64,000 bases of DNA from Caecitellus pseudoparvulus (taxonomy: Eukaryota; Protista; Bigyra: Bicosoecida). Location: positions 620,001 to 684,000 of the forward strand of contig CBFFRQ010000043.1 in NCBI GenBank assembly GCA_965644315.1, written 5' to 3'. This document shows, one piece after another, positions 1 through 64,000 of the stretch (position 1 is the first letter of the stretch; each line of letters begins with the position of its first letter). The notes beneath the pieces were generated by a model that worked only from the letters and a program-made list of their open reading frames with translations, was not told where the DNA came from and did no database searches. A program made the position numbers and the translations under genes.

Positions 1-3000
1 TTGCGCCTTCCCTGCCTTGCGCCGCCGCTTCGTGCCGCTGGCAGGCGTACCACCACTGCCACTGCCACCGGCCGCTGCCTCGCTCAGCACACGGGGATGT
101 GCCTCCCACAGACGCTGCAGGAGGGTGCAGGCGTAGTACGCCGTGTCCCACGGCAGGGCTGCGGCAGCCTTGCGGGCCTGTGCCTGAGCCGCACGCCGCG
201 CAGCCACGGCAGGCGTCACCACACGCCCCCACCTGTCCACATCCCCGTCACCGCTGGCATCACTGTCGTCGCCCTCCAGCTCCCCGCCGCCACCCGCCAC
301 TCCACTCGGCACGGCACGTGCAGTGTCAGGAGCACTGGCTTGCCCCGACCCACTCGCCGCACCCAGCAACGCCAGACTGCTCCCCCCTGCCGCCGCGGCA
401 TCCTCCACGTCACTCCCATCGCTATCACCATCATCCGCCGCTGCGGCGTCCTCCTCCAAGTGCTGGGCGTGCCGCATGGCTGCCGAGGCAGCATCACTCG
501 CCTGCGCCTCCTGCACGCCCTCCGGTTCAGGCGCCAGGGCTGATCCATCACCCCCATCGCCCGATCCCCACCAGTCATGCCCAAACGTCTCCCTCCCTGC
601 AGCAGCCTTCGCCTCGCTCGCCGCCAGCTTGCTCGCGTACACGCCAGCCAGCTCCTCCTCGGCACTGCGCATGGCACGCACAGCACTGGCCACCTCCTCC
701 GCTGCCCGGTTCATAGCCTTGGCCAGACGACGCCCCACCAGCAGCTCAGGACTGCTGGCGCCCGCCAAGCTCAGGGTGTGCAGCCCCACCCGGCGCATGG
801 CTCCACCCGCCTCGCCACCTGCCCACGACGCAGCCATGTCCAGGAGGCTGCCTGCCTGCCCAGGCTCCACGCTCGCCAGCAGGCTCTGCAGCACGGCGCC
901 CACACCAGCACGCACTTGCAGCATGGGCTCCAGACCCAGCCGCTGCACGAGGGCCACGAACATGGGCGCCGCGTGCTCCGCCAGCACCGGCGGCGGAAAC
1001 TGCTTGATGATGGCCAGCAGCATGTCCAGGACTGCCAGCCGCCCCGCCTGCTGGGAGTACGCCAGGTTGGCCAGGAAGAAGTGCATGTACCCTGCCAGGC
1101 GCTTGGCCGACAGCGGGTAGTGCAGGAGGTACGTGAGGAAGACACGCGCACACTGCGCCCGGGTGGCAGGCCGCGTGCCCTGCACCATGAAGTGAGACAC
1201 CGCGTCCATCGTCTCGTACAGCTCAGGTGCCATGAGGCGGCGTGTGACGATGCACCGCAGCAGCTGCAGCGTCGCGCCGGCCCGCTGGGGGTGCTGCAGG
1301 TCTGCCGCCACCAGCACCAGCAGCGCCGACAGCTGGCCCTCGCTGATGGTCGCCCCACGCAGGTGCTTCAGCATGGCCACAGTGGCCCGGGCCGCACACT
1401 GTGCCAAGGCATCCCGCACTGGGCCAGCGGACCGCCCGCCCCCTGCCGTGGACCGCACGTGCCGCAGGATGGCCTTGGAGATGCCCTTGGCGTTGGGCTC
1501 CATGGACGGCAGGGCTGCAGTGTGCGGCAGCAGCAGGGTCAGACCGCGCAGGGCCAGCGTCAGCAGGTCGCTCTGCCGCGTGCTGGTCAGTGTGTGGGCC
1601 AGCAGCGGCACGAAGGGGTCCAGGTCAGGGAGGGTGCCGCCTTCCTCCGCAGGGGCCAGGGACACCACCCGCTTGCGCAGGGACGCCTGCAGCAGGTTCA
1701 GCCCCAGCCACACCAGCTTGCCAGCGGCCAGGGCATTGCCGCCACTGGACCCCACGGACTCGGACAGCCCGTCCCGCGTCCACACGTACCGGCCCGTCCC
1801 CGTCATGCGTGGCTCGGGCGCGATCTTGTGTGTGTCTGTGGGGAAGGCCGTGATGCCCAGTGCTGCGGCAGATGCTGAGCGGGGCGTCGGGGCGCCTGTG
1901 GACGCCTGTGGCGCAGCAGGTGCTGAACCACCCTCCCCACCACCACCATCGCCCTCCTCCTCAAACACCGCCGCCAATCGCGCAGCCGCTGACGAGATGG
2001 CACCAGCGGACATGAGGGCCCCCACTGCGCCATCACCACTGCCCGTCGCCACCATGCCCGCGTTGCCCAGCACTGCACCCATGCTGGCCTCCACCGCCGT
2101 GTACGGGTCGTGCACTGTCCACGCGGCAGCCTGCCCCAGTGTCCGCCGCCGGGCCCGGGCCGCCTTCTCACGGCGCAGGGCGACACTGGCCCTCGCAGCG
2201 GCCAACAGTGCCTGCCTGTCCCCCGACGCGGCCGCCTGCCCCACACTTGCCGCCGCTGCCATGGCCGCCTCTTTGGCCCGCCACCCCTCCCGCACATCTC
2301 GCCCGGCGTGGTGGGCAGCAGCCAGGGCAGCCTCTGTCGCCACGCCAGGCGTCATGAGGTTGTCCCGCACCAGGCAGAACACCAGCATGAGCAGGCCCGG
2401 CGGCGAGGCACGCACTGCCACGTTGGCCAGCAGCCCAGCCACGCCCTGGCTCAGCAGCTCATCCACCGCCCTGCGCACACGGGCCACTGTGCCCTGTGCC
2501 TTCAGGGCCAGCATGGGCGGCGCCAGCAGTGCGTGCACGGCCAGGTGTGGCAGGAAGGGCACCACGCGCGCCAGGAGGCCGTACGTCTCGTAGGAGCGGC
2601 AGGACTTGGCCTCTGCCAGGGCGATCTTGGGCTTGAACCCCGAGTCCACCTGCCGCGCCAGAGCCACCGCGCCCATGACGTCGTTCATGACCATGTCCAG
2701 CAGCAGGGGCAGGGAGGACACCAGGGCGTCGCTGGCGGGGGACAGCTGCTCATCCCCCTCGCCGTCCCCATCCGCGTCTTGGACACCAGGCGTGGGGGGG
2801 TCCAGCTCCCCCCCCTCCACCAGCCCCGCCAGGATGGCGTGCACCGTGTGCCCCAGCACGTGCACCTGGTACCCCTCCTTCAGCGTACTGTGCAGCGCGC
2901 GCAGCGTGTACGGCATGTACTGTGCCCCCAGCTCCTTGGACACCGCCACCAGCGCAGCACGTGTGCGGTCCCGCACCTCCTGCGTCTTGCTCGTCAACAC

Positions 3001-6000
3001 GCCCGTCATGCGGGCCAGCACACTCGGCAGCTCCACGATGAACACACTCTGTGGCAGCGCCTTCAGCAGCTTCACCAGCGCCAGCGCGATGGGTGTGCGC
3101 AGCTGGGCGGTGCGGGGAGCGCTCCGGCGCAGGCGAGCCAGCGCCATGGCACGCCGAGGGTCTGTGCCGCCGGCACCAGCCGCGGTCACGTGTGCGTCCA
3201 GGCCTGTGGCCCGCTTGGCCAGGGGCTGCAGCAGCTCCTTCAGCTTCGGCAGCACACGCACGTACAGGTGCCGTGCCACATCCCCCGCGTCAGGGGTGAA
3301 GGCCGTGCTGCCCCGCCATGACAGCAGCACACCTCGCAGGCGCTGGGCCCAGGTGAGGGGGGCGACAGGCTGGGCGGGGGTCGCCTCCTCGCTTTCACCT
3401 GCACTGGCACCTGCACTGGCACCTGCCGCCTCGCCCTCACCATCCTCCTGCTCCTCTTCCTCGACATCGCTGTCATCGCTTGACTCACCCTCGCCATCCA
3501 CAGCGCGGCGCAAGGCAGCCAGCCCAGGCACACGCGAGGCTGCCTTGCGCCCCGCAGCCTGCAGCCGCCGCGCAGCCCCAGCCGTCATGGCGCCAGCGAT
3601 GACCACCTGCGTGTCGGGCGGCAGCTCCTCAGCCACCTCCCACGGCAGCGCCTCCACCGCCTGCGCCAAGGCATCCATCAGCGCACGCTGCAGAGCGCCG
3701 TCGGCGTCCTGCTCACCGATCAGCCTGGCCAGCCGACGCAGCAGGTCGGTGTAGGCGGGCCACGCCAGGGCAGATGCGGCGGCACCGATGAGCGTCGCGC
3801 CTGCCCGCTGCAGCTCGTGGAAGTGCGCCGTCAGTGTCTTGCCCTTGCGCTTGCCAGGCGCCACAGGGTGGTCGAACAGCGCCTGCAGCGCCAGCGGCAG
3901 GATGATGTGCTGCACTGTGGCGGGGGCCAGCGCACAGTCGGGTGCTGTGATCACGGCGGCCACACGCTTGAAGGCGCGGGCACGGCGGTGCAACTTGATG
4001 TGTGCCAGGCCCGCCAAGGCGTCACGTGTGGCTGGCGTGTGCGGGTGGCCGTCCTGCCCCGACGCACTGGCGCCGCCCAGCACGACGTCACCCTCCTCGT
4101 CACCATCATCAGCATCCTCCTCCTCCGGCTCAGTGGCGGCACCAGCGCCGCCTGCACCGTCACCTGCGCCACCCTGTGATGCCTGCCCACTGCGGCCTGT
4201 GCTGATGGCACACAGCACTGCCGCGTCGGCGTGGAACAGCCTGCCAAGGTCCACGGCAGGCACCGCAGCGCCGCCTGGCCTGCCCAACACCTCCGGACGC
4301 AGGTGCAGGATCGGGCAGTCTGTCGGCAGCAGGGGGCCAGCACACAGCGGCGTCGTCATCCATGCAGCCGCCTCGCCCTGGGCCGACTCGGCCGACACAC
4401 CCACAGCCGCTGCGGCAGGGGCAGCTTCACACGCCCACCCCCGCACCAGCTCCACAAGCGGCGTGCAGGCTGGGAGGGGAGTGTCAGTTGCAGCCTCACA
4501 GTCATGGGCCCATGTCGCGGTGGATGGACCCACCAGCCACGTCACGTCACCCATCATGCCGCGTGGCCACTCGGCCGCCTCCACTGCCAGTGTCCGGAGC
4601 AGGCGCACGACAGTCCGCCGCACAGTGGACGAGGCTGACGCCAGGGACGTGCGCAGAGAGGGCGCCACCACTTCCACCAAGAGCGCCAACGCCCCTGCAG
4701 CGGACCAGCCACGTGCATCATGGCCACGGCCCTCGTCTGCCCGAGCACACAGCGTGAAGAACGGCACCACGGGCAGGCACAGCGGGCACTGGGTGTGCTG
4801 TGCTGCCCACGAGCCGATGCGTCTTGCGAGGTGGCAGATGATGCCGTCCAGCACGGAGCCTGCAGTGGTGGACACTGCCACGTCGTCGTCATGCAGGCAG
4901 GCAGCTACTTGCTGCAGCAAGGCTGGCGCCAGCACAGTCTCGGGCCCTGGCGTGCCCAGGATGGCCGCCATGTGGCCGCCGCGTCCACCCTCCTCCTCAT
5001 CCCCCTCGCCCGGCTGCAGCGTGCGCAGGGCGGCCAGGATCGTGTCAAAGTCAGGTAGGCCCACCCGCTTGGAGGAGCGGGCGTTCAGCTTTTGCAGAGT
5101 CTGCAAGGGGGCCTGGGCTTCGATGCCAGGGAGGGCGCCAATGAGGCGCACGACCTTGCGTCGCGTGTCACCCAGCACTGCGAAGGGCCCTGGCGCGAGG
5201 AGACCAGTCAGGAGGGGCAGGTGCACCTTGGCTGCTGCGGGGGGGATGCTGGGCGCCAGGCGCAAGAGGACATCAAGGAGTGCCGCCCGTGCATCCCGTG
5301 CCGCCACGCCCCCTGCTGCGGAGCCGCCTGCAGCACCCAGCTCGTCGGCGCCACCCTGGGACACGCCGCCTGCCCGGCGCAGGCGCGCCACGTCTCGCTG
5401 GCTGGGGGCCACCTGGGGCAGGAGAAGAGCGAACAGGCGCAGGGTCATGTCCCCGGCCGCCGCCTGGCCGCCGCCCTGTACGACGCTGTCGGCAGCGTGC
5501 ATGACCAGGGCCAGCTCCCGGCGGGCAAAGGCCTTGGCGGCATTGCGTTGGGCGGCCACGGCCTGCCGCCGAGCCCCCACGCCCATCATGGTGGCCTCGT
5601 CCACCCCGTCCACGTTCACAGGCGCGACGCCGGCGACGTCCCCCTCTTGCAGGGACGTCATGATGGACTCTGCCCGGCCTCGAGCGGCGATGCGCACCGT
5701 GAGCGCATGCAGCAGCAGGGGCAGGTGTGCCCGCAGGCTGGCCGGGCCGGAGGGGATGCGGTACTGCGCTGCCGTGGCGGGGTCCATCCCTGTCTCCTGC
5801 TGCACGAGGGGTGTCAGGGCCGTGGTGCCTTCCCCTGCCTGCCCCAGGGCTGCCACAGCGGCGCCCATGTCCACCGCCTCCGTGCCAGCGGGCGGGCCGA
5901 ACGCCAGGCGCATGAGGGCTTCAGCAATGCTGAAGGCGGGGTCCAGGATGGCGGGCGCAGGGGAGGTGCCGGTGATGACAGATGCCACAGTGACACGGCC

Positions 6001-9000
6001 TTGGCTGGGCAGGCCAGGGTGGGTGAAGTCGCCCGCCCCGTGGGTGCCCTGTGCCACACTGGGTCCCCACACGCCCATGCCTGCCGTCAGCGTCTGCAAC
6101 ACCGCAGGCACGGCGCCCGGGAAGATGGCAGGGCTGAGCAGGAGAGGGGCGGTGGCAGGGTGGCTGGACAGGGCGTGCAGCAGGCGCAGCATGTACGGCG
6201 ACCGCTTGCCCTTGCAGGCGTGGAGGGGCAAGTCCGTCACGGCGGGGGCAAAGGTGGGTCCCAGTGCCGCCAGGAAGTGCGGCAGGATGGGGTGTTCTGG
6301 GAAGGCGCGCACGGCATCCGTGAGGCGCTGCAGGCACAGCCCACGCACCTCCTGGGCGCGGGCGTCCACCCCCTCGCTGCGCTTGCGCGCCAGCAAGGCT
6401 GCGTGGTCCTCCTCCTCCTCGTCATCACTTGCTTCGCTGCCAGAGGCCGAGGCACGGTCCTCCTCCGCGTCTGCCGCCTGGGCTGCCAGCACGGCCGTGG
6501 CGTGCTGGTACAGGGCGGCGATGGGGGCCAGCAGCAGGTGCAGGTGTCCATGCACTGCACGGCCCATCTGCTTGAGGATGTGCTGCGCCATGTGCAGGAA
6601 GCCGATGGCGCGGGGGGCGGGCACTGCGCCTGCCACGGCCCCAAAGAGGTCCACGCAGGCCTGGGCCTGGGCAGCGTCTGTCGGGACTTGCGGAGCGAAG
6701 GGGATGTGCTTGGACCCGGGGAGGAACTCCTGCGCGTACGCCTGCGCCAGGGCCGCGTCCACGGCGTTGGTGGGCGCAAAGCCAAAGTCTGCGGGCATGT
6801 CTGCCACGTCGGCGTCCTCGGGCATGAGCACGGTGAAGGAGCGGAGGGTCAAGTACACCATGGCGGACAGCTCCCGCGGCGCCAGCCCGGCGAGGTAGGA
6901 CAGGATGGCGGCCCGGCGGGCGTACTGCGCGGTGCGTCCCCCCCCTCCCTGGCGCTGCATGATGCGCCCGAAGAGGATGCGGATGAGGGTGGGGATGAGG
7001 GCACGCCGGTGCTCGGTGCCGATGCCGCCGGCGCCTGGCGCCAGGGAGAACCGCGTCAGCTCTGTGCGGAAGGACGCCTCTGTGACCAGGGCAGTCATGG
7101 ATGCCTTGTACGGCACGATGTGGGACGGGCCAAAGGCGAGGAGCAGGCTCAAGCCAGCCTTGGCCAGGCCGCCCTGGGGCTTGCTCAGCAGGCGCACGGC
7201 CAGCTGCTGCAGGGTGTCGGCAGCGGGCACGTGGGCCCACGAGTGCACCTTGGCGAACATGCGGACGAAGTTGGCCAAGCGGTGGGTGGTGTCGCGGGCA
7301 GGCATGGGCAGGGTGGGGGCGCCATCGGCAGCCCGGGGGTCCACCTGGGCGCCTTGGTCCGGCGGCACATCGAGAATGGCAGACAACACCACAGCGCCGC
7401 TGGCAGCCTGGGGCAGGGGACTGCTGTCCACAATGCCGCCGTGGCGGGCGGGGAGTGCGCCCGCGGGGGCGTCTGCCGCCAGTCGCCGCAAGGCACTGGG
7501 CAAGCGCAGCTCAATGGCGTCTGGATCATTGCGCCCAGCGCCAGCGTAGTAATCCCGCATCGTGCTGCCGAGAGCCAGGGCCACCAGGGGCAGGGCATGC
7601 TTGCGCAGGAAGCGCTGCGCCTGCCCCAGCAGCTGAGTGAGGCCTGCGTGCAGGGTGCCTGCATCCACGTGCCCCGCGGCGCCCAGCGCCAAGACCTGCT
7701 CCCGGGCCACGCTGGCCATGAGGAGGCGGCCAGAGGTCCACCGGCCCTCCCGCGCGGCATTCAGGTCCCCCACCTGGTTGGCCACGCTGGGCATGAGGGA
7801 CGCCGCGCCCACGGTGCCGTACACCGCCCCCAACACGAAGCGAGTGTGCAGGCGCGTCTGCTGGGGGGACTCCCGCAGACCCGCCGACCCAGCCAGCGCA
7901 GACACCAGGCGGCCAGCCACCAGCGCGGCGGCGTCCGTGCCGCTCTCCTCGGCTTGGACTGCCAGCGTCTGCGGTGCTGCCAGCACGGCGCCGTCCGTGC
8001 CGTCCAGCAACACGTGCAGCAAGGCAGCGTGGGACAGGTCCACGCTGGGGCGGGCGCAGGTGGCATGCAGGACGGCCCGTGCCAGCAACGGCCAGGCCAG
8101 GGGCTTGACGTGGTGCAGCGCCAGGCCTAGCAGCGCCTGTGCGGCGGTGTACAGGGGCTTGAAGCGAGCGTGCAGCGCGCCCAGCGCCGCGCCCACCACG
8201 GCGGCGCCCTCTGCATCCTCCAGCACGCCGGCAGCCAGCATGCGGCCCCAGCGCTGCAGGCCTAGCGTCAGGGGGCGCTCAGTGAGCAGGGTCTTGGGCA
8301 TGAGCTCCAGCTGGAAGGCCTTGAGCAGCACGTTGCAGGGCCCTGAGAAGGCTGCCAGCACGGTGCCCTCGTCTGCGCCATCCTCGTCGCTGTCGGAGGA
8401 AGAGGAGGCTTCGCTGTCGCTCGCACCATCGCCACCTGCGTCGGCCGCACCTGTGCTCGCGGCTTTGGCGGCTGAGCGAGGCGTGAAGGGCGCGCTGTGG
8501 AATTGGCACAGCAGCTGCAGGGTGAGCAGGCGTGTGCTGCGCTCGGGAGAGGCGAGGGCCACGAGAGCCCACCTGCCCAGGACTTGCCGCAAGGCGTCCC
8601 GGCCCAGCGCCCCGTGCAGTCGCCGCAAGGTGCCATCTGCTGCCAGGACGGGGGCCACGTCGTGAGTCAGCGCCGCTGCTGCGTTGGCTGCCTTTGCGAA
8701 GAGGAAGGCGGACCGCAGAGCCGCGACGCCCAAGCCCCCTGCCAGCAGGCGCTGGCGCATGAAGGCGGCGGTGAAGTGGCTGCCGGCCTCCTCAGCGCCT
8801 GGCCCCGCCACATCGGGTGTGTCGGACAGGCGCCAGGCGCTGTACCAGAGCGCCTGGTGTGTGGCGACGTCCCCGGCCCACTGCAGGGCGAGTGAGATGT
8901 CTGCATCTCCCAGGGCCTGCACGCCCGGAGGGGGGCTCGTCTTTGGCTCAGGGGGGGTCCCGAACGCCATGAGGGCGGTGTCGGCGCTGGCTGGCGCGCC

Positions 9001-12000
9001 ACAGGTAGACAACGTGACGCTTGCAGCGAGGGCCAGCGCCGCTGCCGTCAAGCGCTGGCCCACCACACCCTCGTCAGACAGCATCGCGCGCGTGGGGCCG
9101 CTCCCGCCCAGCGCCGGCATCCAGTCGCCCCCAGCCTTGGCCTTGCGTAGCAGAGCGCGAGCCAGGGCCACTACGGCGGGCAGCACTGCCTCCCCCTCCA
9201 GGTGCAGCGCGCACAGCGCCTCCAGGGCCACACTTGCCTCGGCGAGCTGGGACAGGGTGCCAGTGGGCAGAAGCGCCTGCACCGCCCCCACGATGGCCAG
9301 CGCGACCTGTGTGCCTGACACACCCTGCACGTCTTCGGGGCTAGGCGCCTTGCCGGCGGACATGGCTGGGGCGCTGGCTGTCGCCTCCCGAGGGCGCTTG
9401 CGGGACTGCCGGGCGCGCTGGGACGCTAGTACTGCTGCGTGCCACGCACGGGGTTGCTCCTTGGCGCGCTTGGCGGGGGTGGCGGCCTTGCCCTTGCGGC
9501 GTGGCTTGGCGGCGGTGTCCTGGGCGACGGCACCAGGCTGGCCCGGCGCCGACGCCAGCAGCATGAGGCGTCCCGTGGGCCCCACGCACTTGCCCAGGGC
9601 TGGTGCGAGGTCGTCCAGGGCAGTTCGAGCAGCGCCCGTGGCGGCATCCACCTCCGGCAGAGCCCTGGCCGTCACCTCTGTCGCGCCGTTGAGGGCGTCC
9701 CACATGGCGTGCAGGCTGCTGACGAGGGGCGCGGCGCAGAGCAGGACGGCAGAGGGCGCTGTCGCCGCTGTCGTGGCACTCGCCATGGGCTGCAGGATGG
9801 CCATGCAGCCAGGGATGAGGCTGGCGATGAGCTCCGCGCGCGCAGGCACGGCACGCAGGGCGGCTCGCCCCGCACGCCCCTCGCAGTCCCCCACCGCCAT
9901 CACCAGCGCATCACGGCAGAACGCCAGCTGCAGTGCGGTGAGGGCCAGGGGTGCGGGGGCGCCGGTGCCGGCCGTGGAGGCGGAGGGTGCCGCCGTCCCC
10001 GAGGTGATGAGGGCCAGCGGACCCGCCGCGCCATCTTCCTGCCCACCAGAGACACCTTCACTGTGCTGGCACTGCACCAGCCTTGCAGCGTTGAGCATGG
10101 CTGCGCCGAGGGCGGTGGCCTCAGCTGCAGTGGGAACGCACTGGGTGGTGGTGTGCCCCAGGGACTGGGAGTGGGGCTGCACGCCATCCACGCCCTCCGT
10201 CGAGGCGGTGGCAGTGAACACGCCCCTCACCAGGGCAGTCAGCCCCTCCAGGCGCTTGGCCAGCGCACCGTCGTCTGTGAGGCTGCCTTCCTCGCCGCCG
10301 CCCTCCTCCTCCTCCTCCTCGCTGGCGTGGCCTGGTGCACCTCTGCCCCCCTCCTTCACCTCCTCCTCTTCCTCAGCTGCCGCTGCCTCGGCGGCTCGGC
10401 GGGCCAGCATGGCTGCCACCTTGCCCTGCCGCCTGCGCTTGCCGACGCCACGGGCCAGGCAGACCTTCCAGACGTTGATGAGCAGCATGAGGCCGGCGGC
10501 ACGGGCAAAGCCAGAGCAGAGGCGGTGGCCCAGCACGGCAGGGTCCAGCACTCGCCGCAGGGTGGACATGAGGCGCCCAGGCTCCCCCGTGTCCAGCGTG
10601 AAGCGCCAGCAACTGGCGGCGTGCCAGCGTGTCAAGCAGGCCAGCACGCGGGCAATGTGCAGCGACAGCGAGGCGGCCAGGGCGGCGTCTTGCGTACTGC
10701 GGGCCGGCTCTGGGGCAGCGTGCCCCTCGCCCACCGCGTCTGTGCTGCGTGGGCGCTTGGAAGGGGGGGGCACCCCCGCTGCGGCGGCCCATGCGCCCAT
10801 GGCCGCCCGCACCTCCCCGTGCAGCACCTTCAGCACTGTGCCGGCAGCGTCGTTGCTCAGGCCTCGCTGCAGGGACGTCAGCGTCATCTGCAGCACCTGC
10901 ATGCGGCGCACCAGCTTCGCGTCGGAAGCCTGGGACACCTGCACAGCGTCGGCGGCCTGGGAAGTGGAGGCTGGTAGCGGGCTAGCAGCGGCCTTAGGGC
11001 GGCACGTCTTTAGCGCAGCAGCCAGCAAGTCTGGCGCACGGGAGTGCAGGCCTTGCTGCACGCCCTGCAGCAGTTGCAGGAGCAGGGCGGACATGCCCTG
11101 CTTGAGGTCGTGGGGGCGGTCGCCGGGCTGGTCTGGGAAGGCGCCACGCTGCCAAGGCTGGGCGGCATCTGGCAGGGCGACAGCCCCGAGGCCGGCCCCC
11201 TCCTCGTCTGAAGCAGTACCCATGCTGCGCAAGAGGCCACAGGCGTGCTTGACCATGGCTTTGCTCTCCAGGCGCCGCAGGAGGTACGCGAAAGACTGAG
11301 CGCCAAAGTCACGAATGTACTCCCGAGGGTGTGCCAAGACTGGGCCGTACAGCTCCTTCAACCCTTCGACATCGGCAAGGAGCGGCTGCGAGAGGTACTT
11401 GAACAAGTATGCCAGGGTCTTGAACACCTCTGCCGTGAGCTCGGGCTGTGCAGGGGCAGGGAAAGGGCGGTATGGGAGAGTGTCTGCGGAAATCGACTCC
11501 AGTTTCCGCAGCCTGGCCAGCGCCAGTGCCACCGCCTCGCACGCACAATGGAGGGGTTCAAGATGTCCATTAGGACAAGAAAAATAGACCTAAAGTCTTC
11601 GTACAGTTCTTGGCGCAAGTCCCTGTGCAAAACGTCGAGAAAGCGACGTGCACGCGGCGCTGGCGAAAGAGCAGGAACGAACAGAAGCTCACGCACCGGC
11701 CCAGCACCGTGAGGAGGTGCAGCAGGGACTTCCACGCCATGGTGCGCTCCTTGCGCAAGTGGCGCATGAAGGCGTCCACGATCTTGCGCTTGTGCAGCAG
11801 CAGCAAGGGCATGGTGCGGGAGAGTGGGTACACTTCCCGAGCAAAGTCGCCGTAGTCCCGGCTGCCGTCGATGTCCAGCAGCGTCGTGAGCTCCCCGGAG
11901 AAGAAGCACGCATGCTCGCCACCAGCCTTGGGCGCTGCACCCAGCTCGTGGCTGTCCTTCACCTGGCGCCCGATGGCCACATCCTGCGCGGCAGCTCGCT

Positions 12001-12091
12001 GGGACACGGAGTGGAACTGGAACCGCTTGGCGTGGGCGGCGCCTTCATTCCGGAAGCCGCCCAGGGCCGTGGAGCTGTACTCAAATGCCAT
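1..12091 (-). CDS. UTP20: U3 snoRNP/SSU processome HEAT-repeat protein UTP20; 3' end lies beyond the window
   Basis: ATG at 12091; exons 12091-11697, 11622-11547, 11445-<1 with GTGCGT..CAG introns. The N-terminus KRFQFHSVSQR..FFSGELTTLLDID..YGDFAREVYPLSRTMPLLLLHKRKIV..DLRQELYEDF..EVFKTLAYLFKYL matches the UTP20 N-terminus. The reading frame is the same at 11445 and at position 1, giving about 3970 codons in the window. Confidence 0.9.
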
Positions 12092-12493
12092 GGCGGGGCA
12101 AGCGCAGTCTGTGTGTGATGCCACACTGCCCGTGCTGCGCCGCGGTGCATCTCGTTCGGTTCGGAATTGTGGGTCAGGTGCGAGTGTGCGAGGAGGGCCA
12201 AGCCAGAGCCAGGCGCCTGGCAGGAAGCCATCCCGGCCACTGGGCAATTCGCGCTGCCCGTGCTTGCGTGAGACGTCTCCCGGGGCCGCCCGCCTGCGCT
12301 TTTGTGTGTTGTGTGGATGAGGTGTGCAGTGTGCTGCCTTGTGCCCGCCCAGGCTCCGAACAGCCCCTGGCGTGTCTGCCGCCTGCATCGGTGAGTGCGG
12401 GGCTTCTCCCACGCCTCGTCGCTGACGACAGCAGGGCAGGGCCCGGCCAGCGTCCAGGCCCTCCAGGAACACATCGGGGCATAGGTTCACAAC

Positions 12494-14742
12494 ATGGGTG
12501 CCCGCTGGTCCCGTGGAAAGCGCAGCAAAGAGCCTGCAGGCCACCTCAGTGAGCGTCGGGAAAAACCCACACAGTCCCGGCAACGCAAGGATGCCCAGCG
12601 CTCCGGCAGCTCCCACCGAGACAAAGCCAGGAGTAAACGCGAAGAAGGGCGGAAGAGGTGCGTTGCAGCCTGCATTGGGCTGGGTGTCCCTGCTGGCAGC
12701 CGCCGCCAGCGCCCGAGGCTGGCTGGCCTGAGCCCACAAGGGACACTTGCGTTTCGCTGCGCAGGCTACCACCCGAAGCGTATGTGCCAGCAGTGGCGCA
12801 GAGCACGCTGCATCACCTGCAAGTGGCGTATGGCAAGCCGAGTATGGAGCTTGGCTATCAAACAGACGGGTGCGTAGCGTGGTTGGCGCTTTGCAGGCTT
12901 TGGAGGTTGGCAGGCGTTTCTGTCGACTGTCGCGGCTGTGTCCCGCAGCATCCGAGTTCCGGCTATGCACAGCGTGCTCTGGGGGCGCAGTGCGGGTGCC
13001 CGCGCTGTTTTCGTGCATGCCGTGGCACCATCCGCTTGTCGGCACCTTGCACCCCCTCCACCGCCCTTCGCTGCCCGCGCAGGCACGTCGTCGTGAGTGA
13101 AGTGGAGGAGGCATCAGCGGCAGCCGCTGGTGCGTCACTGCTGTATGGGGAGATGCTGCCGCAAGGCGTGGCCAAAGCCATGGACGAGTGGCACCTGCAT
13201 GCAGCTGCGGCCAGTCGCATGGTGGACCTGGGCTGTGGCACGGGCAAGCTGTGCCTGCAGGCTTTCCTGGACCACCCCACGCTGCTGGACGTGTTTGGCG
13301 TGGAGGTGTCCCGGGCACGGTACGGGCTGGGAGAGCGCGCCCTCCTGCGCCTGGCGGCGACGTTCCCCGACACCTTCTCAGTGCTCACCTTTGACTCTGG
13401 CAACACCATCACCCTGGGCGTCCCTGTGGGGCCGGCGTGCAGCATGGCTAGCCACCCTCGACTGGACGCCGCCGCTCTGCTGCGGTGGGTGGCGGGGGAG
13501 ACCCCGCCGGCGGGGGGTGAGGACGAGACGCCCCCCGGCTCTGCAGGGGAGCCTGGGCAAGATGTCCTGCACCCAGCCGACCCACAGCGCAGTGGTAGGT
13601 CTAGCCACAGCCCGGGGGTGGGGGAGGAGGAGGGGGGCGCCGACACCCCTGCCGCCCGCATCCACATCCCCCCCACCCCCGTGCGCACCAGCAGCAGTGG
13701 CGGGCTTGGGCGGGCGCCTCCAGAGGCTGACGTCGCTGCCGCCTCCAAGGCCGGCCTGGAGGCACCCCCCCACCTGCCGTCCCCCACCACGCCGCCCCCC
13801 CACACCTGCTGCTCCGTGGCCTATGACCCGGCGGCGTGGCGCACCCTGCGCCTGGCGTGGGGGGACATGTTCGACACCTGCCACGTGGGCACGGCTGACC
13901 TCATCTGCCTGGAGACGGACGTGCCCACCTCCTGCTACCCCATGCTGGCAGCCCTGCTCCGGGCTGCCGCCGGCGGCGCCCGCATCCTCTCCTACCTGAA
14001 CCTGGCAGAGGTGTGGCCCTTTGAAATGCGGCGCTTCTTCAACTTGGAGCAGCTCGTCATCAACCGCTCCCCCTACGACCGCTTCTGGACCTCCTGGTCC
14101 TACGTCAACGGCCACAAGTTTTTCCTGTGGCAAGTCACGCGTAAGCCGCAGCACCTGCAGGTGGATGTGCGGCGCCAAGCTGACGGCACGACACACGTGC
14201 TGGTCACCGTCCCCTCGCCGCCGCCCCAGGTGGGCGCTGGGGGGCCCCTCATCACTCGGGATGGGCGGGGCTTCGAGCCGCCTGAGCCCCTGCGCCTGCC
14301 CGGCGGAGGTCACATGTCCGGAGTCCCACAGTGGACCTGGGCCGATGTCTGCGCCGTGCATGGGGCGGGGCGCAGGCCGCGCCTGCTGGCGTTTGGCGGG
14401 CTGCTGAACCACTTCAACGGCTGCCTGCGCCTGCACCAGGACACGCCCCTCACCTTCATGGCGGGGCACGGCCTGGGCACCTGCTCCCCTGCCGAGAGCG
14501 TGTCCCTGTCTGACTCCGACTCGCCCAGCCGCAGCCCTGTCCGCCGGCCCTCCACGCCGTCACCCGCCACTCTCCTCCCCCTCAAGACGGCTGGCTCCGC
14601 CGCAGTGCACCCCTCCCCGCCCTCTCCCTGCCTGGACAGCAGCCACACACACCCCCGCCCAGCCTCCTGCGAAGCCAAGTGGCGAGGGGAGCCGTCTCTG
14701 CCCGGCACTGTCGGGCGCCACGCGGGTGAGTTCGCCCCGTGA
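12494..14742 (+). CDS. DOT1-like class I SAM-dependent methyltransferase
   Basis: Exons 12494-12657, 12765-12869, 13083-14742 splice in frame. Motifs LLYGE, VDLGCGTGK, FGVE, WGDMF, GARILSY and FWTSWS are typical of the DOT1 fold. Confidence 0.75.
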
Positions 14743-14868
14743 CCCTGCCCTGCCAGCCCAAGGCGCCTGCTGTGGCAGTGGGCGCGGTGTCCGTACCTCC
14801 TCCAGGCACTCCCCAGTGCTCTACTGCTGCCTGGAAATGCATGCATTCAGTCGGACGCGCCGCACTCG

Positions 14869-17800
14869 TCACTTGCGCCGCTTCTTGCTGCCCTTGTGCT
14901 TCTTGCCACCCTTGCCACCCTTGCCACCCTTGCCCTTCGCCGCCGTCTGGCGGGGGGGGGGTGTCGGGGGCGCCTGCTCCGCCTCATCCCCTGACAAGTC
15001 GTAGTCCTCTGCCGCAGCGAACACCGCCCGGCGAGGGCGCTTGGTGCCCTTCTTGCCCACCACAGGGGCCTCCTCCTCCTCCTCACTGTCGCTGCCGAGC
15101 ACAGCCGCCCCGTCAAACGCCGGGTCTGAGCCGCCTTCCGAGTCTGACGCAGCACCCTCCTGCTCCTCCTCCCCCTCCACCTCCTCTGGCAGGTCGTAGG
15201 CAAAGTCGTCCAAGTCGTCGTCCTCGCCGTCCTCCATGCCTGTCGTGGCGGCGTGCTCCGCCATCAGCTCCTCTGCCAGCTCATCCGCAAAGGCGTCCGC
15301 CTCGTCATCCCCCACCTCCTCGTCCGCAGGCCCTCGCAGGGGGGCCGCCTCCCCCGCCTCTGCCGCCCGCTGGGCACGCGCCTGGAAGAAGCCGTGCATG
15401 AAGGCCTCCTCCGCCCGCACCTTGGAGGCGGGCAGCGCAGCGAAGGCCTTGCTGTCCGCCGGCGTGGCAACCGCCGCGAACCCCGTGCGCATGCCCTGCA
15501 TGCCCCGGCGCTGCATCACGCTGGGCCCACGCAGGGTCCCTGCGACCAGCGCGTCCGCCTGCGCGTCCTCGTCGTCTGAGTCGGCAGCCTCCGCCGCAGC
15601 AGCAGCCCCCTTGGCGGCCACGGCCGCCACGGCCTTCTTCTTGGGCTTGCGGAAGGCCAGGCGGTCCAGGAAGGCCATGAGGGTCATGTCCGCCATGGGG
15701 TCGCCGTCGTACTGGATGCCAGGGCCGCCGGCAGGCCCGCCCTGCGCCAGCACCAGCTCCGCGAACCGGCGCACGCTGGGATGGTAGTGCGTGGCCAGTG
15801 TCAGCAGCTCCCACAGGCAGGCTGACGCTGCGCCGCTGTCGCTGGGGTCCCGCGCACGGGGGTCGTACATGCCTGCCTGGGGACGCGTATCCCGCCGCCG
15901 CCGCCGCCGCTGCTGCTGCTGCTGCTGCTGCTGCTCGTCACCCGCTGCGTCGGAGCCTTCGCCCCCTGCCCCCTGCAGCAACGGATCACCCTCCTCCTCA
16001 TCCTCATCCTCGGCATCATCGCTGGCGCTGCCGGCGTCACTGTCCGTGCCGCTGCCTGGCTTGCCGCTCCGGTCAGCGCCAGCCGCTACCTCTGGCTGGT
16101 GCAGCATGCCCAGCACACCTGGCCGTTCCCGCAGGAGCGTGGACAGCAGCACCAGGATGCCACAGGCCAGGGGGGGTGCCGCCGTCGCCGCGACCTGGGC
16201 CAGGCGCTTGGCCACCGCCCGCACCCTGAGGGCAGAGGGTTCGTGGCGGAGCACTCGGAACACGAGGTTGAGCAGCATGTGGTGCGCCCGCCGGGTGGTG
16301 AGGAGGTCGGGGTCCAGCAGCGCGTCGTACAGCGCCTTGAAGAAGCGGTGCATGGTGCGGCCGCCGGGGGACGCCAGCGCGGAGGTGGCCGTGGCGGCGG
16401 CATCCGCTGCCGCGACGTCGCCCCCCTCCCGCTCCACGAGGGCCTTGCCCACTGCGTGGATGAGCATGAGGGCCTGCACCCGGGTGCCGTAGGGGCCGCC
16501 GCGGGTGACTTGGAACACGGCGTCCAGCTGGGACACGAGGGGCGCCAGGGCGGGGGGGACCCCCCCCTCACCCCCCTCGCCCCCCTCCATGCCCAGCACA
16601 TACGGCAGGGCCCTGTTCAGGCCCGTGAGGATGGCGGCCAGCATGCGGGAGCCCAGGGCGGCGGAGGAGACACGGGTGATGGTGGCCGCCGCCGCCGCCT
16701 TGGCGGCCTTCTTGCCAGCGGGGGGGGCGGCGGCGTCCCCCTCCTCTGCCGCCTTGGCCGGGGCGTGGCGCCCCTTGCGAGGTTTCTCCACGAGGGTTTG
16801 CTGGAAGACGAGGAGGTAGGTGGACAGGACGAGCGATGTGAGGTCGCCCCACTCCCGGTGCAGCGGCAGCTGGGACAGGAAGGACAGGCCGTAGAACTGC
16901 CCGCGCTGGGGGGAGCGCGGGTCCAGCACGAACGTGCGCAGCGCCTTCACCACCACTGTCTTCATGGCCGTGTGCTTCAGGCACAGCGTGTGCAGGTGGT
17001 GCTGAGCGTTGGTGGCGACCTTGCGGTCTGGGTCGCCAAGCTTGTTCACCAGCAGACTCAGCAGGCGCCCCTCGCCTTCGGGGGCGCCTTCCAGCAGCTG
17101 TGCGGCGCAGCGCATGCTGCTGCGTTTCATGTGTGCCATGGCGTCATTCGCGCCGTCCTCCAGGGCGCTGAGAAACGCCCCGTACACTGCCCGCAGCTCC
17201 TCTTCGAACGCCCACAGGACGAGGAACGCGGGAGAGGGGGGCGCTGCCACCCATGTGCCTGCCGTTGCAGCGCCACCCTTGGCACCGCCCTTGGCGTCGT
17301 CTGCTGCGCCGCCCTTGCGCCGGCGGCCACCACGCCTGCGTTTCTTGGCGCTCTCCCCCGACACGCCGGCAGCAGAGCCAGCAGAGGCGGCGGGCGCCTT
17401 GGCGGGGTGTGCAGCAGCCCATGCCGCCACAGACGCATCAAAAGTTCGCAGACGTCGGTCGTGTGGCAGCAGGTTGGTGAGGAACAAATCCTTGGTGGTG
17501 TCCAGGGCCAAGTACGCCTCCTTCCGCACGCGCTTGGCGCACATGTTCACCAGCGCCCGCACGTGGCGCAGGGAGTGCAAGGCGTCTTGCTGCGTCATGA
17601 GGGCCATGGCAGCGACGCGGTCCGAGCGCGTGCCGCTGCTCAGCACCTGCCGCAGCCACTGCCCGTCCCGGCTTCGGTCCGCTTCTGCCACCTCCATGTG
17701 TGCTGCGCCCTCGGCACGCAGTGCCTCCATGCCAGCCGAGCGCCACTCGCCCACCAGTGCAGGCGTGATGAGCAGGGTGCCAGTGGCAGTGGCGGTCGCT

Positions 17801-18087
17801 GGCGCAGCGGCGGGCGTGTCCTGGCCAGCGCCAAACACGGTGCGTTTGGCGGCAGAGGCCCCTGGGACGGCGATGGTGGAGGGGTCGTATGTGTACCAGT
17901 TGCCCTCGTGCAGGGCCATGAAGTGGCCGCCGCCGGGGGTGGCGGAGGCCGCCTTGTCCACGCCCCGCATGTGTGCTCCCAGCTTCACGCCTGTTCCGCT
18001 GCTGCTGCCGGTGAAGCGGGAACGCCCCCGCTCCCCACCCCGGCCCTCCACGTCGACATCACGAGCCGGTGCAAAGCTGGACGCCAT
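14869..18087 (-). CDS. NOC1: Ribosome biogenesis protein NOC1/MAK21/CEBPZ (CBF domain)
   Basis: Intronless ORF. Contains SGTRSDRVAAM, LLVNKLGDPDRKVATNA, YDPRARDP..ACLWEL..HYHPSV..F and TLMAFLDRLAFRKPK, plus an acidic then basic C-tail. Confidence 0.93.
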   Translation of the reverse strand: MASSFAPARDVDVEGRGGERGRSRFTGSSSGTGVKLGAHMRGVDKAASATPGGGHFMALHEGNWYTYDPSTIAVPGASAAKRTVFGAGQDTPAAAPATATATGTLLITPALVGEWRSAGMEALRAEGAAHMEVAEADRSRDGQWLRQVLSSGTRSDRVAAMALMTQQDALHSLRHVRALVNMCAKRVRKEAYLALDTTKDLFLTNLLPHDRRLRTFDASVAAWAAAHPAKAPAASAGSAAGVSGESAKKRRRGGRRRKGGAADDAKGGAKGGAATAGTWVAAPPSPAFLVLWAFEEELRAVYGAFLSALEDGANDAMAHMKRSSMRCAAQLLEGAPEGEGRLLSLLVNKLGDPDRKVATNAQHHLHTLCLKHTAMKTVVVKALRTFVLDPRSPQRGQFYGLSFLSQLPLHREWGDLTSLVLSTYLLVFQQTLVEKPRKGRHAPAKAAEEGDAAAPPAGKKAAKAAAAATITRVSSAALGSRMLAAILTGLNRALPYVLGMEGGEGGEGGVPPALAPLVSQLDAVFQVTRGGPYGTRVQALMLIHAVGKALVEREGGDVAAADAAATATSALASPGGRTMHRFFKALYDALLDPDLLTTRRAHHMLLNLVFRVLRHEPSALRVRAVAKRLAQVAATAAPPLACGILVLLSTLLRERPGVLGMLHQPEVAAGADRSGKPGSGTDSDAGSASDDAEDEDEEEGDPLLQGAGGEGSDAAGDEQQQQQQQQRRRRRRDTRPQAGMYDPRARDPSDSGAASACLWELLTLATHYHPSVRRFAELVLAQGGPAGGPGIQYDGDPMADMTLMAFLDRLAFRKPKKKAVAAVAAKGAAAAAEAADSDDEDAQADALVAGTLRGPSVMQRRGMQGMRTGFAAVATPADSKAFAALPASKVRAEEAFMHGFFQARAQRAAEAGEAAPLRGPADEEVGDDEADAFADELAEELMAEHAATTGMEDGEDDDLDDFAYDLPEEVEGEEEQEGAASDSEGGSDPAFDGAAVLGSDSEEEEEAPVVGKKGTKRPRRAVFAAAEDYDLSGDEAEQAPPTPPPRQTAAKGKGGKGGKGGKKHKGSKKRRK
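15891..15934 (-). repeat. CAG/CGG trinucleotide runs (polyQ then polyR) within NOC1
   Basis: (ccg)n(ctg)n on + encodes QQQQQQQQ followed by RRRRRR. Confidence 0.8.
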
Positions 18088-18467
18088 GTTGCAGCAGGTG
18101 GGCTGCGCGGGCTTGCTGTGCAGCCGGCGCTGAGAGGGGAGAAAGTGGCTGTGCTGCGGTGCAATTTCCGCAGCGGCCAGGCACACTTTGCTTGCCTCCT
18201 GCTGGCCCTCTGCGAGGGACCGCAACCTGTGGCGCGGAGTAAAGATCAAGCGAGTGAAGTTAGCCACAGGGAGGCAGTTGTGACTGCATGCTTGCGCGGT
18301 ACCCGAGGTCGGTGGGCCCCCTACTCATCTGCGAAAGCTGTAAGCCTCGGGCACATTGTGCCTGCAGGCAAAAGCAAGTGGGCCGCGAGGCACTCCTGGC
18401 CCACAGCCTGCTGACAGGCGCTGCCTTCTGTACTGCTCGTTCCCTCACAAGCCACAGGCGTCGGGGC

Positions 18468-19451
18468 ATGGCTGCTGAGGGCGGGGAGGAGGCAGAGTGG
18501 CAGCCGGCGTGGAAGGCCCGTGGAGGCAGGCGGCGGCGGCAAGGCTCCCGGCGAGGGGCTGGAGCGGCGGGGCAGACGGCTACTTCCACCCTGCACCACG
18601 TGACGTCCGAACGGAATGCGGAGGAGACCGCCACTGACCTCAAGCTTCGAGTGCGGGGGTGCAGTGGCGCCGAGTACAGCGAGAGGGTCGCGGAAATTGC
18701 TTGCGACAGCTGCATTTCGGGGGACTTCACAGCCATCATGGTGGGAGTGGGCATGCCGGCAACGCGGCGCAGCTCCCGTGATCAGCTCGCCTTCTTCCTG
18801 GCCGTCAGGAATCTTGTGCAGCGCCACGATGAAGGCAACACCTGCGTGGACACGCTGGTGGTCGAGCCGCAGCTGCAAGCCGCAGACCTGGCGCTGCTGC
18901 ACACGCTGAAGTGCAGGACCCTGCAGCCGGCCCTCGGCAGGCCCACCTCGCTGGATGACTTCGCCTACCTCACTGACGCCCTGGCTGCTGGTCCTGTCCT
19001 GCTCTACCTGCCCTTTGTCCCCATGAGCGTGCTGGCGCCGCTCTTCGGGTGGCTCATCACGCAAGGTGCAGCGCAGGACCTGCGCCGCCTGCTCGTGGTG
19101 TCCAACGACCTCACAGGGCGGGGCCAGCACGCCGCCCACGACGACGCCCTCATGGACGGAATGCCCCCTGCAGCGCAGGCCTTCTGCAGGGGCCTGGCAG
19201 GCGTGAGCCACAGCGCAGGCGGCACGCTGGACATGCCAGCACCCCACCCCAGCTGCGCCCTGACACAATGGGCCATCCGCCTGCCAGACAGGGACTGGGA
19301 GCCGGGCGTGTCGGTGAAGAGCCCCGAGTGGCGCATGCCAGGGCAGGAGGCGGCGTCTGCCCTCCGAGACCTGCGTGTGTGGACTCTGCAGTGCCCAGTG
19401 TCCGGAGAGGGGGCGGCGCAGGGAGGGCACAGTGCAAAATCACACACGTGA
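18468..19451 (+). CDS. SRR1-domain protein (SRRD-like)
   Basis: VGVG..SSRDQLAFF..VVEPQLQAADLALL..LLYLPFVP..LLVVSNDL follows the SRR1 pattern (GLG..QLA..DP.F..D..LFYMPH..GNS). Confidence 0.65.
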   Translation: MAAEGGEEAEWQPAWKARGGRRRRQGSRRGAGAAGQTATSTLHHVTSERNAEETATDLKLRVRGCSGAEYSERVAEIACDSCISGDFTAIMVGVGMPATRRSSRDQLAFFLAVRNLVQRHDEGNTCVDTLVVEPQLQAADLALLHTLKCRTLQPALGRPTSLDDFAYLTDALAAGPVLLYLPFVPMSVLAPLFGWLITQGAAQDLRRLLVVSNDLTGRGQHAAHDDALMDGMPPAAQAFCRGLAGVSHSAGGTLDMPAPHPSCALTQWAIRLPDRDWEPGVSVKSPEWRMPGQEAASALRDLRVWTLQCPVSGEGAAQGGHSAKSHT

Positions 19452-19547
19452 GCTGCACCCCACCCGACTCAGTCCTGTTGTTGAATGCATGTGCGGTGTG
19501 CGTGTCGCGAGCCCGAGCCCGGCTGCACAGCGTCGCCAGCGGGCAGC

Positions 19548-20501
19548 ATGGCGGCCGCTGAGCCAGAGGCGCCGAAAGACGTCACAGCCAACGAGCTGAA
19601 GGAGCTGGAGCGTGTGTTTGAGTTCCTGTGCGACTTTGCGCCCAAGAACAAGCTGAACAACCTGCTCAAGCCCAAGCTGGAGCGCAAGCAGAAGATCCTC
19701 AGCTACAAGAAGAACCCAGAGGCCGTGAAGCTGGTGGACGACACAGGCCGGGAGCTGTCGGATGACCTCATTGACGCCGAGCTGCAGCGGCTGGAAGAGG
19801 AAATCGGCGACATCGAGGCGCAGATCAACACCATCAAGTCCAAGCAGGACAAGAAGGTGAAGCCTAAGGACCTGCAGGAGGCCCTGGCCTTCCTCGGCAA
19901 GCGCTCCAGCAAGGTGCGGAAGTAGCGACGCAGCGCACGATCTTTACTTGTCGAAGGCAGGCGCCGCTCCATGCCTGCGCGCTGCACAGAAGGAGATCGA
20001 AGACATGATTTGGGAGGTGGACGAGAATCTGGACGGCTGCGTGGACTGGGAGGAGTTCCAGCTCATGTTCCAGCGCAACATCAAAGACACAACGGGTGAG
20101 GCGGCGTGGGCCCTAAAACCGCAGGCAGGCGCCGGCAGCAGCCCCCCCCCACGCACCCCCCCCAGGCAAGGAGCCTTTCCAGCTGTTCAACGTCGTGCAG
20201 TTCATGATGTACGACGTGGACTTCTCAGGGGAGGTGTCTGTGGACGAAACCATGCACATGCTGTACGCTCGGTATGGCAAGGCGAGGCTTGAGCGCGAGA
20301 TGAAGGTGAGTGTGCCAGGCTTGCGAACTGGCTCGGGCAGCTCCCGTCACACCAAGCGCGTGCGCTGCACAGGCGCTCTTCGGGGACAAGCTGCACAATG
20401 GAAACGGCACGTTGACCTTCCTGGACTACCTCAAGGCGGTCTCAGTGCGCGTGCCGCGCGACCCTCGCTTGGGGCGCAAGGGTGTGGGCGTGCCAGTGTA
20501 A
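19548..20501 (+). CDS. Calmodulin-like EF-hand protein
   Basis: Exons 19548-19913, 19990-20095, 20166-20305, 20373-20501. EF loops [12 protein letters not shown] and [12 protein letters not shown]; strongly biased codon usage. Confidence 0.88.
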
Positions 20502-21403
20502 CGCATTTGGCCGCAGGCCCCCCCCCCGCACACGGACGGGGAGGGCTCTCTGTCAGGGCACCGCACCCAGCACCCTCCAAACATGCAAGTCTACTGTGTG
20601 GACAGGCTGCAGTGGCCGGCGCGTGCAGGGCGGCGCAGCGGAGGTCAGCGCATGTGACGCGGCTTCCCGCATCAGGCGCGCATCACACATCACACGCTGA
20701 CACCCCACCGGATCCGAGCTTTGAATGCAGCACGCCCAAGGCACACTGCCACCAAGTTGACTGCGTTCATGTGGGCCCATGCATGCTGCCACTTGCGACA
20801 CTTGCAGTGCGCGAGGTAGCACACTGCACACTTACAGCCTCTCCTCGTGCTAGTGAACGAACCCCTCCTACGGCACCCCCAGCCCACGCCTGCGCGCCCA
20901 CGCCCGCCTGCGTCAAAAACCAGTCAACACCGGACCTGCATCCCCACGCTTTGCACCAGCTGCCTGCAACACTTGCCCCTGCAGGCGCGCCGTCAAGCGC
21001 AGGGAGCCTGCAGCAACGTTACTGCCTGCACTGCCCCAGCAGGCAGAAGCAGCCGTCGCCACGCCAGCTCGTCGCGCCTTGCGTAGGGCGCTGGCAGGCC
21101 TGCGCACCGCAAGCCCGAACCACCCTGTGCTCCAACACGTACAAAGTGGCGATTAAGCATGCAAGCTGTGCGCGAGGTGCCCCAGTTGGCGCCTGGGCTG
21201 CGTGCTGAGGTGCTGCCTGTGGCCATCCCCAAGACGCCGCCCTGCAGGGCAGCAACGCAAAGGTGTGTGCTGCACCGCCACCTCACACTGCAGGGGCACC
21301 CCTCGGCCTGCTGCAGCTGCCCACGACGCGGCACTGGGCGGCCAGCACAATCAAGAGTCTGCAGCAGGGACTGCTGGCGCCGACGCTGTCGGCGGGCCTG
21401 CTT

Positions 21404-22062
21404 TCACGCGTCAGCTGCCCCTTGCTTCGCAGAGGCAGCCTTCAGGCACGTGCGGAAGAGCAGCCGCAGCAGCTGACGCAGCCGTGCCTGCTCTTGTCCG
21501 GCCCCGTGTTCGAGAGGTGCTTTGAGTCGGCGGGCTTCCTCCCTCTGTGCATTCCATGTGGTCTGGGCGTGCATGAATTCGGGCTGCGCGGCGCAGGCCT
21601 CCCTCCTCGGCGAGCGCTGCTGCCTGTGCTGAGCGGACGATGCATGCAGCAGCCTGGCACTCCGCCCAGACGAGCCTTCCCGTTGCACAGGCAGGGCCTG
21701 GCCGAAGCTCTGCAGGGCACAGCTGCCCCTAGATTCAGAATCCTGGTCTTGGCCGTCGTGGATGGCGTCCTGCATGGGGTGCGTGCCTCCGCAGCGGGCT
21801 TCGCCGTGGTGCCAGGCCAGGCAGCAAGAAACGCACTTTCGACCGCTGCTGCCCTCACCCGCAGGCGCTGACGCCACCACTGCGGCGCACGCTCATCCAG
21901 GGCAGTGACAGGGAGGCCGTCACCCCTTTCTTTACGAAACCGCCTTCTTCGGAGCTGGCCGCGGCCTCTGCTGCCACGCATCTCGTGCAGGACCTGTGCG
22001 TTGCCTGGCCCCAGCACCTCGCCACCATTGACACCGTTCTTTTGACCCCGCAATGCCGCCAT
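21404..22062 (-). CDS. Possible hypothetical protein (about 189 aa, 2 exons)
   Basis: ATG at 22062; a GTGAGG..ATGCAG intron (21858-21770) joins two open frames in phase. No recognisable domain. Confidence 0.3.
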
Positions 22063-22317
22063 GTCCGCAGGCTCGCCGCCGTGGAAAGGCGTGGCAGTAC
22101 AACACACCACGCAGCGCTGTCTGGAGTGCCTGGCCTGCTCAGCAACGTCTCTGTCGCCAGGGACCGGCACGGGCGAGCGGGCGTGGGAGCAGTGACATTC
22201 GCTGCCTCGCTCGCTCGGCCAGGGGCGCTGCAGGCACTGGCGGCGCTGCCACACATTCGCGCAGACCCAGTTCACGCCGCCCACATGGCACATCATGCAC
22301 ATGCAGTGCCTTTGCCT

Positions 22318-23262
22318 ATGAACACAGCTTGGACCAGCCCCGCCACAGCCCCCGCGCCGACTCCAACCCTGCAGCCACATTCGGCGTGGTGGGGCGGAAA
22401 GCCAGGCGCACAAACACTGCCGCACCCCCCCCAAGCCGCCGCCAGCGCGGGGACAACAACCATGGCATGGGGAGGCTTCCAGTCGTTCGATTTTACAGGG
22501 TGGGGGCCGCGCCCCATGACCCAAATGCCCTTCCCCCTGCACCACGCACGGCCTGCCTCGGCAGCCTCACACGCTTTGACGGTTGCTGGCGTTCGGCTGG
22601 GCGGCGGGCCGGCCCCTGGGCCCGACGGCACGCCCTCCCCTGAGCCAGACCTGCAGTCACACCCTTCCCGTGTGCTGGCCCACCTGGCCATCACCCTGCC
22701 CCTGCCTGAGCCCCTGGCGGGGGACTGCACCATTCCCCTGCCTCCCACGCAGCCTGGCGTGCAAGTGCACCGGGTCGTGTGCCAGCTGTCCGACGGCACC
22801 CTCATGCAGTTCTCCCCCAGCATGGGCGGGAAGTCCCCGGCCTTTCCTCTGCAGGCGCCCCGGCGCCGGGCATCAGCGGGCGCAACCCCGCCGGACTCGA
22901 CCCCGCTCGACCACGTCAATTGGTCCACTGCTTCCGCAATGGTTGGCGACGGCCATACGCGCCGCCCTGCCGGGGGCACACCCCCGCCCTCCACACCCAG
23001 TACCTGGAGTCAAGCCATTCCCCCTCGCATGGCCCGACGGGAGGGAGGAGTGAAGCGCCCCCCTCCTGCGGCTCCAGCCCACCTTGCCACTGGCAAGCCT
23101 GCCAGTGCGTGGCTGGGCGTGGCGCTCCGACCTGCCACGACGCCCTTGCAGAGCATTATGGGCGGCGCAGCGCCCCCATCCAAGCGCCCTCGTCGTCAAC
23201 GGGCTGAGTTGTCTGTGTCCTTCTCTGAAACATGCGACAGTCCCAGCTCTGCGACACTGTGA
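22318..23262 (+). CDS. Hypothetical Pro-rich, largely disordered protein
   Basis: Open frame 21985-23262 with coding-like codon usage and a KRPRR NLS-like motif. Start codon uncertain. Confidence 0.5.
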   Translation: MNTAWTSPATAPAPTPTLQPHSAWWGGKPGAQTLPHPPQAAASAGTTTMAWGGFQSFDFTGWGPRPMTQMPFPLHHARPASAASHALTVAGVRLGGGPAPGPDGTPSPEPDLQSHPSRVLAHLAITLPLPEPLAGDCTIPLPPTQPGVQVHRVVCQLSDGTLMQFSPSMGGKSPAFPLQAPRRRASAGATPPDSTPLDHVNWSTASAMVGDGHTRRPAGGTPPPSTPSTWSQAIPPRMARREGGVKRPPPAAPAHLATGKPASAWLGVALRPATTPLQSIMGGAAPPSKRPRRQRAELSVSFSETCDSPSSATL

Positions 23263-23645
23263 GCGGCTCCCTGAAACTCCGCATGCACCTGCCACCGCCG
23301 CGAAACAGGCCTTGCCTGTCGCGCACCACGGGCCGCCGGACGGCAATTGCCTGTATGTTTAGTATATCAGTGTCCTGTTGGCACTGTTCGTCTGTCTCTC
23401 AATCCAGTGATGTGTCCCCGCACTTGCCTCTCGGCAAAAACGCCACGCTCGAAAGTCGGCGAAATTCGCTGACCTGCCAAGCCTGTGAAACCGCTGCTGG
23501 CGGCAAAATAGCAAGCCTTGCGGAGATCATCAGCTGACTGCGAAGCCGCTGTGTGTGCAGCTCACCTGTGCAGGCCTTCAGCCCCGCACTGGGCCGCAGG
23601 GAGGGCCCCAGGCCCTCGAACGCCCACCTCGACAAAAGTGTTGGC

Positions 23646-25223
23646 ATGGCTGTGCCTGCCGTCGAGGCAGCCGATGTGCCGGCCATTCTCGTTCAGCGAT
23701 CGCTGGCCATTCGCAAGAGGGGGGACGCTGCAGTGTGGCAGCACCCCTCACTTCGGCACCTGCGCCTGCTGCAGTGGAAGGGCCGTGTGGATGTGGATTG
23801 GACTGCTTGGGTGCAGGAGCCAATTTCCGCAGACCAGGACCTGCGCAAGATGCACGAAGCAGTCCCGCCACACGTGCTGCACGATGCCAGCGCGCATCTT
23901 GTATTCTGTGCTGTGCCTAATGCGCTCGTTCCTGGAGCTCGTGCCTCGCTGGAGGCTTGTGGACGGGACGCCAGCTTCTCCGAGCCCTGCACGTGGTACG
24001 TGGCGCCGGCGGAGAGCGCCGACCTCACTGCCAGTCAGCCCGGCCCGTGTGTGGGGGACAGGTGGACGGTGCAGGGCTGTGAGTACGAGCTGTGCCGGGG
24101 TACCGTGGCCGACGTGCCCGTCCTCATGGCCAAGTGGAAGTACGCGAGCCCCCACAACGCCGCCCTCGTGCGGGAACAGGTGGCAACCCTGCCCTCTGCG
24201 CTCATCCGCGCCACGGCCTCCCAGGAGCCTGTGGCGTGGTGCATCAGTCAGTACGATGGGTCCATTGGCATGTTGCACGTGGTGGAGCCGCACCGTCGGC
24301 GGGGCCTGGCGCGGGCCGTCGTTTCAGGCCTGCTTCGCATGCGAGCCGAGTGCGGCATGTGTGGGCCAGACAGCTGCCCCACCCTGGCCTTCATCGCTGA
24401 CTACAACACGGCCTCTCAGCGCCTCTTTGCGTCCTTGGGGTGGCAGCGTGGCGGAGCCGTCACGTGGCTCGTCGCAGGCCGCTGCAAGCTGCCGAGCTGT
24501 TCGCCACAGCCGTTGGTGTTGGGCGCCGCATCGGAGGGGACACAGCACAGCACCCTGGCCGTGTGGGAGCAGCTCATGGCCCTCATCAACTGCACATACC
24601 GCCAAGATGACGCCTTCTTCGTGGACCAAGTGCGGGTGCAGTGGGAGGAGGTCCTTGCCGTCGCCCGTGCTGTGTCAAGACCAGTGCAAGGCCAGCCTGC
24701 CGCGATGCTGCTGGGGACAGTGTCGGAGCCGGGAGCCCCCGAAGCTGTGCCTCAATCCATGGCAGGCTGGTGGCAAAGCAACAAGTGCGATGCATTCGCG
24801 CCCACTGCACCACCTGCCTCGCTGGTGTGTGCTGCACACGTGCAGGGCAGTGTGCTGGACAGCTCCAGCAGCGCTGCTGCACCGACAGAAACACGGCTGA
24901 TGCGGGGCGTGCAGCGAGGCGCCCCCTTCCTTGCCGTGCACTTGGGGTGGCTTGCTGTGAGCCCGCTGTACAAGGGCCGAGGGGGGGGCGCCTGCATCAT
25001 GGCGGCAGTGGAGCGTTGGTGCCGCGCAGCCGCGGCAGACGCCGGCGTGCGTGCCGTACTGCTGCTGTGCGACATCGTGTCTGTGAAGCCGTGGCTGCTG
25101 AAGTGGTACACGCAGCAGCAAGGATTCAAGGTGCATGGGACGCGAGCGTGGCCCACCCACCTCGTGGGCAGGTTGAAGCGGGACGTGTTTTTCTACACCG
25201 CGCACAAGGTGCTGCGGGCGTGA
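23646..25223 (+). CDS. Tandem GNAT acetyltransferase (GLYAT/FR47-like plus a second GNAT)
   Basis: Two acetyl-CoA motif A regions, IGMLHVVEPHRRRGLA (followed by NTASQRLFASLGW) and LGWLAVSPLYKGRGGG (followed by WYTQQQGF). Confidence 0.82.
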   Translation: MAVPAVEAADVPAILVQRSLAIRKRGDAAVWQHPSLRHLRLLQWKGRVDVDWTAWVQEPISADQDLRKMHEAVPPHVLHDASAHLVFCAVPNALVPGARASLEACGRDASFSEPCTWYVAPAESADLTASQPGPCVGDRWTVQGCEYELCRGTVADVPVLMAKWKYASPHNAALVREQVATLPSALIRATASQEPVAWCISQYDGSIGMLHVVEPHRRRGLARAVVSGLLRMRAECGMCGPDSCPTLAFIADYNTASQRLFASLGWQRGGAVTWLVAGRCKLPSCSPQPLVLGAASEGTQHSTLAVWEQLMALINCTYRQDDAFFVDQVRVQWEEVLAVARAVSRPVQGQPAAMLLGTVSEPGAPEAVPQSMAGWWQSNKCDAFAPTAPPASLVCAAHVQGSVLDSSSSAAAPTETRLMRGVQRGAPFLAVHLGWLAVSPLYKGRGGGACIMAAVERWCRAAAADAGVRAVLLLCDIVSVKPWLLKWYTQQQGFKVHGTRAWPTHLVGRLKRDVFFYTAHKVLRA

Positions 25224-25314
25224 AGAACGCCCAGCTGACGGAGTGCTGGCCAGGAAGGGGGCACACACACTCCAGCACCCTGCCAGCCTGCGAGCTGTCA
25301 GTGTCCGCGCCGCA

Positions 25315-28300
25315 TCACTGGTGCACGCCGGTGTGCCGGACAGTGGGCGGCTGCAGCGGCATTTCCAGGGCCAGGGCGGTGAGGTCAGGCACCGTGAGGC
25401 GGGGTGAGAAGGCGGGCACCTCGTCAAAGGCGGGGCAGTAGTCCAGCGGCAAGTCCTGCAAGTGCCCCGTGCCGGAGGGCTGGGCTGAGTAGTGCAGTGT
25501 GTTCACGAGGCGGGCCGGCACGACGCCTGCCTCGGTTGCGGAGCTTTGGATGCGGGCGGCCGTGGCGGCTTGTTTGGCGGCGAAATCAATGCAGGCAGTG
25601 GACGCCACGACACGCAGCAGACGTGTGCGGGGCGACGGCCCCTCGCGCCCCGTTGTCAGTCGCACGCGGCGCTCGTGCACGCGACCCCGCAGTCGGCGCT
25701 GTGTCGCGTGCAGGTGAGACGCCTCCTCCTTGTCCCCCAGCCGAGCACAGAGACTGGCCAGCTGGGCTGTCACCTCCACCTCCGCCTCGATGAGCCCTGT
25801 TGCCTGCAGGATGCTGAGGGCGGAGTTCAGGCAGCGGCGGGCGCCGTGCAGGTTCTGCACCTTGGCGTGCACTTCTGCCAGCGCAGCCCACGCAAGCGCC
25901 TCGCCATGCCGCGACCCGGCGCCCCGGAACAGCGAACGGGCAGCGGCAAGGTGCATCTTCGCAGAGCTCAGCCGCCCCTTTGCCGCGCTGCCTGTGCCGT
26001 TGCCGGCGAAGGACAGGGCGATGCCCAGCGCCTTGTGGCAGCAGGCGGCGCCGAAGCGGAAACGAATGCCGTAGGCGGGCGGGCCGGCAGGCGCAGGCGG
26101 CGGGGAGGCATCTGTCGCGCTGGCAGCGCCCTTGAACTTCTCAGTGGGGCTCGTGCACAGGGACAGGCCCAAGTTCGCCGCCTGCAGCGCCGCTTCGTGC
26201 CGCCCGTGCAGCAGCAACGCACCTGCCATGCTCGCGGCCATCATCACGCACTGCTTCAACGCATGCTTGCACGCCAGCACAAAGGCAGAGGGCAGGAAGT
26301 GCGCCCTGCCGACAGCAGGCATGGCTGGGCTGGCATGGCCATCGTCCCCCTCGCTGTCCGAGTCGCCTTCGTCAGCTGTGCTGCAAGTGGTGTCCAGGAG
26401 CGGCGTCAGCGCCGGCGTGCCTGCAGCTGAAGCGTCCACGCCCTCTGGAGTCACCAGCGCCAGCCCGCCGCCCTCCCGGAACTGCAAACTGCCGCCGTTT
26501 CGAGACGCTTCGTCCAAGGCACACACTGCCAGCAGTTCCCGCCGTGCGTGCAGCAGGTGGCTGTGCATGCTGGGCCAGTAGGTGTCGGTGACGAGAAACG
26601 CCGCTGCCGACGCCGCACTGCCAGCTGCACTGTCAATGAAGGCGAAGCAGAACTGGGACACTGCTCGCCAGTGCAGGGTTGCTCGCAGGAGCAGGGCAGC
26701 CCGCAGGCACTGTGGGCGGGACAGCGCTGACGGCACGCCAGCGGGTGTGATGGTGGTGCGCTGCCGGGCTTTGGCCAGGGTCGTGAACGCCGCATACACC
26801 GACGGCGGCGGACGGGGGTCCAGTGCTGCCGGCTTGCTCGCTGGTGGGGGGCGCTCTGGGGCCTCTGCCGTGCCTGGGCTGACGGGCGGCGCAGCAGGTG
26901 GGCGCGCAGACCCGCTGCCACCCCCCGTGCGGGAGCGGGTGGAGGCGGTGCTGCTCGGCGCAAGGCTGGGACGGGCGGTGGGCCCACTGCCACTGCTGTC
27001 CCGCCGTGCCGCCGCACGTTGGGCAGAGTGCCGACCAGGGGAGGGCGGGTGCCTGGGCCCACTGCCGGCACCCCCCCCTCCCGTGCCAGCAGAGGGGGGG
27101 GTGGAGCTCGCGATGGGGCGGCGTCCAGGCGTGCCTGGGGCTGAGCGCCCCCCCGCCCCTGGCCGCCGATGGGGGCCCAGCGCCCCCCCCTTGCCCACTC
27201 CTCGCAGGGCGCCCCCCACCACGGACATGCGGGGCCGCGGGATGCGGCTGACGAAGCTGGTGGGCCCACCCTCCGCATCCTCCGCACCCCGCTTGCCCTT
27301 GCCCATGCCCCCCCACCGTGCCCCGCCACTGGACTCCCGGCTCAGCAGGGGAGGGGCCGCCGCCCCACGTGGGGGCAGGGACTCCACACTGGGCGAGCTG
27401 AAGGCACTGGTGGGACGGGTGGAGGGTGGGGGCGTGACAGGGGCGCCTGCGGGGGGGGACCCCGCCCCCCCCTCCACCCTGGATGTGGCCACGCTGGCGG
27501 TGTCCGCAGTGAGGGTGAGGGGGGGGGGTGGCGGCGAGGACCCCTCCCTCCCCCCTGCCGTGCTGGGCACACGCAGCATGCGGGTGGTGGGGGGCACCAG
27601 GGAGCTCAGCGGGAGGGGCGTGTCCACCGCCACCCCCCCCAGCAGGGACGTGAGGGGGGGTGCCAGGCTCCCCCGTGCATACTCCACCACGTACGGGAAG
27701 GTGCTGTACCAGCGCAGAGACACCTTGCTGGCGGCCCGCAGGTTGGTGGCCACTGCTTGCAGGTGGGCGGGGGCGGTGCCCACCGCCACAGAGTGAGGGG
27801 ACGCCGCCCACGCCAAGATGCCCGCAGCATCCAGGGGCTCCCCTGCCCCCCCTGGGGAGGACGCGGGGGGGGGTCCCGGCAGCCGCAGCTCCCCCCCCCC
27901 GCCACCCCCCTGTGTGGAGAATGTGAAGAGGCTGCTGCCACCCCCCCAGGACAGGAAGGAGAGGGCCGAGTGGCGGCTGGAGGCAACAGAGGGCGCCGCG
28001 CCCCCCCGTCCACCCTCCTCCTCCCCCACCACGGCCGAGAACAAGCCCTCGTTGCCCTCTGCAGGGGGGCTGCTCCCGGACATGGGGGGGGGTGCCGAGG
28101 CCGGTCCGCCCAGGTGGGCCAGCGTCAGCCAGGCGTGCAGAATGGCCATGGCGAGGGGGGCGTCATCCGCCGCACTGCCAGCGGGGGTGGTCGCCGCCGC
28201 TGCGGGGTGTGACGCCACGCCCCTGCGTTCCAGAACACTCCACTGCACCAGCACATCCGCCATGCCCCGCCAGTCCACCCCGGGGGGGGACGGCAGGGGG

Positions 28301-31300
28301 GGTGGCATGGCCTGCAGGCCCCCCCCCGACTCAGCCCGGTGCATGTCAGGGGGGGACAGGGAGGCGAGCCGGTTCACACCGGATCCGACCCCCCCTCGGG
28401 CGGGGGCGGTGTCCCCCCCTCCTTCCAGCGCTGCCGCCCCTGCTGGGCCGCCCTCCAGCAGCGACTCTGTCACCGCTGACAGCACGTGCACAGAGGCACG
28501 GGGGCGCACGCCCCCCCCCTCCCCTCCTGCTCCCAGCTGACGCATGCCCACCCACCCACGACCTCCCCCCACCCCAGGCCCTGCCCGTCCAGCCGCCCGA
28601 GACACGGCCTTCACCCGCCGCCGCTTGACTCGGTGGTGCCGGGAGGTGCTGCCCCAGGGGTTGACGTTGTCCTGGGCCCACCACGGCATGCCCGCCCCAG
28701 GCGCAGACCCCGCCGCCAGGGCACGTGGTCGCACGACGGCGGACATGGAGCCCCCCCCATGTAGCATGAGGCCACCTCGACTGCCCCGCAGGGGGGTGGG
28801 CTTGCCGCCTGGAGGGGGGGTGGTGGAGGTGGGCCCACCCCCCCCCATGATGCCCCCTGGAGGGGGGGTGGCGGACGAGAATATGGACAGGGAGGTGAGA
28901 GCGGACCCGGTGCTGCCGACGGACGTCGCATGCGACAGGCCCGTGCGATCACTCGCCATAGACGAGCCAGACGCCACTGACACGGCGTCCGTCACATCTG
29001 GCGCGCGAGTCGGGAGGTGTGCCCCCCCCGCACCGCCACTCGCAGCAGCGGACCCGGCGGCCGCGGTGTCCGGCCGCGGCGCCAGCTCCCCCAGCGCGCC
29101 TGCGAAGGGCAGGGCCTCGACGATCCACAGGAAGTCGCCGTCGTGCAGGCCGCGGGGGTACAGTCCCATGAGCAGCAGCAGCACGAGAGCCTGGGGGTGC
29201 TGCCGTGCCAGGGCCGTGACGCTGGCCCGCAGGGAGCCTGCCAGGGACAGGTGGGGACTGGCCTCCGCCCCGGGCGGCTGGGGCAGGGGGGTGCCGTCCC
29301 CGGACAGCCCCCCCAGCATGTGGGGCATGCTGTGCGGCGTGAGGGCCATGGCCCCCCGTGTGTGCAGGAAGTGGGCCACGTCGGACAGGGAGCGGTCCAG
29401 GAGCAGGGCGGCAGCCAGGGAGATGGCGTGGGGGTGGCCATTCAAGTACTTGAGCACGGGGTGGCGGCCGAGGGCCGAGAGGGCGCGCTGCTTGCGGGAG
29501 GAGCGGGGGTCCCCCACGGGGGGGGTGGCGGGGGGGGTGGCTTCGCCCCCCTCGCCCCCCCCCTCACCCCCCCAGATCTCCCCTGCCGTCAGACTGCGGG
29601 GGGAGCGGCGGGCCAACAGCTCCGCCGCCTCTGTCGCGTGCAGGGCCTTGAGGGACACCACTGACTCCCGGGCGTGGGAGGGGTTGCCCCACAGGGTGCT
29701 GAGGAGGCCGTCCCCGACCACGGCGCGACGTGAGGTCGTGAGCAGGCACACTCCCGGACACGCCCCCAGCAGGCTGCCCAGCACCAGCCGCGTCGCACCT
29801 GCGTCCTCGTTCAAGGCGTCCTCCAAGTTGTCCAGCACAAGGCAGACGCGAGGGGGGGTGCAGCCCCCCCCCTCTCCCCCCAACAGACCCAGCACTGTCC
29901 CCCACGCCGGCAGGTGAAAGGCGGCAGGGGCATCTTCCGGCACGGCGGTGGAGCGGGAGGGGGAGGTGGTGGTGGAGGTGGGTGGGCCCTCCTCCTCCGC
30001 CCCCGTGGGCCCACCCTCCGCCTGCCCCGCCCCATGGCGCCGCGCATACCGCTGGCCCTGCGTCAAGGCACGCCCCAGGCGCTGCACCAGCCCCACGGCG
30101 GAATCCACGCCCCGCAGTGCCACCACCACCACGCCATCCGCCACCGCCTCCATGATGTGGCTGCGCTGCAGCAGGAAGTGCGCCACTGACACCACCGCCG
30201 TCGTCTTGCCGATGCCGGGAAACCCCCGAACCGTCACGAGGCGGCAGGCGCCTTGCGTCAGCAGGCGCACAATGTGGTAGATTTCCCGCCGTCGCCCCAC
30301 CAGGATGTCAGGCGGTGCTGGCAACCACATAAAGGACGGCGCGTGCCCGGAGCAGTCAGCCAGACTGCCTGCTGGCGTGGTGGCGGGCGGAAACGGCGGC
30401 AACGCCTCCGGCCGCGGTCGCGCGCCGAGAATGCTGCTTTCTTGGGCCAGCAGCACAAACTTCTCCGCCTCCCCACGGCCCTTCTCCACGTCCACGCGGG
30501 AGGTGGCGATCTGGAACGCCGTCGGGACGCTGTGCCCCGTGAACAGCGCGTGGTAAAACCCACGCGCGAACAGCAACGACGACGCGTCGAGGACCTTGCT
30601 GCCCCGCCCCACGGCGATGACATACTGCGCGCCACAGGACAGAAAGGCCTGTCCCACCACCACGGACTGGCAGGCAGACACGAACACCACCTGCACGGCC
30701 GAACCAGGCCGGCAACGCAGGATGCTGTGCAGCTGTGGCAGAGTCAACATCTGCGCCGACCCGTCGGCGCCCTCCAGCACGATGTACTGCACACCCTGTG
30801 CATCACGGCCGCCGTGTCCTGAGAAGTGCAGCACGCGGGTGCCTTGCTGCGAAAGGGAGGGGGGGGCGTGACGCGCGTGAAGCACGCGTTGTGGTTCCTG
30901 CGCAGCGCACACGCACCACCCAAGTGTGCTGCAGGGTGTCCGCCGTCGCGGGCAAAACGGCCACGCGAAGCGCCCGTGTGGAATCCCGAATGCTCTTCAG
31001 AATCAGCCGTCGCTCCGTCGCCAGCTCCAGGGGGGCCACAGGCACAGCCTGCAGAGGGGGTGCTGCGGAATTTGCAGCCTGGCCAGACCCGGCGCTTCCC
31101 CCCCTCAACATGACCAGAGGAGACGCCTGCAGCACCGCTACGTCGATGCTGCCTTGCTGGTCACCGTTTCCTTGCTTGGGGCTTGGAACTGGCGCGCTGC
31201 CATCACTTCCCGCCTCTGCAGGCGCCGCAACGGCAGCTTCCTCTGCTTTCCGCACGTCGCTTTCTGTGCCCTTACTCGCAGCCAACAAGCCCCGCGCCTG

Positions 31301-31396
31301 AGCTTGCAGCTTCGCCAGCGTCGCCTCGGCACTCTCCCCCTCCGACCCTGCGCTGGCCAACGCTTGCAGGAGCGCCGACAGCTCGCCAGCCGCCAT
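25315..31396 (-). CDS. CHAT (caspase-like) protease - NB-ARC-type STAND ATPase - TPR protein, about 2003 aa
   Basis: Exons 31396-30917 and 30846-25315. CHAT His motif VLHFSGHG and Cys motif VFVSACQS; Walker A GFPGIGKT, Walker B LVLDNLE, TTSRR, GHPHAISLAA; C-terminal TPR-like helices (AARSLFRGAGSRHGEALAWAALAEV). Confidence 0.85.
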
Positions 31397-31604
31397 TCCA
31401 ACTTTGCAGAGCGCTCAGACTCTGCACCACGCCAGCATGACGCTGGCCGCACTGCGAGCTGCACAGCACGCACTGGGGCAAAACACAGAAAACAAAGATT
31501 CGTGGGGCAAGTCCTATATTTCTGTGTCCGGCTTTTGCCGTGTGAGCTGCTCTGTGTGAAGCCCGGGCCGCCCCCGGCTGCACAAACTCAGCACACAGTC
31601 CACC

Positions 31605-32495
31605 ATGCGGAAGTGGGCGCTGGTGCTGCTGCTGGCCTGCGCGTCGTTGTGGACACATGCCTCAGCCAGCGGCCCCTTGCCGGACAACATCGCCATGCTC
31701 ATGAAGTGCACCGCCTGTGAGCGCGTCGTGGAGTACCTGAATCAGCACTTTATCTCCGGCGTGCGTCGCTGGCGACCACAGTCCGTCACGCACCTGCCCC
31801 CCACGCCGCCCCCCCGCACCCACACTGCACTTCAGTGGATCCAAAAGGACGTCAAGTGGAGCAAGAAGATGAAGGGCACTTTCAAACGCGTCGTGGCTGA
31901 GAACTCCTGTGCCAACCCAGTGCGTGGGCAGGTCCTGCAGCGCTGGCCAGCCACGTGGACTGCCTCACACCGTCAACCCTATCTTCCTGCACCCGCAGGA
32001 GGTGTTCCCCGGGAACAATGACATGTACCGCTCGGGGTGTGTGGATTTCATCAAGAACCATCGCAAGGAGGTGCGCCCCTCCCCCCGCGCCGCACCGCAC
32101 CCAACCGCCTCATCACACCCGAGAACTCCCCCACCCGCCCAGCTGGAACGAGGCGTGGCGCGCCGCCTGTCGCCCAAGTCGGAGTACTACCAGGTCAGGC
32201 CACGCCGCCACGCAGTGTCGGTGCGTCGCGGGCCAGACACGCCCCATCCCCGCCTCACCCACAGGAGGACCTGACCCCCAAGGAGTTCTGCCAAGAGATC
32301 CACGCCTGCCCCCATGAGATGCGGGGGCTAGAGCACCAGATGCAGGACGTGCAGCGCAAGCACGCGTGGGAGTCAGCTGAGGAACGAGAGGCAGCTGTGC
32401 CAGCCAGCCGTGCAGACCCCACCCGTGTCATTGGAGGCAAGGACGCCGCAGACAGCGCCGTTGTGGAGGACGACGACGAGGCGCTGGAGCTGTAG
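31605..32495 (+). CDS. Secretory saposin-B-like (canopy-like) protein
   Basis: Exons 31605-31760, 31836-31919, 31999-32070, 32143-32193, 32265-32495. Signal peptide, six Cys in a saposin pattern (CTAC..C..C..FCQEIHAC) and C-terminal ALEL. Confidence 0.72.
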
Positions 32496-32507
32496 GCAAT
32501 GCAGGCG

Positions 32508-33005
32508 TCAGCGGAGGTCCTCCTCCCGCAGAGGCACGTCCCGCTCTGACAGAAACTGAAGCGAATCCAGCCTGTCCAGCTCTTTGCGCAGTGCAGCCTT
32601 CTTCAACTGCGACAAGCGCGGCGGCGTGCTGGTGGGAGGCAACCGATTTCCGCACACATACATCGCACACGCACCTCCAAGTCATACAGCAGGCCCTCGT
32701 CGCCTGGGTTCTCCCTCAGCCGAATCTCCTCCATCTGTGCCGAGCAAGCTGTCAGCGTGCGGTCGAGCCTTGCAGCGAGCGACCATCCGCGTGGCGAGCC
32801 GAACCTTGATCTCGTCCGTGAGATACTCCCGCAAGCTCTGGAATCGCATGACGCCATGCTCGTCACGAGCCACCTTCACGGGGTTCCCATGCCGCTGCTG
32901 GTACATGATGCTGCCCACGACGACAGCCTGCCCCGCGAACAGCACGTACATCAGCCGCCGGCTCGTGGCGCTGTCCAAGCTGGCCCGGAAGCTGTGAAAA
33001 CTCAT
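32508..33005 (-). CDS. Small single-TM hypothetical protein (about 119 aa, 3 exons)
   Basis: MSFHSFRASL..LMYVLFAGQAVVVGSIMY..TDEIK|MEEIRL..YDLE|LKKAALRKEL..DLR*; two phase-0 GT-AG introns join it in frame. Confidence 0.65.
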
Positions 33006-33183
33006 GCTGCGTTGGCCTGCCTCCCTGCGACTACACAAAGGCCGCAGCAAGTAGCGGGCAAAGTGGCAGTCAAGTCCAGGTTGAGGACTTCGCTGGCGCT
33101 TGTGGCTTTGGCTAGTAACGGGCATTGCTTGTGCGTTGTGGGGAAGCCCGTGGAGCCCGAGACGTGAATTGCGGTGGGGGTGA

Positions 33184-36100
33184 TCACATGGACAGGGACT
33201 GAGCCTGTCTCGCAGCGACGAGTGGGTTGTTGCGCATGAAGTCACCCCCTGTGGATGATCCAGGCGCAGTGGGGGCATAGGCGACCGTGTGGTGTTGCTG
33301 CGCACTTTGCGGGTATGGGGGGGGAGGAGCGCCTGCGACACCCGCAACTCCGCCCGGCATGTAGCCCTGCTGGGGCTGCACAGGTTGAGGAAGAGCGGGC
33401 GCCATGGCCTGAGGTGCTGGGGCATGCTCGGGCTGTGCAGCTGCGGCGTCTGACGAGTCACCACTTGGCTTGGCCTTGATGGAGGGCGGAGTGTTCTTCC
33501 CGCGGAACTTGAACCACCACACTGCAGCCAGGGCAGCAGCAATCGCGACAACGGCAGCAACAGTGCTGCCAGCAATAGCACCTGTGCTCCCGTCTTCTTG
33601 CCCCTGGTTCTGGTCGGAGTTTGCTGCCGATGAGCCGCCGCCGCCAGCCGTCGATGCATCGCTGCCAGCCGAGCCACCGCCGCCTGCAGCACCGTCCCCG
33701 CCCCCCTGGCCTTGATCTCCCCGTGAGCTTGCACCGCCCACAGCCAGTCGAGGGGAAGTAGTAGGCTGTGGGGTGCGGGCGCTTGTTGAACTGGGACTGG
33801 GTGGTGGAGCACCAAACGTCGGGCTGAGGGTGCCTGAGGGGATTGGCGACGGGTACGGACTGGGGGGCGTCGTCCCAGCCCACGGGCCCAGGCTGTCTGC
33901 GCTCAAAGGCAAGCAAGTGAAGTACGCCTCAACGCAGAAAAACTTGCATATGCCTTCGCTGCGGGTGAAATAAACAGGTCCACTAGTGCAGCCAAAATCA
34001 GAGATAGCCCACCCACTGCATGCGATCCCCCCTTCATCCACCACGCTCACCCAGTCTTCATTGTGTCCAGGGGCGTATGCGTTTGATGGGCAAAGGGTTG
34101 AAGAGGTTGTCGCCGCTGAAGATGCCGGGGCCGGGGATCGCGACAAAGCTGCGCTTGGAGAAGGTTCACGAGATGGGTACGGACTTGGGGCTGGCAAAGC
34201 AGCCCATGGACCAAGGCTGTCAGCGCTCACGGGCCCGCAAGTGAAATACGCGTCAACACAGTAAAACTTGCACATGCCGTCACTGCGGGTCAATTCAACT
34301 GGGCCACGGGTGCAGCCAAAATCAGCACTTGCCCACCCATTGCATGCTTCATACGAAGGGTCTACCACCTCCACCCTGTCTATGCTGTAAACACGTTTGA
34401 GTGCCGAGTCTGAACATGGAGCAGCTGCAGGGGATGGTGTCGGGACTGGCGCGCACAGCTCCATGGAATACCGGGTTGAATGTGGGTTGGTCAACTGAAT
34501 ATTCAGCAGGGAGAAGGCACTCAGGATCGTGTACTCTCCAACGATGGGAAAGTCGATAGTCACATCATCAATGCCAATGTCTACACCGGACCTGCCGATC
34601 CGCAACCCCGCACTCCCAGTGCTGTAGCTGCTTGCACAGGATCCAGAGGCTTGCCGCTGCAAAGCTGTGCCCGGAGAATGCTCCAAGCCCTGAAGCTGGC
34701 GTCGAGCGGGGTCAAAGTCAAGCTCTGTCTCAAAGTACGGCGTGAGAGTTAGGGGGACCGTATCGAACAGCGTGAGGCGCATTTGAGCCCCAAGCTGGTA
34801 CTTTGCCACGCCGGATCGTACCGTTACACCATTTGAGGAAACTGAGGGCCCAATCTTTGTCAAGGAATGACTGAGAGATGCTATTGTGTCCCATCCAGAG
34901 TTCTGTGTGACGAAGCTGCCACAGTAGGCCCACTTGAATCCACTAGATTTGCCGCTCCCCAAAACGCTTGAAGTGCAGCCCTCGTTCATGTAGCACCAGA
35001 CAGATCCCCTTAGTGAGCCACACGCACTGACACAGTAGCAACTGCTGGACCCGCTTGGTTTCAGCTTATTCGAGTACTGCACGCCGAGGCTTGCATCGTG
35101 CAGAGTGTAAGTTGCACCTACTTCTGCACGAAGGTTGCTGAGGGTTGACTCCGGCTTGCGAGACACGAGGCCGACGTGCACAAGCACTCGCACAGGAAGT
35201 GAGCCGACGTACACAACAACATCTTGCACCTCCAATAAACTGGTCAGCGCGGACCACGTGGATGAAGTCCTCGTCGTTTCAGTCGCAACGACGAGGACCT
35301 TAGCAGAGCCTGTTAGAGTCACCTTTGCGACCAGATGGGGAACACCGATACCAGATGGTCCAGCATACGAAGAGAGCTCCAGGTGCACGGTCGCTCTGAA
35401 GCTGAAGTAGGTGTCCTCAAACCAAATGCTACTAATGCTGGAGAAGGGGCGCAGCTTGTTTTGGATCACATTTCCTGACCTGTCCACGTTCCAGCGCCAG
35501 GTGTACACTGTCGCCGAACAGTCAAACATGGCGTACACTGCAAGCGAAACAACTCCAAATATGCTGTTGTCGCAAGAAATGCTCGTGCGGCGCTTCGCGT
35601 CTGCTTCCGTCTCATCGGAGGCAGGACCAGACAGCAGGGCGGTGTCGTTCTGTGGCTTGCCTGGGGACACGTGCATCACCGTCTCCATCACGGCCGCACC
35701 AGCGAGAGGAGAGAGGACCTTCACGCGCATGGTGTACTGCAACAGGCCGGACTCCAGCAGCGTGTCAGCCACGTCCAGCACGCGCACCAGGAAGCTGTTG
35801 TCCTCGTGGGAGTCATCCACGTTGCAGCCCCACTGTGTGTCACCTTCCAGTGCTGTCACGTTGGCTTCGATGGGCAGTGGGTGTGCGGACGTGACGGTGA
35901 TCACTGGGGCTGCGGTGCAGTTTACCTCCAGCACCTCTGCCCGATCATCCAGGGACAGCACCTCGGGGCGCACCAGCACATCGTACCCGACGCTAATGTT
36001 CCCCATTGACTCACTTGAGGCGCTGGCCAGCATGCGGTGGCGGCGGGATCCGTCGGGGAGGGTGTACAGGGGCTTCGTTCGCAGCGTGATCAGGTGCAGG

Positions 36101-36843
36101 GGACTCTTCAACACAGGTGGTGTCAGAGCGCGGCGATGCACCGCTGCAGTGGGGTGCTGGGCTTCCAGAAGCGCACGGGCCCCAGTGTGGTCGAAAGAGT
36201 GGGATGCAGTTGGGTAGGCGAAGTTCAGCAACGGCTTGGGGGCAGAGCCGTCTGCAGCAGCTGCTCTCCGGTGTGGAGTGCACCAAGCAGCTTTGAAGCC
36301 TGAGCTGTCGGCAGCTCTGGCGACACGCTGCATGTACTTGTCTGCAAGAGAACCAGACCTCAAGCTGCTGGCATCGGGGCAGTCTTGCACAAAGGTGTGC
36401 ACGGCGGTGAGGACGTGGCGTTGCACTTCGGCGTGGTCGGCAGAGTGGACGCCGGAATCAAGAGTGACGAACACCCGTTCTTGGGCAAGTGCCACGCGAG
36501 CCTCGGCGTGCTCCTTCGCTGTCTCGGGCATGGCAGTGTCAACCATGAGCTTGGCAGCGTCCATGAGGGCAGTGGCGTCGTCATGGGCGTGCAGTGGAAT
36601 GCTGACGTGCAACGCGGCCCGCGCAAAGTACTCGTCATCGAACTCGCTCAGTCCCAGTGCGTCCGAGGACTTGCTGACCATCCTGGAGAAGATATCTGGA
36701 ATGTCATGCTTGGTTTCTGGGCTATAAAGCTGGATGTCGATTGGGCGGGCGTTGTTGGCTGGTGCTTCACTCGCTGTTGCGTGAGAAACAACGCAGCACA
36801 AAGTTGCCGCCCCGAACAGGAGCAGCCGCAGAGGCTGGCGCAT
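33184..36843 (-). CDS. Type I membrane/surface protein, 1219 aa, with two Cys-rich repeats
   Basis: Intronless ORF. Signal peptide, beta-rich ectodomain, Ser/Pro/Gly stalk, TM AIAGSTVAAVVAIAAALAAVWWF and a cytoplasmic PPPPY. Confidence 0.85.
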   Translation of the reverse strand: MRQPLRLLLFGAATLCCVVSHATASEAPANNARPIDIQLYSPETKHDIPDIFSRMVSKSSDALGLSEFDDEYFARAALHVSIPLHAHDDATALMDAAKLMVDTAMPETAKEHAEARVALAQERVFVTLDSGVHSADHAEVQRHVLTAVHTFVQDCPDASSLRSGSLADKYMQRVARAADSSGFKAAWCTPHRRAAAADGSAPKPLLNFAYPTASHSFDHTGARALLEAQHPTAAVHRRALTPPVLKSPLHLITLRTKPLYTLPDGSRRHRMLASASSESMGNISVGYDVLVRPEVLSLDDRAEVLEVNCTAAPVITVTSAHPLPIEANVTALEGDTQWGCNVDDSHEDNSFLVRVLDVADTLLESGLLQYTMRVKVLSPLAGAAVMETVMHVSPGKPQNDTALLSGPASDETEADAKRRTSISCDNSIFGVVSLAVYAMFDCSATVYTWRWNVDRSGNVIQNKLRPFSSISSIWFEDTYFSFRATVHLELSSYAGPSGIGVPHLVAKVTLTGSAKVLVVATETTRTSSTWSALTSLLEVQDVVVYVGSLPVRVLVHVGLVSRKPESTLSNLRAEVGATYTLHDASLGVQYSNKLKPSGSSSCYCVSACGSLRGSVWCYMNEGCTSSVLGSGKSSGFKWAYCGSFVTQNSGWDTIASLSHSLTKIGPSVSSNGVTVRSGVAKYQLGAQMRLTLFDTVPLTLTPYFETELDFDPARRQLQGLEHSPGTALQRQASGSCASSYSTGSAGLRIGRSGVDIGIDDVTIDFPIVGEYTILSAFSLLNIQLTNPHSTRYSMELCAPVPTPSPAAAPCSDSALKRVYSIDRVEVVDPSYEACNGWASADFGCTRGPVELTRSDGMCKFYCVDAYFTCGPVSADSLGPWAALPAPSPYPSREPSPSAALSRSPAPASSAATTSSTLCPSNAYAPGHNEDWVSVVDEGGIACSGWAISDFGCTSGPVYFTRSEGICKFFCVEAYFTCLPLSADSLGPWAGTTPPSPYPSPIPSGTLSPTFGAPPPSPSSTSARTPQPTTSPRLAVGGASSRGDQGQGGGDGAAGGGGSAGSDASTAGGGGSSAANSDQNQGQEDGSTGAIAGSTVAAVVAIAAALAAVWWFKFRGKNTPPSIKAKPSGDSSDAAAAQPEHAPAPQAMAPALPQPVQPQQGYMPGGVAGVAGAPPPPYPQSAQQHHTVAYAPTAPGSSTGGDFMRNNPLVAARQAQSLSM
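33848..34374 (-). repeat. Two diverged ~200-nt coding repeats (Cys-rich module), about 324 nt apart
   Basis: ACNGWASADFGCTRGPVELTRSDGMCKFYCVDAYFTCGPVSADSLGPWA versus ACSGWAISDFGCTSGPVYFTRSEGICKFFCVEAYFTCLPLSADSLGPWA. Confidence 0.9.
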
Positions 36844-38012
36844 GTTGATGAACCGTGATGGATGGCAGCGCCACTTCAGAGGTCAAGTGACCAAAATGTG
36901 AAGCTTCGATCTTCAGGTGATGTTGATGTGTCCCCTGTGCGTGAATGTGACAAGCTGGGCCACCTCTCGATCGGCCTGGTGAGAAAAGCTCGGCGAGTCA
37001 AGCAATACAAGAGCGTGGAGTGCCAGAGAGCCTTTGGAAGATGTCCGCCGCCATGCCAAACGTGGAAAGCAAGGCTTTTCCGGGGACCCCTGAACTTGCT
37101 TGAATGTCCTTAAGCACACACGCCGCATTTAGTTGCAGGATCGCAGATCGACACCGAGAAGGGCATCCCGCGTAAAGCAAGCCTGCGGAAGTACTTGGCA
37201 CACCATGACTCTACCACCGCAAAGCGCACCACCGAGACTCCCAGCTCGCCTGACGACTGCACCGGCATTCGTCGCCCCATCAAGAGTTCAACTCTTCTTT
37301 GTGGTGCAAAGTCACAACCGTGGTGTGCACGGGCAGGGCAGCCTTGGCACGACCCTCTCTCAAGGAGAGAGGCGCCTCCCTTACCTGCATCGAAGATCCC
37401 ACTGCAGCACGTGTGGCGCCTCGCGAGTGTGTACGATTGAATCCCCCTGTTCTGCACCGACCGGCCACAATGAAGGCCTTCAGCTCGCACCTGCACTCGC
37501 ACCGCTGTCGGACTTCTGGGTGGACTCGGTCCCACGCCCGGCGCAACGCCAGCTCTTCAACCATGTACCGCAACTGAGAAGGGTCGTGCGAGGTGGTGAA
37601 GGCTGCTCTTGCATACCTTGCTCCGCTCGCTCCCCTGGTCCACCATGAGCCGTGGAGAAGGTGCAAGACCAACGAGCTACGAAACTCGTGGACAAGCTCA
37701 CCCTCCGCCTATCACGCTGTGCATGGCATGTGCCAGATCATTGAAGTGCTGCTCCATGTTCCACTTCGCGTCCCTGGCCCTGAAGCACAACTTTTGAAGA
37801 TCACGCCTTGGTCATCCGGCAAGGAAGCCTAACCAGACCATACACCCCCAGCCGACCCCCCTCCCCCCGCTCCACAGAGGTCACTTGTCAAAAACGAACG
37901 CCCCTCGCCCATACATACCCCTCTTCTCATCTCACTGCACGCTTCAGACTCCTGCTAAGTTGCAGCCTGAGGCTTACTGCGCTTCTCTGCAGGCGTCACT
38001 CACCACGCCAGC

Positions 38013-39093
38013 ATGGCTCAGCCGTACCTGACCGCCATCAACCTGATGGGATGGATTGACAGCATTAAGGACGAGCTGCAGCCGCCTGTCGGGAACAAGC
38101 TCATGTTCGGTGCTGGGCAGCAGAAGGTCATGGTGGTGGGCGGCCCCAACAAGCGCTCCGACTACCACATCGAGGAGGGCGAGGTGAGCAATCTCCGCAG
38201 GCTGAGGTGCAGGTGATGCGCCGCACCTTCCACGCCCCCCGCCGCCGCAGGAGCTGTTCTACATGCTGAAGGGCAACATGACCCTGAATGTCATGGAGGC
38301 TGGCAAGCCCCGCAGCATCCCAATCAAGGAGGGGGAGGTGTTTCTCCTGCCAGCGCGCGTGCCTCATTCTCCCCAGCGTGAAGCAGACACCATTGGCCTG
38401 GTGCTGGAGCGAGAGCGCCTGGCCACCGAGCAAGATGGATTGCGGTGGTACGTGCCAGGCACCAGCGACATCTTGTTCGAAGACTGGTTCCACTGCACCG
38501 ACTTGGGCAAGCAGCTGAAGCCCATCATCGAAGCCTTCCACGCCTCCGAAGCACACGCGACGGGCGTGCCAGCCCGCGACTACTCCGCGACACAGCCGCC
38601 CGTCGAGGTGGACGATGAGATCAAGATTGGCCATGCTGTGCCCCTACACACCTGGATGGCCCGATATGCCTCCAGCGGCTACGCCTACTTGACGGGGGAC
38701 GACGAGGTGCCGGGTGGGCACTTGAACGGCGACGCTCAGGGCGTTGCCTCCCACGAGAGCGGCTGCCTGAGCCCAGGTGGCGAGTACACCACCATCGTTG
38801 CCCGGGCCGGTGCAGCTGAGGAGTGGGTGACGTACCCAGGGGAGGTCTTCATCTGGTGCCAGCACGGCGCCTGCACTGTTTCCGTGCAGGCGCCAGAGGC
38901 AGGGGACGCCTCCGACCACGCCCTTGCCGAAGGCGAGGTCATGCTTGTTCCTGCTGGGCACAGCGTGAAGACTGTGTGGACTGACGTGGGCGACTCCCTT
39001 GCCGCGGGGTGGATCGTCTCGAACAGGAAGGTGCCCGAGTCAGCGGCGACGCAGCCCGCTGCTGCTGCCACAGCTGCATCCAGCGAGCACTGA
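38013..39093 (+). CDS. HAAO: 3-hydroxyanthranilate 3,4-dioxygenase
   Basis: Exons 38013-38183 and 38251-39093. LQPPVGNK, VGGPNKRSDYHIEEGEELFY, FLLPARVPHSPQR, DGLRWY, FHCTDLGKQL. Confidence 0.96.
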
Positions 39094-39094
39094 C

Positions 39095-39921
39095 TCACCA
39101 CTTGGCAGTGTCTGCCCGAGCTTGTCGGCGCTGCTTGCGCGTGTTGGCTGTGGCTGGAGGGCGGTGACCTGCAGCCCTCCGGGCGAGGTATGCCTGCAGC
39201 TGCCGGGGCGTCAGCTCCTCGCCGCGCCAGTGCACTTTGTAAATGCCGCGTTGGGCAGCTAAGAAATGCAAGACGTCGTCCACGCGCCACCCCTTCTGCA
39301 GGGCAACCAACACTTGGCCCGCCTCCACCACAAACACTTCCGGCTGCAGTCCTCCCAGCACCAACGCCTGTGCGAGAAGCACGCGGGAATGCAGCCCCGC
39401 ACCGCAGCAGGCAGGCCCCGCCCACGCACCTCATGCCATTGGTCTGCCACGTCCTGTGTCATGCCCCTGGTGTGCTTTCCCTGCAAGTGCGCCATGACCA
39501 TGGTCGGACCAGAGCGCTCCTTCTGCTCTAGAACCTCCTCCTGCCCGCCCCTGCAGAAAGCAAACACTCCAGAGCGGTGCGATTTGGCGGGTCGTGTGAT
39601 CTCCGTCGGCCAAGCGCACGCACAGTGTGGAAATGTCCCTCTCAAACGCAGCTCTGCGCTCATCCAGCTGCTGTGCCAGCAGCATGTCTTCCGTCTGCAG
39701 CTCCTCGGCCTCATCGCCAGCCTCCCAGTCTTCGCACCGAGGGAGATCGCGACACAGTTGGCATGTGAAGCCTGTCTAGCGTAACCTTTGCTGCGCGCAC
39801 CTGCTTCCAGGCCTTCCCAGTTTGAAAAAGCTCTCCACTGCGCGGCGCTGCGTTTCTTTGCAGCAGACAGCTGCACAGCAGCACTGCACACCGCAATCCA
39901 GAGAAGGCCGCGCAGTGCCAT
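39095..39921 (-). CDS. MESD/boca-like ER chaperone
   Basis: Four exons splice in frame. Signal peptide, acidic DWEAGDE segment, then GPTMVM..VADQWHEAL..EVFVVEAGQVLV..GWRVDDVLHFLAAQ..V.W.G, which resembles the MESD core. Confidence 0.62.
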
Positions 39922-40117
39922 GCTGCAAAGCAAGCAGATTAGCATACCCTTGTGTGCGCGAATGAGCGCCTGCGGCAGCACGGTATTCGTCAGCGCGGGT
40001 TCGGGAAAATGCTGGCTGTGTCGGGCAGCAACACGCCAAGTGCGGCTAAACAAGGCCATGCCTTGAGCGTCGACTGGCGACAAGGTTCCCAAGTTAGCTG
40101 CTAAATCCCGCTCAACG

Positions 40118-41026
40118 TCACATGAAATCGGCCCAAGCTGAATCCTTCGCCATGGGGGCCCACAGAGAGGCGGGCTGCGCCGGTGAGTTCCTGGCTTCAG
40201 GCAGCTTTGCTGGGGCAGCGGGCTCAGCTGCCTGCCGCATTGCAACCTTGCCAGCAGTGCCCATTCCACTCGATTCAGCAGCCCCTGTCGTGGACTCCCA
40301 CCTGCTTCTCCCACCTGGGCCACCAGCACGATGAGGCGCTGAGCTTGTGCCACTAGACTCTGGCCTGTCCTGCTCTGGGGCTTGGCGCGCCCCTCGCCTC
40401 TTGCGCTTCCCGGAGCCTTCAGCACCGGGAGCGCTTTGTGCACTCTGTCCTGCTTGGGCACGTGGCCTCCGCCTGCCGCCCAGCGCACTGCGCATGGGCA
40501 AAGTCGTCACGAAGCCTTCCTCGTCACTCTCCTGGTCACTCATTGCGCTGCCGCGCGCGGCGCCTGGCCGTGCTGCTGAAGCGTCGTCAAACTCGGCCCA
40601 CTTCGAGGCAGCTGGCTCAACTGACGTCAGGGCTGCTGCTACAGCCGCTTGGCTGTCCGCTGGGAGCTGCAGTGGGGGCTGCGAGGCGGCCAGCTCCTCT
40701 GCCTGTCCCCGCTTCGCATTCAGTGTCATGACGACGGGGCGAACTGAGCATCAAGCAGGGAAGCTGTGCGGAAGGGCCGTTCAAACATTCATCCTACTCC
40801 ACACACCGTCTTTGGCCTTGTCAGCGGATGCAAACACTCGCACGAGGCTCTGCTTTTGCCCGCTGCGAAAAACCACACGCCACGCACGTGCAGCTCCGCC
40901 GGCACCCAGTGCGTGGAGACGGCGAGACACGCACCACATCCTGCACTTCCACTTCTTGGCCTTGGGTTGCTGGATGCCTTGGAAGGTCCTGCACCCGGCA
41001 CACTGCACTGCAATGTACACCGGCAT
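40118..41026 (-). CDS. MRNIP: MRN complex-interacting protein
   Basis: MPVYIAVQCAGCRTFQGIQQPKAKKWKCRM..GQKQSLVRVF..AKDVRPVVMTLN is the MRNIP N-terminal zinc-ribbon pattern; two introns. Confidence 0.82.
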
Positions 41027-41034
41027 GGTGACCG

Positions 41035-41045
41035 TGCGGAAATTG
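41035..41045. promoter_or_regulatory. Representative copy of the recurrent 5'-proximal motif TGCGGAAATYG
   Basis: Lies about 10 nt upstream of the MRNIP ATG; eight other exact copies are listed in findings. Confidence 0.6.
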
Positions 41046-41250
41046 GTCGCGGCGCTGCGCGTGTTTGAAGGTGCAGGGAAGCAGCGCAGAGCAGCGAGCG
41101 GCACGACAGGGAGGCATGACGGGAGGCGGTTTCGTTTTAGCGTACATTGAAGGACCCAGCATGGGGAAGTGCGCACAAGGGGGCAAAAGCATGCAAGGCC
41201 GCTGGCGATGCTGGCGATTTTGCCCGCTGCGCTGTTGCGCAAACCAGCCA

Positions 41251-42985
41251 TCAAGAAGTTCCAGACAGGGAAGCAGCGGTGATGGGCTGCACGCGCACCT
41301 GGGTTGGCTGCTGCACCTGCATGGAAGCAGCTGCGCCCTTGAGCCAGTCGTTCCCCAAGGCGACAGCCAGCATGCTGCCGTCGGGCGAGAAGCCCGAGGC
41401 AGTCACCGGCAGGCCCAGGCCCGGGCAGTGCATGGGGCGGGACATCCTGTCCTTGTCCCAGACACTGAAGGAGCCGTCCCCGCCACCCGTCAGGAAGCAG
41501 CTGCCGAACTGGGCGTTTGTGAAGAACTCCACCGTATGCACAGGGTAGATGATGGTGCCATCGCTGGCGGTGGTGCCGTCCTGCTTCGTGCGGTGCGCCT
41601 TCATGCTGAACTTCTTCTTGGACTTGTCCAGGTTCGCGTCGAAGTACCGCACAGACACTCGGCCTTCCATGGAGCCCATGACGAAGGAAGGCTGCTGCCC
41701 GTGCTTCACCATGCTCAGGCACGTCACCTGCTTGCTGAGGGGACTCTTCATGGACCGGAACACCGCCTGGGTGCCCTTGTTCAAGTCGAACATGTGCACC
41801 TGCTTGTCCGCCGTGACGGCGGTCATGTAGGGGAAGGTGACGTCCATGGCCCACACGCGCTCCCGCAGCAGCGTCTGCGGCACCTCCGCAGCCATCTTGG
41901 GGGCGCGCACGTCCCACAGACGAATGGTGCCGTCCAGCCCCGACGTCGCCAGCATGTTGGCCTGGCTCATCCACTTGCAGTGCCGGATCACCGCGGCGTG
42001 CTGCGGCAGGGCGGAGGGGACGCGACGATGCGGGGCGCAAAGCGGTGCAAGCGGGTGCTGCTCCACACGTACCTGTGCCACGACGGAGCCCTTCCCAGAT
42101 TGCACGTCCCACATCTGCACGTTCTTCGCGGCGCCTGCCAAGAACACGGCGTTCGCGGCCTGCGAACAAAGGTGGCACAGCGGAGCGTGGCCAGGCAAGC
42201 CAGCGGCGTGGCCAGCAACGCAAGCGGCACTCACCGAATGCCACGCAGCGTCCAGAACTGGTGCCCCGTAGTTGAATGTGGCTTGTTGCAGTGCGGCGCC
42301 TGCGAGTGCGCCGTTCTGCGCCTTTTGCGGCTGCACAATGTACGCCTGTGGAGGGGAGCGGGGTTTGCCTGTGAGCAATTTCCGTTCCCAGCAACGAGCC
42401 GCTCCGCGCAGGCGTGGCCGCGCGACGCACCTTGTGGTCCCACCCAGCCACGGCAAAGAATTGGCTCTGCGCCTGCCATGTGATGCTGGTGATGGTGTCC
42501 GTGCCCTGTGGCAGCTGGGCGGCAACTGCCCCGGCAGCGCCAGCCTGCCCGCCCGCTTGGGCTGCCGCTGCGCCGCCCATGAGACCACCACCGCCTCCCA
42601 TCAGGCCACCAGAGGTTTGGCCGCCGCCCATTAGGCCTCCCGTCGCCCCGCCCATCAGCCCGCCAGTTTGTCCGCCCATCAACCCACCTGCTTGTCCACC
42701 CATGAGACCTCCAGTTTGCCCGCCCATGAGACCACCAGTCTGTCCACCCATTAGTCCGCCTGTCGCCCCGCCCATCAGTCCACCCGTTTGCCCTCCCATC
42801 AGTCCACCCGTTTGGCCACCCATGAGACCTCCAGTTTGCCCGCCCATGAGACCACCAGTCTGTCCACCCATCAGTCCACCCGTTTGCCCTCCCATCAGTC
42901 CACCTGTGGCCCCACCCATAAGGCCTCCAGTCTGGCCACCCATGAGGCCACCACCGCCTCCCATGAGGCCACCACTTCCAAGCAT
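41251..42985 (-). CDS. RAE1: mRNA export factor RAE1/Gle2 (WD40) with an N-terminal GLMG-repeat extension
   Basis: DTITSITW..AGWD, APVLD, ERVWAMD, KSPLSKQ, GSMEGRV, FSMKAHR, IYPV, TGGGDG..WDKD, ALGNDWLKG; three introns. Confidence 0.88.
42572..42973 (-). repeat. Coding 24-nt tandem repeat (GGLMGG[Q/A]T), 17 GLMG motifs
   Basis: Visible in both the translation and the DNA, with synonymous variation between units. Confidence 0.95.
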
Positions 42986-43567
42986 AGTGGATAGCAGCCG
43001 CGCAGACACACCTACACCGTCGCCAAATCAACCCAGGAGCATGCTCGGAGAAATTCAGCCGTGGTCCAGACCCTTCTCCAATTTGACGCAAGGTGGCAAA
43101 TGCACCAGTCCATCCATTGCGCTCTGAGGGGCTTCCTAGACCCAGTACGAAGATAACCTCGCAAATTTGGCGTATGTCCCCTGTCCTTGAGCTGCCAACT
43201 TCGCCGGCATCGCCGGGCAACGCCGCTGTGGCCATCGCAAGGCGCCATTGACGCCGTGCAAGCACGGGACGACCCATCCCTTGCGCCACAGCAGACACAA
43301 ACTAGGTCGAGCGCCCAAAACTGCGCTGCCACTGCCAAGTCTGAGACGCCGACCGTCCACCCTTCCAGCCCTGTGTTCTGTGCGCCCACTGCCGTGCGAG
43401 GTGCGTGTGTACCGCCATTGCCCCAGCTCGCGAAGGCACATCGCAAGTTCCGCTGCAACATGCTTCAGAGCTGCCAGTGTGCAGCTGCACTCGCCATTAT
43501 GCACCATAAATAGCCCTGTCCTGTGCATGCACATTGCACCTTACTGCTCCCTGTACAGATCTGCACG

Positions 43568-45038
43568 ATGGCTTCGGAGACGCCCCACAGGAGCCCGTAC
43601 GGTGGGTGGTGACACTGCGTGTCGCTGCGACGCCTGCCTTCTCTGCAGCCTGCCTTGCAATTGCACCCCACGCAGGCTCCGGCATCGCCCAGTACTCTGG
43701 TGCACCTGTGCGTACCTCGCAATGTTTCCATGCAGGGCCCAGCGGCACTGGCCGTTCCGCAGCGACAGGCGCGGCAACAGACGTGCTGCACCTCCTCCCT
43801 CCAACGCGCACAGGCTCCCGTCAGCGGTGGCTTGTTCCTGTCCCAGCGAGGCGGCGAGGCGTCCACCACCAGCACCACGACAGCCGTCTCCGCCTCCTCC
43901 ACGCGGGTGGGCATGCTGGGGGGCTCAGCCCCAGGGGCCTCCCCCGCAGCCCGCCCACCCACGGCACCTGGCGGCACTGCCATGTCACGCCTGAGCGCCG
44001 AGCTGGAGGCAGTGCGCAACAACTGGCGCGCAGAGGGCAGCGTCACCCGCAGCAAGATGATGGACCTGCACCACGCCAAGATCCGCGCAGAGGAGGCGCT
44101 GCACGAGGCCAAGGCGTCCGCCAAGGCCGCCGCCATCAAGGCCACGCAGCGCGAGGACAGCCTGAAGGCGGAGATCTCCTCCCTGCGCTCTGCCCTGGAC
44201 TCTGTGCAGCGGGAGCGTGCCCGGCAGGAGCAGGAGTGGCTCAGCCAAGCAGGCACCTTCCGCCGCAACATCGAGGCGCTGCGGGAGCAGGCTGGCGAGC
44301 TGGACAAGGAGATCCAGACGGTGGAAGCGGGGCGCCAGGCTGCCCTCGCCCGTGCCGAGGCTGCTGAGGCGCAGAACCGCGGCCTGGAGGGCAACCTGCA
44401 GAGCCTGCGCCAAGACATCACGCGCCTGGAGGTGGTGCTCAGCGAAACGCGCTCTGCCGCGTCGCAGGAAGCCAGTGGCCAGCGTGCAGAGGCAGAGGCC
44501 GCTGCAGCAGCCCATGTGCGTACCGCAATGCTGTGCGCTTGTGCCAAACCGTGTCGCACACGCCCGTGCCCTCCGCCCCCCCTCGCAGCGAGACGAAGTG
44601 CAACGCCTGCAGGGCCAGCTGGACGAGCAAAAGCGCAAGTACTCCTCTCTGCATGCAGAGTACACTTCAGTGCGCACCACTGCCGCCCAGACAGAGGAGA
44701 GCCTGCGCGCATCCATCTCGGATGTGCAGGTGCGCGCCGCACGCGACGCGACGGGATTTGAGGAGCGCTTGACCCGCGCAGAGGCCGAGCGGGACCTGGC
44801 CCTGCAAAACGTGGCTCAGCTGAAGCAACTGCTGGCCACTGCTGAGGGGGAGTTCAGCGCCGTGGCAACAGCTGTGGACCTCCTGTCCAGGGGGCAGTCT
44901 GTGGAAGCATTCAGCAGCGGCGGCAGCGGCGGCGGCTTCTCTGCGCCGTCCACGCCGCACACGACGGTGGTGAATGTCAGCACATCGGGTGGCATGGGTT
45001 CCCCTGGCATTTCCAGGCGCCTGTCGCCTTCCATTTGA
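43568..45038 (+). CDS. Coiled-coil protein of unknown function
   Basis: Exons 43568-43601, 43676-43707, 43814-44515, 44589-45038 splice in frame; long heptad-rich E/A/R/L region. Confidence 0.72.
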
Positions 45039-45061
45039 AGTGCAGCTGCGAATGCATTGCC

Positions 45062-45741
45062 TCACAGCTCCTCGGATGGCTTGCGCTTGGGCTTCCATGC
45101 CTTGGTTCCCCTGCGAGGCGAGCCGCGCTTGGAGCGGCGCCCGGAGCCGGGAAGCCGGCGCTTCTTCTTGTCCGAGCCGGGACCACCCTGTTCGCTGCAG
45201 TCGCACACGTCCTTCTGGGACCTCTTGAAGTACGAGCAGCCGCCGATGCGAGTGGCCATGGCAAACAGTGACGCTGTTTGCCTGCACTGCTTGCCATCCT
45301 CCGACTCGGCATCAGGGAAGTGTTCCGCACAGGAGTCCTTTAAACACGTTGAAAAGCTCGCCTCGCAAGAGTCAAAATCGCTGCCACATGTCGTGTAGCA
45401 CTGCACGCAGAAGGAGGAGCAGGCAGTGCTCTGCGCCGCTTGCGGAAATCGCTTCAGCTTTCTCCACGAACCCTGTCGTGCTCGTTGCAGCAATCCGTCA
45501 AGTGGTACCGTTCGCCCTCTTCTTGCATGGGCAGTTCTGCAGTGCCGCATCCATTCCAGCTCGGCTCCTCCAGCTGCTTTAATGCCTTGGAGGGCTGGCC
45601 ATCCGCACACGTGTATGTGCACTCGCCGCTGCCGCCGCCCCCGAAGAGGCTGCTCAAATCATCTAGATCACCACTCCTCGCGCCAGGGACGAGACACAAG
45701 AGAGACGCCAGCACAGCAAAAGCCCCCACACGACCCAGCAT
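45062..45741 (-). CDS. Group XII-like secretory phospholipase A2
   Basis: Signal peptide, NGCG, DCCNEHD(R)|CYTTCG, CEASFSTCL, GCSYFKRSQKDVC; one intron; C-terminal SEEL. Confidence 0.88.
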
Positions 45742-46142
45742 GGTTTATTCGGCCGTGAGGAGGAGGCGCACACGCGCTGGCTGCAGCTGGCGACTCCGGC
45801 CCGACCGGACCTCCACGTGTCAGAAACAACACGATCACGACACAAGCACGCGTAATGAACCGCGATTATTGCTTGGATGGGAGGTTCTGGTGTGGGGCTG
45901 GTCAGGGATTGTTTTTTGGGGTAGTTCGTGTTCTGCTTCACTCCTATGACGTACAAACACAAGGGACTATTTGTTACACTTGAGCACTTAGCACCTAATC
46001 ACAGATTCTCACTACGCACCTGTAGCCAGCTACACAATACTGGTGCGACTCAAAATCTCGACAACAGACACGATTTCACACCCACACCCCTCCATCTCAG
46101 TGCTCTGAGTGTCTTAGCTGCCCCAGTAGGCGACTTTGAACC

Positions 46143-46879
46143 ATGGCGTGTGCTGCCCTGGCAAGCCAGCGGCTGTTGCGGCGTCTGCCAGTGCTGGGGG
46201 CCCGAGCCCTGAAGGCCCAAGCCTTGGCTGTGGCCGTCCCTCTGCGTTTACCGACAGTTGCTCGCCTTGTCGGTGCACAGGCCTGCTCGACCCAGTACGG
46301 CATGCTCTTCGCCCTGTATTGTGTGTGCAAGATGCAGCACAAATTTTATCTGCACACTCTGCGCAGGGCCAGTAGCCAGCTGAGCGAGCCAGAGTTCCAC
46401 GACCTTGCGGACAAGTGGATCAACGCACTGGAGGAGCATCTGGAGGCCCTGGATGAAGTGCTGGGGGATGATGTGGACCTCAGCAACGCCGTGCGTGGTG
46501 GGATGTGCGAGCCAATTTCCGCAGGCTGCCGTCACCCTTCCACGGCCTGCACCGCAGTCTGGAGTGCTGACGGTTGGACTGGGCACGCACGGAACGTATG
46601 TGTTGAATAAACAGGCCCCAAACAGGGAGATCTGGTGGTCGTCGCCCATCAGGTGTGTGGCATGTGCAGAGCGTCGTGCAGGAGGGCACGTCAGATGCAT
46701 GGCCATCCCCTACCTCTCACAGTGGCCCCAAGCGCTTCGCATGGGATGCACAGTCCGAGCAGTGGCTTGGAACACGTGATGGCGTGGAGTTGGTGGGGCT
46801 CCTGGAGCAGGAGCTGCGCGACACGCTGCCGGGCTTTGAGCTGGACGCTGATGGCATTCGGGATGAAGCTCGCGAGTGA
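46143..46879 (+). CDS. FXN: Frataxin, mitochondrial
   Basis: [38 protein letters not shown]; Arg-rich presequence; two introns. Confidence 0.95.
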
Positions 46880-47253
46880 GGCTGGGAGCCTCAGGTGCCG
46901 CCCTGGAGATAAGTCTTGGTGGCGTCTGGAACCATATAGGTGATGCAGCTGCCTGATGTGTTCTTTGACTCGCAGCGCTGGTGTGTAGGCAGCAGGCTCA
47001 GGCAGTGTGCTGTCGCGGTCGCCGTGCTGTGCAGACGCCTGAATCACGCAAATCCAATGCTCCCCACCACCCTGCATGCGAGCGCTGCGCATGTGCTGCA
47101 CCAGGAGTACCAGAAAAGCTGTAGCCTGAAGCCCGGCACCCCACCCGCGACTCGGTACTTCTAGCTCAGCAGGAAAGCCAGCGCTTGGACAGCGCAGCTG
47201 CAGGCCACTGACAGCTTGGCAGACACAGCACGCAACGCGAGTTGGAGGTAGTC

Positions 47254-48904
47254 ATGGCGCTGACAGATCCCAAGAACAACGCTGCGTTCGGTGAATGGCT
47301 GCACGGGCGCATGTCCAAGTTGTGAGGGCGGCCTGTGCATTGCAAGGGAGCGCGTCGATTTCCGCAGCTGCCCATGCTCTCTGATCCCGTGCAGCATCAA
47401 CGGCGACCCCAAGGACGTGGTCAAGTTCACAATTGCCTTGTGTCGGGCCACGCCCGAGCGCGACCTCCCAGAGACACTCGCCAAGGAGTTCGAAGTGCTG
47501 CTCAAGCGAGGTGCGTGGGGTGTGGGGCGCCGAGGCGGCGCGCGCATCCCCCCAGCACTTGCCTCGCTTCTGTGCGCAGGTGTGGATTGCCAGGCTTTCG
47601 CGTACGAAGTGGTGGACGTGTTGCGATCGGGCCCTCGCAGTGCCTCGCCCCCGCCCTCCCGTGACTTCCAGCGCGGTGGACCCGCAGACGACCGGCGGGG
47701 CGGCGGTGGTGGCCGGGACGGCCCCGGGCGGGGTGGCGGCGGCGGTGCGGGTCGCTACGACGCCCCAGGTGACGCCCGCCACGCCCGGCGGCAGCAGGGT
47801 GACGATCGGCGCGGAGGTCGCCGCGACGGCCCCTCGCGCACCCTGCGCCTGCTGGACGTGCCGCCCGCCCTGCTGAACATCAGCAAGCTGTCAGACTTCT
47901 TCTCCACGTGGGGCTGCGTGACCAACGTCATGCTGCAGGCCAGCAAGCGCAGCGCTTTTGTCCAGTTCGACTCGCCAGCTGGCGTGGAGGCGGCGCTGGC
48001 GGCGCGCCAGCCCGTGTGTGGCGACCGCCGTGTGCGGGTGGATGTGGCACGGTACGACGCCACACCGGCGGATGGACAGGGTCTGGCGCGCGTGCACACT
48101 GCAGGGCACGGGGAGGGGGCGCAGTGGGGGGGGGCCGCGGGGGGGAGGGAGGGGGGGGGTGACTCCCGTCCCCGCCACGCCTCGCCGCCCGCCCCCCCTC
48201 CGCCCCAGGCGCAGCAGCCCGAGGCCCACCATGCAGACGGCGGGTATGGGGATGAGGGGGAGGAGCAGGGGGGTGGCGGCCCCCCCCCCTCCTCCTCCCA
48301 TGCCCAGACCCCCGTGGCGGAGGCGCCCACCCCCACTCCCCTGGACGCCGGCACGGCACGGGTGGTGAGCCTGGTGCAGCGCAAGGAGCGGGAGCTGTCC
48401 ACTCTGCAGGACATGGTGGCGGCTTTCCAGCGTGATCTGGACCACCTCAAAAGCGGCGCGGTGCCGGCGGCGGAGCAGCGTGCCTTCCTCACACGCCTGA
48501 GGGCAGCAGGGGTGGAGATCAAGCGCAAGCAGGCAGCGGCGGCAGCTGTCCTGCAGAACGCCAAGACGGCAGCTGTGGTGGCGGCCAGTGGCGCCACGGG
48601 GGCTGCTGCGCCTGGGGCGGGGGGAGCTGGGCGAGGGCGTGGGCGTGGACGAGGGCGGGGACGTGGGAGGGGGGGACACGGGGGTAGCGGCGTGGGCGGC
48701 CTCTCGTGGGAGGCTGGTGCTCAGGCACCGGCAGGCAGTGAAGGCGCCACAATTGCCGGTGACGAGGCAGGGGCGGTGGTGGGTGAGGAGGAGGTGGCGG
48801 TGGATGGCGACAGCGCAGCAGGCGGTGAGGGCAGCTATGAGGCAGAGGGGGAGGAGGCTGTGTCGGCTGAGGGTGCCACTGGTGAGGCAGGAGACGAAGA
48901 GTGA
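47254..48904 (+). CDS. PWI + RRM RNA-binding protein (RBM26/27-like)
   Basis: Spliced N-terminus AFGEWL..DPKDVVKFTIAL is PWI-like; RRM LNISKLSDFFSTWGCVTNV..AFVQF; RG repeats. Confidence 0.72.
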
Positions 48905-49215
48905 GTGGCAGGGTCGCCACCGAGCGTGCAGGTGGTGTGCAGGTGAGGGAGGGGGGCGACTTGGCCGGGCAGGGACGGTGGCCGCATCTCCTCCTGCCGC
49001 ACGTTGGTGAGGCAGACACCCCCACAGCTGCTGGAGCAACGCAGGAGCAGCGGCAAGCTTCCCCCGCAAGCAATTCATAGTCACACACCCCCTCTTCCAG
49101 CGCAGGCTCCTGCGCAGTGTGCTGTGCAGGCCATGGGTGCTGCTTTGTCTGGCAGTGCTACCTACCGCTGATGCAGCACCAGCTGAGCAGTCCACTTTGA
49201 GCAGGTGCCAGCACC

Positions 49216-51415
49216 ATGCAGCAGCAGGCGAAGCGGTCCCGCCCTAGGGGGCCAAGTGGCACTGCAGCCAGCACTGAGGCTGTTGCCTCTCGGCTCCGCA
49301 GCGCGTCAGGTGCGTGGGCTGCCTGGCTCAGCGTTTCGTGCCGGGCCAATCCGAAGCACGGCGGCACGGCCCTCACCTTGCCGCTGCCGCAGACATGTGC
49401 GACAAGGGCTGGATCAGCACCGCCCAAAAAGACATCATGAAAGACCTCATCATGATGTCCGACCCTGTGCTCCTGGATGCCTTCAGCCGCCACGAAAGCG
49501 GGGATGGCAGCAGCCTGCAAAGTGAGAGCGCTGCACAGCCTGCACCATGCACTTGGCTCCCCAGCACCCGCACTCGGCCACGCACGTGCCTGCAGACCTC
49601 ATCGTTCGAGGGTACTTGGAACAGAACGCCCACGTCCACGCCAGCATGGTGTCGGCTCTCTCCATGTCAGGCCTCAGCGTCGCAGGTGGCGCAGCCCCGC
49701 AGCCTCAGGCATCTGCAGCTGACCAGCCTGTCGCCAGCCTCCCAGCGCAGCAGCTTGGCGTGAGTGCAGCAGTGGCCCGTGACCCACACACCTGCTCCAC
49801 CCCCCCCCTCATCCCCCCCCTCCAGGCTCTGAACATGTCCCACATCCCGCCCGTCTCCGCCCCCACCCAAGTCCCAGCGTCTGCGGCGCCCACGGCGCCC
49901 ACCGCCGCCTCCGCCTCCAACGCCGCCCTTGCCCGCCAGCTGCTGCAAGGCCTGTCTGCCCCCCGCCGAGGCCAAGGCGAGGGCGAGGGGGATGCGGCAT
50001 CCCTCCCCCGGGCCCGTGGCGGCAGCGGCGGCGAGCGGGGCGACCTCCAGTTGCCGCCCACCCCCACCTCCGGCGTCCTGCCCTCCCTCGGCACCATCGT
50101 CTCCCGCGCCTCGGGCGGCTCGGACATCTTCCCCCTGGGCCCGTCCCCCGGCCCCCTGCACGCGGGCCCTGCGCCCATCCCCCACTTCCTCCGCTCCCGT
50201 GCCGGGTCCGAGGCTTCCTCCGAATCTCGCCTGTCGGGCGGGGGCTCCTGGGCGGCGGGGGCGGGCAGTCTCGTGCGGAACATGGGCCCAGGGCCCCTCG
50301 CCACGCCCTTCCACAGCGCCGGGGACGTGGCGGCGCCCCGGGCGCGGGGGCACAGCTTCGGCCTGGGCATCATGTCCGCATCAGTGGACGGCGAGGAGGG
50401 CGGCGGGCGCGAGGCCTTCGGCGCCCTGGACAGCGCAGACAGCGACGTGGGGCACTTCCCCCGCCCAGGCCCACAGCCCAGCCTGCCCTTCATGCGCCAC
50501 AGCACAGCGGTGGCTGCGGCTGCAGCGCGGGGGGGGGGCATGGGGGGCCTCTTGCGGCAGGAGATGCGGGGGCGTAAGCGGCAGTTGAGCGGGGGGGGGG
50601 CCTCTGTGCTGGATGGAGCCCCCCCCTCATCCCCCCTCCTGGGCGCCGCTGGCGTCACCTACGTCTCCACGGCGGGTCTGGGTCTGGGCCCGGGGGCGGT
50701 GTCCGCTGGCTTCCCCCCCACCGCCGCCACCCAGCCGCAGCCCACGCCAGCCCTGCGCCCCGGGCCGGCCCCCGACGCACGGTACTCCCTGCGCCACAAT
50801 GTGCCCACCAGTGTGACGGGCTCCCACCCCCTCGTGCAGCAACCCGCCCCCGCCCCCGGCCACCCCAGCTCCTTCGCTGCGCCTGGTCAGGGAGGGGCTG
50901 CGCCCCAGCCCCCCCCCCACGCAGCGGCTGGCTACGCGCCGTTCTGGGGGGACCTGGTGGCCAACGTGACACCGGCAGGGCCACAGCCCATGGCCCTGCG
51001 CCAGCCAGCGCCGCAGCCGTACCAGGCAGCCCAGGGGACGCCGGTGTCTCGTGAGCCCCCCCCTCCCACCCCCCCCACACAGGCCCCTGGTCTGCCTTCC
51101 GCGCCGGCCTGGCCAACGTCAGCCGTTGGCCCCACGACAAGCGGCGTGTCCCGTCCCCACAGCTCGGCCTCCGGCGGTGCGCGGGCGGCGGGGGGGGGCT
51201 CCTCCACCCTGCCCGTATCCACTGCCCCCTTCCACGCTGGCACCCGCCGCGCCACCCTGGAGCGCTTCTACGCCAAGCGCCTCACACGCGTGTGGAAGAA
51301 GAAGGTCAAGTACGGCGTGCGCAAGGACTTCGCGGACCAGCGCATGCGCGTGCGGGGGCGCTTCGTGCGCAAGGAGGACGAGGAGATGCTGCGGGAGGTG
51401 GTGCAGCTGACGTGA
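49216..51415 (+). CDS. CCT-domain protein
   Basis: C-terminal RRATLERFYAKRLTRVWKKKVKYGVRKDFADQRMRVRGRFV is a CCT motif. The 5' exons are inferred from GT-AG introns. Confidence 0.85.
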
Positions 51416-51459
51416 CGGTGCCCCCCCCCTCCCTCCCCAGCCTTGCATGTGGGGCAGTG

Positions 51460-51471
51460 CCAATGCATTGG
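51460..51471. terminator. Candidate bidirectional 3'-end/poly(A) signal CCAATGCATTGG (representative copy)
   Basis: Perfect palindrome in the 58-nt gap between the convergent CCT and MRPL22 stop codons; the same core recurs at other gene ends. Confidence 0.5.
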
Positions 51472-51473
51472 TC

Positions 51474-52207
51474 CTAGTACGCGCGGGAGGCTGTGCTGTG
51501 TCGCTTGGGCGGTGCGGTGCCCGGGGCGAAACGCACGAGGGCCTGCTTCTCAGCGGCTGTCATCTCGCGCAGCTGGATGGTGACGCGGGAACGCTGCTTG
51601 GCGCCGACGCCGAAGCGGCCACGGGAGTGGAACCGTAGAGTCTTCTGCGTGGGCCCGTCCTTGGCCACCTGGGCCTGGTCGATCATCAGCTCGTTGGCTG
51701 TGAGCTGGTGGTAGAAGTCGGCGTTCTTCACGGCGCGCTTGATGGCCTTAGCCACCTCTGGCCCACGGATGCGGTCCGAGAACTCCATCTGGGCGATGGC
51801 TTCTGGAACAGACAGGCCTCGGATCTGTGCAAGTGCTAACGGGTGGCCTATGACTGCTTCGTGCAGGCGCGGGCACGGGCAGCGGCGTGCACGCCACGCA
51901 CCTGGCGCAAGAGCGGGACCAGTTTCTTGGTGCTGCCGGCGACACGGCGCTTGACGAACCACGCCACGCGGACGTCCTCCTCTGCCTCCTGTCCAGCCTC
52001 CTCCACGTCCACGATGGTGTAGGCAGGCTCAGAGCTGCCTTCGCCCTCAGCAGCAGCCGAAGCCGTGGCGAGAGGGCGGCTGCTGTGCGGAAGTGACGCC
52101 ACGCTCGTCAGGGAGCCGGCCACAGCAGGCAGCAAGCAAGGCAGGCCGATGCCCACGGCAGGCAGGCGGGACCAAAGCAGGGGGGTTGCCCTCGCGAGGG
52201 TGTTCAT
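51474..52207 (-). CDS. MRPL22: Mitochondrial ribosomal protein uL22m
   Basis: STKKL..LLRQ|IRGLSVPEAIAQMEFS..AVKNA..FHSRGRFG..SRVTIQLRE; N-terminal presequence. Confidence 0.9.
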
Positions 52208-52657
52208 GGTGCAGTGCAGTGGCGGGGGGACCGGCTGAGCGCGCTGATCTGCCGGAGAGGGCAGTCAGTCAAATTCCGCAAGCAACCAGGCTGGGGCAGT
52301 GACCTTGGCCCACGAGGCAAGGAGAGCTGCAGCGCAGGGGGCGAGTGCTCTGGACGATGGGAAAGATTGTATTGGTTTGATTTTGGCGCTGGGCGGCCGG
52401 CTCCGCCTCTGCCACGCACCATCGTCGCTCCCGAGCAAGCCAAGCGCAGGTAGCTGCCAAGCCTTGATCGGGCGCTAGGGGGCAGGAACGCACATTCCCC
52501 GCGAGCAGGGGGCGGCTCCTGGCACTTTCTCACATCCCCCGCACCCCCCAAGGTTGCCCGCACCAGGCCCCGAGCTTGTGACGCAGGCAGCAGTGCCTGC
52601 CGGGGCTGTTCCAGTGCCGCACCCACCCCCAGCACACCAGTGCCACCCCTGCCCGCC

Positions 52658-54759
52658 ATGCCCACCATCGGAGTGTTCAAGGACGAGTTGGAGGCGCAGC
52701 TGGGGCGCGCCTACACTGAAGATGAGTTTGCTGACCTCTGCTTCGACTTCGGCATTGAGCTGGACGACGTGACGACAGAAGCGCAGATGGCCGAGAAGGC
52801 GGGCGCCACGGGCACTGCAGCAGGCACCGCCACCGGCTCTGACCGCGTCATCTACCGCATCGACATCCCCGCAAACCGCTACGACTTGTTGTGCATCGAA
52901 GGTCTCGCACGTGCCTTGCGCATTTTCCTGGGCAAGCAGAGCACTCCCGTGCGTGGCGCGTGCCGCTGGCCGTCTGGCTCCCCTCGCGTGCTCCACCGCC
53001 GCCTCCCCTCTCCTTGCGCCGCAGACCTTCACCGTGACCAAGCCAGAGGCCCCTCTCACCATGACTGTCAAGGCTGCCACAGCTGTGCGTTGCGCAGAGC
53101 CGTCGCTGGGCGCCGCCAGCCAGCTACACCTCACCCCCCTGCGCACCCGCTGCTGCCACGCAGAGCATTCGTCCCTACGTCGTCAGCGCCGTGCTGCGGG
53201 GCCTGAACATCACCCCCGCCGTGTACAAGAGCTGCATCGACCTGCAGGACAAGCTGCACCAGAACATCTGCCGCCGGCGCACGCTGGTGGCGATCGGCAC
53301 CCACGACCTGGCGACGCTGACCCCCCCCTTCACGTACGACGCACGGGCCCCCGGGGACATCGCCTTCGTGCCGCTCACGCAGGGAGAGGAGTTCACCGCC
53401 GACAAGCTGATGGAGTTCTACGAGACGGACGTGTCTGTGAAGCACATCAAGCCCTACGTGTCCATCATCAAGGACTCCCCCGTGTACCCCGTCATCACGG
53501 ACGCGACGGGGACAGTGCTGTCCCTGCCCCCCATCATCAACGGCGAGCACTCCAAGCTGACCACCGCCACCCGGGACATGCTCATCGAGTGCACGGCGAC
53601 AGACCTGACCAAGGCCCACATCGTCCTGAACACCATGGTCACCATGCTGTCCGAGCACTGCGCCGAGCCGTTCAGCGTGGAGCCAGTGCAGGTTGTGTAT
53701 GAGGACCCGGCAGGGGCGCCAGACGCCAAGGGCGGCTACATGACCCCCCAGCTGGACAGCCGCACCGCCACGGCGCGTGTGGCAGACATCAACGGCATCT
53801 GTGGCACGAAGCTGGCGGGGGACACCATCGTGTCCATCCTGCCCAAGATGCAGCTGGATGCTCGCCTGGTGGAGGGGGGGGAGGCGGTGGAGGTGGTGGT
53901 GCCGCCCACGCGCACGGACATCCTGCACGCCGTGGACATCGCGGAGGATGTGGCCATCGCCTACGGCTACAACAACATCGTCAAGACCATCCCCGCCACG
54001 CCCTCCACGGCATACCAGCAGCCCGTGAACAAGCTGACGGACCTGCTGCGCGTGGAGATGGCAGGGGCGGGGTACACGGAGTGCCTCACCATGGCCCTGG
54101 TGTCCCGCAAGGAGAACTTCACCATGCTGCGCCACGAGGATGATGACTCCGCCGTCACGCTGGGCAACCCCAAGACGAAGGAGTTCGAGGTGGGGCGCAC
54201 ACAGCTGACGTCAGGCCTGCTCAAGTCCCTGGCCAGCAACAAGGACCAGTCCTTCGCCACTGGCGTGAAGCTGTTCGAGATCTCCGACGTGATGGTGCTG
54301 GACAGCACCTCGGACGTCGGCGCGGTGAACCAGCGCAACCTGGCCGCCTTGTTCTGCAGCACCACCGCTGGCTTCGAGGTCATGCACGGGCTGGTGGACC
54401 GCATCATGACCCTGCTCAGCGTGCCCCTGCACCCTGACGTCGCCAAGCTCGCCGTGGCGGGCGCACACAAGGAAGCCATTAGCCCCGCAGCTGCCGCCGC
54501 CAGTGGCGGCGCTGTCGTGGAGGGCGACGCCGAGTGGACGGGGCAGGTGTACAAGGTGCAGGAGGGCAGCAACCCCACCTTCCTCCCAGGGCGCTCTGCA
54601 GACATCGTGGTGGTGACTGCCACCGGCACAGGCGCCGCCCGCAAGGAGGAGGCCAAGGTTGTCGGCACGCTGGGCGTCGTGCACCCGGAGGTGCTCAAGG
54701 CCTTCGAGCTGGACTTCCCCGCCAGCACGCTGGAGCTGAACTTGCAGGGCTTCGTGTGA
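52658..54759 (+). CDS. FARSB: Phenylalanyl-tRNA synthetase beta subunit
   Basis: FADLCFDFGIELD, YRIDIPANRYDLLCIEG, IDLQDKLHQNICRRRTLVAIGTHDL, LSLPPIING, RTDILHAVDIAED; two introns. Confidence 0.97.
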
Positions 54760-55269
54760 GGCAAGCCCGGCGCGGCTTGTGCAAGACGGGTGCAATGCAT
54801 GCTTGTCATGCAGGTTTGCTGCGGCGGCTTCTGCGATCAAGGGACAGGCGCCTGCACTGAGCACAATGCAACACCCGGCCCGCCACGATGCGCGGGGCAG
54901 TGGCGTGGTGCGGGATTCTTCACACCGGGCTGGGTGGCTCGGTAATGCCGCGGGCCCTCGCAATCGTGCCCTGGGAGTGGTCAGCACTCCTTGGTGGCAG
55001 GCAGTGAAACACCCCGCCAATCTGAACCGTCGCTGTGGGAACGGAGCTCTCCTGCCAGCCTTTCACCCAGGCTCCCCAGGTGCGCGATGTGAACAGCGTT
55101 TGGTGTCCTACTTGTCATCTCTCGTTCCTTGTGCGCCTGGGGCCGGTTGGGGACCGAAAGCGTTGCCCTTGCGTTTCGCTGGTGCTCGCTGCAGGAGCAC
55201 CGCACTCCTGCCCCTTCCGTGCTGTGTCACAGGTGGGGGATGCTGCGAGCTGCACGTCGGACAGTAAAC

Positions 55270-56535
55270 ATGGCATACTGTGCTCTCTCTGCCCCGGCGT
55301 CCATCAGCCGCTCGGCCTCGGCCGCCGACACGACGGGCACCACGCCCACCAGCGTCGTGCACCGGAGCATGTGCGATTCCTGCTTCTACGGACCCTACGC
55401 CAGTCTCCGGGCAAAGTTGGACTTCACATACCACGCCAACTACACGGAAGAGCGGCAGAGTGACCAGGACAAGCTCGTGACAGAGGTCCTTTCGTCGGGT
55501 GTGTGCACAGCGCTCAGCGAACCCTGCTGCCTCCGGCACACATTGCTCTGCACTCCCCGCGCAGGAGTGCCCTCTGACAAGCCGTGGATTGTGTACACGG
55601 CGGGAGCCATGGGTGTGGGCAAGTCCTGGACCATGCGGTGGCTGCAGCGGAACGGGTACTTCCCTCTGAACTACTTCGTACACATTGACCCAGACGCGTT
55701 GAAGGTGTGTGGTGTTGGATGCCTGACACAGGCGCGCCGGCGCACCTCCACGCCCCCCCCGGCGCCCCACAGTGTATGCTGCCGGAGATGGAAACGTACA
55801 TAAAGCAGAACCCAGAGATGGCAGCCACACTGACACACAAGGAGTCTGGGTACATCGCAGAAGTGGCCGAGGCTGCTGCGTTGGCGAATTCGTTTCACGT
55901 CTTGGTGGACGGCTCCCTGCGCGACGCAGACTGGTACATTGGCGTCTTCAAGCGCATCCGAGAGCAGTACCCACACTACAGGATCGGCATCTTGCACGTC
56001 ATTGCCGCGCCAGCCAAAGTGTACAGGCGTGCAGAGAAGCGCAGTCGAAAGGTACGTGCAGCGCTCATGATCCTGCCGCCTCGTAGCACTTGCCGCAATG
56101 GTGCTTCGCGCGCCACCGCAGACTGGCCGTGTAGTGCCCAAGCATGTGTTGGATGCGTCCATTTTCTCTGTGCCGCGGTCGGTGCAGCAGCTGGCTCCCT
56201 ACGCTGATTTTGTGGCGGAGGTGAATTTGGACAGGGGCACACCCTGCCCCCTGACCATGCCGTGGGCACAGCTGCAGGCTGCCTTCGCGTCTGTCACCGA
56301 AGATGCCGTGGCTGCAGGGCGCGCCTCTGCTTCCTCTGCAGCTGCTGGGATGGATGATGATGACGAATTCGACGATGATGAAGAGGAAGAGGGTGGGAGC
56401 GGTGGCGGGGAGGCTGCCGACAGCGCACCTGGCGGGCAAGCCCCTGCCAGTGGGGCTGAAGCTGTGCCAGGCCCCAGTGACCATGTTGAGGGCGGAGCCG
56501 TGGAGACGCCAGCCAAGAGGGCTCGGCACGGCTGA
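55270..56535 (+). CDS. Zeta-toxin-like P-loop kinase
   Basis: WIVYTAGAMGVGKS, IDPDALK..LPE, THKESGYIAE, VLVDGSL, RAEKR..TGRVVP; three introns; acidic tail. Confidence 0.8.
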
Positions 56536-56780
56536 TGCATGTGTGGGTGTAATGCAAACCAGTGCTGGGTTTCGCAGGCAGGTCACGAGCCAGTAAAGCC
56601 TCGGAGCAGTTGGCTGCAAGACCCACATCGTGCGCACACAGAAAGCCCGCTACCTCGAGCTCGAGAGGCTTGGAGCACGCTCCAGTGCTCTCGCGAGACT
56701 CCGCCGAGTGTAGTAGCGGCAAGGCAGCCTGCGCAGTAGGCGCGAGGTGCTTGGCCGTTTCGTCCCTCACGCACAGGGGC

Positions 56781-57501
56781 ATGGATGCCCCAGAGCCTGC
56801 TGCCCCGTCACAGTTCGAACTTCTGCGTTCGGCACTGAAAAGGTACGTGGAGTAGCGCCTGTGCGGCGCGAGTCGCGTCCTACCGCGTGCAATCGCACGG
56901 GGCTTTCCTGCCTCCTCAGGAAGTACCAACACCTGCTGGATCAGAGCACTGTATACGTGTCTTATCGGTGGGCAGGCCTGCTGGTGTTGCTGGGGCTGTA
57001 CTGTGTGAGAGTGTGGTCTGTGAATGGCTTCTTCGTCGTGTCCTACGGCCTGGGGCTGTTCATCTTGAACCAGTTCATCGGCTTCATCTCTCCACCCGTA
57101 AGTCACGCGAAACGCCGGCGCAACGCCGCACATCGGCGTCACCTCTCAAGGCGCCGCTGCAGATTGACCCCGAGACAGAGGGCCCAGTGCTGCCCAGCTC
57201 CACACGGGAGGCAGAGGAGTACCGTCCTTTCCAGCGGCAAGTGCCTGAGTTCAAGTTCTGGCTGAACTGTGTTGGGGCCACCCTGCTGGCCATGACGCTC
57301 ACGTTGAGCCGCGTCTTCGACCTGCCCGTCTTCTGGCCCATCCTTGTCCTGTACTTCTTCGTGCTCATGTTCGTGTCCATGCAGAAGCGCATCCTGCACA
57401 TGTGGAAGCACAAGTACATTCCCTGCGACTGCGGCAAGCGCACCTACGGCGGCAAGGGCGGCAAAGGCGCCAAGTTCACGGGAGCAGGGCTCACGCGCTA
57501 G
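56781..57501 (+). CDS. RER1: ER retrieval protein RER1
   Basis: YQHLLD, YGLGLFILNQFIGFISP, EYRPFQRQVPEFKFW, FDLPVFWPILVLYF, HMWKHKYIP; two introns. Confidence 0.96.
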
Positions 57502-57528
57502 GCTGCCCAGCAGCAATGCATTCACGTT

Positions 57529-59229
57529 TCACCGGCGCCCCCAGAACCCGAACGGGTCGGGCAGCGCGGTGGCCTTGGCTTTGGCGTCCAGCGTCATGGT
57601 GTTGTACTGGCGGCTGGACACGCTGGCATGCGGCGGCGGCTCCACGTGGCCCCACCGCCTGTCCTCTGTGCCCCGCATGAGCACGACACCCGGCACGTAC
57701 GTCGCACCCCGCACGCCGGCAAAGCCGTACCCCGTGTCCCCGCTGTCCCCAGACCTGCCCGAATCTGCCATGCTGCCGTCAGCCTCGCTGCCCGCGTCAC
57801 TCCACGACCTGCCCCGGCCCCGCCACGCCCCCCCCCGTCGCCCGTGCGCAGCGGAGGAGGCGTCACTGCCTGGACTGGGCCGCCTGTGGCGGCGCCCGTG
57901 TCGGGACCGGCGCCCATGCCGCTCCTGCTCCGCCGCCACCAGCTCCCCTGCCAGCGCGTCCACTTCCTCCTGGGGCAGGGCGCCCCACCCAGGCACACGC
58001 GGGCCCCACCCGCCATCCAACTCGTCACTGGCCAGGAGCGCCGCCATGTTCCGGACTCCGCCCAGGGACCCCGCGAGGGACGCTGCGGCAGGGGGTGCCA
58101 GCACCGCTGCTTGGCGCCCGGGGTCTACAGGGGGCTTGGCCCTGGACGTGCCGTGGCCGTGGGTGGCCCAGGACAGCGTGTCCTGCGCCCTGCGCTCCAC
58201 TGCCTCCCGCACACCTGTGTCAGTGTAGTCTCCACCCGCTGGCGTGGCGCCCAGGGCGAACCCTGCGTGAGGTCCGGGCAGCGCCCCAGCCTCCTCCACT
58301 GCCAGCGCCTCCCCAGGCACATCGTCTGCCGCCAGTTTCCGCTCAATGGCAGTGCGGAGGGAGTGCAGGCGGTAGTAGGCGGACTCAATGTACAGCTGGC
58401 GGAGGAGGGCCAGGTTGGAGGGCAGGGAGTCGTGCCGCAGGAAGGCCAGGATGTGCCTGAACACCCACCAGTCCCGGTCGATGAACACTGTCCCAGACGC
58501 ATTCCTGGCAAAGTGACTCCCACCACCACCGTGCAGCGATCGCCCTGAGTCAGCGGGGGCGGCGTCCCCCGCCTCGCGCGCCGGCTCCGCCGCGGGAGTC
58601 TTGGACTCGGCGGCACCCTCCTCAGCTGGAGCAGGAGCAGGAGCACTGCTCGTTGCCGGGGGGGGCTGCGTGACGATGGCGGCCAGTAGCGAAAAGCGGT
58701 CCTTCGTGAGGGTGCTGGGGGACGTCTCGAACACCTGCCCGCCCACATTGAGCCGGATGCGTCCAGGCGCGCCGTCTGCCGAGCCCCACTTCTTGCTCAC
58801 TTCCTCCTCAAACCTGGGCAGGGACGGGCGTGCGGGACAGTGTGCAGAGCTGTGCACCTTGCCTCCATGCAGGGCTTGCTGCTTACTCTGCTTTTGCTTC
58901 ATCCAACGCAGCGCGCTCCTCCTTCAGCAGGCCACGCTCCTCTTGCAGCAACTCGTACTGCTCGTGCAGCTGTGTCCCGGGGCAGGAGGTTCTATTGCAC
59001 GCAGCTGAAGGTGATCACACGACGCAGCATCACGTACTTCATCTTGAGAGGCCCGCCATTTTTCGTAGGATGCCTCCAGAACCCGGCTTTCGAACCTGCG
59101 ACGATCGCGGGCGTTGGCGTTTCATACTGCACTGTGCATCGTGCTCGTGTGCGAGTTTGAGCCAGGTGCGCACCTCACGGCATTGTCTAGCCTTTGAACA
59201 AGTGCCTGCAGTCCGATGTCACGATCCAT
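57529..59229 (-). CDS. Coiled-coil + KCTD-type BTB/POZ protein
   Basis: RIRLNVGGQVFETSPSTL..FIDRDWWVFRHILAFLR..LYIESAYYRL; three short upstream exons from ATG 59229 splice in frame. Confidence 0.85.
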
Positions 59230-59854
59230 TGTGGCGCGCCTGCCTCCCCCTGGTCCACTTGTGAGAGGTTGGCCTGGCGTTTCAGTCCCGCAGTCCTGCC
59301 AACGGAAGCAAGTCTCAGCGTGCGGGGAGCAGAACTGTGCGTAGCTCAGCAAAAAATGCTGCTGATTTGAAATGATTGTATTCCTGTGCGGGCGATGCCA
59401 TAGTCATCATGCATACCAGCTTGCAACGCGCGCGAAAAGTGGGTGCATGCTTGAAAAAAGGCCGCGCCAAATGGGGTAGGAAAAAAAAGTCAGCAGTACT
59501 CGGGATTCCCGTGTAGTCCCCTACCACAGTACTAACCGAGCTCGGCCCAGCTTGGCTTCCGGGTGCGGAATGGATCCGGGCATATCCTGGGCGATGTGAC
59601 CGCTGCTGAGGAAACGTGTGCCAACGCAGTACATATAGACCGTACAGTAGACATACGCACTGTGCATTGCAGTGGGCGATGGCGAGTGGCGCCCCTGGCG
59701 CCGCGCAGCTCTCAGCTGTGCTGCTAGGGCAACCAGAACAAAACTCATTCCCAGCTAACTTGTGGATGCAGTGCATTTGCCCCATTTGTGGTCGGAGGGC
59801 TCGTCAGTTGCACCTGAGCAGGCACGCTGCAGCTAAAAGCAGCAGTCGGCCAGC

Positions 59855-62547
59855 ATGGCGGCAGACTTCGGAGCAGCCTCTGCCGCGTCCGTGAAGAATG
59901 GCGACTGGGAAGTGCTGAGTTCCACATTGAGCATTCGGTGCCTGGCCCTGGCACACGGCTCCGACTTCTTGTTGCTGGGCAGTGAGAGGGGGACAGTGGA
60001 GTGCTGGGACATCTCAGCCTTGCCGCTGCAGGTGCAGACGTACCCGGTGCCAGCAGCAGAGGGCAAGGGCATCCACGCATTGGAGTGGTCCCACAACAAC
60101 CAGGTCATTTTCGTCGTGGGCGCCAACGGCTCGTTCTCAGCTTTCGACGTGCGCAGTGGCGGCAACATCTTCTCCCTGGTGTGCGTGCTCAAATACCGCA
60201 GGTTGGCCTGGCGTCGGTGCACTGCAATCTTCGCACCCACCCGAACACGGCCCCCTTCCACAGCCTGCCTGCCCTCCCTCACGCAATCAAGGCCCACCCT
60301 TCTGACATCAGTCGCCTGGTGCTCACGTTCCGCACTGCGCCCCCTCAAGTCATGACTTGGACTGGGTCAGTGGCTTCGCCAGGCGCACCCAGTCCTGCCG
60401 TGTTTTCCACGTGGACTCCAAACCCAGCCGAGGAGGAAGAGGAGGGCGCCAAACAACCCACAATGGACGCAGCTTGGTATCCCAGTCCCCCGGGCGCAGG
60501 CTCCTCTGCCTTGCTCCTCACGCTCAGCAGCCGCGGGCCGCTGACGTTGTGGGACGCTGCGATCCAGCGGCAGGTGGCTGAGCTGGCGTCCCTGCCCAGC
60601 GTCCTGTCCCCGCCAGACCTCCGCGTGCAGCGTGCAGGTGGGCAGGTGTTGGTGGCGCTGACCACCCGCAGTGGCGTGCACGTGCTGCGAGAGGCGGAGG
60701 CAGGGACGCCTGCCGCCCAGGAGGGCGGTGACCTGGCCACTGCCTGTGCGACGGTGGGCATGCGCCCCCTCACGAGGGCGGAGGCAGTCTACGCAGAGCC
60801 AGTGGACAGCACGCTGCTGTGTGACTGCAGCGTCAGCTCAGACGGCCGAGCTGTGCTGGCCAGGCCGGTGCCTGGTCAGGCAGGCCACTTCAACACGGGG
60901 TTGTTCATCTTTAGCCGGGGGCAGGTGGGGGACATGGTGCTGAAGCAGCCGCCCCGCGCACCTGCGCGGCGCTCGGAGCTCGTGGCGGCGGCCTGGAGCC
61001 GTGGCCCGCGTGCCGCACTGGCGGCGCTGACTCGGTCTGGCACGGCGCTGGTGTTGGCCCAGCCGCACCCTTGCGTCTGGGCTGGGCCCATGTTCCCGCC
61101 CCAGTTCCAGCTGTACCCCGGCAACAAGGACTTCGCCGAACCAGAGTCCCTGTGGGACGTGCGGGATGAGCAGGGGCGCCCCCTGCAAGGCGGCACGCCC
61201 ATTCCGCCCCAGTCTGACCCACCTCATGTGGACGTGTTGACTGGGCGGCGGCCTGGGCGCAGCGCGCTGCAGGGAGCTGTCTCGCCACGGCCGCAAGGTC
61301 TGGCTGGTTGGGGGGCTTTGCCCCACCTCACGGCGCTGCCTCCGTTCATGCGGGCGATGGATGACGTGGAGCCACTGCGGCGGTGGGCTGAGGGGTTGAA
61401 CCGCAGCGCACAGAGCGCTGCGGCTGCTGCAGCCACTGGTGGCTCACGCGCACAGGTAGGGGGGGTCAAGCGCCCCCGCATGCCGCCGGCGGACTCCACT
61501 CCCTCCTGGCGGGGTGGTGGTGTCTTCCGTACATTGCTCAGTCGCGTGCATGTGGCTGCGCCGGCTCAGCCTGAGGGGGCGGATGCCCCAAGTGCCAAGG
61601 CTACTGCCCAAGCACTTGCGCGTGCCGTGGAGCAAGCGACAGGGTTGCCCACTGGGCCACTTCCCTCAGAGGAGGAGGAGGAGGGGGAGCCAGGGGCCAC
61701 CGGTGGCGGGGAAGGCAGCAGACAAGCCCCCCGCGTGCAGCTGTCTGCAGAGGAGCTGGCAGCGGCAGCCCGGGAAGAGGAACTGGCCAAGGCAGTGGGT
61801 GTGTTGGTGCATTTGGTGTCAGGGGGCACCCCCCTGGAGCCCCCCTCCCAAGAAGAGGCTGCTCTGTTGGACGCTGATGATGGCCTGTACGCTGGCTCCT
61901 CTGAGGCAGCCGCAGCAGAGGAGCTGGGCAGCCGGCCCAGCAAGCAGCTGCTTGGGCTGCTGGTCATGCAGGGCGGGCACGCAGCTGTGGCCCTGCGGGC
62001 GGCGGGTGTGTCGCTTAGCGGCCCCACGCCACCCCCTTCTCAGGCGGCCCTGCGCCAGGAAGCCATCGACGCAGCCAGCCAGACCCTGGAGGAGGTGGGT
62101 CTGACACCAGGCGGGGGGCTGGACACGCCCCCCTCCCTGCTGGAGGCAGAGGAGGCCGCCTACGCCTTCCACCGCCTTGTGGCCGCCAAGCTGCAGAGCC
62201 GGCCCCGAAGGCCTGGCGCTGCCTTGGACCCCCGCACCTTGTTGAGCGAGGAGGAGCGGAAGGTGGCTGAGCTGCGGGCAGAGGCCAACAGGCACCGCTC
62301 GCGCATCCTGTCCTACAGCTCCACGCACGCGGAGCTGAACAGGGCCTGGGGCATCGTCGTCACGCCGCCCCCTGTGCTGACGCAGACGCCCTCGGCCGCT
62401 GCCGCGCCCCAGCCGGCACCGGCACCGGCACCGCCCACCTCGACGCACACCGTCAACCCCGGCTCAGTGGAGCTGCGGGCAGCACTGCTGCAGCAGCAGA
62501 TGCGGGCAGGTGCTCACGCGCCTGCCCTCCACCCGCCTGGCCACTGA
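59855..62547 (+). CDS. WD40 protein, RBBP5/SWD1-like (COMPASS)
   Basis: Exons 59855-60180 and 60264-62547. WD repeats (LLLGSERGTVECWD, IHALEWS), then WAGPMFPPQFQLYPGNKDFAEPESLWD, which resembles the RBBP5 post-propeller motif. Confidence 0.65.
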
Positions 62548-63607
62548 CGCCCTCGGTGGCTGAGGGCGGACTCTGCGCTGCTTGCCGCAGAGCGGGGCCC
62601 AGGGCCAGCAGGAGGCTCTGCAGGCCGTAGGCGGGTCCAAAGGCCATGTCGTGCCAGTAGTTCACGGCGATGGTGGGGCCCACCTGGGTCACCTGGTGGT
62701 ACCAGCCAGCAGGCAGGTACAGCACCTCCCCAGCCCGCACATGCACTGTGACGGGGTGGGTGTGCGCAGGCCAATTACCGCCCTCTGCGCAGCTGCCCAG
62801 CACACCCACATCAATCCAAGACACATGTACACCGCTCTCCTCGCCTTGCGCCACATACCATGTGCCGTCTGCACGGCGACGGTACTGCCCCGCCGGCACA
62901 CTGCGCTCCGGCAGCCATGGTGCGTCTCCAGGCGGGAGGAGGGTGAAAACTTTGCAGCCAGTGACGACCGCATACAGGTTTTCGTACGGGTCCTTGTGCA
63001 GGGTGCTGGTGGAGGCGCCAGTGCCTACCCACAAGTTGATGGCGTCTGGGTCATTGCCAAAGGCTACCCCGCCGATGTCCAGGCGCGCGTCAATGTCAGG
63101 GAGGAGGAAGGGGAACTCCTTCCGCAGGCAGTCGTCCTGGGCAGACAAGTACACGATTTGCGTGCCTGGAGAAGGAGCGTCGCCTTGCGTGCCGATGGCT
63201 TCCAGCGCCTGCGCCAGCGGCATCTGGGAGACTTCTGGCGTGGCGAAGGTGCTGCAGGGGCCGGCGCTGCTCAGTTCGCAGGCGCCCGAGGCGTCAGGTT
63301 CGCCTGTGGACACGATGGCATCAGCCAGGCCATTCGGAGTCGTGTTCACAGACACGGTGTGCTCTCCAAACTCAGCAGCCAGCGCCTGCAGGGACCAGCG
63401 CTGCAGGGCGGGCCAGTGGTCAATCACGCCTGTGAGCACTGCTGGCCGGTTCATCGCGACGTGCTGCCGCATGAAGTGCAGCATGCCATCTGCAGAGCTT
63501 GTATCAATACGTGGCACCGCTTTCATGGCTGAGAAGCTGCCCACAAAGTCCTCCAAGGCCTCCAAGGCGCCGCCAAGCTCGGCGCCTTGCTGCGGAAATT
63601 GCGCCAT
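62453..63607 (-). CDS. JMJD7: JmjC (cupin_8) hydroxylase, JMJD7-like
   Basis: NRPAVL, VSVNTTPNGLADA, YLSAQDDCL, PDAINLWVG, STLHKDPYENLY, YLPAGWYHQV, AVNYW; the HxD..H triad is intact. Confidence 0.88.
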   Translation of the reverse strand: MAQFPQQGAELGGALEALEDFVGSFSAMKAVPRIDTSSADGMLHFMRQHVAMNRPAVLTGVIDHWPALQRWSLQALAAEFGEHTVSVNTTPNGLADAIVSTGEPDASGACELSSAGPCSTFATPEVSQMPLAQALEAIGTQGDAPSPGTQIVYLSAQDDCLRKEFPFLLPDIDARLDIGGVAFGNDPDAINLWVGTGASTSTLHKDPYENLYAVVTGCKVFTLLPPGDAPWLPERSVPAGQYRRRADGTWYVAQGEESGVHVSWIDVGVLGSCAEGGNWPAHTHPVTVHVRAGEVLYLPAGWYHQVTQVGPTIAVNYWHDMAFGPAYGLQSLLLALGPALRQAAQSPPSATEGVSGQAGGGQAREHLPASAAAAVLPAAPLSRG

Positions 63608-64000
63608 GCCCACCCCTTTCACTCTGGCATGCTCATCGTGCAGCATATGCAGCAAACAGGCTTGACAAGTATGGTGCAAGGTTTGTTAGCAAAGTGAGGG
63701 GCGGAAATTTACAGCGCAGCCATGAGCCCTGCAGCGCTGTGGGCCGGGGCAGCTCGGTTTACCCCGCTTTGCTGGCGGGCCTGCACCGTGCAGCACAGTG
63801 AACGCAACGAAGACGGCCCACCAAAACACCACCCCCCCATGTGAATGCACGCTGAGGAAGGAGCGCTGCACTGCATCGGACCCACCTGCTGCGCTTGCAC
63901 TGCTCAGCAGTGCCCCTGCAGCAAGCTGCCTGCAAGGTGAACTGCACCACCCTTTTGACTGCACGTCAAGATGTCGGCAGCGCCCCCTGCACCCGGGCCA

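Follow-up and report, generated by a model that had tools for sequence, protein, structure and literature searches.

Programmed cell death matters to the ecology of marine protists, for example through bloom collapse and virus-host dynamics. To our knowledge, canonical caspases and Apaf-1 are absent from marine protists, and metacaspases are the usual suspects for the molecular initiators of this death. A locus in the window analysed here (the whole stretch of DNA, 64,000 nucleotides long) raises the question of whether a protist carries an intact gene that joins a CHAT protease, a STAND ATPase and TPR-like repeats in one protein and, if so, whether that protein is an innate immune receptor, as originally predicted, or a device of another kind.

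A spliced and intact gene in a GC-rich marine protist

The gene occupies 25315-31396 on the minus strand and has two exons, whose products add up to 160 + 1843 = 2003 amino acids (Table 1). An ATG-started frame of 197 codons (31396-30803) and an open frame of 1865 codons (30912-25315), both on the minus strand, can be joined only through the 70-nt intron, which fixes the length of the product. Thus, both the original prediction of a spliced gene of about 2003 residues and the motif positions given with it were borne out almost to the base. In a metagenomic ortholog, L001, an intron of 72 nt (GTAAGT...CAG, L001:5917-5988) interrupts the identical codon position, and gene order and reading frame are kept as well. 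A 98%-identical strain has a 4-nt deletion at 30857, within the intron, and the alignment of homologs to exon 1 ends 5 residues upstream of where the alignment to exon 2 starts. (Note that in all profile scans, folding and searches the two exons were handled separately.)

Table 1. Features of the gene, in window positions or, where so marked, in residues of the protein
Feature	Location	Strand	Description
Exon 1	30917-31396	-	160 aa; ATG frame
Exon 1 leader	residues 1-77		Helical and low-complexity
CHAT N-terminal half	exon 1 residues 78-160		Residues 78-157 match family-profile positions 12-77 of 914, E 1.3e-11
Intron	30847-30916	-	70 nt, phase 0; GTGCGT donor; polypyrimidine tract and CAG acceptor
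Exon 2	25315-30846	-	1843 aa
CHAT C-terminal half, start of exon 2	30442-30846	-	Pfam PF12770
STAND module: NBD, helical domain, winged-helix start	29122-30321	-	AAA_16; AlphaFold2 model; fold matches
Insertion 1	28312-29109	-	~265 aa, Gly/Pro/Ser/Ala-rich, inside winged helix; family profile jumps across
Island 1	28222-28311	-	Winged-helix helix GVDWRGMADVLVQWSVLER; BLASTP to P0021 516-544, E 1e-4, colinear; kept in ortholog
Insertion 2	27724-28221	-	~165 aa, inside winged helix
Island 2	27661-27723	-	Winged-helix end WYSTFPYVVEYA; profile positions 550-570 match exon-2 residues 1042-1062
Insertion 3	26797-27660	-	~290 aa, between winged helix and sensor; placed by composition and ortholog identity profile
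Helical linker and predicted TPR sensor	25627-26718	-	~3-5 TPR-like hairpins; best modelled 25651-26289
C-terminal tail and stop	25315-25626	-	~100 aa, predicted disordered, pLDDT <50; stop codon 25317-25315

We entertained the idea that this gene model is an artefact or that the gene has decayed, in that the long frame might merely reflect high G+C, the low-complexity part might be intronic or non-coding, two genes might have been merged, or the DNA might come from a bacterial contaminant. The G+C content is ~72% (up to 75% in places), no ORF in another frame at the locus exceeds 457 aa, and prokaryotic homologs exist at 27-37% identity. None of the listed runs is recorded as RNA; in two seawater 'metatranscriptomic' runs, short contigs that are 97-98% identical and flagged as probably DNA cover stretches of the gene, the low-complexity region among them, and none of these contigs crosses the intron. 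Against this idea, 1865 consecutive codons free of stops would be expected with a probability of ~e^-31 at ~72% G+C, as estimated from base composition, and the 5.5-kb frame of exon 2 is open in the ortholog at just 49% amino-acid identity, where synonymous sites are saturated. The strain differences are biased towards third codon positions throughout, residues 653-1327 included; this bias shows that the low-complexity parts are coding. Moreover, the conserved islands between the insertions are colinear with the family profile, the position of the spliceosomal intron is conserved, and all named eukaryotic relatives fall in one clade apart from the prokaryotes (SH-aLRT 99). We regard an artefact of this kind as highly improbable: the gene is real, intact and carried by a GC-rich marine protist. 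Its residence in the genome, claimed at the outset from the host-style intron, is upheld by the intron position and phase shared with the ortholog, by gene order and by the eukaryote-only clade, and a protist host is supported by the spliceosomal introns, the seawater runs and the nearest named relatives, which are SAR protists. (Apparent joints in run X3, for example from 27470 to 28403, were rejected as introns and treated as misalignments, as their sides of 20-21 letters lie within low-complexity repeats.)

A CHAT peptidase domain with an intact catalytic dyad

The two CHAT halves are colinear on a single family profile, with exon 1 at positions 12-77 and exon 2 continuing from position 82. 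PF12770 scored 35.5 bits, above its cut-off of 24 (E 9.5e-9; profile positions 142-264; 30340-30846, minus strand), and the CHAT domain of the same gene scored 36.1 bits in a six-frame scan of the whole genome. Note that a Pfam scan of the whole ORF missed CHAT and returned Peptidase_C14 only (E 0.12), and that CHAT was recovered with a domain-sized piece. The predicted catalytic His (30816-30814; His11 of exon 2) lies in the motif HFSGHG at 30828-30811, and the predicted catalytic Cys (30672-30670; Cys59 of exon 2) in SACQS at 30678-30664. Both residues are invariant among the relatives in alignment A3, and each lines up with the corresponding motif (HFIGHG for His, NAC for Cys) of PDB 8tl0, a protein with a CHAT domain and the sole solved-structure sequence match to the CHAT half in exon 2. 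Judged by profile and motifs, the domain is a CHAT peptidase of the caspase-hemoglobinase fold with an intact catalytic dyad, in agreement with what had been predicted.

An ATPase that resembles NB-ARC in its fold

The CHAT domain is followed by a Walker A motif (GFPGIGKT, 30225-30202), a Walker B motif (LVLDNLED, from near 29841), a sensor-1 motif (TTSRR, near 29739-29725) and, at the position of GLPL, the sequence GHPHAI (29439-29422). Among 29 relatives, GxPGIGKT, LDNxED and TSR are invariant or nearly so. With Walker A, Walker B and the sensor-1 Arg intact, the module is by its motifs a STAND NTPase. The claim that these are NB-ARC motifs fared less evenly. In the Pfam scans AAA_16 passed its cut-off (37.5 bits vs 32.6), NACHT (PF05729) remained just under its own (25.1 bits vs 26.7), and NB-ARC (PF00931) gave no match at E<=1 in the protein scans, nor did a genome-wide PF00931 scan detect the gene; a sequence search of solved structures with the ATPase returned only uninformative P-loop matches to RFC and Clp.

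The AlphaFold2 model of the ATPase (pLDDT 78.7, pTM 0.75) aligned over its residues 1-420 with Apaf-1 113-414 at a Z of 15.6, with 277 aligned residues that span the NBD, HD1 and WHD, and further fold matches were CED-4 (Z 15.3) and NRC4 (Z 15.0). The top Foldseek and VIA matches were Apaf-1, CED-4, NRC and ZAR1, and no NACHT chain was among the matches listed; ORC/Cdc6 and TnsC chains came within 1 Z unit of Apaf-1, over a shorter range. On the strength of the model, the ATPase appears NB-ARC-like by fold, as the matches to Apaf-1, CED-4 and plant NLRs indicate, and not by Pfam profile.

Three coding insertions and a TPR-like sensor

Beyond the start of the winged helix, the remainder of that domain is recognisable only as two sequence islands past insertions. 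A low-complexity insertion of about 900 residues had been predicted here, and such a region is indeed present; it is not one block. Instead, the Gly/Pro/Ser/Ala-rich part (exon-2 residues ~580-1350) consists of three insertions separated by two short conserved winged-helix islands, such that ~430 aa of low-complexity sequence interrupt the winged helix. Insertion 1 is in frame in the ortholog and the strain differences inside it are synonymous, as are strain differences in insertion 3 at residues 1235-1323. The islands are 8 residues apart in P0021 vs 172 here, and island 2 matches P0021 553-568 by BLASTP (E 0.009). At the MHD position this protein has YSTFPY and the family consensus is YSTFPF; island 2 would on this basis be the family's counterpart of the MHD site of NB-ARC proteins.

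The predicted C-terminal TPR-like repeats were recovered by fold; the Pfam TPR models all fell under their cut-offs (TPR_12 21.8 vs 30.1, TPR_MalT 22.3 vs 45, TPR_14 20.8 vs 23.5), and an NCBIfam scan gave only a weak TPR match. Positions 707-819 of the family profile match the region at E 7e-15, residues 180-392 of the C-terminal model have a pLDDT of 85-97, and Foldseek matched the TPR model to LGN/Pins, KLC, designed CTPR and NASP (E 7e-5, probability 1.0). The modelled C-terminus is thus a TPR superhelix by fold. The C-terminal tail is 34-44% identical to that of the ortholog.

A conserved, low-copy member of a family shared with prokaryotes

Searches returned 3039 relatives at E<=1e-3, many of them colinear across CHAT, P-loop, NOD and TPR. 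(The search for related loci was seeded with a 7-row alignment; the trees are quick SH-aLRT trees from which row L021 was left out because of its aberrant branch, 6.7 long.) The named relatives are SAR protists, namely oomycetes, Platysulcus, Bigelowiella and Euplotes, and on a separate prokaryotic branch stand Chloroflexota, Acidobacteriota and Methanothrix. The gene belongs with the named eukaryotes, all of which fall in one clade, in a family that has prokaryotic members as well. Proteins with the same domain order are found in Saprolegnia diclina (XP_008619241.1), Aphanomyces stellatus (KAF0698105.1), Euplotes crassus (CAI2359291.1) and, in EukProt, Platysulcus tardus and Bigelowiella natans, at 38-43% identity over CHAT-P-loop stretches (phmmer) and 29-38% over the ATPase module alone. 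They differ from the present protein in that they lack the three large insertions and have a NOD-to-TPR spacing of ~190-330 aa vs ~1030 aa here; they are annotated only as hypothetical or AAA+, and we found no paper on them. The prokaryotic proteins, such as HXU31953.1 of Thermoanaerobaculia, share the motifs and are colinear over residues 2-574 (27-37% identity by tblastn, 35-40% in protein alignments), whereas they are compact (~860-1140 aa), intronless and placed across the 99%-supported branch. Other prokaryotic carriers are Holophagales, Thermoflexales, Anaerolinea, Desulfobacteraceae, Cloacimonetes and Methanothrix MAGs.

A six-frame scan of the 30.6-Mb genome detected CHAT-STAND genes at three loci, and the CHAT-NOD cassette occurs in this genome with three sensor modules, TPR, LRR and SH2. 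Relative to the ortholog, exon 1 is 44% identical, the CHAT-ATPase module 60-67% and the TPR region 44-62%; 3-HAO, a metabolic enzyme whose gene neighbours both loci and the one enzyme compared as a baseline, is 53% identical. Of the 37 strain differences listed, low-complexity parts included, 32 are synonymous and 5 nonsynonymous. The gene is under purifying selection. A slowly evolving single-copy ortholog with a housekeeping role and no proteolytic activity had been named as evidence against the original prediction; in its conservation the gene comes close to this, with the CHAT-ATPase and TPR regions at least as conserved as 3-HAO. Three loci, a TPR region conserved to this degree and a 32:5 ratio do not bear out the expansion or rapid sensor diversification of an NLR-type immune receptor repertoire. 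By these sequence comparisons the gene appears to evolve as a conserved single-copy switch, unlike a fast-diversifying immune receptor.

A search for substrates yielded no candidate. The gasdermin family that had been proposed as a possible substrate (PF04598) had no match at E<=0.1 in a six-frame scan of the genome, a scan that divergent gasdermins could escape, and PADLOC-DB contained no family that matched the CHAT-NOD or TPR part at E<=0.01. A saposin-like neighbour was considered as a pore-forming substrate and dropped, as Pfam found nothing on its first ORF or on that of the ortholog; it starts with a signal-peptide-like leader and would therefore be topologically apart from a cytosolic protease. 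The ORF downstream of the ortholog (L001:14116-15612) had no match in the genome at hand.

Discussion

We consider it fairly probable that the protein is a single-chain cytosolic machine composed of a sensor, an ATP switch and a protease. At rest, the C-terminal TPR array and the winged helix would lock the Apaf-1-type nucleotide-binding module in a closed state. Once a conserved ligand binds at the TPR region, nucleotide exchange and oligomerisation of the ATPase would follow, and the N-terminal CHAT domains, brought together in this way, would cleave putative substrates; the likeliest output would be regulated cell death, or else a stress or defence programme. Ligand gating, oligomerisation, activation by proximity and the cellular outcome are proposals modelled on Apaf-1/CED-4, on plant resistosomes and on the CHAT proteases of fungi and bacteria.

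Two other readings deserve to be weighed against this one. In the original prediction the protein was taken for an innate immune receptor, directed for example against giant viruses; on this reading it would sense pathogens and, like plant or animal NLRs or bacterial Avs, trigger abortive death. The effector-STAND-repeat architecture on which this reading builds is real, with ATPase motifs and catalytic dyad in place, fungal CHAT-NLRs and the CHAT proteases of bacterial gasdermin systems act in defence or death, and the pairing of one cassette with three sensors (TPR, LRR and SH2) fits as well. Avs proteins recognise conserved viral proteins, and a conserved TPR region could likewise bind one. 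However, only three family members are present in 30.6 Mb, the gene has a syntenic one-to-one ortholog in which the CHAT-NOD and TPR regions hold up against the 3-HAO baseline, strain differences are mostly synonymous, and neither a PADLOC match nor a gasdermin was found in the scans described above. Nothing in these results shows an immune or antiviral role, and we consider it unlikely.

The same conservation, low copy number and synteny would also suit a regulatory protease without a part in death, a scaffold that processes substrates in normal physiology (development, the cell cycle or stress adaptation) as HetF or separase does. In favour of this reading, a paralog couples the cassette to SH2, a signalling module, and the CHAT family, which takes its name from the protease HetF of cyanobacterial heterocyst development, is related to separase (PMC12881547). 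We nonetheless judge it unlikely, given that conflict or death systems overwhelmingly predominate among the characterised fusions of STAND and protease (PMC7159879, PMC8195603) and that a housekeeping partner or pathway is not evident nearby. Low copy number, synteny and good conservation bring the single-chain switch that we favour closer to a fixed 'apoptosome in one chain' than to a diversifying receptor repertoire, and the apoptosome is a better analogy than the immune receptor.

The apoptosomes of Apaf-1/caspase-9 and CED-4/CED-3 provide the best structural match of the ATPase, are conserved and low-copy like the gene described here, and work by a similar logic, the proximity activation of a caspase-fold protease under the control of a nucleotide switch (as is predicted here). 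In apoptosomes, however, the protease is separate and recruited through CARDs, and Apaf-1 has a WD40 sensor and CED-4 none, whereas here the protease is fused N-terminally, the predicted sensor is TPR and the ATPase has no Pfam NB-ARC match. Receptors that carry their own protease are known from fungi and bacteria as CHAT-bearing NLRs and TPR-CHAT proteases (PMC10197012, PMC12881547). In fungi, including Podospora with its TPR-CHAT protease that cleaves gasdermin, the caspase-like effector is part of the repeat receptor, in a 'contracted' pyroptosis-like pathway (PMC10197012, PMC12881547, PMC8851545). Fungal CHAT genes adjoin gasdermin genes, whereas here the neighbours are unrelated and the genome scan brought up no gasdermin. 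The CRISPR CHAT proteases (TPR-CHAT/Csx29 of Craspase, and SAVED-CHAT) are described as holding CHAT inactive until it is switched by a sensor, with TPR linked to CHAT; unlike the present protein, they are turned on by target RNA or cyclic oligoadenylate via other partners and do without a STAND ATPase.

A more speculative proposal, and to our minds a long shot, is that the CHAT-STAND-TPR proteins of SAR protists initiate caspase-like regulated death in marine protists in response to a conserved ligand, endogenous or viral, and that the three selectively maintained low-complexity insertions of the winged-helix switch add a lineage-specific level of regulation (by phosphorylation or condensation, for instance) that would set the activation threshold.

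The architecture itself has been known for two decades from comparative genomics of bacteria and fungi, and the finding extends known biology and overturns nothing. What it adds is that one small genome redeploys a CHAT-NOD cassette with TPR, LRR and SH2 sensors, and that the gene, with its clade in oomycetes, Platysulcus, Bigelowiella and Euplotes, is a concrete candidate for an initiator of protist cell death, in which a putative caspase-fold protease, an Apaf-1-like ATP switch and a TPR array are combined. Anaerobic bacteria and Methanothrix also have members of the family, and its eukaryotic branch is of interest for the question of how eukaryotic death machinery arose from prokaryotes.

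A two-exon gene resident in the genome

The original prediction of a two-exon gene encoding 2003 residues is borne out by the reading frames of the window. On the minus strand, an open frame of 1865 codons (30912-25315) is preceded by a 197-codon ATG frame (31396-30803) that lies in a different frame and, without splicing, runs into a stop at 30803; the two join in phase only through removal of 70 nt (30916-30847), an intron with GTGCGT at its 5' end and a C/T-rich run plus CAG at its 3' end, giving a product of 160 + 1843 = 2003 residues. Despite the high G+C across the gene (66-76%), the 1865-codon frame is far beyond chance (~e^-31 for such a stop-free run, as estimated from base composition); other frames over the gene hold spurious ORFs of up to 457 aa. 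All predicted motifs were found at their coordinates. Scans, searches and folds were done exon by exon.

Features of the CHAT-STAND-TPR gene, its neighborhood and its paralogs (L001, metagenome contig carrying the ortholog; G000:C56 and G000:C18, other contigs of the same genome)
Feature	Location	Strand	Remark
HFSGHG	window 30828-30811	-	
SACQS	window 30678-30664	-	
GFPGIGKT	window 30225-30202	-	
LVLDNLED	window, near 29841	-	
TTSRR	window, near 29739-29725	-	
GHPHAI	window 29439-29422	-	
Divergent upstream neighbor	window 31605-32018	+	signal-peptide-like leader MRKWALVLLLACASL...
Small ORF, position and orientation matching the upstream neighbor	L001:4824-5234	-	likeness in placement alone
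3-hydroxyanthranilate 3,4-dioxygenase (3-HAO)	window 38263-39078	+	synteny marker and divergence baseline
LRR paralog	G000:C56:330479-~340373	-	3298-codon open frame
SH2 paralog	G000:C18:~251044-253308 (L014:916-3180)	+	CHAT-STAND gene; frame extends beyond the locus examined

A word search seeded with the 560 N-terminal exon-2 residues retrieved P0001, an ortholog of 1927 aa (60% identical) from the 17.9-kb JGI metagenome contig L001. An upstream ORF of L001 is 44% identical to exon 1, and the intron between the two ORFs (72 nt, GTAAGT...CAG) occupies the identical codon position (junction LQRVWM/EGARVLHF in L001 versus LQHTWV/QGTRVLHF in the window), which fixes the donor at 30917/30916. In a 914-position profile of 20 intron-free relatives, exon-1 residues 78-157 match positions 12-77 (E 1.3e-11) and exon 2 begins at position 82; the four positions between are fitted exactly by the last three exon-1 residues and the first exon-2 residue. 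Moreover, contigs from X3, a sequencing run of a 98%-identical strain, span the whole gene, and, apart from indels put down to misalignment in low-complexity sequence, the only one listed removes 4 nt at 30857, within the intron. Gene order is conserved between the window and L001, the L001 3-HAO gene having its sole match in this genome at the window copy. Taken together, the conserved intron, the profile fit, the strain coverage and the gene order show that the gene is resident and eukaryotic rather than contamination, as had been proposed. (Note that the first ORF of the upstream neighbor matches no Pfam family in either the window or L001, and the label "saposin-like" is thus unconfirmed.)

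The CHAT-STAND gene is richer in G+C than its surroundings in both species: L001 rises from ~55% in flanking genes to 65-67% inside the gene (1-6000 versus 6001-12000), and in the window the low-complexity core has 74-76% versus 63-66% in the flanks. Two metagenomic fragments, P0005 (334 aa, 61% identical to exon-2 residues 5-310) and P0006 (873 aa, 67% identical to residues 327-1144), seem to derive from one or more other related species in which the low-complexity insertions are likewise present.

CHAT, STAND ATPase and TPR domains

Over its first 169 residues, exon 2 matches the Pfam CHAT profile PF12770 with 35.5 bits (cut-off 24); a scan of the whole ORF missed the domain, which the domain-sized piece recovered. 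The aligned relatives all keep the His of GHG and the Cys of SAC, and both residues align with those of 8tl0, a CHAT protein and the sole solved-structure match by sequence. The CHAT assignment is thus upheld by the profile, with the putative catalytic residues in place.

For the ATPase, AAA_16 exceeds its cut-off (37.5 versus 32.6), NACHT falls just below its own in the Pfam scan (25.1 versus 26.7), and Pfam NB-ARC did not match this protein, whether in the protein scan or in the genome-wide one. For an AlphaFold2 model of exon-2 residues 170-600 (29-row alignment; pLDDT 78.7, pTM 0.75), Foldseek ranked a wheat resistosome, Apaf-1, CED-4 and NRC3 at the top, and VIA-align placed model residues 1-420 onto Apaf-1 113-414 (Z 15.6, 277 residues), with CED-4 at Z 15.3 and NRC4 at Z 15.0. 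ORC/Cdc6 and TnsC lay less than 1 Z unit away, covering the AAA+ core only, and no NACHT chains were among the VIA-align matches listed. The ATPase is therefore a STAND NTPase, and among the solved structures listed AP-ATPases come nearest to it in fold; the predicted NB-ARC domain holds as a resemblance of fold (Apaf-1, CED-4, NRC4) and not as Pfam membership. Similarly, the predicted C-terminal TPR-like repeats are supported by fold and family profile and not by Pfam thresholds: all Pfam TPR models were sub-threshold at the C-terminus, the family profile matches exon-2 residues 1618-1741 (E 7e-15), and the confidently modelled part of the C-terminus (pLDDT 85-97) resembles the TPR domains of LGN/Pins and kinesin light chain as well as designed TPR proteins (E 7e-5).

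Low-complexity insertions in the winged helix

Exon-2 residues ~580-1350 are 50-70% Gly/Pro/Ser/Ala. The region, expected to be one insertion of ~900 aa, is indeed Gly/Pro/Ser-rich coding sequence but is not a single block. Two conserved islands, GVDWRGMADVLVQWSVLER (residues 846-875) and WYSTFPYVVEYA (residues 1047-1058), are colinear with the winged-helix end of compact relatives and are separated by 8 residues in one of these, P0021, versus 172 in the window protein, which therefore carries three insertions (~265, 165 and 290 aa), two within the winged helix and one between the winged helix and the sensor. The spacing from the NOD (the STAND ATPase module) to the TPR is 190-330 aa in compact relatives versus ~1030 in the window protein.

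Because the low-complexity frame is open in both the window gene and the ortholog, the islands within it are conserved, and differences from strain X3 are mostly synonymous (32 of 37 listed, and 15 of 18 within residues 653-1327, from the best-supported 40 of ~145), the insertions are translated and under constraint. At window 27450-28423 and 29887-30009, X3 shows a surplus of short contigs and irregular joints (such as 27470 to 28403, or a return from 28423 to 27450 that brings in 40 foreign letters); similar Gly/Pro-rich coding repeats probably occur elsewhere in that strain's genome.

Relatives, paralogs and evolutionary rate

An exhaustive HMMER search with a 582-residue CHAT-NOD piece returned 3039 cluster representatives at E<=1e-3, 563 at <=1e-10 and 24 at <=1e-30, with CHAT, P-loop, NOD and TPR colinear in many. 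The named close relatives are all protists (Bigelowiella natans, Platysulcus tardus, Saprolegnia diclina, Aphanomyces stellatus and Euplotes crassus), annotated throughout as hypothetical or AAA+ proteins. Prokaryotic relatives (27-37% identity across residues 2-574, tblastn) come from Thermoflexales, Anaerolinea, Thermoanaerobaculia, Holophagales, Desulfobacteraceae, Cloacimonetes and Methanothrix MAGs. Both quick maximum-likelihood trees place all eight eukaryote-labelled rows (six named protists, the window protein and its ortholog) within one 28-row clade, across whose branch (SH-aLRT 99) lie the nine named prokaryotes; the window protein and ortholog group with stramenopiles in a sub-clade of weaker support (93). 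Because the trees are unrooted, carry quick support only and consist mostly of unlabelled metagenomic proteins, we take them to indicate that the eukaryotic and prokaryotic groups separate, a claim covering neither the direction nor the number of transfers. The gene, from the GC-rich, intron-poor, 30.6-Mb genome of a marine protist, groups with stramenopile homologs.

Pfam CHAT, protein and NOD-profile searches combined gave three CHAT-STAND loci in this genome. The C56 paralog is 30% identical to the window gene over CHAT, linker and P-loop, and reads HLCCHA where the window gene has HFSGHG; in its C-terminal 600 residues, CHAT (40 bits) is followed by AAA_16 and then by a marginal match to NB-ARC, with weak LRR and Arm matches ahead of CHAT. 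The C18 paralog carries AAA_16 (33.3 bits) and a C-terminal SH2 (29.3 bits versus a Pfam cut-off of 21). Within one small genome, the CHAT-NOD cassette is thus combined with three different modules, TPR, LRR and SH2.

Identity to the ortholog is 60-67% in the CHAT-NOD module, 44-62% in the TPR and 49% over exon 2 as a whole; the baseline, 3-HAO, a syntenic metabolic enzyme, shares 53% with the L001 copy. Judged by this one baseline gene, an indicative measure, there is no hint of accelerated evolution, and the differences from strain X3 show purifying selection. A diversifying NLR-type repertoire was thus not borne out, given three loci, a syntenic ortholog, no acceleration and purifying selection. 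In being low-copy, syntenic and conserved, the gene resembles Apaf-1 and differs from the NLR repertoires of plants, animals and fungi, which are expanded and diversifying.

A putative ATP-switched protease

The domains, motifs and constraint of the CHAT-STAND-TPR protein being in hand, we favor, with moderate confidence, the reading that the gene encodes a single-chain protease under ATP-switch control. A ligand bound at the TPR would relieve autoinhibition; the NOD would then exchange its nucleotide and oligomerise, and these steps would activate the CHAT domains by proximity. We infer this gating, oligomerisation and outcome by analogy with Apaf-1/CED-4, resistosomes and the CHAT-bearing receptors that occur in fungi and bacteria (PMC10197012, PMC12881547, PMC7159879, PMC8195603). 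The output of such a protease may be intrinsic death or stress signalling; antiviral defence seems less likely, and non-lethal regulatory cleavage about as improbable as defence. PADLOC defence models gave no match to the protein, and the PF04598 profile found no gasdermin in the genome.

The CHAT-NOD-repeat architecture is already established for bacteria and fungi in the comparative-genomics literature, and a full-text literature search of incomplete coverage turned up no publication on the protist clade. The unusual feature of this protein is a winged-helix switch split by large low-complexity insertions, which are kept by selection.
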